Assembly (NCBI RefSeq): GCF_902713615.1
Contig: NC_052171.1
Coordinates: forward strand, 806,001-870,000
DNA length: 64,000 nt
Source: Scyliorhinus canicula
Taxonomy: Eukaryota
Direction of reading: 5' to 3'
The notes beneath the pieces were generated by a model. It searched no databases and was not told the origin of the DNA. It saw only the letters and a list, made by a program, of their open reading frames with translations. The position numbers were made by a program, and so were the translations under genes. The stretch's first letter is position 1; each line of letters opens with the position of its first letter. Shown here in pieces: positions 1-64,000 of the stretch.

Positions 1-506
1 AACAACTGCAAATTTTCAGCTTTCCACGCGCTGCCCTTGTATTCGCAAGGAATTATCAGCTCAATGACATGATGGAGCCAAATCATTTCACATCAGTACC
101 CTTGCAACGCACTGGAAAGTTAACATTCACTCAGGTGTATTCAAATGCAGGTTCTCTGCATAATTCAATACTAAACAATTTGGTCTTCTCATTTTGGACT
201 CCAAACCAGTTTTTGTATCAGGAGAGACTGCTTGTGTTATTTACCCTCAGTCCCTTTCACAAAGTGGATGTCCCCAAGTCACAATTAGCAGGAACTATTC
301 GCTATATTAATCCAAATGAGTGACTGCCATTTGCCAATAATAAAACTGAGTCAAAATACTGCAAACTCCTTGCACTATTAAGGAAGCCTCTTCAATTAGA
401 GGACAACAGTGTTTGAAGGGAATGTATCATCTAGGGAACTGGAGAGGTAGGAAATAAACAGACCGTGCCAAAACCACCCATATGCCAAACTCAGGAAAAC
501 TATTTG

Positions 507-652
507 TTTTATAAATTTAGAGTAACAATTATTTTTTTTCCCCAATTGCAGGGCAATTTAGCGTGGCCAATCCATCTAGCCTGCACATCTTTGGGTTGTG
601 GGTGTGAAACCCACGCAGACATGGGGAGAATGTGCAAACTCCACACGGACAG
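507..652 (-). mobile_element. tRNA/V-domain SINE, type C (A-rich tail), head-truncated
   Basis: Matches the body and tail of the copies at 20234 and 53101. Confidence 0.75.
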
Positions 653-719
653 TGTGGACAACTATTTTATGATAATAGAACATAGAACATAGAAAAACAC
701 AGCACAGATTAAGAACAAA

Positions 720-1060
720 TTAATCTATAATCTTTATTGGTGTCACAAGTAGGCTTACATTAACATTGCAATGAAGTTACTGTGAAAAGCCCCTCATCGC
801 CACATTCCAGCGCCTGTTCAAGTACACTGGGGGAGAATTCAGAATGTCCAATTCACCTAACAGCATTTTCATTTTTTCATTTTCATTTCAGCACGTCTAT
901 CGGGACTTGTGGGAGGAAACCGGAGTACCTGGAGGAAGCCAACGCAGACACAGGGAGAACATGGCAGACTCCCCACAGACAGTGACCCAAGCCGCAAATC
1001 GAACCCCGGTCCCTGGCGCTGTGAAGCAACAGTGCTAACCACTGTGCTACCGTGCCTCCC
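720..1060 (-). mobile_element. tRNA/V-domain SINE, type B (tail ...gtgacaccaataaagattat)
   Basis: tRNA-like head ggcacggtagcacagtggttagcactg; sister copy at 32366-32668. Confidence 0.85.
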
Positions 1061-1710
1061 ATTAGAGTGATAACTGCACCAGGAAATTAAAACAAACCTC
1101 AGCCCAGCTACATTAAGATATATTTCTGATGCCGTTCACATCTGACTCAGTCTTGCACGAAAGAAAATATGCCGTTATGTTTCTTTTTGCATTTATGAAT
1201 GCAGAGTTAAAAATAAAGAAAAATTAATTGCATGTGGAAAGTTAATGGGCAGTGGAGCTAGAGACATTGCTCTTCTTACCCAATGACTGCCCAAGCATAC
1301 TTTGCAGCAGGGAGCCACTGATCATTTCTAATTCCTCGGACCAAAAGCTAATTTGCACTTCAATAGCTGTCCGACAATCAGCTAGCACAATCCAATGTAG
1401 AGCTCTTGGCTCCACCTACTCATCTTAGAACCAAATAAATCCGTACAGCAAAGCACAATGAGTTTGCTAATGCAGACCAAACCACCAACACTACAACTAA
1501 AATGGAATTTCTCTATCCGAAGCTATACTCATCTGTGCACCAGTACTACTGGCGCTCCCATTAACTCAATGTGATATTCCATTCAAAAAAGATACATGGC
1601 CAGTGCAGCAGGATGCCACTTTATGTTCCTAATTTCGGCCTGAAAATTGGTCACTTCCACATCAGCAAGCACCTGATAACACAGCGGATAGAAAAAAGTG
1701 CTCTTCAAGT

Positions 1711-2035
1711 GCGGCACGGTGGCACAGTGATTAGCACTGCTGCCTCACTGCGCCAAGGACCCTGGTTCAATTTAGCCTTGGGTGACTGTCTGCCGTTTGC
1801 ACATTCTCCCCTTGTCTGCATGGGTTTCTTCCAGGTGCTCCAGTTTCCTCCCACAACCCAAACATGGGCAGGTTAGGAGAATTGGCCATGCTAAATTGCC
1901 CCTTTGTGTCCAAAGATATGCAAGTGAGGTTGGATTACAGAGTTAGGGAGTGGGCCATGGGAGGTTGCTAGTTCGGAGGGTCAGTGCAGCCTTTATGGGC
2001 TGAATGGCCTCTTCTGTACTGTGGAGGGGTTCTGC
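1711..2035 (+). mobile_element. HE1-like SINE, type A (CR1-derived tail)
   Basis: tRNA head and V-domain; ends atgggctgaatggcctcttctgtactgt, similar to CR1 3' ends. Confidence 0.8.
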
Positions 2036-2966
2036 AGTCCCAAGTCATTTCATCTGACTCACCAAATTCAGTTTCAGGTCCTATTTTGCCAAGAAACAAA
2101 GTAAAATGATTCACACTTGAGAAATTAACTTTACCTGCTTATTTGGTTTTCCCACCATTTCTCCATATACTAGAAGCACCAACAATACAGGATCTTTCCA
2201 AGGCACCAGCAGCCATCTGATACGTGGTTTGAACAACTTACATGAACAAAGCACCTTTAACAAATTCTCAGCATGCTCGGCGATGTTTGACTAAGTGTCA
2301 GCAAGTGATTTAACATGGGAAGCCTCAACAGCTCAATCTGATCTTTCTATCCCTGATCATTGGGCAGTATTCAGGGCCAAGCGGTGAATTCAATTTCCTT
2401 CCTTCAAGCTCAAGGACATGAAAGCTAATTGGCAGATCCTCAACTGCCAAACTGGCCAAGATCAATACTTGAATCTGGGGCTTACCTGGTCCACATGATG
2501 CAGCAAAATATCACACCCCAGTTCACAAATGAACTTTTAAAGAAGCTTGTCACACCAGGTATGTTGACCACACCTAGAATAATTTGCTGAGGAAGGTTTT
2601 ACAAACATGCCTGTGGGTTCTCAGTGGTCCTCATCCATTTAAAATGTCCCACTGATTTTCTGGAACATTTAATCTTGCAACCAAGATGCCTTCACTCAAC
2701 TCCAATTCCATCAGGTCTTCATGCACAGGACTCGGTACATGCACAGGAAGCAGTAGGTGAACCAATTTAGTCTTCTGCCAATCCTACCCCAGAACTACAA
2801 CCACCTCCCCCATCGGCCAACTAAGTGCACCAAGCCATGCAATTTGATTGCAGTTAGGGCACAAAAAATGACCGAGGGGCAAGCCTGATGACACTGAGCA
2901 TTAAACATCCAAGCAGGTCAGCTCCACTTACCCGCCTACTCACCATAACCCTTCATTTGTTTCGTA

Positions 2967-3146
2967 ATAATATAATAATAATCACTTATTGTTACAAGTA
3001 GGCTTCAATGACGTTACTGTGAAAAGCCACTAGTCACCACATTCCGGCACCTGTTCGGGGAGGCAGGTACGGGAATTGAACCTGCGCTGCTGGTCTTGTT
3101 CTGCATTACAAGCCAGCTGTTTAGCCCACTGTGCTAAACCAACCCC
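2967..3146 (-). mobile_element. Short tRNA-derived SINE, type D
   Basis: Head ggtttagcacagtgggctaaa plus the tail shared with type B. Confidence 0.8.
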
Positions 3147-3169
3147 CTTCATGTTCAAAAATCTATCTT

Positions 3170-3810
3170 TGCCTTAAAAACATTCAACAAGGAGCCTCAA
3201 CTGTTTCACTGGGCAGGGAATCCCACAGATTTACAACTCTTTGGGTGAAGAAGTTCCTCCTCAGCTCAGTCTTAAACCTGCTCCCCCTTATTTTGAGGTT
3301 ATGTCCCCTAGTTCCAGTTTCACCCACCAGTGGAAACAACCTCCCTGCTTCTATCTTATCTATTCCCTTCATATTTTTATATGTTTCTATAAGATCGCCC
3401 CTCATTTTGCTAAATACTAAGAGTACAGTCCCAGTCTGCTCAGTCTCGCCTCATAAGCCAATCCTCTGAACTCCGGAACCAACCTAATGCATCTCCTATG
3501 CAACCCCTACAGTGCCAGTACATCCTTTCTTAACTCAGGTGACCAAAGCTGTACACAGTACTCCAGGTGTGGCCTCACCAACACCCTATACAGCTGCAAC
3601 ATAACCTCCCTGTTTTTAAACTCCATCCCTCTAGCAATGAAAGACCAAATTCCATTCGCCTTTTTCATTACCTGCTACACCTGCAAACCAACGTTTTGCA
3701 ATTCATGCACATGGACACCTAGGTTACTCTGCACACAGCATGCTGCAATTTTTTACCATTTAAATATAGTCCATTTCGTTGTTATTCCTCTCAAAATGGA
3801 TGACCTCATT
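3170..3810 (-). mobile_element. CR1 LINE 3' fragment
   Basis: ORF 3184-3405 MRGDLIETYK...FFTQRVVNLWDSLP is the CR1 ORF2 C-terminus. Confidence 0.9.
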
Positions 3811-3939
3811 TACCGACATTGTTTTGAACATTGCTGTTTTTTTGCATATAACCTGACATATGAATCACAAGCCATCCTACAAAATTTGGCTCCATATTAA
3901 AGAGTTAAAAACTTGGAAGCAAAGCCGTTGACTTTGGAG

Positions 3940-4170
3940 GTTGGATTCCGGCCTTGGGTGAATGTACAATTTGCACCTTCTCCCTTTGTCTGCATGGGTT
4001 TCCTCCGGGTTTGCCAGTTTCCTCCCATAGTCCAAACATGTGCAGGTCAGGTGGATTGGCCATTATTAATGCACAGGGTTATGAGGCTGAGGAGTGGGCC
4101 AGTTTGTGTGTTCTTTCGGAGGGTAGGTGCAGGTGGCCTAATTCTGCCTTGTCGGGGTTCTGCGGAGTCT
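3940..4170 (+). mobile_element. HE1-like SINE type A, degraded
   Basis: V-domain tttgcaccttctccctttgtctgcatgggtttcctccgg; resembles the copy at 1711. Confidence 0.7.
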
Positions 4171-4619
4171 AACACACGCAGAAACAACACCAAAGGGGCT
4201 TTTTCCGGTGGCCAAAATCTCCTTGGACAAAGCACCCCCAATCTTCAGTGTCTCACCATGTCTAGCAGGAAACTAATATTCTAAATTTCCTGACTTTTAC
4301 TGAACTTCGAGCCGGCATCATCCAGAACTGAGGATAATGCAAGGTCCCAGGACAAGGCACCATATCCAGAGATGCACCACTCTACCAGAACTGGCCTTTT
4401 CCAGAATGAGGTAGGTTCCTTAAGGAAGGTTCACAAGTTGGTCTTGAGTCCACAAATGCATAAATCCAAGGTTCAGGATGGCTGGCCAACAATCAGTGTG
4501 CAAAGTTTAGCTATCGGGAAAGGGATTTTACTTTTGACAGATTCAGTCTAGGTTTGCCCAAGTTAACTGGACACTTCTACATGTACAGTAATCACGTGTT
4601 ATTATTTCACAGGATGTGT

Positions 4620-5330
4620 GCATCGGAGGCAAGGCTACCATTTATTGCCCATTCCTAATTGCCCATGAGAAAGGAGTGGTGAGCCACCTTTGCAGTCCAT
4701 CTGGCGTGGGAATACCTGCAGTGCCATCAGGGAGTTAGTGCAGGATTTTGACCCAGAGTGTGAAGGAACGGCGATAACATTCCACATTCAGCGTCAGATG
4801 GGGTTGCAGGAGAACTTGCAGGTAGTGTTCCCATGCACCTGCAACCTTGCCCTTCCAGTGGGAGAGGTTGTAGTTTTGGAAGATGCTGTCTGACAGGCCC
4901 TGGTGTGTCTCTGTGGTGCATTGTTAATGGTGTACAATTCTGCCACTGTACGTCAGTGCTGAAGAGGGAGAACTTTTGAGGCAATGGATAGGGTGCCAGT
5001 CAAGCAACTGCTTTGTCCCAGATGGCGTCTCGTCTGTTGTTGGAGATGCGTTCACCCGGTTGAGTGGATAGTATTCCATCACAGTCCTGATTTGTGCCTG
5101 GTAGATTGTGGGCAGGCTTTGAGGAGTTAGGAGGACAGGTACTCACAGCAGAATTTCCAGCCTCTGACCTGCTCCTGACATCACAGGATTTAAATGGCTG
5201 GTCAACGCCAACTTTCCAGGATGTTTATAATGGGGGATTCAGCCATAGTCATGCATTGAATGTCATGGGGAAACAGTCAGGTTCTCTCTTGTTGGAGATG
5301 ATCATTGCCTGGCACTTGCTCAGCATGTAA
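4620..5330 (-). mobile_element. Old CR1/L2-group LINE 3' fragment (second family)
   Basis: Same 3' end as 21705-21845 (-) and 35300-35612 (+), with WNSLP-type coding remnants in those copies. Confidence 0.65.
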
Positions 5331-6284
5331 CACAATGGTAATTTGCTTAATTGCACTGTAACTTTCACATAGTTTAATCCCAGGAATTGGCAGAGACTTT
5401 GAGTAAGTATTTTGTACATATGAAGACACAAAATACATCCCAAGAGCAATAGGAAAGCAGGGGGCTGTGAGGGAAGCAAAGAGAGGGAAGAACTTGAAAC
5501 AATAATTGTCATGAAAAAAAGTACGCTGAAAATTACCTGTGCTAAAGACTGACAAGTGTCCTGTACCTGATGGCCTACATCCAAAAGGTATAAAAAGGAA
5601 GTTGCTGCACAGATTGTGGATGAACTGGTGCAATCCTCCACAATTCCCCACATTCTGTAAAGATTCCAATCATTTGGCAAATCACAAATCTGAGACTCCT
5701 ACTCAAGAAATTAGGGAGACATCAAGTTGGAAACTACAGGCCACTTCGCCTCACATCTGTCAATCACAAAATGCTAGGACCCATTATTAAAGAGGTAGCA
5801 GCATGACATTTAGAAAATCATAATATAATTAAGCAGTCAACATCATTTTATAAAAAAGGAAATGACGTTTAACAAATTTATTAAACTTCTTTCAGGATGT
5901 AACAAACGGACAACTCAAAACAGGAGATGGAGTGCATTTATATTTCCAAATGGCATTCAACAAGGTGCCACATGATAGGAGATCACTGCGTTGAGGGCGA
6001 TAGATTGGCAAGCATTGTAGATTGGTTTTCAGGTTGGCAAACTGTAATCAGTGGAGTGTCACAGAGATCAGTGCTGGGGCCTCAACTGTGACCTACATTA
6101 ACGACTTGGATCAAAGGACCAACTTTTGTGCTGCCAAATTTCCTGATGATACAAAGATAGGTAGGAAAGCGAGTCGTGAGGAGGATACAAAGAGGTTGTA
6201 ATGGGCTAGAGATATAGCGAGTGGCCAAATTGATTGCAATTTTTTAAAACATGAGGCATACCTAAATATATGAATATTCGAATT

Positions 6285-7090
6285 CGGAGCAGGAGCACAT
6301 ATTTAAAGATTTTGCTTCCACTGTCTTTTGGAGAAAGTTCCAGAGACACTTAACCATCAGAAAAAACATTTCTCCTCACCTCTGTCTCAAATGAATGACC
6401 ACTTATATTTAAACAGTGACCCCTAATTCTAGATTCTCCCACAAGAGGAATCATCTTCTCCGCAACCACCATGTCGATACCCCTCAGAATATTAAAGGTT
6501 TCCATCAAGACACCCCGACTTAAATACTAGTGGATACTAACATAACCTCCCCAACCCTTCTTCATAAGAAAACCCGCCTGTTCCTGATGGGTGTGGCACA
6601 TGTAAGAGCTGCTTCTTACATATTTACATCTTTCCTAAAATAAGGAGACTAATACTGTACAAAATATTACAGATGTGTTCTCACCAATGTCCTGTAGTCT
6701 CACCAATGCCCAGTATAAGTGAAGCATAACCTGCCTACTTTTGTGATCAGTTCCTCTCACAATAAATTAGAACAATTGCTTGCTGTACCTGCATAGTAGC
6801 CTTTAGTGATTCATATGCTGGGACATCCAGATTCTGCCACACCTTAGAGCTCTGCAATTTCGCACTATTTAGATAAGCAGCTTTTTTATTCTTCTTGCCA
6901 AAAAGGACAATTTCCTATTTGCCCACATTATACTTAGTTTGCCAGATTATTGCCCATAAACTTAATCTACAATCTATGTCCCTTTGTAGCTTCCAATCAT
7001 CCTCCTCACGATTTACTTTCCTATCTAACTTTCGCATCAACTAATTTAGCAACCATACTTCAGTCCCTTCGTCCAAGTCATTTATATGAG
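6285..7090 (-). mobile_element. CR1 LINE fragment, antisense, nested
   Basis: Resembles the 3' CR1 sequence at 37895-38900. Confidence 0.75.
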
Positions 7091-7101
7091 ATCAAGGTGG
7101 T

Positions 7102-7322
7102 GGCACAAGGCACAATGGTTAGCACTGCTGCCTACGGCACTGAGGACTCGGGTTCGATCCCGGCCCCAGGTCACGGTCTGTGTGGAATTTGCATATTCCC
7201 CCGTGTCTGTGTGGGTTTCGCCCCCACAACCCAAACATGTGCAGGGTAGGTGGACTGGCCATGCTAAACTGTCCCTTAATTGGAAAAAATTTATTGGGTG
7301 CTTTAAATTTTTTTTTTTTAAA
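7102..7322 (+). mobile_element. SINE type C
   Basis: tRNA head; tail cccttaattggaaaaaa; flanked by the approximate TSD tatga(g/t)atcaa. Confidence 0.85.
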
Positions 7323-7529
7323 TTGTATGATATCAAAAAGGTTGAGGGTCCAGCACTGATCCATGTGGCATACCACTCATCACATCCTGCCAAACAGAAA
7401 AAGGCCAATTTACGCTCTGGAAAGAAGAACAGAAAAGCAGGGGTTGCATGTAAATGCAGAGAGACTGCAGAATTCTGCAGTACAGGAGGGACTTGGTGTC
7501 ACTGTACATGAATCACAAAGTGTTAACGT

Positions 7530-8101
7530 TGTTCTGGGTCAGGGTTTAGAGAACCCCAAAGTATATCATGGAGTTCACCTGACCCACAACTTTTAATAGA
7601 TTGTGGGATGGGGAGCACACGGCCCACTCGACAGGTGTGGTACAGCAGAAATGGAAAAGTATTTTTTAAAGCAAAACAATGTTTATTCTATGAACTCAAG
7701 TGAACCTTTTTAAAACATACAGTGAGCATCTTAACAACCATCAATTCAAATACAACCCCCACAAAGAATACAACACTAAGTAATCCTTAATAACTTCTCA
7801 AACAACATCCAGAAGACAAAAAAAAAACATCTTTTAACAGAAGCACATTAGGTTTACATTCACTACTGAGAACATTTATAATTCTGAATTCACCAAATGA
7901 TCAAGAGATAGTCTTTTCATGGCAGAGATCAACAATACACCTGCTCTGTCTGGCTTCAGCTCCAACACTGAAAACAAAACTAAAGCACACCCTGCAGCAA
8001 ACAGCCTAAAACGAAAGTAGAAAGCTGAAAATAGCCCAGCTCCACCCACACTCTGACATCACTGATAAACACCTATTTCTTAAAGGTACTCTCACATGAC
8101 A
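7530..8101. mobile_element. Probable solo LTR
   Basis: TGTT...ATGACA termini; cleanly interrupts CR1 coding sequence; TSD degenerate. Confidence 0.6.
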
Positions 8102-8187
8102 ACAGGTCAATACAGCAAGCAATTTGGGAGGCAAATAAAGTGTTGGCCTTTATTGCAATATAGGTGAAGAACATAACTTGGGATGTC

Positions 8188-8412
8188 GGGTGGAATGGTG
8201 GCGCAGTGGTTAGCACTTCTACCTCATGGCACTGAGGACCTGGGTTCGATTCCAGCCCCGAGTCAGTGTGTGTGGAGTTTGCACATTCCCCCCCATGTTT
8301 GCCTGGGTTTCACCCCCACAACCCAAAGGTGTACAGGTTAGGTGGATTGGCCACACTAAATTGCCCCTTAGTGGGAAAAAAATGAATTGGGTACTTGAAA
8401 TTGTTTTTTTAA
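8188..8412 (+). mobile_element. SINE type C
   Basis: Approximate TSD taa(c/g)ttggga(t/c)gt. Confidence 0.8.
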
Positions 8413-8802
8413 ATACTAAGTTGGGACGTTTTGTTACAACTGTACAGCAGCACGTTGGTCAGACTACGTACAATTTTAGTATACTCACTTGATGGATACT
8501 CTTCTATTGGAAGCATTTCAAAAAAGGTTCACTAAACCAAATCCTGGGATAGAGGGGTTATCTTATTGGGAAAGAGTGGGCTGAAACTCACTGAGGTTAA
8601 GCTGCAAAGGTGATATTTTTGCAAAACAAAATTCTGAGGAGGCACAATAGGGTGAATGCTCAGAGAACAGTTCCACTTGTGGAGAAAGTTGGAACTCAGG
8701 GATTGTTCCAAAATATAGGGTCGCATATTTCAGACAGAGATGAGGATGAATTGTCTTCTAAAAAGGGACTTGCAAATTCTCTTCCCCAGGGAGAAGCAGT
8801 GG

Positions 8803-9120
8803 CCTGCAGTGCAGGAGGCCATTCCACCCGTCAGGTCTGCACCAACCCTTCAAAAGAGCACTCTAACCATGTCCACCCCACCCTATCCCTTTAAGCCCAT
8901 AACCTAACCTGCACTTCCCTGGACACAAGGGGCAATTTATCATGGCCAATCCACCAAATCTGCACATCTTTGGACTGTGGAGGAAACCGGTGCACTCGGA
9001 GTAATCCCACACAGACATGGGGAGGACGTACAAAGTCCACACAGTCACTCAGGGCCAGAATTGAGCCCAGGTTCCTGGCACTGTGATGCAACAGTGCTAA
9101 CCACTGCACCATCCTGGCAT
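8803..9120 (-). mobile_element. HE1-like SINE type A
   Basis: tRNA head, V-domain and CR1-like tail. Confidence 0.8.
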
Positions 9121-10025
9121 CCAATTTATTCGTGTGGCATAATCAAAGTGAGTTGGACAAATCATTGATCAACATGGGAGTTTAGTTATGAGGAGCTGGC
9201 GTTAAAATGCAGTTAAGACCACAATCAGATCAGCAATCATTGTACTGAATTGGACATCCAGGCACAATGCCTATTCCTGCCCTAATTTCCGATGCTCTGC
9301 CGAGGTTTTGCCATGCTCTCAGCTGTTGCAGCACCTTGATGCAATCGGAAAACACGTTGCTCTCTGGTCAAAATTTTCTGCGAAACAGGACAATCTGCAC
9401 TTGTACTGTCTGCATCTAATTTCATCCTTGCCATCACACGTTCCTCCCCGACCAGGTTCTCATGAGGTACCTAAATTTGGGGAGAACTGTGAATGCACCT
9501 CGGAGTCCCTCTCCTAATGAAAAGGCACTGACCGCTTTCTAGACCTCGGATGAAGGACCGGGTTCCGTTGTGATGTCACCTCACTCCTTCAAAAGGTTCA
9601 CAAGGCACCCAACAATTATGGATTAGAATTATCACTCAGAAAAACACTTGCACCTGTGAAACACACCCCAGGGAGAAATTAGCATTTTAAAAGGTAAGGG
9701 AGGAAAAGAAAGGCAGAGAAAAATGCTTCTGCACAGGCTTGCTATTTATTTGCCTTCTATAACAGAGCAACATGGTATTGAACATATTTCACCTGGTGAA
9801 ATATCATCAGGAGTTTGACCAAAAGTTGTTGTTGGTTTTTCAATTCACTCGTCAGGAACAGACGTTATTTTCTTACTGGAACACTGACTAGAAGCAGCTG
9901 TGGGTCCTGCCCAACTTTAATCCCTTTATATTGCACACAAATTAAAATAGTGTTTTTATTTTCCTTGGCTCCTTATACAATGGAACCTGCCCAGTTTACA
10001 TCATGGGGAGGATTTCATGTATTTA

Positions 10026-10200
10026 TGGTTTAGCACAGTGGGCTAAATCACTGGCTTGTTAAAGAGAACAATGCCAGCAGCGCAGGTTCAATTCCCATAC
10101 CAGCCTCCCCGAACAGGCGCCGGAATGTGGCGACTAGCGGCTTTCACAGTAACTTCATTGAAGCCTTCTCGTGACAATAAGCGATTATTATTTTTATTTC
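10026..10200 (+). mobile_element. SINE type D
   Basis: ggtttagcacagtgggctaaatc...gtgacaataagcgattatt. Confidence 0.85.
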
Positions 10201-10391
10201 AAAATACCAATGCAAAGAGGCATTGCTTTTTCAAATTTGTTCATATGGAGGAACCTCCCCTCGTATCCCCTCCACGACTGCAACCAAAAGAAAACCAAAC
10301 CCACACACATGCATGTTAGCTACCAGGAGCTCACACTTGGCCCAAGACAGCATGCCAACTTGAATCAGAAATTGGTCAGACAAACCTCCTC

Positions 10392-10579
10392 AAAATGAAA
10401 TGAATGAATGAAAATGAAATGAATGAAAATGGCTTATTGTCACGAGTAGGCTTCAAATGAAGTTACTATGAAAAGCCCCTAGTCGCCACATTCCGGCGCC
10501 TGTTCGGGGAGTCTGTTACGGGAATCGAACCGTGCTGCTGGCCTGCTTTCAAAGCCAGCGATTTAGCCCAGTGCTAAAC
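10392..10579 (-). mobile_element. SINE type D with (ttca)n tail
   Basis: Reverse-complement homolog of 10026-10200. Confidence 0.85.
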
Positions 10580-13500
10580 GGAATGAAAACAAGATATTAA
10601 TTGTCACCAGTCACCCTGCTCAAGTCCTCAACAATCCAGTGTATCACGTAATTGTCACAGGTCTGTGCTAGCAGTCGGGGTCGAGCATAAACGTGAATAT
10701 CATATTGTTAACAGGGAACAGCCAAGTGAGTAATCAGTTCCTTTGACAGCCAGCACAGGACACACACCTTCACCAGGAAGCAGATAACACTCCAGCTTTG
10801 CTATAATGGGACAACTAAACTGGAATGCAGAGAAGATAACCCCATAACAGCAGTGCGAGGAGGTTGTCACATTCCTTTGCAGACAATGAAGAAGGACATG
10901 AATAGCTTAAATATCCTGAAGTTATATTTTATACAAAGCATTCTCGGCAAATATATTGCATGACTTAATACCATGTCAAAGGTACGGACTGCCTCTTTGC
11001 CATGGAGCATTCCCTTCCTGGGAGCCCAAAGAGCAATTGCCAGAAATTATTTCACTACAGGTGCCTTCAATGTAAAACTCAATCTTGTTCTCATTCATAA
11101 TAAGCAAGCCCTTTCCAAAACATGTCGCTCAATAATGAGCAGGAGCAAGAACCCGGACTAAGTCTAGATTCCCTTCCTGAACCAAGGTTCACTGAGGCTA
11201 TCTGCATCACCTGTAAAATTGGCTAACTCACACAGACCAAAAACTGAACGTGGAAACTACTTGATCTGCATGTTTCACATCATGCCAAGTAGGGTATTTT
11301 CCCAGCAGATATCACTGACACCTTTATGAAGTTGTAAAGCTTAAAACTCAGTCACAACCTATTGCCATGGTTACAACTACTCTTTTTCAGGGACACTCAT
11401 TGCCAATCTTCAACAGTTAACACCTTCCTAAGTAACTGCAATTTAGATTTCTGCCACCAGGAAGTAGCTCACACTGCCAACCATTGCAACCATTAGAGCA
11501 ATCTTACCTGGCAGAAAGAGGTACATTGACCATGTTTAAAACTTGGCTGCAGCAAATTTCTCCTCTGAACACATTCACTTTATGTTTATGTGGGTTAACC
11601 GTGTGATCAGAAGCCCAAGACATCTGAGCACTTCATTAACCAGGTCTGGAAGCATTTTAATTTTTCTCCATGTTTTGTTAGTGAATCCCGCTCCCTTTCA
11701 GTCCAGAGTCTGGTTGGTATATTGGGTTACACCAACAGGTCAGAGTTGCTTCATAAACATCACTGCATAGACTCAGAAATGCAGCACGGGCGAGGTAGCA
11801 TCACACAGAGCACTCGCCAAAACGATGCAACAATATGCAGCATAACTTGAGCACCAATATTTCAGCGCTATGTTTTGTGTCCCAAACTACCTCATAAATA
11901 ACATGGTGAAATCACGTACTGACAGCATTTAATTACAACAATCTTATAAGATACCTCAAGTTGATAACACCCAGCAATGCTGATCATTTTTCGGTCTTTG
12001 CATTGGTACAGTTAATCTAATCTCTTCGATATAACTGAAGCGCATTTTGCAGATCAGAGTGCAGAGCCTGTAAAGGTAAGCCAAAGGTACTCCTTCCAAC
12101 GACCTGTTTTAAGCACTGTCAGCAAGATTTCAAATAAGGTGCAAGAAATAATGTGCATAAAATGTTTGTATTTGGGTTTAATTGAACTGCCTGTTAAGTT
12201 TCGCCTCTTTGATAAGTTACAATGAGTCTCAAAGTCATCTCAAACTGCAAGCATCGAATGTTGGTCAGTGCAGGCCTGTCACTAATGGCAGCAGCAGTTT
12301 GAAGAGATGACTTAAAACATCACCCAGCATGAAGAGATGCTGGTTTTGGTATGTTTATTTCCTCCTTCAATGCTTTTGTGTCCATAGCTCTCACTGCTAT
12401 CCAAAAATATGCTTCATAACAACAGATAATCGACAGGTTGTTTGGATGGATGATTGTAGCCAACACAGATGTTCTATTTAAGAAACAGCAAGATTGTTAG
12501 GTTGGTGCTCAGGAGGACATTGAGCAAGTGGGTCAAAAGGATTCCTTTATCAGAATCCACCTGGCAGCCCCGATATTAAAACACTGGTATCCCAGCACGT
12601 AAATAAGCCAGATGTCCGCACACATCAATAAATGCAAATTAACAGCTGTACTCTAACAGACAGAATGCCTCGCATCAGAACCAAGGACTCAGTACTTTCC
12701 CCATAATAACACTTGTCACTTTGTTCAGTCTGCTGCTGAATTGTGCACCACCCCAGGACCAAAGCATAAACTCCTGCCTGACACAGGCACAGGACTGAAT
12801 GGATGTTAAAAATCTCCATCATTCCTTCCAGAATACTGGAAAGATTCCTCGCAATCAAAAATGATGCGAGTCTTAAATTCACACATCACTTCACTTCTAC
12901 TTCAAACACTGAAGGCCAATAAACATAATTGTATATTTGCACAGGATATGGAAACACAATGAGGCCTCAGCACATTTGAGAATGTTTGATACTCCATTTA
13001 ACAGATCAATTTAACAGAAGCCTCTTGGAACTTCATATACTCCGGGCACCACATAAAACTATATTGACAGATTGAAACCAGTGTCATCACCCAGCTTATT
13101 TCTCGTATACATACTCACTCTCTGTGTGGGCTGTGCAATGCATTTTAAATTACCACCAGCCCAATAAGACATTGCAATCACCAGGGCTTCAGCCTGGTGT
13201 CTCACAAAATGCCCACTGACACAGCCCAAGTTGGAAAAACAGAATATGATGTGTTGTATGGTACAAAGTGTTACCACACTATAGTTCCACAACAATCATC
13301 ACATTCTACTAAAACTGGAATGACAGTGCCTCGTGGGTGCACAAACCAAATAATCTACATATATTCCAGTAGTTATAACCAATACTCAATTTTGAAACTT
13401 ACAATTTATTCATCCAATACATCAGCTTGGAGATCTATTTGAAACCTTGTAACAGTCCATGAGAACCAATGTCCAGGATCTTCACTTCCATGTGAGTTAT

Positions 13501-14157
13501 TTTTTGATAGACTACCTTGCCATACAGAAAATCTAAGGGACAGCAAAAACAACAAAAATGCTGTTGCTTTTCACTGATCAGAATTTTACAACCCCAGTTA
13601 ATTCAACCTGTACAAAATGAAAATGGGAGGAGTACAGAGTGTGTCACACAAATGCCTCGAGTCCACGACAGGAAGCGTTTTAGTCACTTTAGTTCTACTT
13701 CTTCAGCTGAAGGCCGATTGTATTTCATATCACTCAACTGTTAAGTGAAAATCACAAACCATTCTCAAGATGGTACATTTAACAATGAATTAATATTTCT
13801 CAGCCATGCATAATATCCACAAAATAAATCTGATTCATACTGAGCTGCTGAATGCTGTACTTCCTCCCACCATCAACCAACATATAAAACCAGCATATTA
13901 AAAAAATCTCAGGGCGCATTTAGGTTAATTTCCAAATAATTAATTGGTACATCTGTTGAATCTCACCAAGCACTTCCATCATCAAAAATTGGGAATCGCA
14001 GACAAAAAAAATCTACCAAGAAAACTGCAACAGACGCTTTAATCTTCAAAAAAATACCCAGACCATAAAACACCAGTGCAGAAAGCAATGAAACCAGGGA
14101 TTTGGGGGCGGGAGGGCAACGAGAGGAAACAAGGAAAATATAAATTGTCCTTTTTAC

Positions 14158-14235
14158 CTTCTGCAACATCGTCGTCTATAGCCCCTTTCACCTGAGAGAA
14201 ACACCACTGAATGTCATTGCCACCACTTCCAACTC
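14158..14235 (-). CDS. PPP2R2A: PP2A regulatory subunit B55-alpha, exon 2 (78 nt)
   Basis: ttcattcag|GAGTTGGAAGT...GTTGCAGAAG|gtaaaa encodes (G)VGSGGNDIQWCFSQVKGAIDDDVAE(A), matching PPP2R2A (NDIQWCFSQVKGAVDDDVAE). Exon 3 was not found in 1-14157, so the gene continues beyond the left edge. Confidence 0.95.
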
Positions 14236-14680
14236 CTGAATGAATGGAGGGAAAAAATTAATAACATGCATTGAATAATTTAAAAAATGAAACTATACAT
14301 TCATTAAAGGGTGTGGAGGTGTAGGTGGTGAGACACTGAAAGGTCTCTCCAGCCTCAGACTGGGTCTCATTGATTTAAAAATAATTGAACACACTAGACT
14401 CCAGGAATTGTAAATTATTATTTATGCTGTTGAAGGCTTTGGTCCCTCCCAGGCTGCTTTCCTGCCCCTTTCCTTCACTCTGTGCAGGAATGAGTTCAGC
14501 ATTCAGGCCTTGAAGGGATGGGGAGGTAGAGGGGGACGGGACAGAGAGCGGAAATTTGACTTTATATTTAAAACCAAACCCAGAACCAAAGGGGCTGATG
14601 GAGAGGGGGGGGGGGGGGGGGGGGGGGGGAGCGTTCACTCCCACTTGCGTTTCTTCATTTTCCCCTGCTCGAATCCTCAC

Positions 14681-14687
14681 CTGCCAT
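14681..14687 (-). CDS. PPP2R2A: PP2A regulatory subunit B55-alpha, coding part of exon 1 (ATG GCA G)
   Basis: Minus strand reads tccgccATGGCAG|gtgagg: strong Kozak context, 7 coding nt and a canonical donor. It splices in frame to the exon at 14158-14235, giving MAGVGSGGNDIQWCFSQVKG, the B55-alpha N-terminus. Confidence 0.92.
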
Positions 14688-14960
14688 GGCGGAAGCGGCT
14701 GGAAATGGAGGGAGCAGGCGTTCGCGCAGTGCCCAAGGATGAGGCCGGAGCTGCAAGCGGACAGGCCGGGCTGCACTGGCTGAGGATGGCGGCGGATTGG
14801 TTTCGGATGGAGCTGCTGTGCCCTCCCCCGCTCTCTGAGCCCTTCAAAATGGCGGCGCGCCCGCCCCGGCCATCTTCCGATGACGTCATGGCAGCGGGAA
14901 GGGAGGGGGCCGAGCAGGAGCAAGGGGGCGGAGCCGGGGGCGGGGCCAGCTGCCTGCCCA
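14688..14960 (-). promoter_or_regulatory. CpG-island promoter and 5' UTR of PPP2R2A
   Basis: GC/CpG-rich. YY1-type AAAATGGCGGC (14846-14856) and GCCATCTT (14869-14876), palindromic CRE TGACGTCA (14881-14888), GC boxes near 14924-14947. Confidence 0.8.
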
Positions 14961-15465
14961 CAGCACTGCCTCAGTCTCCCATCAGATGCAACATTCCTGC
15001 ATTGACAGCGATCTCCCTCCTTTCCATTATGTTATTTTCCCGGCTTTGCTTCTGCAAATTTCCAAATCCCACTCGCCCCACTGACCTGCATTGTTTCCCC
15101 ATCCGGTCATGCGTCATTTAAATTAAAATCTCATCCTCCCTTTCAAATTCCTCCCCTTCCCTCTGTGATCCCCTCCAACCCTCTGCAATCTCAACACTCC
15201 TCTGATTTCGCGCCCAGCCTCAGTTTTAATTGCTCACAACATTGAACTTTAGTTGCCTGCTCCTTGAACTCTGGAAATTCCTCCCTGCACCTCTCCGATT
15301 CTTTGACCCTCTTTCCCACTTTTGAGATTTGGTCATCAGTCCACACAATCTCCTTCTATGCCTGAGTGTCGAATTCTGTTTGGTAACGCTGCGTTTTACT
15401 ACTCCAGAAGCACTAAATAAACGCCAAATGTCAACCACCCACAGATCACGAAACATAAAGAAAGA

Positions 15466-15690
15466 CATGCATTTAGATAGCACCTTTCATCATGCCAAAG
15501 GGCTTTAGAGACAAGGAAGTACTTTTGAACAGTTGTAATGTAGGAAATGCGACAGCAAATCTCTGTACAGCAAGTTCCCACAAACAGCAATCCAATAATA
15601 ATCAGATAATCTGCTTTAGTGATGTTGGTTGAGTGAAATGTGTTGTGCAGGATACTCAGGATAACTCTGCCATACTTGTTATGCCACTCC
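15466..15690 (-). mobile_element. Deu-domain-type SINE remnant
   Basis: gcatttagatagcacctttca...cagcaagttcccacaaacagcaat; related copies at 17345, 19650 and 55120. Confidence 0.6.
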
Positions 15691-15719
15691 CCGAATCCTC
15701 CACTACTTCATATTGCTGT

Positions 15720-15832
15720 CATGATGTGGAGATGCCAACGATGGACTGGGGTGAGCACAGTGAGAAGTTTTACACCAGGTTAACGTTTCAAACACTAGCA
15801 TACGGAGCACTGCTCCTTCCTCAGGCGAATGA
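15720..15832. mobile_element. Penelope-like terminal fragment
   Basis: catgatgtggagatgcc...ggagcactgctccttcctcagg; homologous to 23470-23595. Confidence 0.55.
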
Positions 15833-16102
15833 AAAATTGCTGTAAAATTGCTATTGCTGTAAAATGGAAGGAAGGACTGGGATGCAAATTCAAAGTGCAC
15901 AAGTGGCCGTTCCTTGAGTGTTGAGCCCAGACAATGTGCAGTGGGAGGCTATTTAACTGCAGAACACTTCACAACATATTGTGGCACATGATGGAAAGCA
16001 CACATGTTCTGGGGAGTGAGGGGGCTTCTCCAAGCTGTGATTTGTGGATGTCACCCCAACCCGTCGTGGGTTCGAATCCAACTCCAGGGACATGAACACA
16101 TT

Positions 16103-17334
16103 GGCGGGATTCTCCGTACCCCGGCACCAAAATCATGATCGGCAATCAGGCGGAGAATGGATTCCGACACCGGAATCGGGGCCGGTGCTGCTCTGACAGT
16201 GGTCCGCCATGCTCCGCCCCCTCCAAACCGGCATCATCGTGACACGCGCGCCATTTCAACGACGCTGGCACGTCATCAGATGGCCCACCATTCGGGTCAC
16301 CCATGATACTCCGCCCCCAATGGGCCGAGTTCCCGACAGCGCGGGCCACGTGTGGTCCCGAGCGTGTGGGAACCCGGCATGCCGGCTGCAGACTGTGTCC
16401 AGCGCCGCCACACTCGGCTGGTATCTGTGCCACTGGCTGTGGGGGCTTCTGCCAGGGCTGGGGGACTGGTGGGGGGTGGCCAGGGGATGGGCTGTGGGGT
16501 CAAGGTTGGCAGTTTGAGTTCCTGCACGGCCAGTGCCATGTTGTGTGATGCGGCTGATGCACGTTGTCAGCTGTGTACATGCACGGCCCGGGACCCGGCC
16601 ATTTCCGGCACAGTCGGCGGGAGTTTCACTCGGTGCCGGTGCTAGCCCTTCATCGGTACTGGAATTGGTGAGGGTTTCAGGGCGAATATTCAGTCGTGAA
16701 GGTTCACATGCTGCTCCGTCAACACGGCATAATTCTCTGGTCTCCGATGCCGAAATCATGTTCGGCGATGAGTCGGAGAATCCCCATTGGCGCCGCTTTT
16801 GTGATGCTCCGCCCCCTCCAAAATGGCATACTCTGCGAGTACGCCACACACCGTATTAATGGCCTCAGGATGTCACCTTAGGCCCTCCCCCGATACTCTG
16901 CCCCCCGATGGTCCGGATTCCAGACGCCGTGGGTCACTCATGCTATTTTTTTGGGGTGCTCAGCATGGCGGCTGCGGACTTAGTACAGCACCGCCACAAT
17001 CAGGGGGGGAGCCGATCCACGGGCAGGGCTTTGGCGTGGCCAATTGTGGGGGGTGGCGAGCCTGGCCAAAGGAGTTCACTATTTGACAGGCCGGGTCCGC
17101 ACGCGGCCGGTGCCATGTTGCAGAGCGCAGCCACTGCAGACCTTTGCCATGCGCGGCCACGGACCCGGCAATTCTCCGGGCGTATCTGTAGCTAGAGGCG
17201 GGTGCTCGATGCTACATGCCTGCTACCCCCCCCCCCCCCAGCAGATGGGAGATTGGTGGCCGTTTTGTGCTGTTTCTTCGGTTGTCAGAATCGGAGAATC
17301 CAGCCCTTAGTCTCCCAAATGGAGAATCTTGCCC
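16103..17334. mobile_element. Composite or nested PIF/Harbinger non-autonomous elements
   Basis: Left end ggcgggattctcc; two right ends, ggagaatccagccc (~17293-17306) and ggagaatcttgccc (~17321-17334); 16120-16330 is repeated in diverged form at ~16740-16940. Confidence 0.75.
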
Positions 17335-17344
17335 ATTATTTAGG

Positions 17345-17700
17345 TTGGCACTGCAGTGCAGTACTGAGGGAGTGCAGGAGGCGTCATCTGTTGAACAAGA
17401 TGTTGAGCGGTGGTCCCATCTTCCTTCTCAGCTGGAGGTAAAAGATCCCAGGGCACTTTTTAAAGAAAAGCAGGATTTTTCCTCCAGTATCCTGGCCAAT
17501 ATTTATTTCTCAACCAACCACTAAAACAAATTATCTGGTCATTTATTTAATTGCTGTTTGAGAGCTTGCTGTGCCCAAATTGCTGCTGTATTTTTTACCG
17601 TATAGCAGAGACTTAATTTCAATGGGGATTTCATTGGATAGAAAGCATGTTGGGATAGCCTAACGTTGTGAACAGTGCTATTTGGGTGCAAGTTGTTTCA
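17345..17700 (+). mobile_element. Deu-domain-type SINE remnant
   Basis: aaagatcccagggcactttttaaagaa...cctggccaatatttat...ttgctgtgcccaaatt. Confidence 0.6.
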
Positions 17701-17799
17701 TTTAGTCAAGTTCATACTTTAGAATCAGTTGAATTTGACATCAATAACAGAATGGTCTGTAAAACCAACTTTCACTGTAGCCAGGTAACGTCTACCTTC

Positions 17800-19625
17800 A
17801 AGATTTCTGGTGGCACAATGTAAGGGGAGGACTCACACGAGGTGGCTCCCGTTGGAGAGCTGATTTTTGTTTTGTCCTCATTTCTGGCAAAACAAACAGT
17901 TTACTTTTCAATAACCATCATAATTTATTAGAACAGAGCTTGTACCTTATGGAGAGACCCAGGAGAGACTAAACAAAAAAGGATTCAGGCCAAAATCTGT
18001 CGACGGAGTCTGAAACCTTGCAGGATTCTCCTGGAAGTAAGATGGAAGGGGTGGGTTCTCCATGTGCAACAATTCCACAAACGGTCGAGGATCCCTTTAG
18101 CATTTTGGCGAGTGAACTAGAGAAACACCGTCAAAGTTCGGTGGCAGATCTCAAAAGATTGATTAAAGAGATCTTGTCCCCATTTGTTTGGCCTTGGAAA
18201 GCACAAATAAGACCGTTGAGGCTCATGGAGCTATAATTAGAAGCCCCTCTGGAGGCTGATCTTACTTCGATGGTCAAAAGTAATAAGTAATTGAAGGCTA
18301 AACTGAGCGACCTGGAAAATAGATCCAGGAGCTGTTTTGTGGTTGCGGGAGAGGATGGAGAGCTGTACCCTCACTGAATATTTTTTGGGCATGTTTTGCA
18401 AGATGATGGGGGCACATCACTCCCAGAATTAAACCAGGCCCATCTCTTTCTGTGGCCGAAGCCTCGATCTGCAGATCCTCTTCGGGTGGTTATCATAAGG
18501 TTTCATAGCTTCAAGAAAAAGGAACAGGTTCTTTGCTGGGCTAGAGGGCATTGAGATATCAAATGGGAGGGCCATTCCATCAGGCTGTACCAAGATCTAC
18601 GTGCGGACCAAGGGAGTGAAAGTCATCATATGTAAAAATTGAGTCAGATTCGGAATAGCCTACCTACCCAGCTCACCTTCAGGTGACTCTTGGGGAAAAG
18701 GACTACCAGAAAATGTGGTCTTCTATGTTTGAAAGCTCAAATTGGACACTGTTCGATCTGTATTTAATCAATTTTATGACCCTGAGGACAGGTATTTTAT
18801 ACTTTGTTTTTTAATGTTCAGGGTTTGGGTGTACTCACAACACTTTTGGTTAAAATAGTGTTTTCTGCTATTCGATCTTTCTTATTTTTATCAGTTTATT
18901 GTTCAATGCCTCTTTTCATCGTTGTTGATGGACATGATAATTAAACACTAATGCGGTGTTGTGAGCTAGACAAGGTTTTATTTTCCAGTTGGGAGTCTCC
19001 CTGCCAAAAAGGGGGTTAGTTAACGGGAATCGAGATCGAGGGTTTTCTGTTGCTCTTCAGAATAGTCTGTGAGAATGAACTTAGAGCGTATAGTTAGTTG
19101 TGTTTTGTTAACTGTAGGTTTTAGGATAAAGTATTGTTTTTTACTATTTCAAGATGGAGTTGTTGAGGTGGGAGGGAATTTCAGTGTTAGTTCACTGACA
19201 GTGTCTGTGGGTTCTCCTTTGTCGAGCCATCTTTGGTAGATTTCTTTACTTTACCTTTTCAGTGTCCTGTTTGGTATGTCTCTTTGGGAATGACTGTCTC
19301 CAGGTTGAGGAGTGGTGGAAGATCTCCAAATCATTTGGTTACGTGCAATGTTTGGTGTCTGAATGCCCAGTAAAACGGTCGTGGGTATTCGCCCATCATA
19401 AGAGCTTAAACTCCAATATTCTTTTCTTGCAGAAAACCCACTTGCGCTACAAGGAACAGATCAGGTTACGTAAGGATTGGGCAGGTTGTTCACTCCAGTT
19501 TTAATGGCAGGGCCAGGGGGACAGCAATTTTAATTAATAAGAGAGTTCAGTTCTCCTTCTCTCAGATCATGGCCAACCCCAATGGTCGCTATATTATTGT
19601 TTGTGGTTTGCTGGTGAACAGCTCA
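17800..19625 (+). mobile_element. Degraded L1-clade LINE 5' part (5' UTR, ORF1, start of endonuclease)
   Basis: ORF1 remnants (DLENRSR, PLRVVIIRFH, IRLYQD) and APE remnants (PVKRS..FAH, FLQKTHL). Confidence 0.8.
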
Positions 19626-19649
19626 CACAAGTGCCTCCTAACATAACAT

Positions 19650-19915
19650 CTTTCAGATTAAATGTTAAACCAAGTCTCCGTCTGTCTTCTCAGTGGACAT
19701 GAAAGATCCCATGGCACTATTTTGAAGAAGAGCAAGGAAGGTATTCGCCATGACCTGGCAAATATTTATCCACCAATCAAAGAGTACCTGGACATTATCA
19801 CATTGCTGACTGCGGAAGCTTGCTGTGCTTAAGGTGGCAGCCGTGTTTCCTACAACAGTGAGGACACTTCGACAGTACTTTAATGGCTATGAAATGCTTT
19901 GAGACACCTTGTGAT
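19650..19915 (+). mobile_element. Deu-domain-type SINE remnant
   Basis: aaagatcccatggcactattttgaagaagagc; homologous to 17345. Confidence 0.6.
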
Positions 19916-19916
19916 C

Positions 19917-20122
19917 ATGAAATGAAATGAAAATTGCTTATTGTCACGAGTAGGCTTCAATGAAGTTACTGTGAAAAGCCCCTAGTCGCCACATTCCGGC
20001 GCCTGTCCGGGAAGGCTGGTACGGGAATCGAACCGTGCTGCTGGCCTGCTTGGTCTGCTTTAAAAGCCAGCGATTTAGCCTGGTGAGCTAAACCAGCCCC
20101 TGGTGAGCTAAACCAGCCCCTG
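19917..20122 (-). mobile_element. SINE type D with a 20-bp tandem duplication of the head
   Basis: cctggtgagctaaaccagcc occurs twice at ~20079-20118. Confidence 0.85.
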
Positions 20123-20233
20123 GCTGGATGAAAGGCATAATATAAATGTAACTCTATTTTAATCTTACATTTTTCAATTTCTCACAGTTGCCACGCTACA
20201 GTCCATGGAGTTAGGTCAGAGACCAGCTACTAT

Positions 20234-20458
20234 CTTTTTAAAAATAAATTTAGAGTACCCAATTCATTTTTTCCAATTAAGGGACAATTTAGCATGGCCA
20301 ATTCACCTACCCTGCACATCTTTGGGTTGTGGGGTGAAATCCACGCAGGCACGGGGAGAATGTGCAAACTCCACACGGACAGTGACCCAGGGCCGGGATT
20401 CGAACCCGGGTCCTCAGCGACATAGGCAGCAGTGCTAACCACTGTGGCAACGTGCCGC
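20234..20458 (-). mobile_element. SINE type C
   Basis: 16-bp TSD agaccagcta(c/t)tatct. Confidence 0.9.
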
Positions 20459-20694
20459 CTACAGACCAGCTATTATCTAATTGAATAGCTCCAGGGGCCA
20501 AATGGCCAACTCCTGTTCCTGTGATGGTACACACGGAGGTGGAATTTCAACGAATTCAGTGAGGAGCACAGGCAAATCTGCAGATCAGGTGGATGGATAG
20601 CAGCTGTAACAATGAAGATAAATATAAGATCAAACATTGTTGGACAAAAATGAGGAACAGATGTAGTCAATGGAAAGATGCTGAGGAGCATGGA

Positions 20695-21470
20695 GGAATC
20701 ACAGAATCTTTGCAGTGCTGAAGGAGGCCATTTGGCCGATTGAGCCTGCAATGGCTTGCCAATAGAGCATTCTACTCAGTCTCCTCCCTGATCTTCATAA
20801 CCTTGCACATTCTTTCTTTTCAGCGAGCAATCCAATTCCCTCTCGAACAGCTCAATCGAAACTGCCTCCATCACCCTCTCAGGGAGTTTGCTCCAAACTT
20901 CAACCACCCTCTGGGTGAAAATATTCACCCGCATATCACTTCTGATCATTTTGTCCATTATTTTGAATCTGTGCCCTCTTGTTCTTGATGTACTCGAGAG
21001 TGGGAACTATTTGCATTGTCCATACCCCTCAGGATCTTAATACCTCCATCAAGTTTCATCTCAGCCTTATTTTTCTGCAAGGAAAACAGACTTACCCTTC
21101 CTATCTAACCTCATAGCAACAGTTCTTCATCCTTGGAATCATTCTTGTGAATCTCCTCAGAGCTCTTTCCAATGCCTTCACATTCTTCCTCAAGTATGGC
21201 TTCCAGAACTGGATGTGGTACTCCAGATGAGGCCCAACTAGTAGCTTAAAAAAGTTCAACATGACTTCCTGTATTCAATTCCCATATTAATAAAACACAG
21301 GATAGTATGTGCTCCATTTACTGCTCTGTCAATGTGCCCTGCCACTGTCACTGATTTATGTACATACACACGGAGGCCCTTTGTCCCTGTACCCGAGTGA
21401 GAGTTTCAGTATTTTATACTGTCTCTAAATTCTTCCTGCCAAAATTAATCACGTCACACTTCTCTGCTGG
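20695..21470 (-). mobile_element. CR1 LINE 3' fragment
   Basis: ORF 20776-20958 contains IFTQRVVEVWSKLPE. Confidence 0.8.
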
Positions 21471-23469
21471 AACAGTTGGACCCAAGCTTCAAATAAGAGT
21501 GTCAGTAAGCAAAGCCATTAAAAAAACTTTAGTGTCAAGATATATATACATTGAAGCACCAAGCACAAAAGCAGAGTGAGTGGTCAGTATGTGTTGGGCA
21601 TTGGTTAGGGCCCATTAAACTTCAAATACATTTTCAGCCCACAGCAGACAGACACTCAAGCAACAGAAATTGAAGAGCCAAAGGTGTTTTTTCTAAAGGA
21701 TCTCGGCGTCGCTGGCTAGGCCAACATTTGTTGCCCATCTCCAGTTGCCCTTGAAGGTGGGGTGAGCTGCCTTCTTGAACCACTACAGTTCATGAGGTGC
21801 AGGTAAGTACACTCTGTGCTGTGAGGGAGGGAGTTCCAGGATTGGTATAAGAAACTAGCATTATGCAGAGAGACTTTTTCCCCATGGGGAGATATAATAT
21901 TTTTTTCAAACATTTCAGGTTTTCAATAGAGTGTCAGGAAAGTCGAGTTTCCTCGAGTTGAAGACAGAAAGGAAGAGGGACCATCAATTGAAAATTGGAA
22001 TGAGGAGAAGGCTCAGGAGAGTGGTTCGATCAGGAAACAGTTTATCTGGGAGTTGAGGCAGATACCATTGTGCCATTTTGGGGCAAAGTGGAAAAATACA
22101 GTATTTAACTGAGAGAAAGATACAAGGCTGTGGGGGAGGGAGGACAAGTTGATTTTGGATTGCTTTCGCCAAGGGCTGGGCCAACTGACCTCCTCTTGTG
22201 CTGAAGACTTCTTTGCTTGTGAGCGAAGCCAAAAAATGACAGCAACTCTCAAGACCTGCCGATGGCCAAAGTGAGCAACCTGGCAGATTTACCTGATGCT
22301 CTGGACATTGTGTTTTAATTTGTACTTTATAGCACGCTAAAAACCCAATCACTTTCTTCGCTTCAGCTTTTGGAATAGCCCTCCGCCCTCGGAAAATAAA
22401 CTGTTCATACTTTGGTCTCGAACATTATTATAATAACTCATTATATAATTCCCAAGAGGACAATAGGTTCTAACGCAATTGAGATGTTCAGTGTGAGAGG
22501 GTGTTTTGTTCAGGGAGGGAGGAAGCATTGTGAACAGAGCATTGTCACTGAGCATCGCCAGAGAAATGATGGCCCAGTCACTGGGAAGGTTTGAATCTGC
22601 CTGCTTGGCTGATCTTCCTCCGAGTTGCATTCAACACATTGCAAATGTCTCCAGCTCTTTGTGCTGAGTAAGGAAGGAAGGGGCATTGCCTCCGAGTGGT
22701 GTATGTAAAGTCCTCCTGGTCAGTGTCAGTACACGGAAAATAACCGAGGGGGAGAGGGGATGAGGTTCGCCTGTGGCCCCCACTGCTGTCAGCTATTCCG
22801 GCAACATCACCGTCACGCCACCTGGTGAGGAACTGGAAACTGGTTACCCGCGGACCAGCACCCCTACAAAAGGCATCGTCACATCCAGAACAGGAGGAAA
22901 GGACAATTGTCAAAGAGTGAGAAACAAAGGAAATATCTCAATGTTACAACAGCAGATAAATGGACGATATCCTCGGGGGGCTCGTTAAGTGTTGAACATT
23001 CTGAGTTTCTCGACATGATGCAAGTGAGACCGTGTCCATGTGTTGTGCCGATCAGGTTAGCGGTCTGTTTTGCGGTCTACAGGAATTCCGTGGAGGCTTG
23101 TCTGTTTATACCCTGGAATGCATTGCTGAATTATCAAGTCACAGCGTGTCAGATAAATCAACGCTGATAACTATCCCCTCTGACCATCATGGATTGGAGA
23201 AAAGTTGGAGACTGAATTACAGGAAGGACTATAAGCAGCTGCTCCCAGACTGGCGGCTGTCTTAAACCAGCCAAAGCACCAGAGAAGCCTGACATTGAAC
23301 TTTAATCAACTCCACCGCTCTCACAGATGAGGAATACATCCCGGTCACTTAACTCTTCGCTGTTTGATTGAAGGGGGAAAAAAAGAGGTTGAGGTGTGTG
23401 CAATTGTGTAAACGGAGCAAGTTCTCACTGAAATCAGGCAGTCGAGAGACACCCGACTGCTCTTTATTA

Positions 23470-23595
23470 TATGAAGTGGAGATGCCGGCATTGGACTATG
23501 GTACGCACAGTAAGAAGTCTTACAACACCAGGTTAAAATCCAAGAGGTTTCTTTGGATTCACTGGCTTTCAGAGCGTAGCTCCTTCATCAGGCGA
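23470..23595. mobile_element. Penelope-like terminal fragment with a hammerhead-like core
   Basis: Minus strand reads CTGATGA-a-GGAGC-tac-GCTCT-GAAA at 23567-23591. Confidence 0.6.
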
Positions 23596-24362
23596 CTTTA
23601 TAACATTACAAGGGAACCAGATAACGTCAACCACAGCAAGCTACTGGTATCACATTATCCTGAACAGGAGCACCAGATGATTCAGTCTGCCCTTGAAATG
23701 GGACAATTCAACACCAAACGGCGGAAATATTCTTTCAGTGAGCCAGACGTATTTCTATGGAACAAGCTCCCAAAGAGACAGTGGACCCAGCCAGTCCAGG
23801 TTCATTCAGCCCAATCATTTCAAGATTTCTTCTTGAAAATAATATTTTTGGATACAGCACACGAGTAATTGGAGACATGTGTTCAGTGTGTCGTGTTTAT
23901 GAAAAGCAGGTGACTTTGGACCTGTGTTACCCAAAGCTCTCCCCCACGAGGCGTTTAACTCGCCCGTGTCTGGGTCTATTCCCAGCTAATTGATCGAGAT
24001 TGATCGCTCCAATTAGTCACGCTTGGTACCATGCAGGATGGTGGGTGGCCCTTGGTCTTCGCCCGACCCGCAGTTCCTCTGTTCCAGGTTTGTGTGTGTG
24101 TTCCCTGTTCAGACTGTTGTTCTGTATTATCTTCTGCACCTGATTTCGATGTCAGGAGGGGTTTGGACCTGTCCCAGAATAACTGAAGAGGCATTAGAGG
24201 AGAGTACTTTGCGTCAAGGACAATTATAGAGTGTGGGACACACCAAGTTGAAGTAGATTCCAGAAAGAGTTTTACTTGACAAAATACATTATCAGAGGTA
24301 ATAAATAGGGAGCAAGCAGCAAAAGAGAAATCAGACAGGATGGCTGGCGAGGAGGAAAAAAA

Positions 24363-24952
24363 GTAGACTCGATGGACTACCTGGCCTATTTCCACGCTGT
24401 AACGATTATGGGACTGCAAAACACTGAGAATAACCACAATATCTCTTGGATGGTGAGAAATATACTGTTATCCCATTTTAACAGGCTAAAATAGTGTTCA
24501 TAATTTACTGACGAGTCAGCCAAATTTGCTCTTGCTTCAGAATACAGTTTTCAATCTTTCAGGTTGAGAATGTGTGAGCAGGCAGCATGGTGGCGCAGTG
24601 GGTTAGCCCTGTTACCTTCGCCGAGGTCCCAGGTTCGATCCCAGCTCTGGGTCACTGTCCGTGCGGAGTTTGCACATTCTCCCCGTCTTTGCTTGGGTTT
24701 CATCCCCACAACCCAAAAGATGTGCAGGGTCGGTGGATTGGCCACGCTAAATTGCCTCTTAATTGAAAAAAATGAATTGGGTACTCTAAATTTAAAAAGA
24801 GAGAATGTGTGAGCAACGCCTGTTCTCAAGACGAAAGACCTGCAGTCAGGGTTGGGATAGAGCTCCTCGGGGAAAAGCCCCTTCTCTGAAGCCAGAAAAA
24901 ATATGTTGGCACTACCTGGCCGGAAATAGGCCAGGTAGTCCATCGAGCCTAC
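24363..24952. mobile_element. Non-autonomous DNA transposon with 31-bp TIRs (superfamily uncertain)
   Basis: gtag(a/g)ctcgatggactacctggcctatttcc at 24363-24393 and its inverse at 24922-24952, 30/31 identical. Confidence 0.75.
24581..24800 (+). mobile_element. SINE type C
   Basis: Perfect 15-bp TSD gagaatgtgtgagca (24566-24580 and 24801-24815). Confidence 0.92.
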
Positions 24953-26302
24953 ACAGAGATAGACAAAGGGATGGCTGACTTCCCTTTCACAATTCCGTCA
25001 GACTGGCCTTCACAGCAGAAAACACGGTCTTGCACTTGTATATTTCATACCTGTTGTTCCGGGTATGAAAGTACTTTTGTGCTGAAAGATTTCCTAACAA
25101 AGCCCTTCTATCCTCATGCTCTATCTCTTGCTTCCTGTTATTTTGTGTCCATCCATGGAAGCATCCTCCAGTTTGTGCCCCGAGATGCGGCATGAAAAAT
25201 AGCTCTCGAATGCAAAATTGTTCATTTACTTTCTGTGTCACATTTCCAACTTTGCATAGACTTATGAAATCATAGAATTTACAGTGCAGAAGGATGCCAT
25301 TCGGCCTGTCGAGTTTGCATCGGCCCTTGGAAAAAGCACCATACTCAAGCCCACACCTCCACCCTATCCCCATAACCCAGTAACCCCACCTAACCTTTTT
25401 TCGACAATTTAGCATAGCCAAGCCACCTAACCTGCAGTGGATCACACTGGCATCCAGGATTTTCCATATGCTGCAGCCACAACACATCAGCTGTTCTACC
25501 ATCCTTACTGCGTTTTAATTAACTACTTCATTATTTTATTCAATTATTTTCCATTTTATATATTTTATTAACCTTACCACTACTTTGTATACAATTTTAA
25601 ATATTAGGAATAAACCTTAACCGGGAAGTTTCTGGCGCAGAAAGGCCGCTGTATAACAAATAGTAACACTTCAAAAGTAAGCTTTTATAATTAAGCACGA
25701 CAAAGTATTGACATCATAGAATCAAGTCAGCTAGCCTACCAGTTCCATACTGGTGTTTACTCTTCCACTCCTCATCAAATGCAATCAACATATTCTTCTA
25801 TTCCTTTCTCCACCTTGTCGTTTTCTCACTTCCCTTGAACCGCAGCTATGCTACTCACATAAACTAATCCCTGTGATAGTTCCATGTTCTAACCACTCTC
25901 TCAGCCGTTCCTTCTCCTGTATTCCCTGTTGGATTTATTTATGATTGTCTTACATTTATGACCCTGAGCTTTGGTCCTGCCGGCAAAGTAAATTAATTTG
26001 TCCTGCCAAAACTTTTCATAATCTTCATGACATCTATCAAGTCAACTTTGATTCCTCTTTTTTCCAGAGAAAAGAGCTCAACTCTATTCAATTTTCCCTG
26101 ATAGGAATATCCTCTTTTCTTTATATCGATGGATGATTCCTGGCTTGTTTACTGTTGAATCTCTAATCTGTGTGGAGTTAGCTGTTGGCAGTCTGAGTGG
26201 CAATGGTGTTACAACTATCAGTCACCCTTGTCCCACGATAAGGATAACCCTGTTTGTCTAAACTTCCTATCCATGCTCCTGGGCAAAAATGTTCATGTGT
26301 TG

Positions 26303-26495
26303 AGGGCAGCACGGTGGCGCAAGTGATCAGCACGGTTGCCTCATGGCGCCATGGTCCCAGGCTCTGGGTCACTGTCTGTGTGGAGTTTGCACATTCTCCC
26401 CACAACGCAAAAAGATATGCAGGTTAGGAGAATTGGTTCACACTAAATTGCCCCATAATTGGAAAAAATGAATTAGATACTCTACATTTTTAAAA
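26303..26495 (+). mobile_element. SINE type C, internally deleted
   Basis: 16-bp TSD aaaaatgttcatgtgt. Confidence 0.85.
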
Positions 26496-26726
26496 AATGT
26501 TCATGTGTCAACTTAATTCAAATCATCCGCAAATCACCCTCCCTGCCCCCTCAGTGAAATAACCTGTGAAAACTCAATATCTAGACTCACAAATGAAGAA
26601 CAGCCATGTAGTGGAGGATGCTGATGGAACTGGACGATAGCAAGAATCTGGACCTTCAGAGAAGGAGAGAAGATAATTGAAGGGAAACAAATCATACACA
26701 TAGTATGCCAGTCAGACATTCAATAT

Positions 26727-26732
26727 TTTATT
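26727..26732 (-). terminator. Candidate TMEM230 polyadenylation signal
   Basis: AATAAA on the minus strand followed by GU/U-rich sequence (tatgtgtatgatttgttt). It would imply a 3' UTR of about 2.5 kb. Confidence 0.4.
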
Positions 26733-27629
26733 CAGTGCATCTTGCACTGCTCGCACTTGATGTATAAGAACTAAAATAATATTTTTTGCCCAATGCTGAA
26801 AAATCCTTTTCAAGAAAATCCCTTCAAATCAGAATCACTGATAATGCTCATGTTTTGATTCCTTTGGAATACTGCACTATTCAATGGATTAAAACAGGGA
26901 AAAACTGATCACCATTCAATAGGATTACCACACCATCACCAGGTTTATCCACCTCTGTTGATGGGGTAATTTGAATTGAGATGTTAAACATGGGGAGAGA
27001 AATTAATTACCAATGGAATGTAAAATATGAACATTGGAATCAGTGACAAACAAAACAAGGTCGTTATTGCAGCATGTTTAGCCTATTTTTGTGCACTGCG
27101 CTTTTTCATCTTGCAACAAAATAAGCCCCAACTTGCATCGCAACATCAGACTTAAGCACAGCATGACGCCATTCAGTCCTTCTGAGTTTGGTCCGCTATT
27201 CAATCAGATCATGGCTGATCTGGTTGTGGTCTCAACTCCACTTTGTCATCTGCTTCCCATAATCCTTAGCAGGTCAAATATCTGTCTATTGACTAATATC
27301 AGCTGCTGACATTGTTCTTTGGCACAAGGAAAATGCTGCATCCTCTGGGAGTGAACCTCAAGTACAAACTGAACACAACACGTACAGCTTTGTGCCTTTT
27401 CATGCTAAAGCACTGCCACCAATGGAGTTAGTGGACATCCCTCAGCATAAAAGGGTTGACACCAGTGCCCACATTTCGCACAGTCTCTCGCAGAAGGACT
27501 GTGGGTATCAACACTAGATGGTTCCCTCCCCCGTGGTTATGTTGAATCTGCTATCTTAGGTCCAAGTCCAGACGCTAGTATGACCCCTTGGCGTTTCACC
27601 ATCCCTGGTCCATACCAGGACTCAATCCC

Positions 27630-27862
27630 AAATAAAAGCAAATTACTGCAGATGCTGGAATCTGAAACAAAAATAGAAAATACTGGACAATGGCAGCAGG
27701 TCTGGATAGCATCTGTGGAGAGAAAAAGGAGCTGATATTTTGAGTCTGGATGACTCTAATGGGCTTTCACAAAGAGTGATCCAGACTTGAAACATTAGCT
27801 CCCTTTTCTCTCCACAGATGCTGTCAGACCTGCTGAGGTTGTCCAGTGTTTCCAGTTTTTGT
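27630..27862. repeat. Fold-back element with ~90-bp inverted arms, probably Penelope-derived
   Basis: 27667-27757 is the diverged reverse complement of 27773-27862 (e.g. agcatctgtggagagaaaagggagct / agctcccttttctctccacagatgct). Confidence 0.8.
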
Positions 27863-29198
27863 GCCCTATATCAAATAGATCAAACATGAGTTTGCAACTG
27901 GTGTGAATCTGTCAAGCCAGGAATGGGGGCGGATGGGTCAGCAGAGTGTCCCAACTCAATTACAGACTGACATTTGGTTTCGCAATATTGCTTGATCTGA
28001 AAACCTCAAATGAAATTTACAGGCCTATATTGCAATGTCACTAGATATTAAAATGTGTAAATACTGCTCATATATAGTTCATCATACTTATGTTCCTCAA
28101 GTCTCAAAAATTCCATCACAGCATTCACATTTAACATCAGTCTGAGACCCCACAGAACGGGCTAGCAATGAAACAATGCCTGTTTCAAATTGGTTTTCCC
28201 AAGTGATTTTGAGGTTGTAAGTGTAAATATAATCCATTATCCATTTCATCAGCCTTCTTAGCACAGACAGCTGGAAATTCATTGCAGCAGGATGAATACA
28301 AAATAGGAAAGTTCACCGAGTTGATACATTTCTGTGTTGTCTGAGATATTTAGTGTGTCCACCAGCACTTCACTGCAGCATTCTTCAGCTAGCTACACTC
28401 TGTTCCGACACAGCTCAAGTTTGGAAGGGTCTTTTCGCATTTCAAGTGGACACAGTACAACATTTCATCCAACCATCAACCCACACGCTATTGAAATCTT
28501 AGTTCTTCCTTGACATTGCAAAAAATTTGGATGGACCTCGCTTTCGTGACAATAGTGCTTAAAATGCTGTTCAGTGGAAAACAATTCAGAAGCTTAATGA
28601 CAAAAGAAATCACCTGCTCAGGCTAATATGGGGCTCAAATGTAACTTGTTTCTGAGCACCTGACAGTCCAGGGAAACACTTACGATAAGAAGCACTCTGT
28701 TCCATTTATATGAAACAGTTAACAATAAACAGTTACAATATATTGCCTCCAACGTGAGAAAAACTAAATGTTGGTTTCCTTGCCAATACTCTCACTGATT
28801 GGGAGAGGTCTGTAAGTCTTGGGCTGGTACCATTTGTTGCAGTGGTGGTAAAGCTGAGCAAACCTGATTCTGTTTGTGAGCCTGCCTGGTGCGAAGGAAA
28901 CACACCCATTCATGATAACCATATTTATGTCAATTGTTTTTAGCAGAAAGGGAGAAGTACTTTAAAAAACCCTTCAACACTGGTATTTGGAAATATCCAA
29001 TACAGTCAGAAGGTTCAAAATATATATAGGATTAGCAGGGGAGTGAAGCTGGTTCTTGTTAATCGCAGTATTGTCATATAGCTGGAATTCCATTTGGTGC
29101 AATCTAGCCTTTTGAAATGGAGTTCTCTCATTCTGTCCATCACAGACAGCCTGAGAGCAGACTGCATGCAGCAGTCAGCTAAAGGAAGAGAACAGTTT

Positions 29199-29339
29199 TC
29201 AGTCATCGAAGTCTGGGATGTCATCATAGGAGTAGCCTCTGTATCCTCTTGAGGCATAATACGCAATCCGTAGATGGTAAAAGCCAGGAAGGAAAACCAG
29301 GATCCCGATGATCAGTACCGGCCAGGTTGTGTCACTGTA
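29199..29339 (-). CDS. TMEM230: Transmembrane protein 230, last coding exon
   Basis: Acceptor ttttccag|TAC; encodes [46 protein letters not shown], the TMEM230 C-terminus. Confidence 0.97.
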
Positions 29340-29779
29340 CTGGAAAAGAAAAATAAAATGGAGTAATTGGTTTTCTTTTGTAAAAGCAAGATACTTTGTC
29401 CAGCAGAACAGAGGATTTGCAGAGATAGCTTTGTCCACAGTGGCTTTCAACTGGCAGGATTTGATTTCAAATCAGGCTATGTTGATGGGCAGCTTGCTTG
29501 AAGGAGCCTTTATAAATTGAATTTAGACTGTTATAATTCAGCTCCTAATGGGCATATTCTTGAAGCAAATAATTGTCCTGAATCCAACACTTATGAGCAA
29601 TTTTATTGCAGACATCATTCAGAAATGGAACATGTTACAAAGATTCAGCAGTCGGTACTCATGAAGTTAAGACAGGATAGAGTTATCATTAAAGGAACTG
29701 TAACATTCAATTATGTCTTCAGTTTCTCTCAATGGGAATGGAGTTAAAAACCTAAATTGTGAAGCAGTGTGTAACTTAC

Positions 29780-29902
29780 CGAACTACTAATGTACCCAGT
29801 TAGTAGAAGAGCAGCAATGGTAATCAGCAACGAGCCAATTAGAAACAAGATGACTGCAAGTGCAATTGCCTTGTATGGAATTTTTGTGGGAAGTTTCTTA
29901 AA
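29780..29902 (-). CDS. TMEM230: Transmembrane protein 230, middle coding exon (123 nt)
   Basis: cctgcag|TTTAAG...AGTTCG|gtaagt; encodes [41 protein letters not shown] (first TM helix). Confidence 0.96.
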
Positions 29903-30159
29903 CTGCAGGAAAAGGAAAAGTTATTTGATATACTGAGATGTTTTACTGTGAGAAATGTACCACATAAATGCAAAGTGTTGGTTATTTACAAACTATAAAT
30001 TTTCCAAAAAATAATAAATATTTAAGATCGCTCTTAGCAAGTGCTTGGCTGTTTGTGGCTTTGACCAATCATGAGGCTGTGAAGGGTACCAGATAAATGC
30101 AAGCCTTGATTTTACCTGTCCCACAATTTCTGCTTAATAACCTTATTAATTCCATCTCT

Positions 30160-31677
30160 GCTAGGGAAATTGCAGATGCACTAGTGATAATTTACCGAAA
30201 TTCACTAGACTCTGGGGTGGTCCCGGTGGATTGGAAATTAGCAAACGTGACGCCACTGTTTAAAAAAGGAGGTAGGCAGAAAGCAGGAAATTATAGGCCA
30301 ATGAGCTTAACTTCGGTAGTAGGGAAGATGCTGGAATCTATCATCAAGGAAGAAATTGCGAGGCATCTGGATAGAAATTGTCCCATTGGGCACACGCAGC
30401 ATGGGTTCGTAAAGGGCAGGTCATGCCTAATTTAGTGGAATTTTTTGAGGACATTACCAGTGCAGTAGATAACGGGGAGCCGATGGATGTGGTATATCTG
30501 GATTTCCAGAAAGCCTTTGACAAGGTGCCACACAAAAGGTTGCTGCATAAGATAAAGATGCATGGCATTAAGGGTAAAGTAGTAGCATGGATAGAGGATT
30601 GGTTAATTAATAGAAAGCAAAGAGTTGGGATAAATGGGTGTTTCTCTGGTTGGCAATCAGTAGCTAGTGGTGTCCCTCAGGGATCCGTGTTGGGCCCACA
30701 ATTGTTCACAATTTACATAGATGATTTGGAGTTGGGGACCAAGGGCAATGTGTCCAAGTTTGCAGATGACACTAAGATGAGTGGTAAAGCGAAAAGTGCA
30801 GAGGATACTGGAAGTCTGCAGAGGGATTTGGATAGGTTAAGTGAATGGGCTAGGGTCTGGCAGATGGAATACAATGTTGACAAATGTGAGGTTATCCATT
30901 TTGGTAGGAATAACAGCAAACGGGATTATTATTTAAACGATAAAATATTAAAGCATGCCGCTGTTCAGAGAGACTTGGGTGTGCTAGTGCATGAGTCACA
31001 GAAGGTTGGTTTACAAGTGCAACAGGTGATTAAGAAGGCAAATGGAATTTTGTCCTTCATTGCTAGAGGGATGGAGTTTAAGACTAGGGAGGTTATGTTG
31101 CAATTGTATAAGGTGTTAGTACGGCCACACCTGGAGTATTGTGTTCAGTTTTGGTCTCCTTACTTGAGAAAGGACGTACTGGCGCTGGAGGGTGTGCAGA
31201 GGAGATTCACTAGGTTAATCCCAGAGCTGAAGGGGTTGGATTATGAGGAGAGGTTGAGTAGACTGGGACTGTACTCGTTGGAATTTAGAAGGATGAGGGG
31301 GGATCTTATAGAAACATTTAAAATTATGAAGGGAATAGGTAGGATAGATGCGGGCAGGTTGTTTCCACTGGCGGGTGACAGCAGAACTAGGGGACATAGC
31401 CTCAAAATAAGGGGAAGTAGATTTAGTTTAGGAGGAACTTCTTCACCCAAAGGGTTGTGAATCTATGGAATTCCTTGCCCAGTGAAGCAGTTGAGGCTCC
31501 TTCATTACATGTTTTTAAGGTAAAGATAGATAGTTTTTTGAAGAATAAAGGGATTAAGGGTTATGGTGTTCGGGCCGGAAAGTGGAGCTGAGTCCACAAA
31601 AGATCAGCCATGATCTAATTGAATGGCGGAGCAGGCTCGAGGGGCCAGATGGCCTACTCCTGCTCCTAGTTCTTATA
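30160..31677 (+). mobile_element. Young 5'-truncated CR1 LINE in a TMEM230 intron, antisense to the gene
   Basis: RT ORF 30378-31460 (YLDFQKAFDKVPH, GVPQGSVLGP, KFADD); intact 3' UTR ending cctgctcctagttcttat. Confidence 0.95.
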
Positions 31678-32078
31678 TTAACCCCTTCCTCTTACGAATA
31701 TATATGAAATGTTGCTGGGGTTCAGTTCCTGCACCTCATTCAAGTTTTCATTCTTCATGACCAAACCCGGTTGAGTGTGGGAAGGCTATTTACTGTAAAA
31801 CCCCTGATAAACATAGCAAATCCTCCCCAGACCAGATGTCCACCTGGAGAAGGATGCAATGTGCAACAAGCTAGCGCCAAGAACAATTCTTTCTTCAGCC
31901 TGCATCGCAAAGGCTCTGGTCAAGATCAACTACCTCAATGTAAAACATGGATCAGATTGACACTTGCCAACTAATTCCTTGGCCAATGAGCAAAAGTGTG
32001 TTACCAGATGAAATGAACAAGGAGCTTATGATTATTTCTATATGCTGTACACACTCAGTGTCATTGTCAGGAACTAAC

Positions 32079-32177
32079 CTGCAGATCGATGTAACCCTCG
32101 TCACTGTCTGCTAGTTTAGAGTATTTCACTTTGCTACTGGAGCCCGCAGCAGCAGCGTTGTTACGTGACGGCATCAT
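32079..32177 (-). CDS. TMEM230: Transmembrane protein 230, first coding exon (exon starts at 32195 including 5' UTR)
   Basis: Encodes [33 protein letters not shown]|gttagt; acceptor tttag at 32196-32200. The three exons give 33+41+46 = 120 aa, all phase 0. Confidence 0.96.
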
Positions 32178-32365
32178 AACACAGCTCGTTAACAACTAAA
32201 GCGAAATAATAAAAAGAATGGATTTGCCAAGGTTGTGCATGGACACTTAAACTTGCAGATACATACACCTGCAGCACATGAACAATTGAATTATCCCTTT
32301 CTACAAGCAGGTAAAAGATTAAGCTAAATTTATAGATAGATTTGGACATTAGCACATAAACGCTC

Positions 32366-32668
32366 TTATAATTACCTTTATTGTCACAAGTAGGCTTACA
32401 TTAACACTGGAATTAAGTTACTATGAAAAGCCCCTAGGCGCCACATTCCGGCGTCTGTTTGGGTACACGGAGGGAGAATTCAGAATGTCCAAACTACCTA
32501 ACAACACATCTTTCGGGACATGTGGGAGCAAACCAGAGCACCCGGAGGAAACCCACGCAGACACGGAGAGCACATGCAGACTCCGCACAGACAGTGATCC
32601 AAGCTAGGATTCAAAAGGGGACCCTGGCGCTGTGAAGCAACAGTGCTAATCACTGTGCTACCGTGCTA
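32366..32668 (-). mobile_element. SINE type B
   Basis: Homolog of 720-1060. Confidence 0.85.
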
Positions 32669-33596
32669 CAAAACAGGCTGAATGAAGCACAAATCAACTC
32701 TAGTCCTAAGCAATGACACCAGGTCAAGGAAGCTGGCTTAAATTGCTTGCACATTCTTGGAGACCAGAATAAATTGGAGTGCAGAATAAATCAAATGTTA
32801 TACGTAAGAAACATTCATCGAGACTGAAGGGAGTGGTGTCGAGTTACATTGCTGCTCATCCACACTCCAGCATCCAAATTCCTGATAAATGCTGAATGCT
32901 GGAAGAAAGCCAACCAAACAGGAGCAAACATAGTTAAGCTTGAAATGTTGTGAGGCAGCCAGGGTGAGAAAACGTTTAAATGTTCAGTTTACACCAGATG
33001 CAGTTATACCACAGCTGGGGTGAAATCAGAGTGGTTTCAGTGCTTTCTCTGGAAGGGTTGTCACGAAGCGTGAGCAAGACTGAGCTGCATCACTGGGCGG
33101 GGGTCTGGTGGTGGTCAGAGGTGGCAACTTTCATTTTTCTCTGAGAAATAAATGAACCAGCTTGGTCCTTCCAATGATCCAGAGGCTTTTGCTATCATTT
33201 TAACTGGCACTAACCCAACTCTGTGCATCTTTTCCCAAAGGCATTTTGGATTTTAAATTTGCCGAGTCTTCTACTTGCTTTTTGGGGGGGGGGGGGGGGG
33301 TCCCAGCAGCGATTTTACACAACGATTCCACAACGAGCGATGGGGTTTGGAGTCCTGAGCTGTACCGTCAGTGTTACAGTCAAGTGTCAACCTCAACTTT
33401 TATCCTCAACTCTCTGGGGGGGGCGCTGGGTCACAATTCTCTCTGTCGAGGTACAACCTGCCACCGGCTGTCAAAATATGCCACATTCTCGCTGACACAT
33501 TGCTGCCAACATCGCCGCAACAGAAAACCATCCTGCACACAACCCTGGGGGGTCTGAACCACCTCTTCTCGCCATGAAACCTGCAGCTCCTGTTAC

Positions 33597-33700
33597 CTGC
33601 GCGCAGCCTCCATCTCCCCTCCAAGCCCAGCTTCCGGCCCCCGCTTCCGGCCCCGCACTAACAGTCGCACTGACTGATTCCAACCCGAACAAAGGTTCCC
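33597..33700 (-). promoter_or_regulatory. TMEM230 non-coding first exon and core promoter
   Basis: Small GC-rich island with two tandem ETS/GABP-type CCGGAAG motifs (33630-33654, minus strand), followed by donor GCGCGCAG|gtaaca at 33597. Confidence 0.7.
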
Positions 33701-34339
33701 CTTCGCTCCTTCCCTCTGCTCCCTGCTTCCCTTCATTCATCAGCAGCAGCTCCTGCAAACTGCTTCAAGTGAGGGTCCTGGCCCCCAAGCTATCCTCCCA
33801 GCAGAAATGTTATTTTGATCACTGCTGTGAAAAAGAAGTCACAAAGTGAAACTTCCTTCGCACATCCCATTGCCTGCGTGAGGGACAACTTTCAGATTTG
33901 AAGGGTAACTTCTTATTGCTGAAGATTTCCTTTTTTTTTTGCCTTGTCCTTCGGGTCCTGAATTTCCAAAACTATTCTTTTGAATATTTGAAATTGTCAG
34001 CCATCACACAAGGTCCAGCAGTCATGTTTGCTTTTCAGGTACCTCTTGATTGAGAAAACCTTTGCGAAGCATTGGTTATAGTTTGATAGGTCTGAAGACA
34101 TCTTCGTGGTCATATTTATGTTAACTGTAAGTCTTTATTAATCCCAAGAACTATTTATAAATGTACAGCAAAGGGTACAAGCCAGGAGATGTCTCCGTGC
34201 TTGCTGGGACACACAGCTCTGTCCAATGCTCAGCTGACCTTAAATGAAGGTCATGTACTCGCTCACATTATTGTGTCCCATATATGTGCCAAACACTTTT
34301 ACAACACCTCCACTCAGTTCTTTAGAATGATAGAAAGTT

Positions 34340-35280
34340 GACGGCACAAAAATAAGCCACCTCGCCTATCATCATCTGCGTCAGCCAAAAAAAGAGCCAT
34401 CCCACTTTGCAGCATTCGGTCAGTCGTGCAGGTCTGGGCGCGGGAGATACAATGAGTTGAGGTTTTTTGCCCCCACAACGCTTTCAGACCGTGAGTTCCA
34501 AACCCCCACAACCCTCTTGAGTGAAAATTATTTTCCTCATCTCCCCTTTAATAATTCTACCAATCATGTGAAATATATGCTCTGTGTCACTGACCACTCT
34601 GTCTAATAGAGTGACATTGTTTCTGTAACAAGGTGACCAGAACTGCACACAATACTCAAGTTGTGGCATGACTAATGTTTTCTACAGTTCCAGCATAACC
34701 TCGCTCCTTTTATATTCTATGTTTCGGCTAATAAAGGAAACTATTCCACATGCCTTCTTAACCACCTTATCAACCTGATACTTCCGATGGTCTGTGGACA
34801 TTCACTCCAAGGTCACTTCCTCAACATCTCTCAGTTTCCTCCCATTTATCATGCAATCCTTTGCCTTGTTTGACCTCCTCAAATGCATCATCTCACATGA
34901 TGCGACCATCGATTCACACAAAGACACGAGTAGAAGCAAACCGAGGTTTTAAACAGCTTAGAACAGTGCCTGCCTGCGACTAGTACAATATTGTGGACCG
35001 CCTACAAGTCAACTGCTCTTTATACTTCCTTTCAAAGGGAGGAGCCATGGACGGAACCCGTACATGCCCCAACATATCCCCCTGTGGGTGAAGCCACACA
35101 ATGGCCCATAGGTGAAGCCCACAAGGTCAACAACATAACATAGCTGTAACACAATGGCAGAACATGATACTAATACACTGGTAAATTACTAGTACTACAC
35201 ATTCACCACATCACCCTCCTCTGGGTTGAACTCCATTTGCCACTTTTTTGCCCATCTGAAAAATCCATTGCTACCTTCCT
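34340..35280 (-). mobile_element. Degraded CR1 LINE fragment
   Basis: ORF 34484-34669 contains PQLEYCVQFWSP. Confidence 0.75.
34898..35210 (-). mobile_element. Solo LTR related to the Gypsy element at 36611
   Basis: tgatgcgaccatc...acattcaccaca termini shared with the 36611 LTR; TSD tcaca/tcacc. Confidence 0.85.
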
Positions 35281-36610
35281 GCAATGTAAACATACAGAAT
35301 GGGAGGCAATGGTCACTTCCAAACCATTGACAACTGCCGCCCAGATGGATAAGGGCAGCAGGAACTTATGAGAACACCACCACCTGCAAGTTCCCCTCCA
35401 AGTCACACATCATCCTGACTTGGAAATATATAACCGTTCCTTCACTGTTGCTGAGTCAAACCCCCAGAACTCCCTAACAGCACTGGGAGTGTACCTACAC
35501 CACATGGACTGCAGTGGTTCAGAAGGCAGCTCACCATCACCTGCTCAAAGGTTCTTTAGGGATGTGCAATTAATGCTGGCTCAGCAAGCACTGCCCACAT
35601 CCCATGAATGAATCAAAAACATTCCGACCTTATTTGGGATTGTTTATTTTGGATTTGATCGGATAGCTTTCCTCCATTCACTATCACCTGCTTCCTCTGA
35701 GCTGCCACCGGCTGTTGTAGTTCTGGTAATGTGTCACGCTTCCCAAAAATATATATTTTCAAGACTTTCGGAAAACTCTTTGCCTCCCTGGCTCAGGTAA
35801 TGCCTTTTTCTCTTTCATGGGGAGTTTTCTTTCCCTTTTTTGAAGCTCTGCAGCACAACTTTAAGAAGAAAACTTTTGATAGCTTTTGATATTCCATTGA
35901 AGCTTTGCATCATGACTAGTTCATCCACAAGTTCACCAAACCAGAATCAAAAGGTATTAATCAGGACATTTTCTGACTCTCTACATATACTTGGTTTACT
36001 CCAGCAGTGTAGAAATTATCCTCTCATGGACACCACATTTCCCACGAGGTTTGACCCTTGAATAAGTCCAAAATTATTGTGGATGATTGAAATTCTGATC
36101 CATGGCTGAATTTTTTAAGGTACAGATTCTGCTTGAAGAGCTTTCTGAATTTCAAGATGGTGTCACTTTCATTTGGAGACAAAGAGATTTCCCATGCTTG
36201 TGGCTTTGATGGGCTTCACTGCAATGGTGACCGTGATCAGCTTGAAAACATTTTTAACAATGCATGCCTGGAATGGGTGCCCGCAGAGTTTATTTGCTCT
36301 GTGTTTATGTTCAAAGTCACAAATTCATCTGATCTTTGATTTTGCTTGCCTTTAACTGGATTTGGAAAGTTGCAATTCTCTGAGAGCATTCAATTAATTA
36401 TTTGAAAATAATTTCTCAGCTAACTTGGAGATATGAAGTTCCGGCGGCAGCTACGTGGTGAGCAGTCATACACACGGTAGCTTCCATCAGGGTACTTTGT
36501 TTTTGGCCAGTTTGTAGGTGATGTTGGGGGGGAAACTTGAGTAGTTCGATGGGATAAGTTCCCACGTAAAAGTAATGCCCAACAAGTGTAACACAAGGCA
36601 GCAGACAGGC

Positions 36611-39600
36611 TGATGCGACCATCAATTCATTCAGAGACACGAGTTGAAGTAAACTGTGGCTTTAATCAGCTTACAACTGAGCCTGCCTGCGACTGTACTA
36701 AACTGAGGGCGGACTCGCAGGACCGCAGCACTTATACTTCCTGAAGGGGGTGGAGCCGAGGGCGGAGCCCTGTACATGCTCCTCATCTCCCCCTGTGGGC
36801 AGAGTCGTGCAACGGCTCACAGATGGAGCCCAGAGGGACACAGTAATGTACAGTGTGAATTATAGTGGTTACACATTCACCACATTCACCCCCTGTTAAA
36901 AAAATCAAGTTCAGCAGGGGTGACGGGTCTACAAGTTCAGTCGGTCCGGCGCCCGAATCGTGCGTAGCGACCGACGAAGTACCGGTGTTGCAGCCGTCTC
37001 GGATGGCTGTGGAAGGATGTTCGGTGCGGGTCCGGGAGTGGACTCCGGGGATGGTTCTACCTGAGCTTCGTTCCTGCAAACCGGTGTGTAGGGCGGAAGG
37101 GAGCACGGGTAGCAAATAGGCACAGGGGCGCAGGGCATGGGAGGTCGGGTGGGGTGTAGAGTGGGAGGTACATCGGCGGTAGTGGTAGTAGAGTTTCAGG
37201 TGCCAGGTCCCGGAGGGAAATGGTCTCCTGTCGGCCATCAGGGTGTTCAACGAACGCGTAGTGGGGGTTTGAGTGCAGGAGTAGGACCCTCTCTTCCAGG
37301 GGGTTGGTCTTATGTGTCCGAACGTGTTTTCGGAGGAGGACAGGGTCCGGTGTCGTCAACCAGGGCGGAAGCGAGACCCCCGTAGTAGTTCCCTAGGGAA
37401 GGCAAATAGGCGATCATGAGGAGACTGATTCGTGGCCGTACAGAGGAGGCACCTAATAGCATGGAGCGCATCGGGAAGGACCTCCTGCCAGTGGGAGGTC
37501 GGGAGATTCCTGGACCGTAGGGTCAGTAGGATGGTCTTCCAGACCGTCGCATTCTCCCTCTCCACCTGCCCGTTCCCCCTGGGGTTATAGCTGGTAGTCC
37601 TGCTTGAGGCCATGCTGTTACTGAACAGGTACTGACGCATCTCGTCGCTCATGAAGGATGAACCCCTGTCGCTGTGGACATAGTTAGGGAAACCGAACAG
37701 GGTCAAGACACTGTGCAGGGCTCTGTTGACTGTATGGGAGGTCATATCGGGGCATGGGATGGCAAACGTGAAACGGGAGAATTCATCTATAACGTTGAGG
37801 AAATAAACATTGCGATTAGTTGAAGGGAGGGGCTCTTTGAAATCGATGCTCAGGCGTTCACAGGGCCGGTATGCCTTTACCAGGTGTGCCTTGTATAAGA
37901 CCATAAGACATAGGAGCGGAAGTAAGGCCATTCGGCCCATCGAGTCCACTCCACCATTCAATCATGGTTGATTTCAACTCCATTTACCCGCTCTCTCCCC
38001 ATAGCCCTTAATTCCTCGAGAAATCAAGAATTTATCAATTTCTGTCTTAAAGACACTCAACGTCCCGGCCTCCACCGCCCTCTGTGGCAATGAATTCCAC
38101 AGACCTACCACTCTCTGGCTGAAGAAATTTCTCCTCATCTCTGTTCTAAAGTGACTCCCTTTTATTCTAAGGCTGTGCCCCCGCGTCCTAGTCTCCCCTG
38201 CTAATGGAAACAACTTCCCTACGTCCATCCTATCCAAGCCATTCATTATCTTGTAAGTTTCTATTAGATCTCCCCTCAACCTCCTAAACTCCAATGAATA
38301 TAATCCCACGATCCTCAGACGTTCATCGTATGTTAGGCCTACCATTCCTGGGATCATCCGTGTGAATCTCCGCTGGACCCGCTCCAGTGCCAGTATGTCC
38401 TTCCTGAGGTGTGGGGCCCAAAATTGCTCACAGTATTCTAAATGGGGCCTAACTAGTGCTTTATAAAGCCTCAGAAGTACATCCCTGCTTTTATATTCCA
38501 AGCCTCTTGAGATAAATGACAACATTACATTTGCTTTCTTAATTACGGACTCAACCTGCAAGTTTACCTTTAGAGAATCCTGGACTAGGACTCCCAAGTC
38601 CCTTTGCACTTTAGCATTATGAATTTTGTCACCGTTTAGAAAATAGTCCATGCCTCTATTCTTTTTTCCAAAGCGCAAGACCTCGCACTTGCCCACGTTG
38701 AATTTCATCAGCCACTTCTTGGACCATTCTCCTAAACTGTCTAAATCTTTCTGCAGCCTCCCCACCTCCTCAATACTACCTGCCCCTCCACCTATCTTTG
38801 TATCATCGGCAAACTTGGCCAGAATGCCCCCAGTCCCGTCATCTAGATCGTTAATATATAAAGAGAACAGCTGTGGCCCCAACACTGAACCCTGCGGGAC
38901 ACCACTTGTCACCGGTTGCCATTCCGAAAAAGAACCTTTTATCCCAACTCTCTGCCTTCTGTCTGACAGCCAATCGTCAATCCATGTTAGTACCTTGCCT
39001 CGAATACCATGGGCCCTTATTTTACTCAGCAGTCTCCCGTGAGGCACCTTGTCAAAGGCCTTTTGGAAGTCAAGATAAATAACATCCATTGGCTCTCCTT
39101 GGTCTAACCTATTTGTTATCTCTTCAAAGAACTCTAACAGGTTTGTCAGGCACGACCTCCCCTTACTAAATCCATGCTGACTTGTCCTAATCCGACCCTG
39201 CACTTCCAAGAATTTAGAAATCTCATCCTTAACGATGGATTCTAGAATTTTGCCAACAACCGAGGTTAGGCTAATTGGCCTATAATTTTCCATCTTTTTT
39301 CTTGTTCCCTTCTTGAACAGGGGGGTTACAACAGCGATTTTCCAATCCTCTGGGACTTTCCCTGATCCCAGTGACTTTTGAAAGATCATAACTAACGCAC
39401 CACTATTTCTTCAGCTATCTCCTTTAGAACTCTAGGATGTAGCCCATCTGGGCCCGGAGATTTATCAATTTTCAGACCTTTTAGTTTCTCTAGCACTTTC
39501 TCCTTTGTGATGGCAACCATATTCAACTCTGCCCCCTGACTTTCCTGAATTGTTGGGATATTACTCATGTCTTCTACTGTGAAGACTGACGCAAAGTACT

Positions 39601-42600
39601 TATTAAGTTCCTCAGCTATTTCCTTGTCTCCCATCACTAGATTACCAGCGTCATTTTGGAGCGGCCCAATGTCTACTTTTGCCTCCCGTTTGTTTTTAAT
39701 GTATTTAAAGAAACTTTTACTATCATTCCTAATGTTACTGGCTAGCCTACCTTCATATTTGATCCTCTCCTTCCTTATTTCTCTCTTTGTTATCCTCTGT
39801 TTGTTTTTGTAGCCTTCCCAATCTTCTGACTTCCCACTACTCTTTGCCACATTATAGGCTCTCTCTTTTGCCTTGATGCATTCCCTGACTTCCTTTGTCA
39901 GCCATGGCTGCCTAATCCTCCCTCTGATAACCTTTCTTTTCTTTGGGATGAACCTCTGCACTGTGTCCTCAATTACTCCAAGAAACTCCCGCCATTGCTG
40001 TTCTACTGTCTATATGGTCTATAGAAGAGCGGTTTACACTCCGCGCAGATCGAGCAATTCCTGGTGACGGCTTTAACCTCTTCCGTGAAGAAGGGCAGGT
40101 TGCGGGCCTAGATGTAATGGGCAAGCCGGGTGACCCCCGGATAGCAGAGGTCATCGCGGATCGCCTGAAGACGGTTGTCTTGCGCGCTGGCGCATGTGCT
40201 GCGGGACAGGGCATCTGGGGGCTCATTGAGCTTCCCAGGATGATATACGATATCGTAATTGTAGGTGGAGAGTTCAATCCTCCACCGCAAGATTTTGTCA
40301 TTCTTGATTTTGCCCCGCTGCGAGTTGTCAAACATAAAGGCAACCGATCTCTGGTCGGTGATGAGGGTAAACCTCCTACCTGCGAGGTAGTGCCTCCAGT
40401 GCTGTAAGGCTTCCACAATGGCTTGGGCTTCATTTTCGACTGAGGAGTGTCGAAGTTCCGAAGCGGAGAGGGTTCGGGAAAAGAACGCTACTGGCTTGCC
40501 TGCCTGGTTCAGAGTGGCAGCGAGAGCGACTTCTGAGGCGTCGCTCTCCACCTGGAATGGGACGGACTCATCTACCGCCCGCATGGCAGCTTTGGCGATG
40601 TCCACCTTAATGCAGTTGAAGGCCTGGCAAGCCTCTGCTGACAATGGGAAGTGTGGGCGGGCTTTATCCGCATACTGGGGGATCCACCGGGCGTAGTATG
40701 AAAAAAAACCCGAGGCACCTCTTGAGGACCCTGGAACAGTGAGGGAGAGGGAGTTGTAAGAGGGGGCACATACGGGCAGGGTTGGGTCCTAGGACTCCGT
40801 TTTCCACGACGTAGCCGACGATGGCTAGCTGGTAGTGCGGAAAACGCATTTCTCCTTATTATAGGTGAGATTGAGTTTTTGGGCAGTTTGGAGAAATCGG
40901 TGGAGGTTGGCGTCGTGGTCCTGCTGGTCATGGCTGCAGATGGTGACATTATCCAAGTACAGAAAAGTGGCCCCCAGCCCGTACTGGTCCACCATTCGGT
41001 CCATTGCTCATTGGAACACCGAGACCCTGTTTGTGACACCAAAGGGAACCCGGAGGAAATGGAAAAGGCGGCCGTCTGCCTCGAACGCCGTGTAGTGGCG
41101 GTCCTCCGGGCGGATTGGGAGCTGGTGATATGCAGACTTCAGATCCACTGTGGAGAATATACGGTACTGGGCGATCTGATTTACTATGTCTGCAATCCGG
41201 GGGAGGGGGTACGCATCGAGGTGCGTGAACCGGTTAATGGTCTGGCTGTAATCAACCACCATCCGGAGCTTTTCCTAGGTTTTGACGACCACCACCAGAG
41301 CTCTCCAGGGGCTATTACTGGCCTCTATGACTCCTTCACGCAAAAGACGCCAGACTTCGGACCTGATTAAAAACCCTGTCCTGCAGGCTGTACCTCCTGG
41401 AGAGTGGCCACTGGTTAGCGAAGAGTGGAGGGGGGTCAATTTTCAGAGTTGCTAGACTACAAATAGTGAGTGGGGGAAGGGGCCCGTCAAAGCTGAGTGA
41501 TAGGCTCCTGAGGTTGTACTGGAAATCCAGTCCTAGGAGGAGGGGGGCGCAGAGGTCTGGGAGCACATACAATTGGAAATTGGTGTAGTCGGCGCCCTGT
41601 ATTGTCAGAGTCGCAGTACTGTGCCCCTGTATTTGGACTGAGTGCGACCCCGAGCCGAGGGAGATTATTTGCTGTGTCGGGAACATCGGGAGCGAGCAGC
41701 GCCTTACCAGTTCTGGGTGAACGAAGCTCTCAGTACTTCCGGAGTCGAACAGGCACGGTGTCTCGTATCCGTTGATCTTGACGGACATCATGGAGCTCTT
41801 GAGGTGCTTTGGCCGCGACTGATCCAAAGTGGCTGCACTGAGCTGCGGGTAGTCGGTGGCGTGGTCGGCGGTGCTGGAACGGCCCCGTGATGACTGTCCG
41901 CGGAGGTCGTAATCTTCGAGTGACGTAACGGGTGATGGCCCAGATGGCGGCCCCCGTTGATCGCACGTGGCGGGCAGCGAGGAAGATGGCGCCCAAGATG
42001 GCGGCCCCCATGAATCGCGCATGGCCGGCCGCGTGGGGGAGGATTGCCAAGATGGCGGCCCCCGGGAGTCGCACATGTTGTGCGGAGGTGGAGTCGGCAG
42101 TCACGCTGCCACATTACGGGGTCTGCGGGCCTGGGAGTCGGAGGAGCGAGTGTTCGGGTTAGGGTTCGAGTTTTTAGATTTGGCCAGGCAGACCTTCGCA
42201 AAGTGCCCTTTTCTCCCGCAGCTGCTGCAAGTCGCATTTCGGGCTGGGCATTGCTGCCGGGCGTGTTGGTGCTGGCCGCAAAAATGGCACGATAGCCCTC
42301 CGAGGTGGGCGGGTGGCCGCGCGGCACAGGCCTGGGGCAGTCTTTGGTCGGGGGGTCCACGACGGGGTCGCGTGATCGGCCGGGAACGCAGTTAGGCTTT
42401 GGAAAGCAACAACCGTGTCCTCCAGGTCCTGGGCCCCTTTCTCGAGAAGATGCTGCCGCACATAATTAGATCGGACCCCTGCAACATACACTTCTCAGAC
42501 GGCGAGTTCCATGTGCTGGGAGGCTGTCACGGCCTGGAAGTTAAAGTCGCGTACTCGGGCTTTAAGGTCGCGCAGACAGTCTTCTAGCGATTCCCCAGGG

Positions 42601-43192
42601 CGTTAGTGGCGTGTTGTAAAGATGTGTCACGTGTAGACTTCATTCACGGGCCGCACGTACAGGCGGTCGAGTATCGTATAAGAGTCAGTATAAGAGTCAG
42701 TTACATCAAGTTGAGTAGAAATACGATGGCTCACCCGTGCGTGGAGGAGACTGAGTTTCTGTTCTTCTGTAACAGAGGAAGTAGTCGACGCAGCCAGGTA
42801 GGCCTTGAAGCACCGAATCCAATGCAAAAGAATTTCCTTTGCTTCTGCGGCCTGTGGATCGAGTTCCAGTCGGTCAGGTTTGAGGGCTGATTCCATAGTA
42901 GTTTTTAAGTCGATTAAATTGATGCAACCATCAATTCATTCAGAGACACAAGTTGAAGTAAACTGTGGCTTTAATCGGCTTACAACTGAGCCTGCCTGCG
43001 ACTATGCTGAACTGAAGGCGGACTCGCAGGACCGCAGCACTTATACTTCCTGAAGGGGAGGAGCCGAGGGCGGAGCCCTGTACATGCTCCTCATCTCCCC
43101 CTGTGGGCAGAGCCGTGCAACGGCTCACAGATGGAGCCCACAGGGGCACAGTAATGTACAGTGTGAATTATACATATTATACATTCACCACA
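36611..43192 (-). mobile_element. Gypsy (Mag-like) LTR retrotransposon, near full-length, decayed
   Basis: LTRs 36611-36884 and 42920-43192; perfect 5-bp TSD caggc; purine-rich tract aacagggggtgaa; gag with CCHC, protease FDSGS, RT (DLKSAYHQ..PFG), RNase H (ESDAS..TDQRS), integrase (VHSDRG..NGQVER) in Gypsy order. Confidence 0.95.
37895..40011 (-). mobile_element. Young 5'-truncated CR1 LINE inserted in the Gypsy integrase
   Basis: Open 471-aa RT ORF (37974-39389) plus a 189-aa upstream frame separated by one frameshift; splits the integrase between FYRP and KAHLVKA. Confidence 0.95.
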
Positions 43193-44970
43193 CAGGCAAA
43201 GTATCGTCGTCGGACTCAGGAGTTTTTCGAGCCTCGCTGGTAGAGAAAATGGCAGAGGCTCCTGCTGGAACTTTGAACTATCCATGGACAGCCAAGATGC
43301 TGGCAGACATCTTGGTGGAGGAATTCAAGAGGTAGCAGCAGGTGGACTCTGAGGATCTTCGTTCGTGTGGCAATGGAAAAGACGGTTCGGAAGTTAAACG
43401 AGCAAGGCTTGGTGATGCAAGGGGTGGAGGTGGCATTCTTGAACCACCTGGATTATTTATCTGGAAGCAGAGAAGGCGGTGCTGACTGACACGCAGAAGG
43501 CGGTGAAGGAAGTTCCAGATGGGGCAATTTGAGAGTAGTTCGGCATCAGAGGATCTGGAAGGACAAAATCCGTCAGACTATATGTTCAGGATGTTTAGGA
43601 AGTTGGTGGGAATTGGATCGGGCCCATCGGTCACTCAGGCAGACGCCCCGATCTGGAGAACCACCACGGGCTATCATTGTCAGGTTCCACAGTTACCAAC
43701 AGAAGGAACAGGTCCTGAGTAGGTGAAAGACCATAGAGACTATGGATAAGAGGGATATGCCATCAGGATATATCAAAATGTGGAAGCAGAACTGACTAGG
43801 TGTGCAGCGTTCAACAAGGCCGTGTTGTATAGAAGTAATGTGCGATTCAGGGTGGTCTACCCTGCACATCTTCAAATGATTTTCAAAGAGAGAGGCTATT
43901 ATTTTGAGGCGCTGGATGATGCGGCCAAGTTCGTAAAGAAGCATGGGCAGGATGTGAATCAATTGTTAACTGGTAGACGCATTTGTATCTGTATTTAGTG
44001 TGATTTTTTGTATTGTGGATGAGGGCATGTGATTATGGGGATTTCCTCGGAGGGTGGTTCTGGGCATGTTTGGTGTTTGTATTTTGTATTTTTGGAGTTG
44101 TTTGATGGATGGGTGTTGGTTTTCTTTTCCCTTCTGTCTTTTTGTATTAAATTTGGATGTGGGCAGGGGCTGGTTGTCAGTATGATTATTTTCCTGGGTT
44201 TACTCTGAGCGGGGGTCACCCTGCTAGCTGTAAAGTTAGTTCATAGGAGCGGAAGAGTTGGGGTAACTACTGCTCATTACTTTAGTTTTTTTTAAATTAA
44301 TGAGTGTAGAATTTTTGTTCTTATTTTGTTTGGGGTTGGGTGTGGGGGTGGAGGATAGGAGTCTATATTCTCCTTTTGGCTGTTTGTTTGTTTATTGGGA
44401 TATGGTAGTGCTGGGTGGCAGAGTGGAGGGAAGGAGTAAACCATGGATGGTGACTGATTCTTTGTCTTTGTTCTGGTTTTATGGCCGGTTTGGTGGCCAT
44501 CTTGGGTGGGCCTGGTATCCGCCACTCGTTGAGTTTCGGCTGGGTAACCCCACGTGATGGGAATGGCTGATAGGGTGGCTGACTGGGTTGGTGGCGGAGT
44601 CGGGGTGGGGGTGGGGGGAATGGTGGAAGGCCCCTGTCTGGCTGATAACTTGCAATGTAAGAGGGGTTGAATGGCCTAGTTTTCACACCTCAAGGCTGAT
44701 GAAGGTCCTACAGGGGACCCATTGTGGATCAAGGACCAAACATGGGTATGGAAGGGTTGAATGGGACATGTATATCATTTGGGTTTCAATGGTACGGCTT
44801 GGGGGGCTGCAGTGTTGATCAACAAGATCAGCTGAGAAAATATGGGTGGGCCCAGGTGGGAGTATGTAATTGTCAGCAGACAGTGGGTCGCTGGCAGGAG
44901 GTCGGTGGTCCTAGTTAATTTGTGTGCACTGAATTGAGATAATATGGCATTTATCAAGGTCAAGTCCTAA

Positions 44971-45705
44971 GGGCGAGATTCTCCGCACTCCCGACGGTGC
45001 GGAGAATAGCGTGGCTCGTAAAATTTTACGGCCACGCTGTTCCAACGCCCTCCCGCTATTCTCCCCCCCCCCCCCCCACGCCCAACTCTCGACACAAATC
45101 GCTGCCGCCGTTTTTTTACGGCAGCGATTCACAGCTGATAGATGGGCCGAGTTCCCAGCCCTTTACGGCTGTTTTTACGAACGGCAAACACACCTGGTCT
45201 GGCCGTTCGTAAACACGGCCGTAAACACTCGCATTTTATAACCATGGCACCGATTGGCACGGCAGTACCACGGCCGTGCCAAGGGTGCCATGGGCCCGCG
45301 ATCGGTGGGCACCGATCGCGGGCAGTGGGCCCGATGCCCGCGCACTATTTCTGCTTCCGTCGCCCCGCAGTATCCATTCGCGGGGCGGCTGAGGGGCATC
45401 CCGGCCCGCGCATGCGCGGGTTTCACGCAAATGCGCGATGACGTCATCCGCGCATGCGCGGGTTGGAGTCTTCCAATCCGCGCATGCGCGGCTGACGTCA
45501 TATGACGCGTCAGCCGGCGCTAACTCCGGCAAGCGGGCTTAACGAAATTCGTTAAGCCCGTGATGCCGGAGCTTACGGCGTCGGGCTGCTAGCCCCGACC
45601 GGGGACCAGAATTGGTTCCCGGTCGGGAAGGGGGGGGCTGGCGTCAAACCCGCCCGGGTTTGACGCCAGCCTTACGATTTCTCCCGTTTTGGGAGAATCG
45701 CGCCC
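44971..45705. mobile_element. PIF/Harbinger MITE, 735 bp, multi-hairpin
   Basis: TIRs gggcgagattctcc / ggagaatcgcgccc; TAA TSD on both sides (44968-44970, 45706-45708). Confidence 0.92.
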
Positions 45706-46572
45706 TAAGTCTCTGAGTCCATCAGGGTGAAGGTGAAATTGGTCTTTATGGAACAGATGGGGAGGCAGGCCCATGGAGATTTAGGTAAGGGATAGGGAGG
45801 CTTTTTTCTTACGTCCATTATGTCTACTCCCAGAGTGACATCTTGGTGGTGGGTAGGTCTCATCTTCCTGGAGAGTGAAGGGGTTGGGGTGCACAGCGAT
45901 CGTTATTTTGGATCATGCTCCGTATTTTGTAGACTTGATGCTGGAGCAAAGCCCCTCTCAATGAAATTTCCCTATGGAAATGGGACACGGCGTTTCTGGT
46001 GGACAAGGGATTCTGTGAGTGTATATCTTCTACCATTGGGAAGTACGTTGAATTCAATTGGATCAAGGCGTTTTCGCCTCCCACTCTGTGGGAAGCTCTG
46101 AAGGCGGTCGTTAGCTGGGGGTGTGGGGAGGGAGGGGGGGGGGGGGAATCTCCTATAAGGAGTAAAAAGATAAATGTGGAGAGGCAGTAGCTGGTGGATT
46201 CCATCCTCGAGGTGGACCAACACCGGAGCTGTAGGTGGGTAGGAAGAAACTGCAGGCAGAATTTGAGCTGCTCCCGACCGACAATGCGGTGAACCAGCTG
46301 CGACGCACAAGGGGGGCCTTTTACAAACATGGGGAGAAGATCAGTCATCTTTTGGCACACCAACTGAGGTGGCAGGCTGCCGCCCGGCAGATATTGCAGA
46401 TAAGGGATTCGGGTGGTGGGTTGGTTTCCACCCTCGGGAAGGTTAATGTGGCGTTTGAGGCTTTTTAGCAAGAGAGCTACACGAGTCAGAGCATCCATAG
46501 GAGAGGTTGCCATTGAGGCAGTTTTTGGACGGGTTGTCTTTCCCAGGGGTGGAGCAGGGGAGAAGGGAAATA

Positions 46573-46795
46573 CAAATACAACACACAAATTGTTACACCA
46601 AAGAGCAAATTCCCCCGATATGTGGCAGACCCTGATATGACAAATCCTAGGTCCAGACTGGAGCCCACAGAAAAGATCATCAGTAAGAATAGTATTTACA
46701 TCACAGCTTGGGGGTTTAAAGCCTCTGAAACTTTCATAAACCCTACATTTTATGTGAATTTGTTATTTGGTTCAACAATTTGTGTGTTGTATTTG
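46573..46795. repeat. Inverted repeat, ~40-bp arms with a 22-bp perfect core
   Basis: caaatacaacacacaaattgtt (46573-46594) versus aacaatttgtgtgttgtatttg (46774-46795). Confidence 0.8.
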
Positions 46796-46799
46796 ATCT

Positions 46800-47700
46800 T
46801 TGCTCAAAGGCTTTTAATTTGTATAATTGTCAACGGTTTTGTTTGGTATTTTTGCCTTGAGTGCAGCAGACATTGCATCTTGTTTTGCCTCTGCAAGGAT
46901 CAGAGAAATCACCTGCATTGGTTGTTCCACCAAGAAACGTGGAGAAAAGGGAGGGGGAAGAAGTGCAACTATATTTAAGTTACATCCTGTTTGATCATTG
47001 AAGGTTCTCAGGTCTAAGTTTATGTTTCCCCAGGTCTGTTCCTGCGGGGAATGTTCTACAATGGGACAGCAGTTTGTTAGTTCCGTTTTTCAATCTCTCA
47101 TTGTGCCAGTTGGAAATCAAAGAATGGAGAAATATTTTGTCAGAAACTGATTTCACTGCATCACTCTTCAAATCTGGGGTGACAGGAACATGGCAAGGTT
47201 TACCTTTTCTCCAAAGATTTTCACCAGGATTCAGAATAAAGAGTTCCGAAGAGAACAACCCATTTCTAAACCGTTTTTGTTTTGGAACAGACGTTGCTGC
47301 AGTTTTCAGTGGAATTAACCTCTTGACAAAAATCAGTCTTCAATCTTTAGTCTGTGATATATGGTGTAAAAGTGGGTTTTCCACCAGTTTACTGAGCTCT
47401 GGAACATATAATGAGTAAGCTGTATTATTTCTAGTTTATAATTCCAAGAGTTTATTGTTCCCTGATGATGCGTTGCGCAAAGCATCAAGATTCAGTTTGT
47501 AGGAAGTATACTTGCTGTCAGGAAAGGAAACTTTTGCAGAAAGCATGAGTAAAGAGAACAGGGAAGGAACAAACATTGTGGCAATATGAGTTCCAAGGTT
47601 TTAAGATTCTGGAAAACAACTGATTATTAAACATTACAAGAAGTCTCTCATTATTCAATCATTCATGAAATGTCTAATCATCTTGACTTGGTTTTCGAGA
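46800..47700 (-). pseudogene. Putative decayed coding segment of an unidentified gene (other pieces at ~35615-36430, 54549-54831 and ~59900-60320)
   Basis: One minus-strand frame runs about 170 codons with only two internal stops (FPDSKYTSYKLNLDALRNAS...RPENLQ); no TE motifs recognised; long antisense shadow ORFs on the plus strand. Confidence 0.35.
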
Positions 47701-47741
47701 ATGCCTTTTACAGCTACAGGGTGTGCCAGTGTGTTTCACAG

Positions 47742-48580
47742 CAGTGTTTTGGAAACTTTTTTTCCGGGGACCCATTTTTACCAACCTTCAGGACCCACAC
47801 CGGCTGACCCTTGCAACTCATGGCAGCCAAACTTTGCAACCAATGCCAGCGTACCTTCGCGACCCATACTGGCTGACCTTCGCAACCCACGTCGGTTGAC
47901 CTTTGTGACCCATGCCGACCGAATTTCATGACCCACGCCACCCGAACTTTGTGACCCACCATTTTCGCTTACCTTCAATGCAACAGGTGAGCCTCGCGAT
48001 CTCACTTGCTTTGTCATTCAATGTTACATTTCTGCATGGATTGTTCATCAGAGGTCCTGGAGCTCACACCACCATTGCTTTGCCCTGCTGTGGATTCTCC
48101 TGGGCCACTCTCTCCAGCAGGTTCAGATGTGAGATCCTGGCCTGTTTGTATCTCTGGACCTCTCTTCTTTATTACAAATGGATCCATTTTAAATTCTTCA
48201 CTCCCGTTGCTTGCTTACTGTTAACAAATTGGAGGAATCTGAATTGCGCCCAGAGCACGTGACATCAGTGTTCGGGGGTGTGTGACCTGCTCTCTGCTGT
48301 TGCTTCGACAGGAAGGCTGCATCGAATTTAAAAGAAATCTTCCCCTGTGTCAGCACGCTTTCACACTGGGTCCCGGGCCTGCGCACTGATGAGCGGTCAC
48401 ACATGCACCGCACAGCCGGCATTCTAAAAGCCCGTCGTGGTCGTCATTTTTAAAAGCCAGCTGCGGCCGTAGGGCACTGCTTCCTCCGATCGGGAATGCT
48501 GCAACGCATGGCCCTTCGAACCATTAGACACCCGCCTGTGACCCACCCACGGCTCCCGACCCCAGCTTTGAAAATGACTG
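47742..48580. mobile_element. hAT-like non-autonomous transposon with subterminal ~21-bp tandem repeats
   Basis: cagtgtttt..aaac / tttgaaaatgactg termini; repeats of gacccacgccggctgaccttcgc at ~47790-47960; 8-bp TSD degenerate (5/8). Confidence 0.6.
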
Positions 48581-50439
48581 CTTTCCAGCCACTGAAGCGC
48601 TTTTGAAATTTGGTGACTATTGGCATGCCAGCCAGTTTGTGCACACGATCTCACAAACAGTGATGTGTGTCATAATATACACACAGGTATATGATGGTGC
48701 ACAGACAGGCAGTGATTGACACACAGGATGACCAGTGAACACACAGAATACAGCAGCCAATCACCAGACAGGACACAGCCACTATAAAGCCAGCGGGCAC
48801 TAGTTTTCTCAGTCAGAGCCCGTGAGCAACAATTGGAGCGTCCACCATGTGGTAGTAGGATAGTCTGGTCAGATGGGCCTCAGGTCTCCAGTCAAGTCAG
48901 CATAGTGTCAACCCACAGTTAAAGTATGTATGATAGTTAAGAGTTCAATAAAATTGAGTTGCATTTCTTCAAGTGTTGGAAGCCTGTCTCTCTCACTACT
49001 GCAGTAAACGCAGTCCTTGCAGACCCAGCTTGCCCAACACATCATGGTACCAGTGAGTCATGCTCGAGTTTGACGGACCTACCTTGAGATAATCTGCCTT
49101 TGACCAGCGATCAGCCATCCGGTAACACGGACAGCGTCCGCCCTCCCCCACAGCTCCGCATCGCCGGCAACCTCGGTGCCAACTGGAAGATTTTCAAGCA
49201 GAAGTTCCAGCTGTATCTTGAAGCCACCGACCGCGATGCCCTATCGGATGCCAGGAAGATCGCTCTCTTCCTCTCTACAGCCGGGGACCATGCCATCCAC
49301 ATCTTTAACTCCCTCACCTTTGCGAAGGCGAGAACAAGACAAAGTTTAAAACAGTCCTGCTGAGGTTCGATAGCCACTGTGACATCGAAGTCAACGAGAG
49401 CTTTGAACGCTATGTGTTCCAGCAGAGGCTTCAGGGTAAGGATGAACCTTTTCAGTCCTTCTTAACCCATCTCCGTATCCTCGCACAGTCCTGTAACTAC
49501 GGCTCCACTTCCAACTCCATGATCCACGACCAGATCGTTTTCGGAGTCCACTCCGATCCCCTTCACCAGCAGCTCCTTGAAGTTAAGCAGCTCACCCTTA
49601 CCATCGCCATTGAGACCTGCGTCCTCCACGAGCACACTAACAACTGGTACTCCCATATCAAGGTGGCAGAGACGGCGCGGCAAGGCCCCCACGATGCGGA
49701 GCGGGTGCAGGCCATAAAACAGCTCCAGGGCCTGAGTCTGGATGAGGGCAGCCATTTTGCGCGCTTTTCCTGGGCTCCTGCACATGCGTGCCACAACCAA
49801 GGGGACGGCAATGCCAACGACCGAACTGCGCAGGTGCGCACATCGTTCGACCGCACCGCGCATGTGACGTCGCCGCCATGACGTGCAACAACTGTGGCTC
49901 CGCCCATTTAAAGCGGCAATGTCCCGCAAAATCTCGACACTGTCTCCAGTGTGGCAAGCTTGGCCACTACGCAGCCCTGTGTAGATCTGCTCAACTGCCC
50001 AACACACAGCGATCCCAGCCGCAGCGCAGGAACATCCGGTCTGGACAGCAACCTGTTACAGTCTCCAACTCCGACTTGGTTCCAGATCCCTACACTGAGG
50101 GCCTCACATCCCCATTCCAATTGGGCATCATCATCAAGCCTACGATGCTTTCAGCCAAGAAGGTGAAACAACTCCCAGTGATGAGCATTGATCCGGACGA
50201 CGAGTGGTGTGCCACCCTTACAGTCAACAAGGCTCGCATACGCTGGACAGCGGTGCTTCAGCAAACCTCATTTCAAAGTCTGATCTTGACACCATCCGCG
50301 TCAAGCCAAGCATTCTTCCACCGGCCTGCCAACTCATCGACTACAATGGCAATGCCATTGCTGCCAGTGGCTCATGCCAGCTTGCGGTATCCCATCGTTC
50401 TTCAAAAGCAACCCTGCGTTTTGAAATTGTAGGAACCAA

Positions 50440-50580
50440 CAGAGCTTCCTTGCTCGGTGTTCGGGCCTGACAGAGCTTCCTTGCTCGGGCCTGACAGAGC
50501 TTCCCTGCTCGGGCCTGACAGAGCTTCCCTGCTCGGTGCTCGGGCCTGACAGAGCTTCCCTGCTCGATGCTCAGGCCTGC
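50440..50580 (+). repeat. Tandem repeat, five 24-31-bp units, inside Gypsy pol
   Basis: Unit cagagcttcc(c/t)tgctcg(gtgctcg)ggcctga. Confidence 0.9.
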
Positions 50581-51567
50581 AAACTCCTGAACCTTGTGCA
50601 GCGGGTTCACACCATGTTGTCCGCAGAGGCAACGGCCTCGCCAGATGCTAACGTCCAAACCCAATTCGATGACATCATAGCACAATACCACAGCATCTTC
50701 GAAGGTATGGGCACACTCCCCTACTGATACAAGATACTGCTGAAGCCGAATGTTACACCTGTGGTTGATGCACCACGTCGGGTGCCGGCGCCCCTTAAGG
50801 ACCGCCTCAAGCAGCAGCTGCAAGACCTCCAGGACCAGGTCACGGAACCCACGGACTGGGTTAGCTCCATGGTTTGTGTCAAAAAACCGTCAGAGGAACT
50901 TCGCAATTGTATCGACCCCAAAGATTTGAACCGTAACATCATGAGGGAACACTACCCTATACCTAAACGAGAAGAGCTCACCAGCGAAATGGCTCTCGCC
51001 AAGTTTTTCACGAAGCTGGATGCCTCCAAGGGGTTTTGGCAAATACAGCTGGATGCGTCCAGTCGAAAGCTGTGAACATTTAACACCTCGTTCAGTCGCT
51101 ACTGTTACAACCGGACGCCCTTTGGCATCATCTCCGCCTCGGAGGTGTTCCACCGAATAATGGAGCAAATGATGGAGGGCATCGAGGGGGTGCGAGTGTA
51201 CGTCGATGATATTATCTGGTCCACGACTCCTCAGGCGCACATCGATCGCCTCAAGTGAGTGTTCCACAGGATCCACGAGCATGGCCTCAGACTCAATAGA
51301 GCCAAATGCTCGTTCGGTCAAGCAGAATTCGTCACTCGCCACAGAGACTGAATTTATAGACTGAATGTTTCATTGCCTTGTGCTTCGTTTACACATCTGT
51401 ACATATTGTTTCTTCCTCATTTGTTGTATGCAATCTAACTGCACTTGACACCTTCCCATGTAAATACATTCACATACTTTGTACATAGTCAGGCTCATAC
51501 ACACATTCACTATTTATTGACATATACACATTTTTCCTTGGTTCCTAATAGTTAAGAGTTCAATAAA

Positions 51568-51940
51568 TTCCCGTGGAAAGAGAGGGGGCGGGGCCGGATG
51601 CTGGGAGGCGGTATTGGACTGGAGTCCACATTGGTTTGCAGGGGGTGTGGAGGGGGGGACTTGGGTTTTAGGAGGGAATTCTGCGGCGATCAGTGGTAGA
51701 GGCGGGAGCGGCCGGGGTCAGCAGGAGTCAGCTGACTTACGGGAGTGCAATGGGGGGAGTAGGGGGGTCAAGCAATTGCTTGGCCGGTGGGGGGGGGGGG
51801 GTTTCTGGGTTGCTGCTGTTATGACCGAGGGGGAGCTGGAGATAATAGGGAGAGTCAGGGTGGGGAGCCTCTGCCTGGGGGGCTGGAAGGAGCGGGAGAC
51901 GTGTGCAAGTGGCTGGCCCAAAAAAGGAGATGGAGTCGGT

Positions 51941-51976
<36 letters not shown>

Positions 51977-54354
51977 AGTCCCCCGATCCGGCTGATCACG
52001 TGGAATGTGAGAGCCCTAAATGGGGCGGTCAAGAGGGCCCGGGTACTTGCGCATTTAAAGGGACTGAAGGCAGACGTAGCCATGCTACAGGAGACGCACC
52101 TGAAAGTTGCGGATCAGACCAGGCTGAGGATGGGATGGGTAGGGCAGGTCTTTCACTCCGGGTTGGATGTGAAGAACAGGGGGGTAGCAATATTGGTGAG
52201 CAAGCGGGTGACTTTCGAGACGGTGGGCATTGTGTCGGATAAAGAGGGCCGGTATGTGATGGTGAGTGGTAGGCAGCAGGGGGCCCGGGTAGTGCTGGTG
52301 AATGTAAATGCCCCAAATTGGGACGATGCGGGGTTCATGAAGTTATTCCCAGCTCTTTATGGTGCATGCGCAAGGCCAGGAAAAGAGGTTGGAGGAGCTG
52401 CCGCTCAAGATGGTGGAGAGGGGTTTTCGGTATTTGGGTACTCAGGTGGCCAAGAGTTGGGAGGGTCTTGCATAGGCTCAATCTGGCGCGGCTGGTGGAC
52501 CAGATGGAGGAGGACTTTAGGAGGTGGGACATGCTTCCGCTCTCCCTAGGTCAAGATGTCGTTCCTCCCTAGGTTTTTGTTTGTGTTTCAGTGCCTGCCC
52601 ATCCTCATTCCTTAGGCCTTCTTCAAGCGAGTGAGCAAGAGTATCATGGGATTTGTGTGGGCCAATAAGACCCCAAGGGTTAAAAGACTGTTCTTGGAGC
52701 GCAGTCTGGGGGGGGGGGGGGGGGGTGGTTGGCGCTGCAGAATCTGTGTAGCTACTACTGGGCAGCAAACGTGTCGATGATTCGGAAGTGGATGATGGAG
52801 GGAGAGGGGATGGCATGGAAAAGGCTAGAGGCGGCGTCTTCTGTAGGTACTAGCCTGGGGGCACTGGTGACGGCACCGTTGCCACTTCTGCCGACGCGGT
52901 ATACCACGAGCCCGGCGGTGACAGCGACGCTGAAGATTTGGGGGGCAATGGAGGCGGCACAGGGGGGAGACGGGGGGGCCTCAGTTTGGTCCCCAATACG
53001 GAATAACCATAGGTTTGCCCCGGGCAGGATAGATGGTTCCGAAGCTGGCACCAGGCGGGAATTAGAAGGCTGGGGAATCTATTAATTGACGGGACTTTTC
53101 TTTCTTTTTTTAAATGAATTTAGAGTACCCAATTCATTTTTTTTTCAATTAAGGGGCAATTTAACGTAGCCAATCCACTTAATCTGCACATCTTTTGGGT
53201 TGTGGGGGCGAAACCCACGCAAACACGGGGAGAATGTGCAAACTCCACACGGACAGTGACCCAGAGCCGGGGTCGAACCTGGGACCTCAGCACCGTGAGG
53301 CTGCAGGGCTAACCCACTGCACTACCGTGCTGCCCTATTGACGGGCCTTTTGCCAGCTTTGCACTGGAGGAGAAATTTGGGTTACCCCTGGGAAATGCTT
53401 TAGGTACATGCAGGTTCGGGCGTTTGTCAGGAAGCAGGTAGGAGAATTTCCATTGCTGCCCGCCCGAAGGATACAGGACAGGGTGATTTAGGGTGTGTGG
53501 GTCGGAGAGGGTAAGATCTCGGAGATATACCAGGAGCTGCAGGAGGCGGAGGAAGCCTCGGTGGAGGAGTTGAAGGGCAAATGGGAGGAGGAGCTGGGTG
53601 AGGAGCTGGATGAGGGCCTGTGGGCTGACGCCCTGGGTACGGTCAATTCCTCCTCATCTTGCGCCAGGCTCAGCCTGATCCAGTTTAAAGTGTTACACAG
53701 GGCGCATATGACAGGTGCGAGGATAAGTACGTTTTTTGGGGTGGAGGACAGATGTGTGAGGTGTTCGGGGAGCCCAGCAAACCTCCCCCATATGTTCTGG
53801 GCGTGCCCGGCGCTTGCGGAGTTCTGGACGGGCTTTGCATAGGTCATGTCCAAGGTCTTGGACACTCGGGTAAAACTGAGTTGGGGGATAGCGTTATTTG
53901 GGGTATCGGAGGATCCGGGAGTGCAGGAGTCGAAAGAGGCCGGAGTTGCCTTTGCCGCCTTGGTAGCCCGGAGAAGGCTCTTGTGAATGTGGAGGGATGC
54001 GAAACCCCCAAGTGTGGAGGCTTAGATCAATGACATGGCGGGATTTCTCAGGTTGGAGAAGATAAAGTTTCCCTTCCGAGGGTCTTTGCAGGGGTTCTTC
54101 GGGCATTGGCAACCGTTCCTTGACTTTCTCGCGGAACGTTAGGTGGAAGCCAGCAGCAGCAGCAACCCCGGGGGGGGGGGGGGCTGATTTCTTTTCCTTT
54201 TTGAAAGGGGCGCTTGCCCTACTTTGTTTTGAGTTGGGTGTTAATTTGTTAAACTTTATCGTTTAGAGGATTAAGTTGTTTTTTGTATTATTTTCCTTTT
54301 TGGAGTGTTCTGTAAAACTTTTTGAAAAACTTTGAATAAATACATTTTTTTTAA
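51568..54354 (+). mobile_element. L1-clade LINE, 5'-truncated and internally deleted, inserted in the Gypsy 3' LTR
   Basis: 14-bp TSD aagagttcaataaa (51554-51567, 54355-54368); endonuclease ITWNVRALNG..LQETHL; C-terminal CVRC..HMFWAC; AATAAA near the end. Confidence 0.92.
53101..53335 (-). mobile_element. SINE type C inside L1
   Basis: Approximate TSD attgacggg(a/c)cttt. Confidence 0.88.
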
Positions 54355-55119
54355 AAGAGTTCAATAAAATCGAGTTGCATTTCTTCAAGTGTTGGAAACC
54401 TTCCCTTTATCACTGCTGCAGTAAACGCAGTCCTCACAGACCCAGCTTACCCAACACATCAATGTGAACATGATCAGAGAACAATGCCTGCATTTCTCTG
54501 CTTTCCCCTCACCTCCATTTGTGTGGCTTATAATGTGCTCTGGCTCACCCTCCTCCTTAACTGGATGTCAGCTTGGTTTAGTTCCACAGGTATGAAGAGT
54601 TCCCAGCATCTTTCCCACTGCACATTCTTTCCCCTAGCCTAGACAGTCAACACTGACAAGTTATGAACGCCAGGTAAAAAGAGGGTGACATCAGATATCC
54701 TATGAGCGCACCACCATATATTTTTGAAGCTCCTATTTCCTTTTTTTTTGCAGTCTTTCCCAGGCACATCTCTTAATTCCTTTTGGAATTGCAAATTCGA
54801 ACTTGTGCAACAATCAGACATATGAAAGGACCTAAAATCAACTTATAAATTCTAATTTTCCCCAAAGCAACTGAATAACAATCTGAAGTGTGTATTTTGA
54901 CAAGAAACAGAACAGTGACTTCATCAGGTTTGGATTATATTAGTATTGGGACTAAAACACAGGCATTGGGCAGGAAAGAATTTGCTGCCCCAGACGCAGA
55001 GTTCATGACCTCAGCCAACTGCTTTTCACAGGGGAGGGACAAAGACAGTTAGAGAATGAGTATGTTTGGTAATCTAATAAACAATTTTGCACATATATAT
55101 ACCGAGGTCTATAAACACT

Positions 55120-55450
55120 CCACTGTCAGCTGCGGCTCAGTGGGTAGCATTCTATGATTCTGATTAAGAAAATGCAGGTTTGTCCCACTCTGGAGATTTG
55201 AGCACAAAATGTGGATTGACATTTCAGAGCTGCGAACATGCTGCACTGTAGGAACTGCAATTCCATTTCGGATAAGATGTAAAACGGAGTCCTGTGCGCT
55301 CTCCTAGAAGGATGTAAAAAAATTGCAGAACATTATTATGAACATTGAGGGAATAATCAATGGCATACTGGCTAATAGTTATCCTTCAACATCACTGAAA
55401 CAAACGGATGATCTGACCAGGTCGTTCCGTGAAAAAATCAGACACTGCTG
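55120..55450 (+). mobile_element. Deu-domain-type SINE remnant with tRNA head
   Basis: gtcagctgcggctcagtgggtagca head; body related to 17345 and 19650. Confidence 0.55.
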
Positions 55451-55582
55451 CCTGCCATAATAAAAGCAAAATGCTGTGGATGCTGGAAATCTGAAATAGA
55501 AGGATGAGGAAGAACACCTCGGGTGGAATTCTCCGTCGGCCAACGCCGAAAACAGAAAACGAGATTGAGCGGAGAATCGTTT

Positions 55583-57460
55583 ATTCAAAAAAAATATTTT
55601 TATTGCGATTTTCTAATTTTTACAGTGTAACAGATTAACATATAGTGCATCTGACATTTACACGGTATGACATTTCTTATTTACAAATTTTACTTACATT
55701 CCCTCTGTCTGCCCTCCCCCCTCCCTGCTCCCCTACCCATTGTCAGTCTGACTCTTTCGCGGCACCACCTTTCGCCCTTGGTGTCGTATTACTGCGCTTC
55801 GCTCCTCTCTGCTGCAGTTCCTGTTGTTGTCTTTCTGGGTTCTGTGGGGGCGAGGGGGCGCTTCCTGACCCCTCCCCTCCTCCCTTTTTTCCCCATGTCT
55901 CTCTCTGCAACGCTCCTGGGTTCCCTCTTTGCCTCCCCTCCACCCTCTGCTCCTCTCCATTATGTGTGCTCTTGTCTGTTCTCCTCAGTATCCAGCCCCT
56001 ACCCCCCCCCCCCCCCCCCCCCACCCCCACACACCCGCCTTCCCCATCACTGTTTGCTTCGAACAGATATTGGAACAGACTGATGAATAGCCCCCACGCT
56101 TTGTGGAAGCCCTCGTCCGACCCTTGGATGGTGTACTTGATCTTCTCCAGGTGGAGAAATTCCGACAGGTCTGCCAGCCAGTCTCAGCTGTTGGTGATGC
56201 TGCTAGTCGCCAGCCGAGCAGGATTCTCTGGCGCACGGTTAAGAAAGCAAAAGCCAGGTGTTGGCCCTCTTCCCCGTATGTAGTCCGGCTGGTCTGAAAC
56301 CCGGGCGTGGCTCCACACTCACCCCCACAGCCTTGAAGAAGGCTTTCCAGAACCCAATGTCTGGGGCAGGCACAGAAAATGTGGGCGCGTTTGGCCGGGC
56401 CTCCCTGGCACCGTTCACATTTATCCTCCACTTCCAGGAAGAACCTGATCATTCGCGTTCGCGTTAGGTGTGCTCTGTGCACCACTATAAACTGCATGAA
56501 GCTTAGCCTTGCGCAGGAGGAGGTGGAGTTGGCCCTACTTAGTGCTTCACTCCAGAGTCTCCAACCACTTCATCCTCCCATCTTTGCTCAGCTCTGTCCA
56601 GTGGTGTCCTTGCCCTTTCCAGAAGTCGTCCGTAGATGTCCCCACAGTTCCCCCTCTCCTTGTTTATTAGCTCCTCCAGTAAAATGTCTCTCGGGCCCTA
56701 GGATACCTCGTCGTCTCCTTACGGAGACAATGTTTGATTTGAGGTTGCTGGAGTTCCTGGCCTGTCAGTAGCTCTAGTTCTTCCGCTAGTTTGTCCAGGG
56801 TTACGAGTTTGTCCCCTATGTAAAAGTTCCTGACCGCTAGTGTCTCCATTTTTTAAAGGTGGCGTCAAGCATGGCTGGCCAGAATTTGTGGTTGCCGCAG
56901 ATGGAGGTCATGGAGAACAGCAAGGCTAAACCAAAATGCTGTCTCATTTGGTTCCATGTCCTCAATGTGTCTACCACCACTGGGCAGGATGTGTATCTTT
57001 CCGGATGGGATGAGAGTGCTGCTTTGGTGAGGGCTCGGAGGGTTGTTACTTTGCAGGAGGACTCCTCCAGCCTCACCCATTCCATATTGGGTTTTTGTAT
57101 CCATCCCCTCACCGTCTTGGCTGTGGCTGCTCAGTTGTAGTATTGCAGGTTCAGTAGGGCCAGGCAGCCCATATTTCTCCTCCTTTTCAGTGTTGACTTG
57201 GGGATCCTTGGGTTCTTTACCCCCCACACAAACTCCATGATAGTTTTGTCTCTCCCTTGGAAAAAGGCCTTGGGGATGAAGATCAGTATGGACCTGAACA
57301 GGAAGAGGAACCTCAAGCTTTAACTTGATTGTCTGCTCCTCCCCGCCAGGGAAAGTGGGAGTGTATCCCATCTCTGGAGGTCCTACTTAACTTTTTCCAC
57401 CTCACTGGTAAGAGTCCACTTGTGGATCATGTTTAATCATGGGCTATCGAGCTCTGGAAT

Positions 57461-57493
<33 letters not shown>

Positions 57494-57740
57494 CCTCCCC
57501 TCCAGAACACTAGCTTACTTCCGTCTGTTGCTTGTGGCCTTTTCCACCACTTCGGCCAACCCTTCGACCCCTCGAGTCACCGTTACTCGCATTCTGGTTC
57601 TATTCCTTTCTTTTCTCGGTTAAGATTGAGCTGATTTCGGATTTTCAGGCAAAATTCGCTGAAAAGTGCCTATTTGGTTATGGTGTGGAGGAGAGCCACC
57701 TGATGTGCGTCCACTCAGCACATCACCATCACAGGAAGTC
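55583..57740 (-). mobile_element. L1-clade LINE with both termini but a large internal deletion
   Basis: 5' end gacttcctgtgatgg; ORF2 3' part (RFLFLF, CERC..HIFCAC); AATAAA; TSD core gagaatcg (55572-55579, 57742-57749). Confidence 0.85.
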
Positions 57741-58050
57741 AGAGAATCGGTATTGACACCGAAATCGTGGCAGATGCTGCGTTCACATCAAATCGCAATT
57801 CTCCGGTGCCTCAACAGCGGCATCAATGCATTCCACCCCACACATATAGTAAAAGCCGTTTGCATATCATTAGCAGCTTGACCTGGTATTCTCTGGGGCA
57901 TCCGCTTTTCTCCGCCAGCGCAGGGAGCAATTCCCAACAGTGAGTCTCAGTTGCACTTTTAAAAATCGAGAAACAGGCGCCATGGTTAATGAGGGAGGAA
58001 GAGGAGGCAGGACATGAAGAGGCGTGACCGTGGGCTGCCATACTGGACAC

Positions 58051-58239
58051 TGAAAAATGAAATGAAATGAAAATCGCTTATTGTCATGAGTAGGCTTCAA
58101 ATGAAATTCCTGTGAAAAGCCCCTAGTCACCACATTCCAGCGCCTGTTCGGGGAGGCTGGTACGGGAATTGAACCAGCTGTTGGCCTGCCTTGGTCTGCT
58201 TTCAAAGCCAGCGATTTAGCCCTGTACTAAACCAGCCCC
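58051..58239 (-). mobile_element. SINE type D
   Basis: Homolog of 10392 and 19917. Confidence 0.85.
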
Positions 58240-58639
58240 TACAATCGCTAAATTGCATAACACTAAATACATCCATTTCACTGTGGACCGAGCCCGCCAG
58301 GATGCCTGGGCAGCGGGGTTTGCCACCATCGCCCAGCTGTCACGGGTCCAGGAGGTGGTCGACGGGATGCATGTCGCCCTATGAGCACCTGCAGATGACA
58401 GGCTCCCCACACAAACCGAAAGGGGTTCCACTCGATGAATGTACAGCTGATGAGTGACTATCAGATGTGCATCATGCACCTCTGCATCTGATACCCGGGC
58501 AGTGTGCAAGACGCCTTCATCCTGGCCCCTTGAGGATGGTGACACCCTGCACCACGATGAGCTCTGTTCCTCCGCATTGTTGGACCTCTGCCTCCTGGCC
58601 ACAGTAGCACTTTCCACCATCCACCGTCCAGCTACAGGG

Positions 58640-59680
58640 AGGGGGGGGGGAATTGAAGATGGGGGGGGGGGATAAACACCACAAGGGAAATACTGGAAAA
58701 GAGGGAGTGAGGGCATCAGGATGGCTAAAGCAAGCAACCACTTTGGAGGGTCCCTGAACAAGAAGAAACCCCAGAGTGCAGGGGCTCACCCACATGGCGT
58801 ACTCACAGCTGGCAGACATGTTGGACTGCCCCCTAACAAAGGGAAACCTCAGAGTGCAGGAGTGCATTCACCAGGTAAGAATGGTTGATCCCGCAGGAGC
58901 GTTGGGACAAAAAACCCCATCAGGATAGTCACCTGGAACATCAGGGGACTTAACGGCCCTGTGAAAAGATCCAGAGTCTTTGCCCACCTGAAAAGTTTGA
59001 AAGCTGACATAGTCTTCCTCCAAGAGACAAACTCGAGAGAGAAGGGCTGACTGTGGGTAAGAAAGGGCTGGGTGGGACAGACTTATCATTCCTGTCATGG
59101 GACGAGGGTCAGAGGGGTAGCCATGCTGTTAAATAAGAGGACAGTGTTGATGACGACATAGATGGTTACGGAGCCGGGGACAGTATGGTCAGCAGTGTCC
59201 TGAACTGGGCATTGGTATTCCTGGTGAACGTGTATGCTCCCAACTGGGATGACACGGAGTTTATTAAAAGGACCATGGCGGAAATCCCTAACACAGATGC
59301 CCACTGACTAATCATGGGGGTGGGGGGATTCAACAGTGTGCAGTACCCATGGACAGGGAAGTTGAATCCCAAAACAGGAAAGATCTCCAACATGGCAAAA
59401 GAACTATGCACATTCATGGAGCAGGTGGGAGCAGTGGACCCATAGCTGTTCATCCACCCAACTAAACAATGTGTATTCATGGATCAACTTCTTTGTAGTG
59501 GGGAAATCGGTGCTTCCAGGGCTAGTAACAGCGGAGCAGAATATTCCGCGATTGTAATCTCCGACCACGCTCCATATTATATGGATGTGAGGTTGGAGAT
59601 GGGCCCTGCCCAATGCCCCGGATGGAGGTTGGACACGGCCCTCCTGGCTGATAAGGACTTCTGCGAGAAAATATCACAGG
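58640..59680 (+). mobile_element. L1 endonuclease fragment
   Basis: IVTWNIRGLNGPVKRSRVFAHL, NVYAPN, ISDHAP motifs with frameshifts. Confidence 0.85.
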
Positions 59681-60329
59681 CTGTGAAGTACTCAGTCAAT
59701 GCAAGTCTTTGTTTCTTCATTGGGAGACTCAAAAAAGGGTCAGAAAATAATATGAAAATGATATGAAGAAAGTTTCACTTTGCTGGTAGCTATATGTGCT
59801 GGTGCAGTTCATACCTGATCTCAGGTCCTGAGTTTGGTACCTGTGTGTACTGAGGTAGATGACCCATGGTCTGAGTTGGGGTAATTTTTGCATCGTTCAA
59901 TTAGTTTTCAGAAAGGCAGAACACACATGATGACAAACACGCACGATGAGCTAAATGTCAGGATTCTTGTGACGACAAAAGCGACAATACTTTTATGTCC
60001 TTTAGGCTGCCAGGCGCTTTGGGGCATCGTCGAGTAGTGCAAGATCTGGAAAAGTGCAAGTCTCTCTTTCCTGCTGCAAGGCAACATCTGTGGATGCCAG
60101 GGGTATCTGCATGACTGGCAAAGTTCTTCTGCATGCAATTCCAAGTTGCATGCATGAACTCGTAAAATAAACGCCAATCAGAAAACCCTTGCAATATGGA
60201 AACAGCACAGAATCGTGCAGTGATCGCCTCCCCAATCTGCAAAAGCTGCTCAAAATCTCCGGCCAGGCCCGCACATGGAGAATAACATGCATTGGCTTGA
60301 GAGGGCTGAGGGTAACACACGGCGAGAAG

Positions 60330-60703
60330 CAGGGCCGGTTTTAAGCCTATTTGATCAATTTCATCAAATTGGGCCCAGGACCTTAAGGGGGGCCCCACGC
60401 CAGCGGCGACAGAGTTACCGTTTGAAACCTTTTCTGTATTCTAAGAGGAGCTATAGGGTAGTTTTTACTTTTGGGGAACGCACCGCATTACCGTCGACAA
60501 ATCCTTCAGCCCTGCGCCGCCAAATCCTTCCGCCCAGGTAAGTAAGTTTCAAAATTTTAGTATGTCAAGCATTTAATGTTTTGTTTTGGTTAAAGGCGAG
60601 CATACTACACGAAATATAAACATACATCATTTTTTACTTTTGTAGAGTAGGGGCCCCGCCATCGCTTTTCTAATTGGGCCCGCAATTCCTAGCACCGGCC
60701 CTG
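60330..60703. mobile_element. hAT MITE, 374 bp
   Basis: TIRs cagggccggt / accggccctg; perfect 8-bp TSD gcgagaag (60322-60329, 60704-60711). Confidence 0.93.
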
Positions 60704-63700
60704 GCGAGAAGCATCCCATGCAAGGCCAGGGGGGAGAATATTGATGGGAGGAAAAAGCAGCTTTAAAAAAAGGAAACGGCAGATCGTTGCCACGGCGTGG
60801 CGCTCTCCATCCTCAGTAAGCGCGGTGCTATTTTCAAACGCCTCCTGTGGGTTTCAGGAGGTGCAACATCTGCTGAACAAAGGAGCCGAGACGCGAGTTG
60901 ACTTTGATTTGAGGGCAGTTAACCCATGGTGTAATATTGCCTGCAAAAGCGCCGGGAAAAGTCAGTGAAGTGAATGCACCACCAAGACTGGCGCTAAATC
61001 ATTGCACCTCAGCACTGAGTTTAGAAAACTCAACATATTGCCTGGGCTGCAGGTGTGTATCTCTCTATGTATCTATTTATTAATGTATAAACCAATCTCT
61101 TGTGTCGTTCTGGCGGCCTATCAATTAATTCGTGTATGTGTCTCTATCAAGGCAATTGTAGTGTTTCTTCAATGTTTGAAATTGTGTCTCAATCTTTCTT
61201 GATCGCATAATTAAAGCGGTATTCGAGGCGGGAACATTGTGTCCTGCTGTTACTATTTCATGGATAGTTTTGCTGTTAAACTTGTTTTATTACGAGTGGT
61301 GTCAATATTGAAGTCAACCCAAGTTGGAGTTGAGAGGAGGCGGGGGGGGGGGGGGGGGGCAGTGTTGTTTCACGGTCAGGGTGGGGGGGGGGGGGGCGGA
61401 GGAAGTGAAATTGACCCCGAAATTGACAAGTAGAATTTGGGAAGAGGGATCTCAAAGGGAGTGTCAATAACGGTGTGAGAGAGACATCGATAACAAACTA
61501 GAGAATGAATCTGACGCGTATGTATCGTGAGTCAGAAAATTAATAACAACCTCGGTTGAAATCGCAACTGGAAAACACACAAGACATCCCCGCCCTTCAA
61601 AAAAATCGAACTTGTAAACAAAGGTATTTTATTTGTCTAAAATTAAGGGGTGGCGCTAAATTAGTGGCACATAATTAAATTTACTGGGATTTTTTTTCCC
61701 GGACTGATAAGACCCGGGTAAGTATGGGTCGCAAGGACTGGGTTTTTCTGTCTGTATCCTTTTCGAAGACGAGGATGGGGCGATGTGCTATTTTTGAGGG
61801 GGTGGGAGTCGTTTTGGAAACTTTGAATCCACAGCAGCCAACAGTCAGACATTGCGGATATTTTACGAATAATTGATACGCGCCGGATAGATAAATAAAT
61901 ACCCATCGGACGGATGGATGCAGTGAGTTCAGAAACTGTGTGTGATGAAACTTCGCCGCAGGCTGTGACATAATCGTATCAGGAACAGCAGGAGGTCCAA
62001 TTATCCCTCACAGTTTTAATATTCAGCGTTTCATATGGGATATAAACTGCTGCCTGCTAATTGCGAGAGTGCATGTAAATACATAACGATTATTGTAGAG
62101 GAATGATTCAATCAATCTATTTATTTGTGCCCCCCCCCTCCAAAAACTACCACCGCCTACCGTCTGCTCACCTCCTGTGTGTGTGAAACCTAAAGTAAAT
62201 CTTTGGTTGCAAAAAATAGGCGCACGCTATATTTCTTCCGACCTGTCCACTATCAGAACAAAATTAAAATTGTAGCTGAACGCTTTGTCAGATTAGAACA
62301 CTTGTACTTTGGGATCCATCACTTACAAAAATGTGGTCCAAAAATGCTGTGTAAAACCCGAGTTATCATGCATTTAGGTTTCACATAATATTGTTGATAC
62401 TGTGTGCGATCGGGTGGCCCTTTCTGTATTTTGAGTATCCTTAATTTCTCCTCTTGATTTCAAAAGAGCGACCAGAAACGGCCTCACCAAAGTGTCTGGA
62501 AATCTTGCGGGCGGCCAGGATGAGTTGACAGGAGAAACGAAACAGACTTAATGCAAGTTGATATTGAACATTTCAGGTTAGATTCATGAACGCGGTTTTG
62601 TGCAACGTGGGGGTTGGGGGTGAGGGGGGGGGGGTGGTGAGGAGCACAGATCGACAAGTCCATCAATGGGGGGAAAAAGGTGGCAAAACTCTGAGTGTCA
62701 CAGTCTGACTGGGGGGCGCTGCACGGCACACCACCCCCATGTCAATTGTGAAAATCATTATTGTAATGTTAATCCACATTGTAGGAAAAATTACAAGCAA
62801 CTGTCGGACGGGACACGAGTACTTGTGTAAACTTGCATCTGTTTCATCAATTTTAATGATCAGTGCATCTGGCCGCGCGACGTGTCGTGCGTTCCTTATC
62901 TTCATTGCGAAATTAGTATTTCGAGCTGATAGATTTAATGATCGTCCGTTTCAGCGATACTTCATTGAACCCTGTGCCACATATACCACACCGCATATCG
63001 GGACAGCTATCAAACCGCCCGATAATGTCCATTCCTCAATCATCGTGCAGAATGGACAGAATTGGCCGAAGGACCGGTCCTTCCTTCGGCGCAGAACACC
63101 ACCAAAGTTAAAAGGAGTAAAAACATAAGATTGGCAACTCAACAGCCAGCTTGAGTTTTCAGTCTAGACTTTAGAATAAAAATGGAAAGGTTGAAGCACA
63201 AAGCCTGTAAGAAAACACCGTGATGGCGTCGGAACATGTTTTATATACAAATAAATATGCACACATATATAAAATATATGTATGCAAGAGATAAATATAG
63301 ATCATATTAATAATATACTGTTTAAAAAGTTACAGATATTTTCTAAATTTCAAAGGAGGCGGCGATATTTCAGCAGATATCTGTAACGTTTACTGTAATG
63401 ATATATTTCCGATATGTGGTTTGGATCATTGTTATCGCTTTCTCTCTGGCAGCTGGCTCGGCTCAGACAGGCCTGACCCGGCCAGTGTTGTGACCTGGCT
63501 GCATGTCCGCTGTCCCCGAGTAGCGGGCCGCAGACAGACGCTGCCTGTTCAGACCTGGGGCTCTGGCACACGCCTTCCTATTGTCCTCGGTCCTCACAAC
63601 GGAAAGATTTCAATCCCGGCGGGAAGGGGATGGAGAGGGAGGGAGGGGGGTCGATTAGCATTCTCCACACCCACGGCCCGAACAGACAACTCCCATTCAA

Positions 63701-64000
63701 AACCGCCTTCCGATCGCGGCATTTTAACTCTTATTTAAACAATGGCTAAACTCCATTGATTACTTTCAAGCAGATTATTATTCACCGCTCCCTGGCTGGC
63801 AGCTGCCCCCTTTATTGGACTTCAGTCCAAACGCCTCATCTCACGAACATTGTCTCCACCAGCCAGCCAGACACAACCCAACAATTTTTTAAAATAATTT
63901 CTCCGTCAGGCTACGCAAAACCATCGAATTGTAATAAATGAAATATTCAAGACACCCATGAGTAATTGGAGCTGGAATAATTAGGATCACTAACATTTCG

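Follow-up and report, generated by a model that had tools for sequence, protein, structure and literature searches.

The window, a 64,000-nt stretch of the Scyliorhinus canicula genome, contains a decayed Ty3/Gypsy element that spans 43192-36611 on the minus strand and carries at its 5′ end the pairing feature described here. Two TG...CA LTRs, a target site duplication and a polypurine tract provide the hallmarks of a Ty3/Gypsy element. The 5′ LTR of 273 bp (42920..43192, TGTGGTG...CATCA) and the 3′ LTR of 274 bp (36611..36884) are identical at 257 of 273 aligned positions, the sequence GCCTG is found at both element flanks (36606..36610 and 43193-43197) and the polypurine tract (36885..36897) adjoins the 3′ LTR. 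Between the LTRs, and like them on the minus strand, lie gag (42104..42896), which is interrupted by stops and frameshifts and has two zinc-knuckle-like motifs, an aspartyl protease frame (41339..42100), a piece of a broken reverse transcriptase (RT) gene (41011..41274), an RNase H frame (40111..40788) and a broken integrase core and C-terminus (37060..37961). The order of gag, protease, RT, RNase H and integrase, which is that of Ty3/Gypsy, is given by the window pieces together with 12 relatives; a Pfam profile search with the gag pieces returned no match. Within the integrase region sits a 5′-truncated LINE on the minus strand (37895..40011, approximate ends), which we take to be CR1-like, and three 54-bp repeats are present between gag and protease at 41934-42098. 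The best named protein matches are from sharks and rays (at most 78% identity), followed by cnidarians, a nematode and a rotifer relative, and a search with the LTR-gag junction gave 3182 candidate matches in the element's own 4.2 Gb genome. Elsewhere in the window are a solo LTR from a sister family (34898-35209, minus strand), leader-bearing copies of which pair 13/13 (L040), and dispersed short SINE-like repeats, for example at 531-1061, 20262-20461 and 53134-53271.

On the sense strand of the element the 5′ LTR ends ...GCATCA and is followed by a single spacer A (42919) and then by the leader TTTAATCGACTTA (42918-42906, minus strand), the core of a primer-binding position that covers 42903..42919 with the spacer included. 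The gag ATG (42896-42894) is 23 nt from the LTR end, in keeping with the approximately 25 nt given in the preliminary description of this DNA. Between the leader and TAAGCCGATTAAA (42982-42970), itself the core of a minus-strand LTR segment (42970..42985), 12 of the 13 positions are complementary; the sole mismatch is a C.A at column 9, and a longer duplex of 16 columns takes in one further mismatch. This segment ends in ATTAAA (42975-42970), with GTATAAG upstream at 43046-43040, so that both signals that had been noted were located. The loop between the duplex arms (42920..42969, minus strand) comprises the remaining R and U5, begins GCC and has a predicted stem. The 12/13 complementarity claimed at the outset is borne out by these coordinates, by shuffled LTRs and by the pairing of other families with different letters.

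The leader stands where a tRNA primer site would otherwise be found. It is common to 29 of the 29 anchored copies in the window cluster, letter for letter in 25 of them, and the LTR-leader junction has 77 exact copies genome-wide. A TGG-type primer site was present in 0 of the 46 clusters surveyed, the anchor motif itself excluding TGG, and the independent evidence is therefore that of relatives whose LTR ends are fixed by their 3′ LTRs, in which the leader likewise begins ATTT or similar. Scanned against a tRNA sample of 19 distinct short sequences and five anticodon types, the leader gave no match, the longest run being 8. The claim that this element lacks a tRNA primer-binding site is thus upheld by relatives without TGG and by a family-wide leader. 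Deletion of an ordinary tRNA site in the window copy was considered and ruled out, the leader being the normal state of the family. The second Gypsy of the window (about 48660-54461, plus strand) had been credited with an ordinary tRNA-Leu-like primer site, and a TGG does lie directly 3′ of its LTR, at 49045; this element is presumably Mag-like and its site presumably that of tRNA-Leu. The tRNA sample contained no Leu gene. It carries an inserted LINE with an endonuclease-like frame (51521-52549), and of its 3′ LTR the end alone was seen.

Loci for a lineage-wide survey were gathered by protein or LTR similarity, pairing not being a criterion, and extend down to 44% RT identity to one relative; none were found in viral contigs. 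Among L001-L200, 132 have a gag start, 130 have enough upstream DNA and 124 could be anchored, resulting in 46 clusters at 80% identity. The two loci left out for too little upstream DNA (L069 and L072) both pair across contig ends by eye. Six unanchored loci were also left out (L071, L075, L089, L106, L124 and L159), of which L075 and L124 pair by eye; the divergent L075 (92-197) pairs 12/12 in another register, with a duplex end that has no poly(A)-like hexamer. In 40 of the 46 clusters, from the element's own genome and from metagenome contigs, the leader matches its own LTR at a score of at least 10, as compared with 206 of 2070 cross-family leader-LTR pairs and 24 of 2300 shuffled LTRs; the window duplex scores 11. 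The remaining six fall below the threshold through mis-anchoring (L088 and L149) or because the LTR segment is lost or interrupted (L157, L177, L178 and L186).

The 40 clusters selected at this score, 19 from the own genome and 21 from metagenome contigs, constitute the covariation set. Columns 4-9 and 11-16 covary with permutation p values of at most 0.003, which are optimistic because the clusters are score-selected and related. Column 10 is nearly invariant, column 7 presents all four pair types and pairing drops to chance level at column 17. LTR and leader thus covary and their complementarity is conserved across families, and on these alignments we consider it confirmed as real and clade-wide. 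Chance complementarity, or a decayed tRNA site in the window copy, would draw on the readiness with which AT-rich 13-mers pair, as seen in the 10% of cross-family pairs that reach the threshold, but is refuted by pairing that is both family-wide and covarying, and its probability is negligible. In folding ensembles the mean pair probability of the duplex is at least 0.77 in 32 of the 40 clusters but 0.16 in the window family, a value that counts against the pairing there. Shuffled sequences fold as well as the window region (whole-region z -0.13), where U5 is also predicted to form a rival hairpin across the end of the LTR.

The geometry of the duplex is as constant as its letters are variable. 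The spacer reads CAA in 38 of the 40 clusters and CAG in two, and RCC, that is (A/G)CC, follows directly after the duplex end in 35, with a stem starting at this RCC predicted in most loops. Duplex length ranges from 11 to 20 bp and loop length from 21 to 87 nt. The final six bases of the duplex are AATAAA in 13 clusters, ATTAAA in 14 and another hexamer in 13, among them TGAAGA, TGAAAA and TTCAAA, with the pairing kept. As the leader tracks the R segment of its own element only, as no constant site for an outside primer is present, and as the duplex ends one base from the LTR, these observations point to self-priming. We propose that the element would prime minus-strand DNA synthesis with an RNA segment derived from its own LTR rather than with a tRNA, a reading to which we give a probability of about three in four. 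The preliminary description had suggested self-priming from an RNA end formed near the poly(A) signal, and lineage-wide covariation, fixed geometry and a hexamer that works in a related family support it.

A different job for the duplex has to be weighed against this. It may merely mask the 5′ poly(A) signal or control gag translation while an outside RNA, such as a tRNA fragment or small RNA, primes, the A-to-G excess described below being due to editing. Consistent with this are the 27 of 40 duplexes that end in AATAAA or ATTAAA, a signal that works, the duplexes that reach or approach the ATG in several families and a tRNA sample of five anticodon types. Leaders nevertheless vary by family and track the LTR of their own element across 16 columns, which leaves no constant site for an outside primer. 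Furthermore, pairing is kept in the 13 of 40 clusters without a canonical hexamer, seven of which carry a signal-like hexamer in the loop instead, and it is kept in another register, with no hexamer, in L075; priming rather than masking is thus suggested as the conserved job. Finally, a constant distance of one base between duplex end and LTR is needed for priming and not for masking, and this favours priming. We therefore regard masking or translational control with an outside primer as improbable, and self-priming as the preferred reading.

Where the paired segment lies relative to the start of transcription bears on the form that self-priming takes. The window element has a predicted TATA box, GTATAAG (43040..43046, minus strand), supported by strict-motif spacing in the own-genome clusters, of which 14 of 19 have the strict TATA motif 72-76 nt before the duplex 3′ end. 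An initiator-like TCAGTT (43008..43015, minus strand) places a putative +1 at 43013, at a distance of 32 nt downstream from the TATA T. The corresponding CA(G/T)T is found about 31 nt behind the TATA, a spacing kept across divergent own-genome families, and in 12 of the 19 puts the last duplex position between +43 and +45. The paired segment is thus predicted to lie probably inside R, at about +29 to +44, rather than at +1. In Tf1 the self-primer is the 5′ end of the RNA (PMC10085805), and the same may be imagined here, with a transcript that begins where the duplex begins on its 5′ side, so that its leading 13-18 nt serve as primer, and with the upstream TATA and initiator having no part in the replication start. 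Tf1 itself works in this manner (PMC10085805 and PMC4600332), primer length would equal duplex length and leave no unpaired tail, and the duplex starts at a pyrimidine-purine step in several own-genome families. A strict TATA at about 75 nt is also absent from the 21 metagenome clusters, three of which have a TATA at 38-41 nt. The retention of both the 72-76 nt and the 31 nt spacing across divergent own-genome families speaks against such a start, which furthermore implies 60 nt from TATA to start, a spacing that is unusual for vertebrate polymerase II. We consider this geometry unlikely, though less so than the masking alternative; it is a sub-case of self-priming, and its share is included in the probability given above.

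RNA reads provide a view of the hexamer at work. In run X19, for the related family L291, 24 reads share a poly(T) loose end (agreement 0.57) that lies 16 nt past the end of the hexamer; with three genomic A's allowed for, this places the poly(A) site 13-16 nt behind the hexamer. This evidence comes from one run and one family, in which 5′, 3′ and solo LTRs are indistinguishable. In this related family the hexamer functions as a polyadenylation signal, and 3′-end mapping at the LTR hexamer, as raised in the preliminary description, has found a poly(A) tail. In runs X21 and X22 the reads over leader and gag are almost all of one strand, which is the sense strand if the usual library convention holds, and read depth is continuous from LTR through leader to gag with no gap. 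No step marking a transcription start was seen in the short reads, where 3′ LTR reads overlap; nine read starts cluster at 42965 in one run and are absent from the other three. An index search gave no RNA data set containing the window stretch, and a pattern search for an expressed family gave no match. The proximity of the poly(A) site to the segment, a mere 13-16 nt, also invites the suggestion that the primer is the same segment from another source, namely the 3′ copy of R, the other of two co-packaged RNAs or a truncated transcript that stops at the 5′ poly(A) site. As the segment is part of R it occurs at both RNA ends, and sequence cannot tell which copy pairs. The short loop of 21-87 nt favours intramolecular pairing instead, and Tf1 uses the 5′ copy (PMC5341516, PMC10085805); we rate another source as having a rather small chance, on a par with masking.

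Self-priming from the 5′ copy would proceed as follows. Transcription would start at the TATA/initiator site, and in the resulting RNA the segment would span roughly +29 to +44. This segment would then pair with the leader, so that a single base separates its 3′ terminus from the end of the LTR. Cleavage at the AAA/(A/G)CC step, in the window between 42970 and 42969, would leave a 3′-OH; the RNase H of the element is the probable nuclease, as in Tf1. Strong-stop DNA would copy the loop of 21-87 nt and may then transfer to the 3′ LTR by way of the stretch of R, 13-16 nt long, that separates the cut from the poly(A) site. During plus-strand synthesis the primer may sometimes be copied, which would rewrite the leader to match the LTR. 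As a side function the duplex may also keep the poly(A) signal of the 5′ LTR, and that signal only, out of reach, because the leader is present at the 5′ end only. In a primer of 44 nt approximately 28 bases on the 5′ side would be unpaired and would have to be taken off or escape copying, a problem that is absent in Tf1. In its fullest form, in which self-priming arose in this lineage independently of Tf1/sushi, a capped RNA of about 44 nt is cut at the hexamer, the duplex is both primer maker and mask of the 5′ poly(A) signal, and primer copying renews the primer site with every cycle and thereby keeps the arms covarying, the model is tentative, possible rather than probable.

Column 9 offers a footprint of the duplex. 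In the window subfamily the LTR has C opposite a leader A, whereas the sister subfamily has an LTR T in 20 of 20 checked, making a perfect pair, as does L143; the LTR C is thus likely derived. A matching G at leader column 9 is found in 12 of 94 copies in the mismatched subfamily, as compared with 12 of 1056 at 12 other A positions in 88 leaders and with 0 of 85 in the sister subfamily (Fisher p 0.0004 versus the window subfamily). On a gag tree that kept 58 of 69 gag stretches, the G copies require nine changes for 10 copies and their grouping as a clade is rejected (AU p 7.6e-6), a test that is weakened because the family recombines; G copies are present in both gag haplotype groups. In L377 both duplex mismatches are altered to match its own LTR. 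Column 9 also has two T and two C, in copies without the matching LTR base, and 11 G versus four others is within normal transition bias. Compared with the most mutable single control site (5/88) the surplus of G falls short of significance (p 0.19). Column 14 was likewise tried for conversion but has too few changes (one C in 91; one C and one T in 94), and the 13% frequency of G is far under the 50% expected if the primer were fully copied. A-to-I editing at an A.C mismatch would yield the same G. Both primer copying and editing need the duplex in the copied RNA, and either cause would show the duplex, while priming would be shown by primer copying only. The gag sequences of L317-L356 and L002-L030 form two haplotype groups with many mosaics, indicating frequent within-family recombination.

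Among known systems the closest likeness is to Tf1 and Tf2 of Schizosaccharomyces pombe and to the Tf1/sushi chromoviruses (Tj1, Tosmo1-3, Tcry1 and Tcn1), which share the Ty3/Gypsy domain order, the absence of a tRNA site, a primer-binding position complementary to the element's own R and a stem behind the presumed cut, which for the window lineage is predicted. Of the three-duplex 'pretzel' structure of this group, what the loops of the lineage offer is this predicted stem at RCC. They differ in that 0 of 12 relatives of the window element have a chromodomain or a Tf2-type SH3, in that the window-lineage duplex is 11-20 bp, and in that its segment ends at a poly(A) hexamer and is predicted at +29 to +44, in contrast to the RNA 5′ end of Tf1. 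No chromodomain was found in the C-terminal frame of the window integrase by a scan that was positive in 8 of 21 other Gypsy C-termini; PF00385, used to seek own-genome chromoviruses as an outgroup, matched 20 of 71 candidates. RT-RNase H identity is near 30% whether the Gypsy element compared bears a chromodomain or not. In a quick tree with contaminant elements as references the lineage forms a clade by itself (SH-aLRT 100), with a long branch that lies outside the chromodomain and SH3 group. Grouping with chromoviruses is compatible with the quick trees (AU p 0.16 and 0.46), and as this tie is not rejected, an origin independent of Tf1/sushi stays a proposal. The lineage appears to work like Tf1/sushi but, because 12 of 12 relatives have neither chromodomain nor SH3 and the branch is long and their own, should not be classed there; a link to Cigr-1 is possible.

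Other likenesses exist outside this group. In retroviruses such as HIV-1, RNA structure masks the poly(A) signal of the 5′ LTR, and there too the hexamer is in a duplex at the RNA 5′ end; the partner strand in the window lineage differs in being outside the LTR, in the primer-binding position and at the 5′ end only. With animal Gypsy elements that are primed by a tRNA, the second window element among them, the lineage shares host range, LTR size, a 5-bp target duplication and a zinc-knuckle gag, and differs by the absence of the TGG that these have behind the LTR. The plant copia TAR lineage (Houba, Osr-1) is predicted to self-prime (PMC6317226), and likewise has a self-complementary primer site outside Tf1 proper, although in a different superfamily and in different hosts. 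The self-primers named across PMC3601003, PMC6317226, PMC6238403, PMC4600332, PMC5006619, PMC6934838, PMC10085805, PMC11042837, PMC5341516 and PMC4549124 are Tf1/sushi, Tcn1 and copia TAR. No description of self-priming for the window lineage was found in the full-text literature as far as it was accessible; it may be mentioned in Butler et al. 2001, in the Levin papers, in Repbase or in GyDB. What is likely new here is the probable occurrence of self-priming, demonstrated to date for yeast Tf1-type elements, in an animal Gypsy lineage of dozens of families.

If this is true, a second and abundant self-priming lineage exists in animals, with thousands of own-genome matches, and priming free of tRNA is common. 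Such elements may escape control by tRNA fragments aimed at primer sites, and annotation tools that require a tRNA site would be expected to miss or misclassify them. The mismatch-correction footprint furthermore allows RNA pairing to be tested from genome sequence alone in any predicted self-primer family. Several additional elements were noted. Prokaryotic assemblies yielded 97 stretches (L392-L471) with eukaryotic Gypsy RT motifs, some with chromodomains, which are likely host contamination. A PF24626 search identified abundant own-genome Gypsy-type elements with integrase before RT (L251-L270), presumably Gmr1-like. Locus L009, a copy of the window family, has an internally deleted element nested within it (2150-2700, reverse strand) that belongs to a different family of this lineage.

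What the first reader, a model, noticed from the sequence alone, without database searches (positions are those of the whole stretch)
44971..45705. Harbinger MITE built as a chain of ~15 back-to-back hairpins with an NRF1/CRE motif cluster
Seen: between Harbinger TIRs with a TAA TSD, almost every base lies in a local palindrome, and most palindromes differ from one another in sequence. Examples: attctccgcac/gtgcggagaat (44978-45007), gcccgcgatcggtg/caccgatcgcgggc (45294-45323, 14 bp perfect), cgggcttaacgaa/ttcgttaagcccg (45534-45560), ggctggcgtcaaacccg/cgggtttgacgccagcc (45636-45671, 17 bp perfect). It carries three GCGCATGCGC motifs (45408, 45450, 45480) and two TGACGTCA motifs (45439, 45493), and CpGs are intact. 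Established: GCGCATGCGC is the NRF1 site, TGACGTCA is the CRE, and many MITEs form only a single terminal fold-back. Inference: the serial hairpins may be maintained for transposition (cruciform/ssDNA structure or Myb/SANT partner binding), or the element may act as a mobile housekeeping-type promoter or small-RNA source.
Basis: partly seen in the sequence, partly recalled or inferred. Interest (0 to 1): 0.8.

Follow-up and report, generated by a model that had tools for sequence, protein, structure and literature searches.

The report
Shark jumping gene made of palindromes
This 735-base stretch is a young, non-coding cut-and-paste transposon (Harbinger type) in a shark genome; its body really is a chain of about 13-16 different DNA palindromes around a CpG-rich cluster of promoter-type motifs, but no other copy could be fetched, so what the palindromes do is untested.

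Summary
There is a TAA duplication on both sides and 14-bp inverted ends matching 13/14. Three GCGCATGCGC lie in the element, the only ones in 64 kb, and two TGACGTCA. GC is 63% and CpG o/e 1.23, against 0.51 for the window. Ten of the window's 26 perfect hairpins (stem >=9 bp) lie in these 735 bp. Single-strand folding gives z = -19 (DNA) and -24 (RNA parameters) against shuffles, and 13 simple hairpins cover 77% of the element.

It meets every testable criterion of a non-autonomous PIF/Harbinger (Tourist-like) element. Both strands fold equally (-466.8 / -466.9 kcal/mol, 17 G-U pairs each), most spacers are 0-4 nt and no Rfam family matches, so the palindromes look like a DNA-level feature, not an RNA gene. 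The left 250 bp holds an array of TTTACG(GC) and TIR-core (GGAGAAT) repeats in both orientations, probably protein-binding sites. The centre is a mirror-symmetric CRE-NRF1-CCAAT-NRF1-CRE cassette.

Covariation, copy number, the autonomous partner and methylation are therefore untested. Other first readers of this scan noted the same MITE type in more than 10 other windows of this genome; none of those notes has been followed up. Verdict: real and unusual, but a member of a known kind.

The parts
44968..44970 (.). left target-site duplication TAA
44971..44984 (+). left terminal inverted repeat GGGCGAGATTCTCC
   Evidence: 0 mismatches to the pattern; 5 hits in the window against 0.51 expected
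44978..45007 (.). hairpin 1: TIR core ATTCTCCGCAC paired with a subterminal inverted copy GTGCGGAGAAT (11 bp, loop 8). The same arrangement, with a longer loop, is seen in the old relatives at 16102-16160 and 16725-16785
45006..45040 (.). hairpin 2, centred on CGTAAAATTTTACG
45017..45225 (.). left subterminal array: TTTACG/CGTAAA seven times (0.44 expected) and TTTACGGC four times (0.04 expected), in both orientations; a third TIR-core copy ATTCTCC at 45058; C15 tract at 45063-45077
45080..45147 (.). hairpin 3 (perfect inner 11-bp stem 45097-45129)
45142..45156 (+). 15-nt block ATGGGCCGAGTTCCC, shared exactly with old relative unit A (16320-16334) and in degenerate form with unit B
45162..45225 (.). 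hairpin 4 (24-nt arms, 92% complementary; outer arms are TTTACGGC/GCCGTAAA)
45242..45293 (.). hairpin 5 (CCATGGCACC...GGTGCCATGG enclosing TTGGCACGGC...GCCGTGCCAA)
45294..45323 (.). hairpin 6, perfect 14-bp stem, 2-nt spacer; abuts hairpin 5 with no gap
45355..45393 (.). hairpin 7 (GCCCCGC/GCGGGGC core; contains the GC-box-like GGGGCGG)
45405..45420 (.). spacerless 16-bp palindrome CCCGCGCATGCGCGGG (NRF1-type site 1)
45427..45514 (.). central cassette: 30-nt arms 45438-45467 / 45472-45501 (93% complementary, 4-nt spacer), reading CRE-NRF1-(CCAAT at 45474)-NRF1-CRE; then TGACGCGTCA at 45502-45511
45516..45582 (.). hairpin (17-nt outer arms, perfect inner 13-bp stem 45534-45560 with 1-nt spacer)
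45594..45627 (.). hairpin, 15-nt arms with 1 mismatch, 4-nt spacer
45636..45671 (.). hairpin, perfect 17-bp stem, 2-nt spacer
45677..45700 (.). terminal hairpin TCTCCC-GTTTT-GGGAGA, pairing the inner part of the right TIR with a subterminal inverted copy
45692..45705 (-). right terminal inverted repeat (reverse complement GGGCGCGATTCTCC)
45706..45708 (.). right target-site duplication TAA
16102..17306 (+). two old, diverged relatives in tandem (unit A 16102-16700, unit B 16720-17306) with the same TIR type, the same first hairpin and the shared 15-nt block; neither folds better than shuffles

Best explanation
Shown: the segment is one young, intact copy of a non-coding PIF/Harbinger-type (Tourist-like) transposon. 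It has 14-bp TIRs, a TAA duplication, no coding capacity, and older relatives with the same ends 28 kb away. Shown: its body is a chain of DNA-level palindromes. They are strand-symmetric, mostly have 0-4-nt spacers, and differ from one another in sequence. Inferred mechanism: a Harbinger transposase and its Myb-like partner, supplied in trans, move the element through the TIRs and the left subterminal array of GGAGAAT and TTTACG(GC) repeats. Because these repeats occur in both orientations, they account for the hairpins at the two ends and in the left 250 bp. Inferred: the remaining palindromes most likely arose by repeated local inverted duplication, that is polymerase template switching or fold-back priming during replication or during repair of the gap left by excision. 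This process is known to create and re-perfect hairpins. They persist in the active lineage either neutrally, since the interior of a MITE is unconstrained, or because palindromy doubles binding sites. Inferred: the central CpG-rich, mirror-symmetric CRE-NRF1-CCAAT-NRF1-CRE cassette is promoter-type DNA. It may be inherited from the autonomous partner's promoter, and it could keep copies unmethylated and accessible. It is not an RNA gene.
For: Identity: TSD and TIR. ORFs have no homologues. Relatives share the TIR, the first hairpin and a 15-nt block. DNA-level palindromes: z = -19.3 and -24.5; 45% coverage by perfect stems against 0.5% in shuffles; 10 of the window's 26 hairpins. Three other shark loci, 99 kb in all, have 0.1-1.1% coverage. 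The plus and minus strands fold to -466.8 and -466.9 kcal/mol with 17 G-U pairs each. Arms are perfect or near-perfect and spacers short. No Rfam family reaches its threshold. Binding-site arrays: TTTACGGC four times (0.04 expected), TTTACG seven times (0.44 expected), ATTCTCC/GGAGAAT four times (0.05 expected), all but three of these copies in the left 250 bp, the three being a TIR-core copy in the right TIR (45692) and TTACGGC and TTACGA sites (45573, 45672) near the right end. The TIR-core inverted pair is kept in the old relatives without compensatory change, so it is a conserved motif and not a conserved structure. Cassette: all three GCGCATGCGC of the window; ATGACGTC three times against 0.01 expected; CpG o/e 1.23 and GC 63% over 735 bp. 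Template switching as a generator of hairpins: PMC8794818, PMC10710096, PMC13100816. Palindromic internal repeats in a Harbinger MITE of Xenopus: PMC12676858. The Myb-like protein binds Harbinger ends: PMC2836001, PMC13668399.
Against: Only one copy was available, so I cannot show that the palindromes belong to the family consensus and not to this copy. I also cannot show whether stems carry compensatory changes or simply decay. A purely mutational origin does not easily explain why 77% of a 735-bp element is palindromic when the rest of the window is at about 0.7%; that degree of saturation hints at selection for structure. No autonomous partner was seen, so the claims about binding sites and promoter inheritance rest on analogy. 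The right-half hairpins share no motif. The old relatives show no hairpin chain (z about -1 to -2), which could mean the chain is not needed for mobility. A decay simulation shows the signal would be lost anyway at 25-30% divergence, and the two units are only 59% identical to each other.
Confidence: 0.5

Rival explanations
1. The chain of hairpins is a selected cis-acting adaptation for transposition. Extruded cruciforms, or hairpins in transiently single-stranded DNA, would keep the element nucleosome-free, recruit architectural proteins, help bring the ends together, or favour copy-number gain at replication forks.
For: The palindromes are extremely saturated (77% of bases; z = -19 to -24). 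Several arms of 13-30 nt have 0-4-nt spacers, the geometry that extrudes cruciforms. The hairpins differ in sequence, as expected if structure and not sequence is what matters. First-reader notes in other windows claim compensatory stem changes in this MITE type (s1-198251; unchecked).
Against: No known PIF/Harbinger system requires internal structure; activity maps to the TIRs and subterminal sites (PMC2836001). Old relatives with the same ends show no chain, although decay could have erased it. No covariation data could be obtained here.
Confidence: 0.2
2. The element acts mainly as a mobile CpG-island-type, orientation-independent promoter or anti-methylation module, with NRF1, CREB/ATF, NF-Y and Sp1 sites. 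It would seed unmethylated, transcribed islands, and some copies would be co-opted by host genes.
For: Over 735 bp it satisfies CpG-island criteria: GC 63%, o/e 1.23, 89 CpG. All of the window's NRF1-type sites are in it. The cassette is mirror-symmetric, so it would read the same in both orientations. An identical 24-nt CRE-NRF1 composite occurs in an unrelated eukaryote-like metagenome contig, showing the pair is a natural promoter-type arrangement. The old relatives still have CpG o/e 0.76-0.79 against 0.51 for the window. Xenopus Harbinger MITEs became enhancers (PMC12676858).
Against: High CpG is equally explained by youth: the TSD is perfect and the stems near-perfect. This copy lies in TE-rich DNA about 30 kb from the only promoter-like island I saw, with no exon nearby. 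No methylation, ATAC or CAGE data are available. Other young TEs in the window also have o/e 0.8-0.9.
Confidence: 0.15
3. The element is a source of small RNAs. Read-through or internal transcripts would fold into shRNA-like hairpins, for example the 30-bp stem at 45438-45501, and be diced into siRNAs or miRNAs.
For: As RNA it folds to -467 kcal/mol, z = -24.5. Weak generic matches to miRNA-precursor models fall on the central hairpin. MITE-derived miRNAs are known (Made1/mir-548, PMC1784062; template-switch miRNAs, PMC10710096).
Against: Every Rfam match is far below its gathering score (33 bits against 268). The perfect strand symmetry and equal G-U use give no sign of selection on one transcribed strand. 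Most stems are shorter than a Dicer product plus flanks. There are no expression data.
Confidence: 0.08
4. The palindromes are scars of nested transposon insertions that later excised, through opening of hairpins on the flanking DNA. An earlier follow-up in this scan proposed this for a catshark hAT MITE.
For: Lead from s1-243477. Short spacers and exact arms are what hairpin opening produces.
Against: It would need more than 10 independent events in 735 bp. Arms of 13-30 nt are far longer than usual P-nucleotide tracts. The palindrome centres share no TWA or other target-site signature.
Confidence: 0.05
5. The pattern is a chance or compositional artefact of GC-rich DNA, or an assembly artefact.
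For: None beyond the high GC content.
Against: None of 500 dinucleotide shuffles approaches the observed coverage, and no fold shuffle reaches the observed energy. Other GC-rich parts of the window have no hairpin clusters. The window contains no N.
Confidence: 0.01

Closest known systems
Tourist-like MITEs of the PIF/Harbinger superfamily (e.g. mPing, mobilised by Ping/Pong ORF1 + transposase)
   Same: 3-bp TWA target duplication, short GG-initial TIRs, a few hundred bp, no coding capacity, dependence on a transposase plus a Myb-like DNA-binding partner supplied in trans (PMC2836001).
   Different: At 735 bp it is at the long end of the range. Its interior is a chain of 13-16 unrelated palindromes instead of unstructured sequence or one fold-back. 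It is CpG-island-like, whereas plant Tourist elements are AT-rich.
Xenopus tropicalis Harbinger-N12A_XT (and Kolobok-N2_XT) MITEs (PMC12676858)
   Same: A vertebrate Harbinger MITE with internal repeats 'of palindromic nature' that spreads transcription-factor sites and became a regulatory element.
   Different: The Xenopus element is 342 bp and carries liver-factor motifs acting as enhancers. It has a few repeated palindromes, not a near-saturating chain of different ones, and no CpG-island-type NRF1/CRE cassette is described.
Subterminal hexamer arrays of Ac/Ds (AAACGG repeats bound by Ac transposase; textbook knowledge)
   Same: A short motif (here TTTACG(GC) and GGAGAAT) repeated in both orientations within about 250 bp of an end. 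This is the likely way part of the palindromy arises.
   Different: A different superfamily (hAT). Binding has not been tested here. The motif array explains only the left third of the element.
Bacterial REP/BIME clusters
   Same: Back-to-back arrays of short imperfect palindromes forming a mobile or repeated unit.
   Different: These are prokaryotic, mobilised by a Y1 (RAYT) enzyme through single-stranded DNA, and their palindromes belong to a few sequence types. There is no homology, only a resemblance of form.
Template-switch-generated hairpins (PMC8794818, PMC10710096, PMC13100816)
   Same: Exact inverted copies with short spacers that arise in one mutational step and can re-perfect stems or expand palindromic transcription-factor sites.
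   Different: They are described as isolated events in genes, rRNA and promoters, not as a process that fills a transposon.
Made1 / hsa-mir-548 (PMC1784062)
   Same: A MITE whose palindromic structure gives a Dicer-substrate hairpin.
   Different: Made1 is an 80-bp single palindrome with demonstrated small RNAs. Here there are many short hairpins and no expression evidence.

Membership tests
PIF/Harbinger non-autonomous element (Tourist-like MITE) | 3-bp target-site duplication of TWA type | tested here: met
   TAA at 44968-44970 and 45706-45708
PIF/Harbinger non-autonomous element (Tourist-like MITE) | short terminal inverted repeats | tested here: met
   14 nt, matching 13/14; the same TIR type is found in three more elements or fragments of the window, 5 hits against 0.51 expected
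PIF/Harbinger non-autonomous element (Tourist-like MITE) | small size and no coding capacity | tested here: met
   735 bp. The longest ORF (108 aa) has no homologue among 5.8 billion clustered proteins or 1.84 billion representative proteins, apart from one spurious low-complexity hit
PIF/Harbinger non-autonomous element (Tourist-like MITE) | [quoted passage not shown] | not testable with these tools
   None of the ten long ORFs scanned against Pfam (of 38 ORFs of 130 aa or more) matched a transposase family; the other 28 were not scanned.
PIF/Harbinger non-autonomous element (Tourist-like MITE) | many homogeneous copies in the genome | not testable with these tools
   There is no second copy in the window. 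The only indication is unchecked first-reader notes on other windows
CpG island / housekeeping-type promoter | length >200 bp, GC >50%, CpG o/e >0.6 | tested here: met
   735 bp, GC 63%, o/e 1.23
CpG island / housekeeping-type promoter | unmethylated in the germline, and transcription starts in it | not testable with these tools
   no methylome, CAGE or ATAC data are available
miRNA / hairpin-RNA locus | match to a described RNA family, or strand-specific structural conservation | tested here: not met
   The best Rfam hit scores 33 bits against a gathering score of 268. The two strands fold equally with equal G-U use
miRNA / hairpin-RNA locus | small RNAs mapped to the arms | not testable with these tools
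   no small-RNA data
Structured element under selection (covarying stems) | compensatory substitutions across copies or subfamilies | not testable with these tools
   No other copy could be fetched. The old relatives are too diverged to use (59% identity), and simulation shows the signal is lost at 25-30% divergence

The most novel reading that the evidence does not exclude
A high-copy shark Harbinger MITE family has evolved a body that is palindromic throughout as an adaptation. The hairpin chain would be needed in cis for efficient mobilisation (cruciform or single-strand recognition, or fork-associated amplification). Its mirror-symmetric NRF1/CRE core would make each insertion an orientation-independent, methylation-resistant mini CpG island, so the family would scatter new bidirectional promoters through the genome.
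Probability: 0.15. Interest if true: 0.8.

Novelty: new member of a known kind. Interest (0 to 1): 0.45.

Why it matters
How MITEs reach high copy numbers, and which internal sequences tune them for transposition, are open questions. Vertebrate PIF/Harbinger elements are poorly studied, and one survey reports them absent from the elephant shark (PMC9179366). A family whose interior is almost saturated with distinct palindromes offers a natural experiment. If stems covary between subfamilies, DNA structure is a cis determinant of Harbinger mobility. If they only decay, the element shows template-switch or fold-back repair acting repeatedly on one sequence. Separately, a mobile CpG-rich NRF1/CRE cassette could show how new CpG islands and promoters are seeded in a methylated vertebrate genome. 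If neither holds, it is simply an uncatalogued Tourist-like MITE.

Tried and rejected
1. Other copies in the window: blastn and nhmmer found only poly-C matches.
2. Copies through spurious ORF translations: the word-indexed search of 5.8 billion proteins gave nothing. Exhaustive phmmer against 1.84 billion representatives gave one spurious repeat protein, P0121.
3. Exact DNA patterns in JGI metagenomes: the TIR plus first hairpin gave no hit. The CRE-NRF1 core gave one unrelated AT-rich eukaryote-like contig, L001.
4. Fetching shark DNA through annotated genes. The window's RT ORF is not on record. A shark-expanded GPR139-like family gave protein ids for S. canicula, S. torazame and Mustelus asterias, but every look-up returned 'no DNA: the sample's file is too large'. 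Zebra shark and whale shark loci (L002-L004, 99 kb) were readable but contain no such TIR, no nhmmer hit and no hairpin-dense stretch. That sample is too small to show absence.
5. Paralogous empty site for the insertion: none in the window.
6. Using the old relatives (16102-17306) as a test of conservation. They do not fold better than shuffles, but at 59% mutual identity with transitions about equal to transversions, and given the decay simulation, the result is uninformative.
7. Long-range fold-back or duplicated hairpin modules: rejected. Reverse-strand self-matches are only local, and the arms are unrelated to one another except for the three NRF1 units.
8. Nested-MITE or excision-scar reading: the palindrome centres share no target-site signature.
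9. Rfam: nothing near threshold.
10. Literature searches found no description of this family or architecture in sharks. Dfam and Repbase cannot be queried here. Sinzelle et al. 2008 is not held.

Full report
OBSERVATION. It is flanked by TAA on both sides and ends in 14-nt inverted repeats, GGGCGAGATTCTCC and the reverse complement of GGGCGCGATTCTCC, matching 13/14. The repeat finder lists 21 local inverted-repeat pairs. They include perfect stems of 17, 14, 13, 11 and 11 bp and a 30-nt-arm palindrome (93% complementary) with a 4-nt spacer. Perfect stems of at least 9 bp with loops of at most 20 nt cover 45% of the element. The mean in 500 dinucleotide-preserving shuffles is 0.5% and the maximum 10%. 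The whole 64-kb window holds 26 such hairpins and 10 of them lie in these 735 bp. Three loci from two other sharks, 99 kb in all, show 0.1-1.1% coverage.

Folded as single-stranded DNA the element reaches -275.7 kcal/mol against -151.9 +/- 6.4 for shuffles, z = -19.3. With RNA parameters z = -24.5. The MFE structure has 13 simple hairpins covering 77% of the bases, several of them abutting with no spacer, for example 45242-45293 directly followed by 45294-45323. GCGCATGCGC occurs three times, and these are the only occurrences in the window (0.01 expected). TGACGTCA occurs twice. GC is 63% and CpG o/e 1.23 (89 CpG), against 0.51 for the window and 0.39-0.46 for the flanks. The only corrections are that 'almost every base' is 77%, and that the hairpin count is 13-16 depending on how nested and alternative pairings are counted.

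WHAT IT IS. The window is shark DNA. Its SINE and LINE content and the best protein hits of a LINE reverse-transcriptase ORF are to sharks, and earlier notes of this scan name the small-spotted catshark. The element meets every testable criterion of a non-autonomous PIF/Harbinger (Tourist-like) transposon:
- a 3-bp TWA duplication and short TIRs;
- 735 bp with no coding capacity; the longest ORF has no homologue in two very large protein searches;
- the same TIR type on three further elements or fragments of the window (5 hits against 0.51 expected).

Two of those, unit A (16102-16700) and unit B (16720-17306), are old relatives. They share with the element the TIR, the first subterminal hairpin (ATTCTCCG...CGGAGAAT) and a 15-nt block ATGGGCCGAGTTCCC in collinear order. 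Otherwise they cannot be aligned to it. The insertion lies in TE-rich DNA, with LTR and LINE remnants on both sides and no exon-like ORF nearby. It is about 30 kb from the only host-promoter-like CpG island I noticed.

ANATOMY. From the left:
- The TIR core is paired with an inverted copy (hairpin 1), and a third core copy lies at 45058.
- A C15 tract follows.
- The region 45017-45225 holds TTTACG seven times (0.44 expected) and TTTACGGC four times (0.04 expected), in both orientations, forming the arms or centres of hairpins 2-4.
- Three CpG-rich hairpins of unrelated sequence follow.
- The centre carries a spacerless 16-bp palindrome CCCGCGCATGCGCGGG and a 30-nt-arm palindrome reading CRE-NRF1-(CCAAT)-NRF1-CRE, followed by TGACGCGTCA.
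- Four more unrelated hairpins follow.
- A small hairpin pairs the inner part of the right TIR with a subterminal copy.

No long-range fold-back exists, and apart from the NRF1 units the hairpins are not copies of one another.

DNA OR RNA. As RNA the two strands fold to -466.8 and -466.9 kcal/mol, with 17 G-U pairs each. A structure selected in a transcript normally tolerates G-U pairs on the transcribed strand, which weakens the other strand; there is no such asymmetry here. Nine of the 13 hairpins have loops of at most 4 nt in the fold. Two palindromes have no spacer, and the arms are exact or nearly exact Watson-Crick copies. Rfam gives only generic hairpin matches far below threshold. I therefore read the palindromes as a DNA-level feature.

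HOW IT MOST LIKELY WORKS. In PIF/Harbinger systems the Myb-like ORF1 protein binds terminal or subterminal sequences and brings in the transposase (PMC2836001, PMC13668399). The GGAGAAT and TTTACG(GC) repeats in both orientations are therefore the natural candidates for its sites, much as AAACGG hexamers serve Ac. They explain the palindromy of the ends and of the left third. The TIR-core inverted pair is the only hairpin for which I have cross-family data. It is conserved as a motif, without compensatory change, which fits a binding site better than a structure.

For the remaining, sequence-unrelated palindromes the simplest generator is local inverted duplication by template switching or fold-back priming. 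This process is documented to create and re-perfect hairpins and to expand palindromic transcription-factor sites (PMC8794818, PMC10710096, PMC13100816). A transposon that repeatedly goes through excision and gap repair, and whose interior is unconstrained, would accumulate such events. This is inference. Its weak point is the near-saturation of the element, which hints at selection for structure, so I keep that rival at 0.2.

The central cassette is promoter-type DNA by established motif knowledge (NRF1, CREB/ATF, NF-Y, Sp1), and it is mirror-symmetric. It could be a remnant of the partner's promoter, and it could keep copies unmethylated. Youth explains the intact CpGs just as well. The same 24-nt CRE-NRF1 composite turned up in an unrelated eukaryote-like metagenome contig, so the pairing occurs elsewhere in nature.

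WHAT COULD NOT BE TESTED. The decisive test, covariation across copies, needs other copies, and none could be obtained. There is none in the window, none through translated ORFs and none in the metagenome scans. The readable zebra shark and whale shark loci carry no relative. The old in-window relatives do not fold better than shuffles. A decay simulation shows that the element's own signal stays at z <= -5.9 up to 15% divergence but fades into noise at 25-30%. The two old units are only 59% identical to each other, so their lack of hairpins says nothing either way.

EARLIER NOTES OF THIS SCAN. More than ten first-reader notes from other windows of the same genome describe ~700-bp multi-hairpin MITEs and NRF1/CRE cassettes. 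None has been followed up, and I could not see their sequences. They suggest the architecture belongs to the family and that the family is abundant, but they are leads, not evidence. One note claims compensatory stem changes (s1-198251); I did not test that. A follow-up on a hAT MITE read its palindromes as excision scars (s1-243477). Here the palindrome centres share no target-site signature, so I rate that reading low.

COMPARISON AND NOVELTY. The element is a member of the Tourist-like MITE kind. The closest published parallel is Xenopus Harbinger-N12A_XT, a MITE with palindromic internal repeats that spread transcription-factor sites and became enhancers (PMC12676858). The differences here are the number and diversity of the palindromes and the CpG-island-type cassette. 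I found no paper describing such a family in cartilaginous fishes. One survey even reports Harbingers absent from the elephant shark (PMC9179366), and a grey reef shark genome paper only lists Tourist/Harbinger as the commonest DNA transposons (PMC12498223). Dfam and Repbase could not be consulted.

VERDICT. This is a real, statistically extreme and probably uncatalogued architecture inside a known kind of element. The functional readings remain open. Interest is 0.45.

Noticed in passing
window 14650-14950: CpG-island-like candidate host promoter. It has a YY1-like AAAATGGCGGC, TGACGTCA at 14881 and two GGGGCGG boxes. On the minus strand GCCATGGCAG|GTGAGG looks like a start codon followed by a 5' splice site. 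The two old Harbinger-type relatives lie 1.2-2.4 kb from it.
   Followed up: no
window 36611-43058: Between LTR-like direct repeats (36611-36749 and 42920-43058, 95% identical) the 471-aa RT ORF (37974-39389, minus strand) has best hits of LINE (CR1/jockey) type. It is flanked by integrase (rve) and aspartyl-protease ORFs on the same strand, so the element may be composite.
   Followed up: partly
L001 1-1061 (JGI metagenome contig Ga0209679_1193018): AT-rich eukaryote-like contig carrying the identical 24-nt ATGACGTCATCCGCGCATGCGCGG (508-531) and a perfect 22-bp-stem hairpin at 127-181. It is not a copy of the shark element.
   Followed up: partly
L002 25698-25799 (zebra shark, GCA_030684315.1): An isolated perfect 44-bp-stem hairpin with a 14-nt loop.
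   Followed up: no
window 17310-17334: A 25-bp fragment ending in a third right-hand TIR (GGGCAAGATTCTCC, 1 mismatch) lies 3 bp (TTA) beyond the end of unit B. This suggests one Harbinger-type element inserted next to or into the end of another.
   Followed up: no
P0122-P0241: 'Probable G-protein coupled receptor 139' genes are greatly expanded in sharks. All but one of the 120 best hits listed are shark genes, dozens of them from Heterodontus francisci and Rhincodon typus alone.
   Followed up: no
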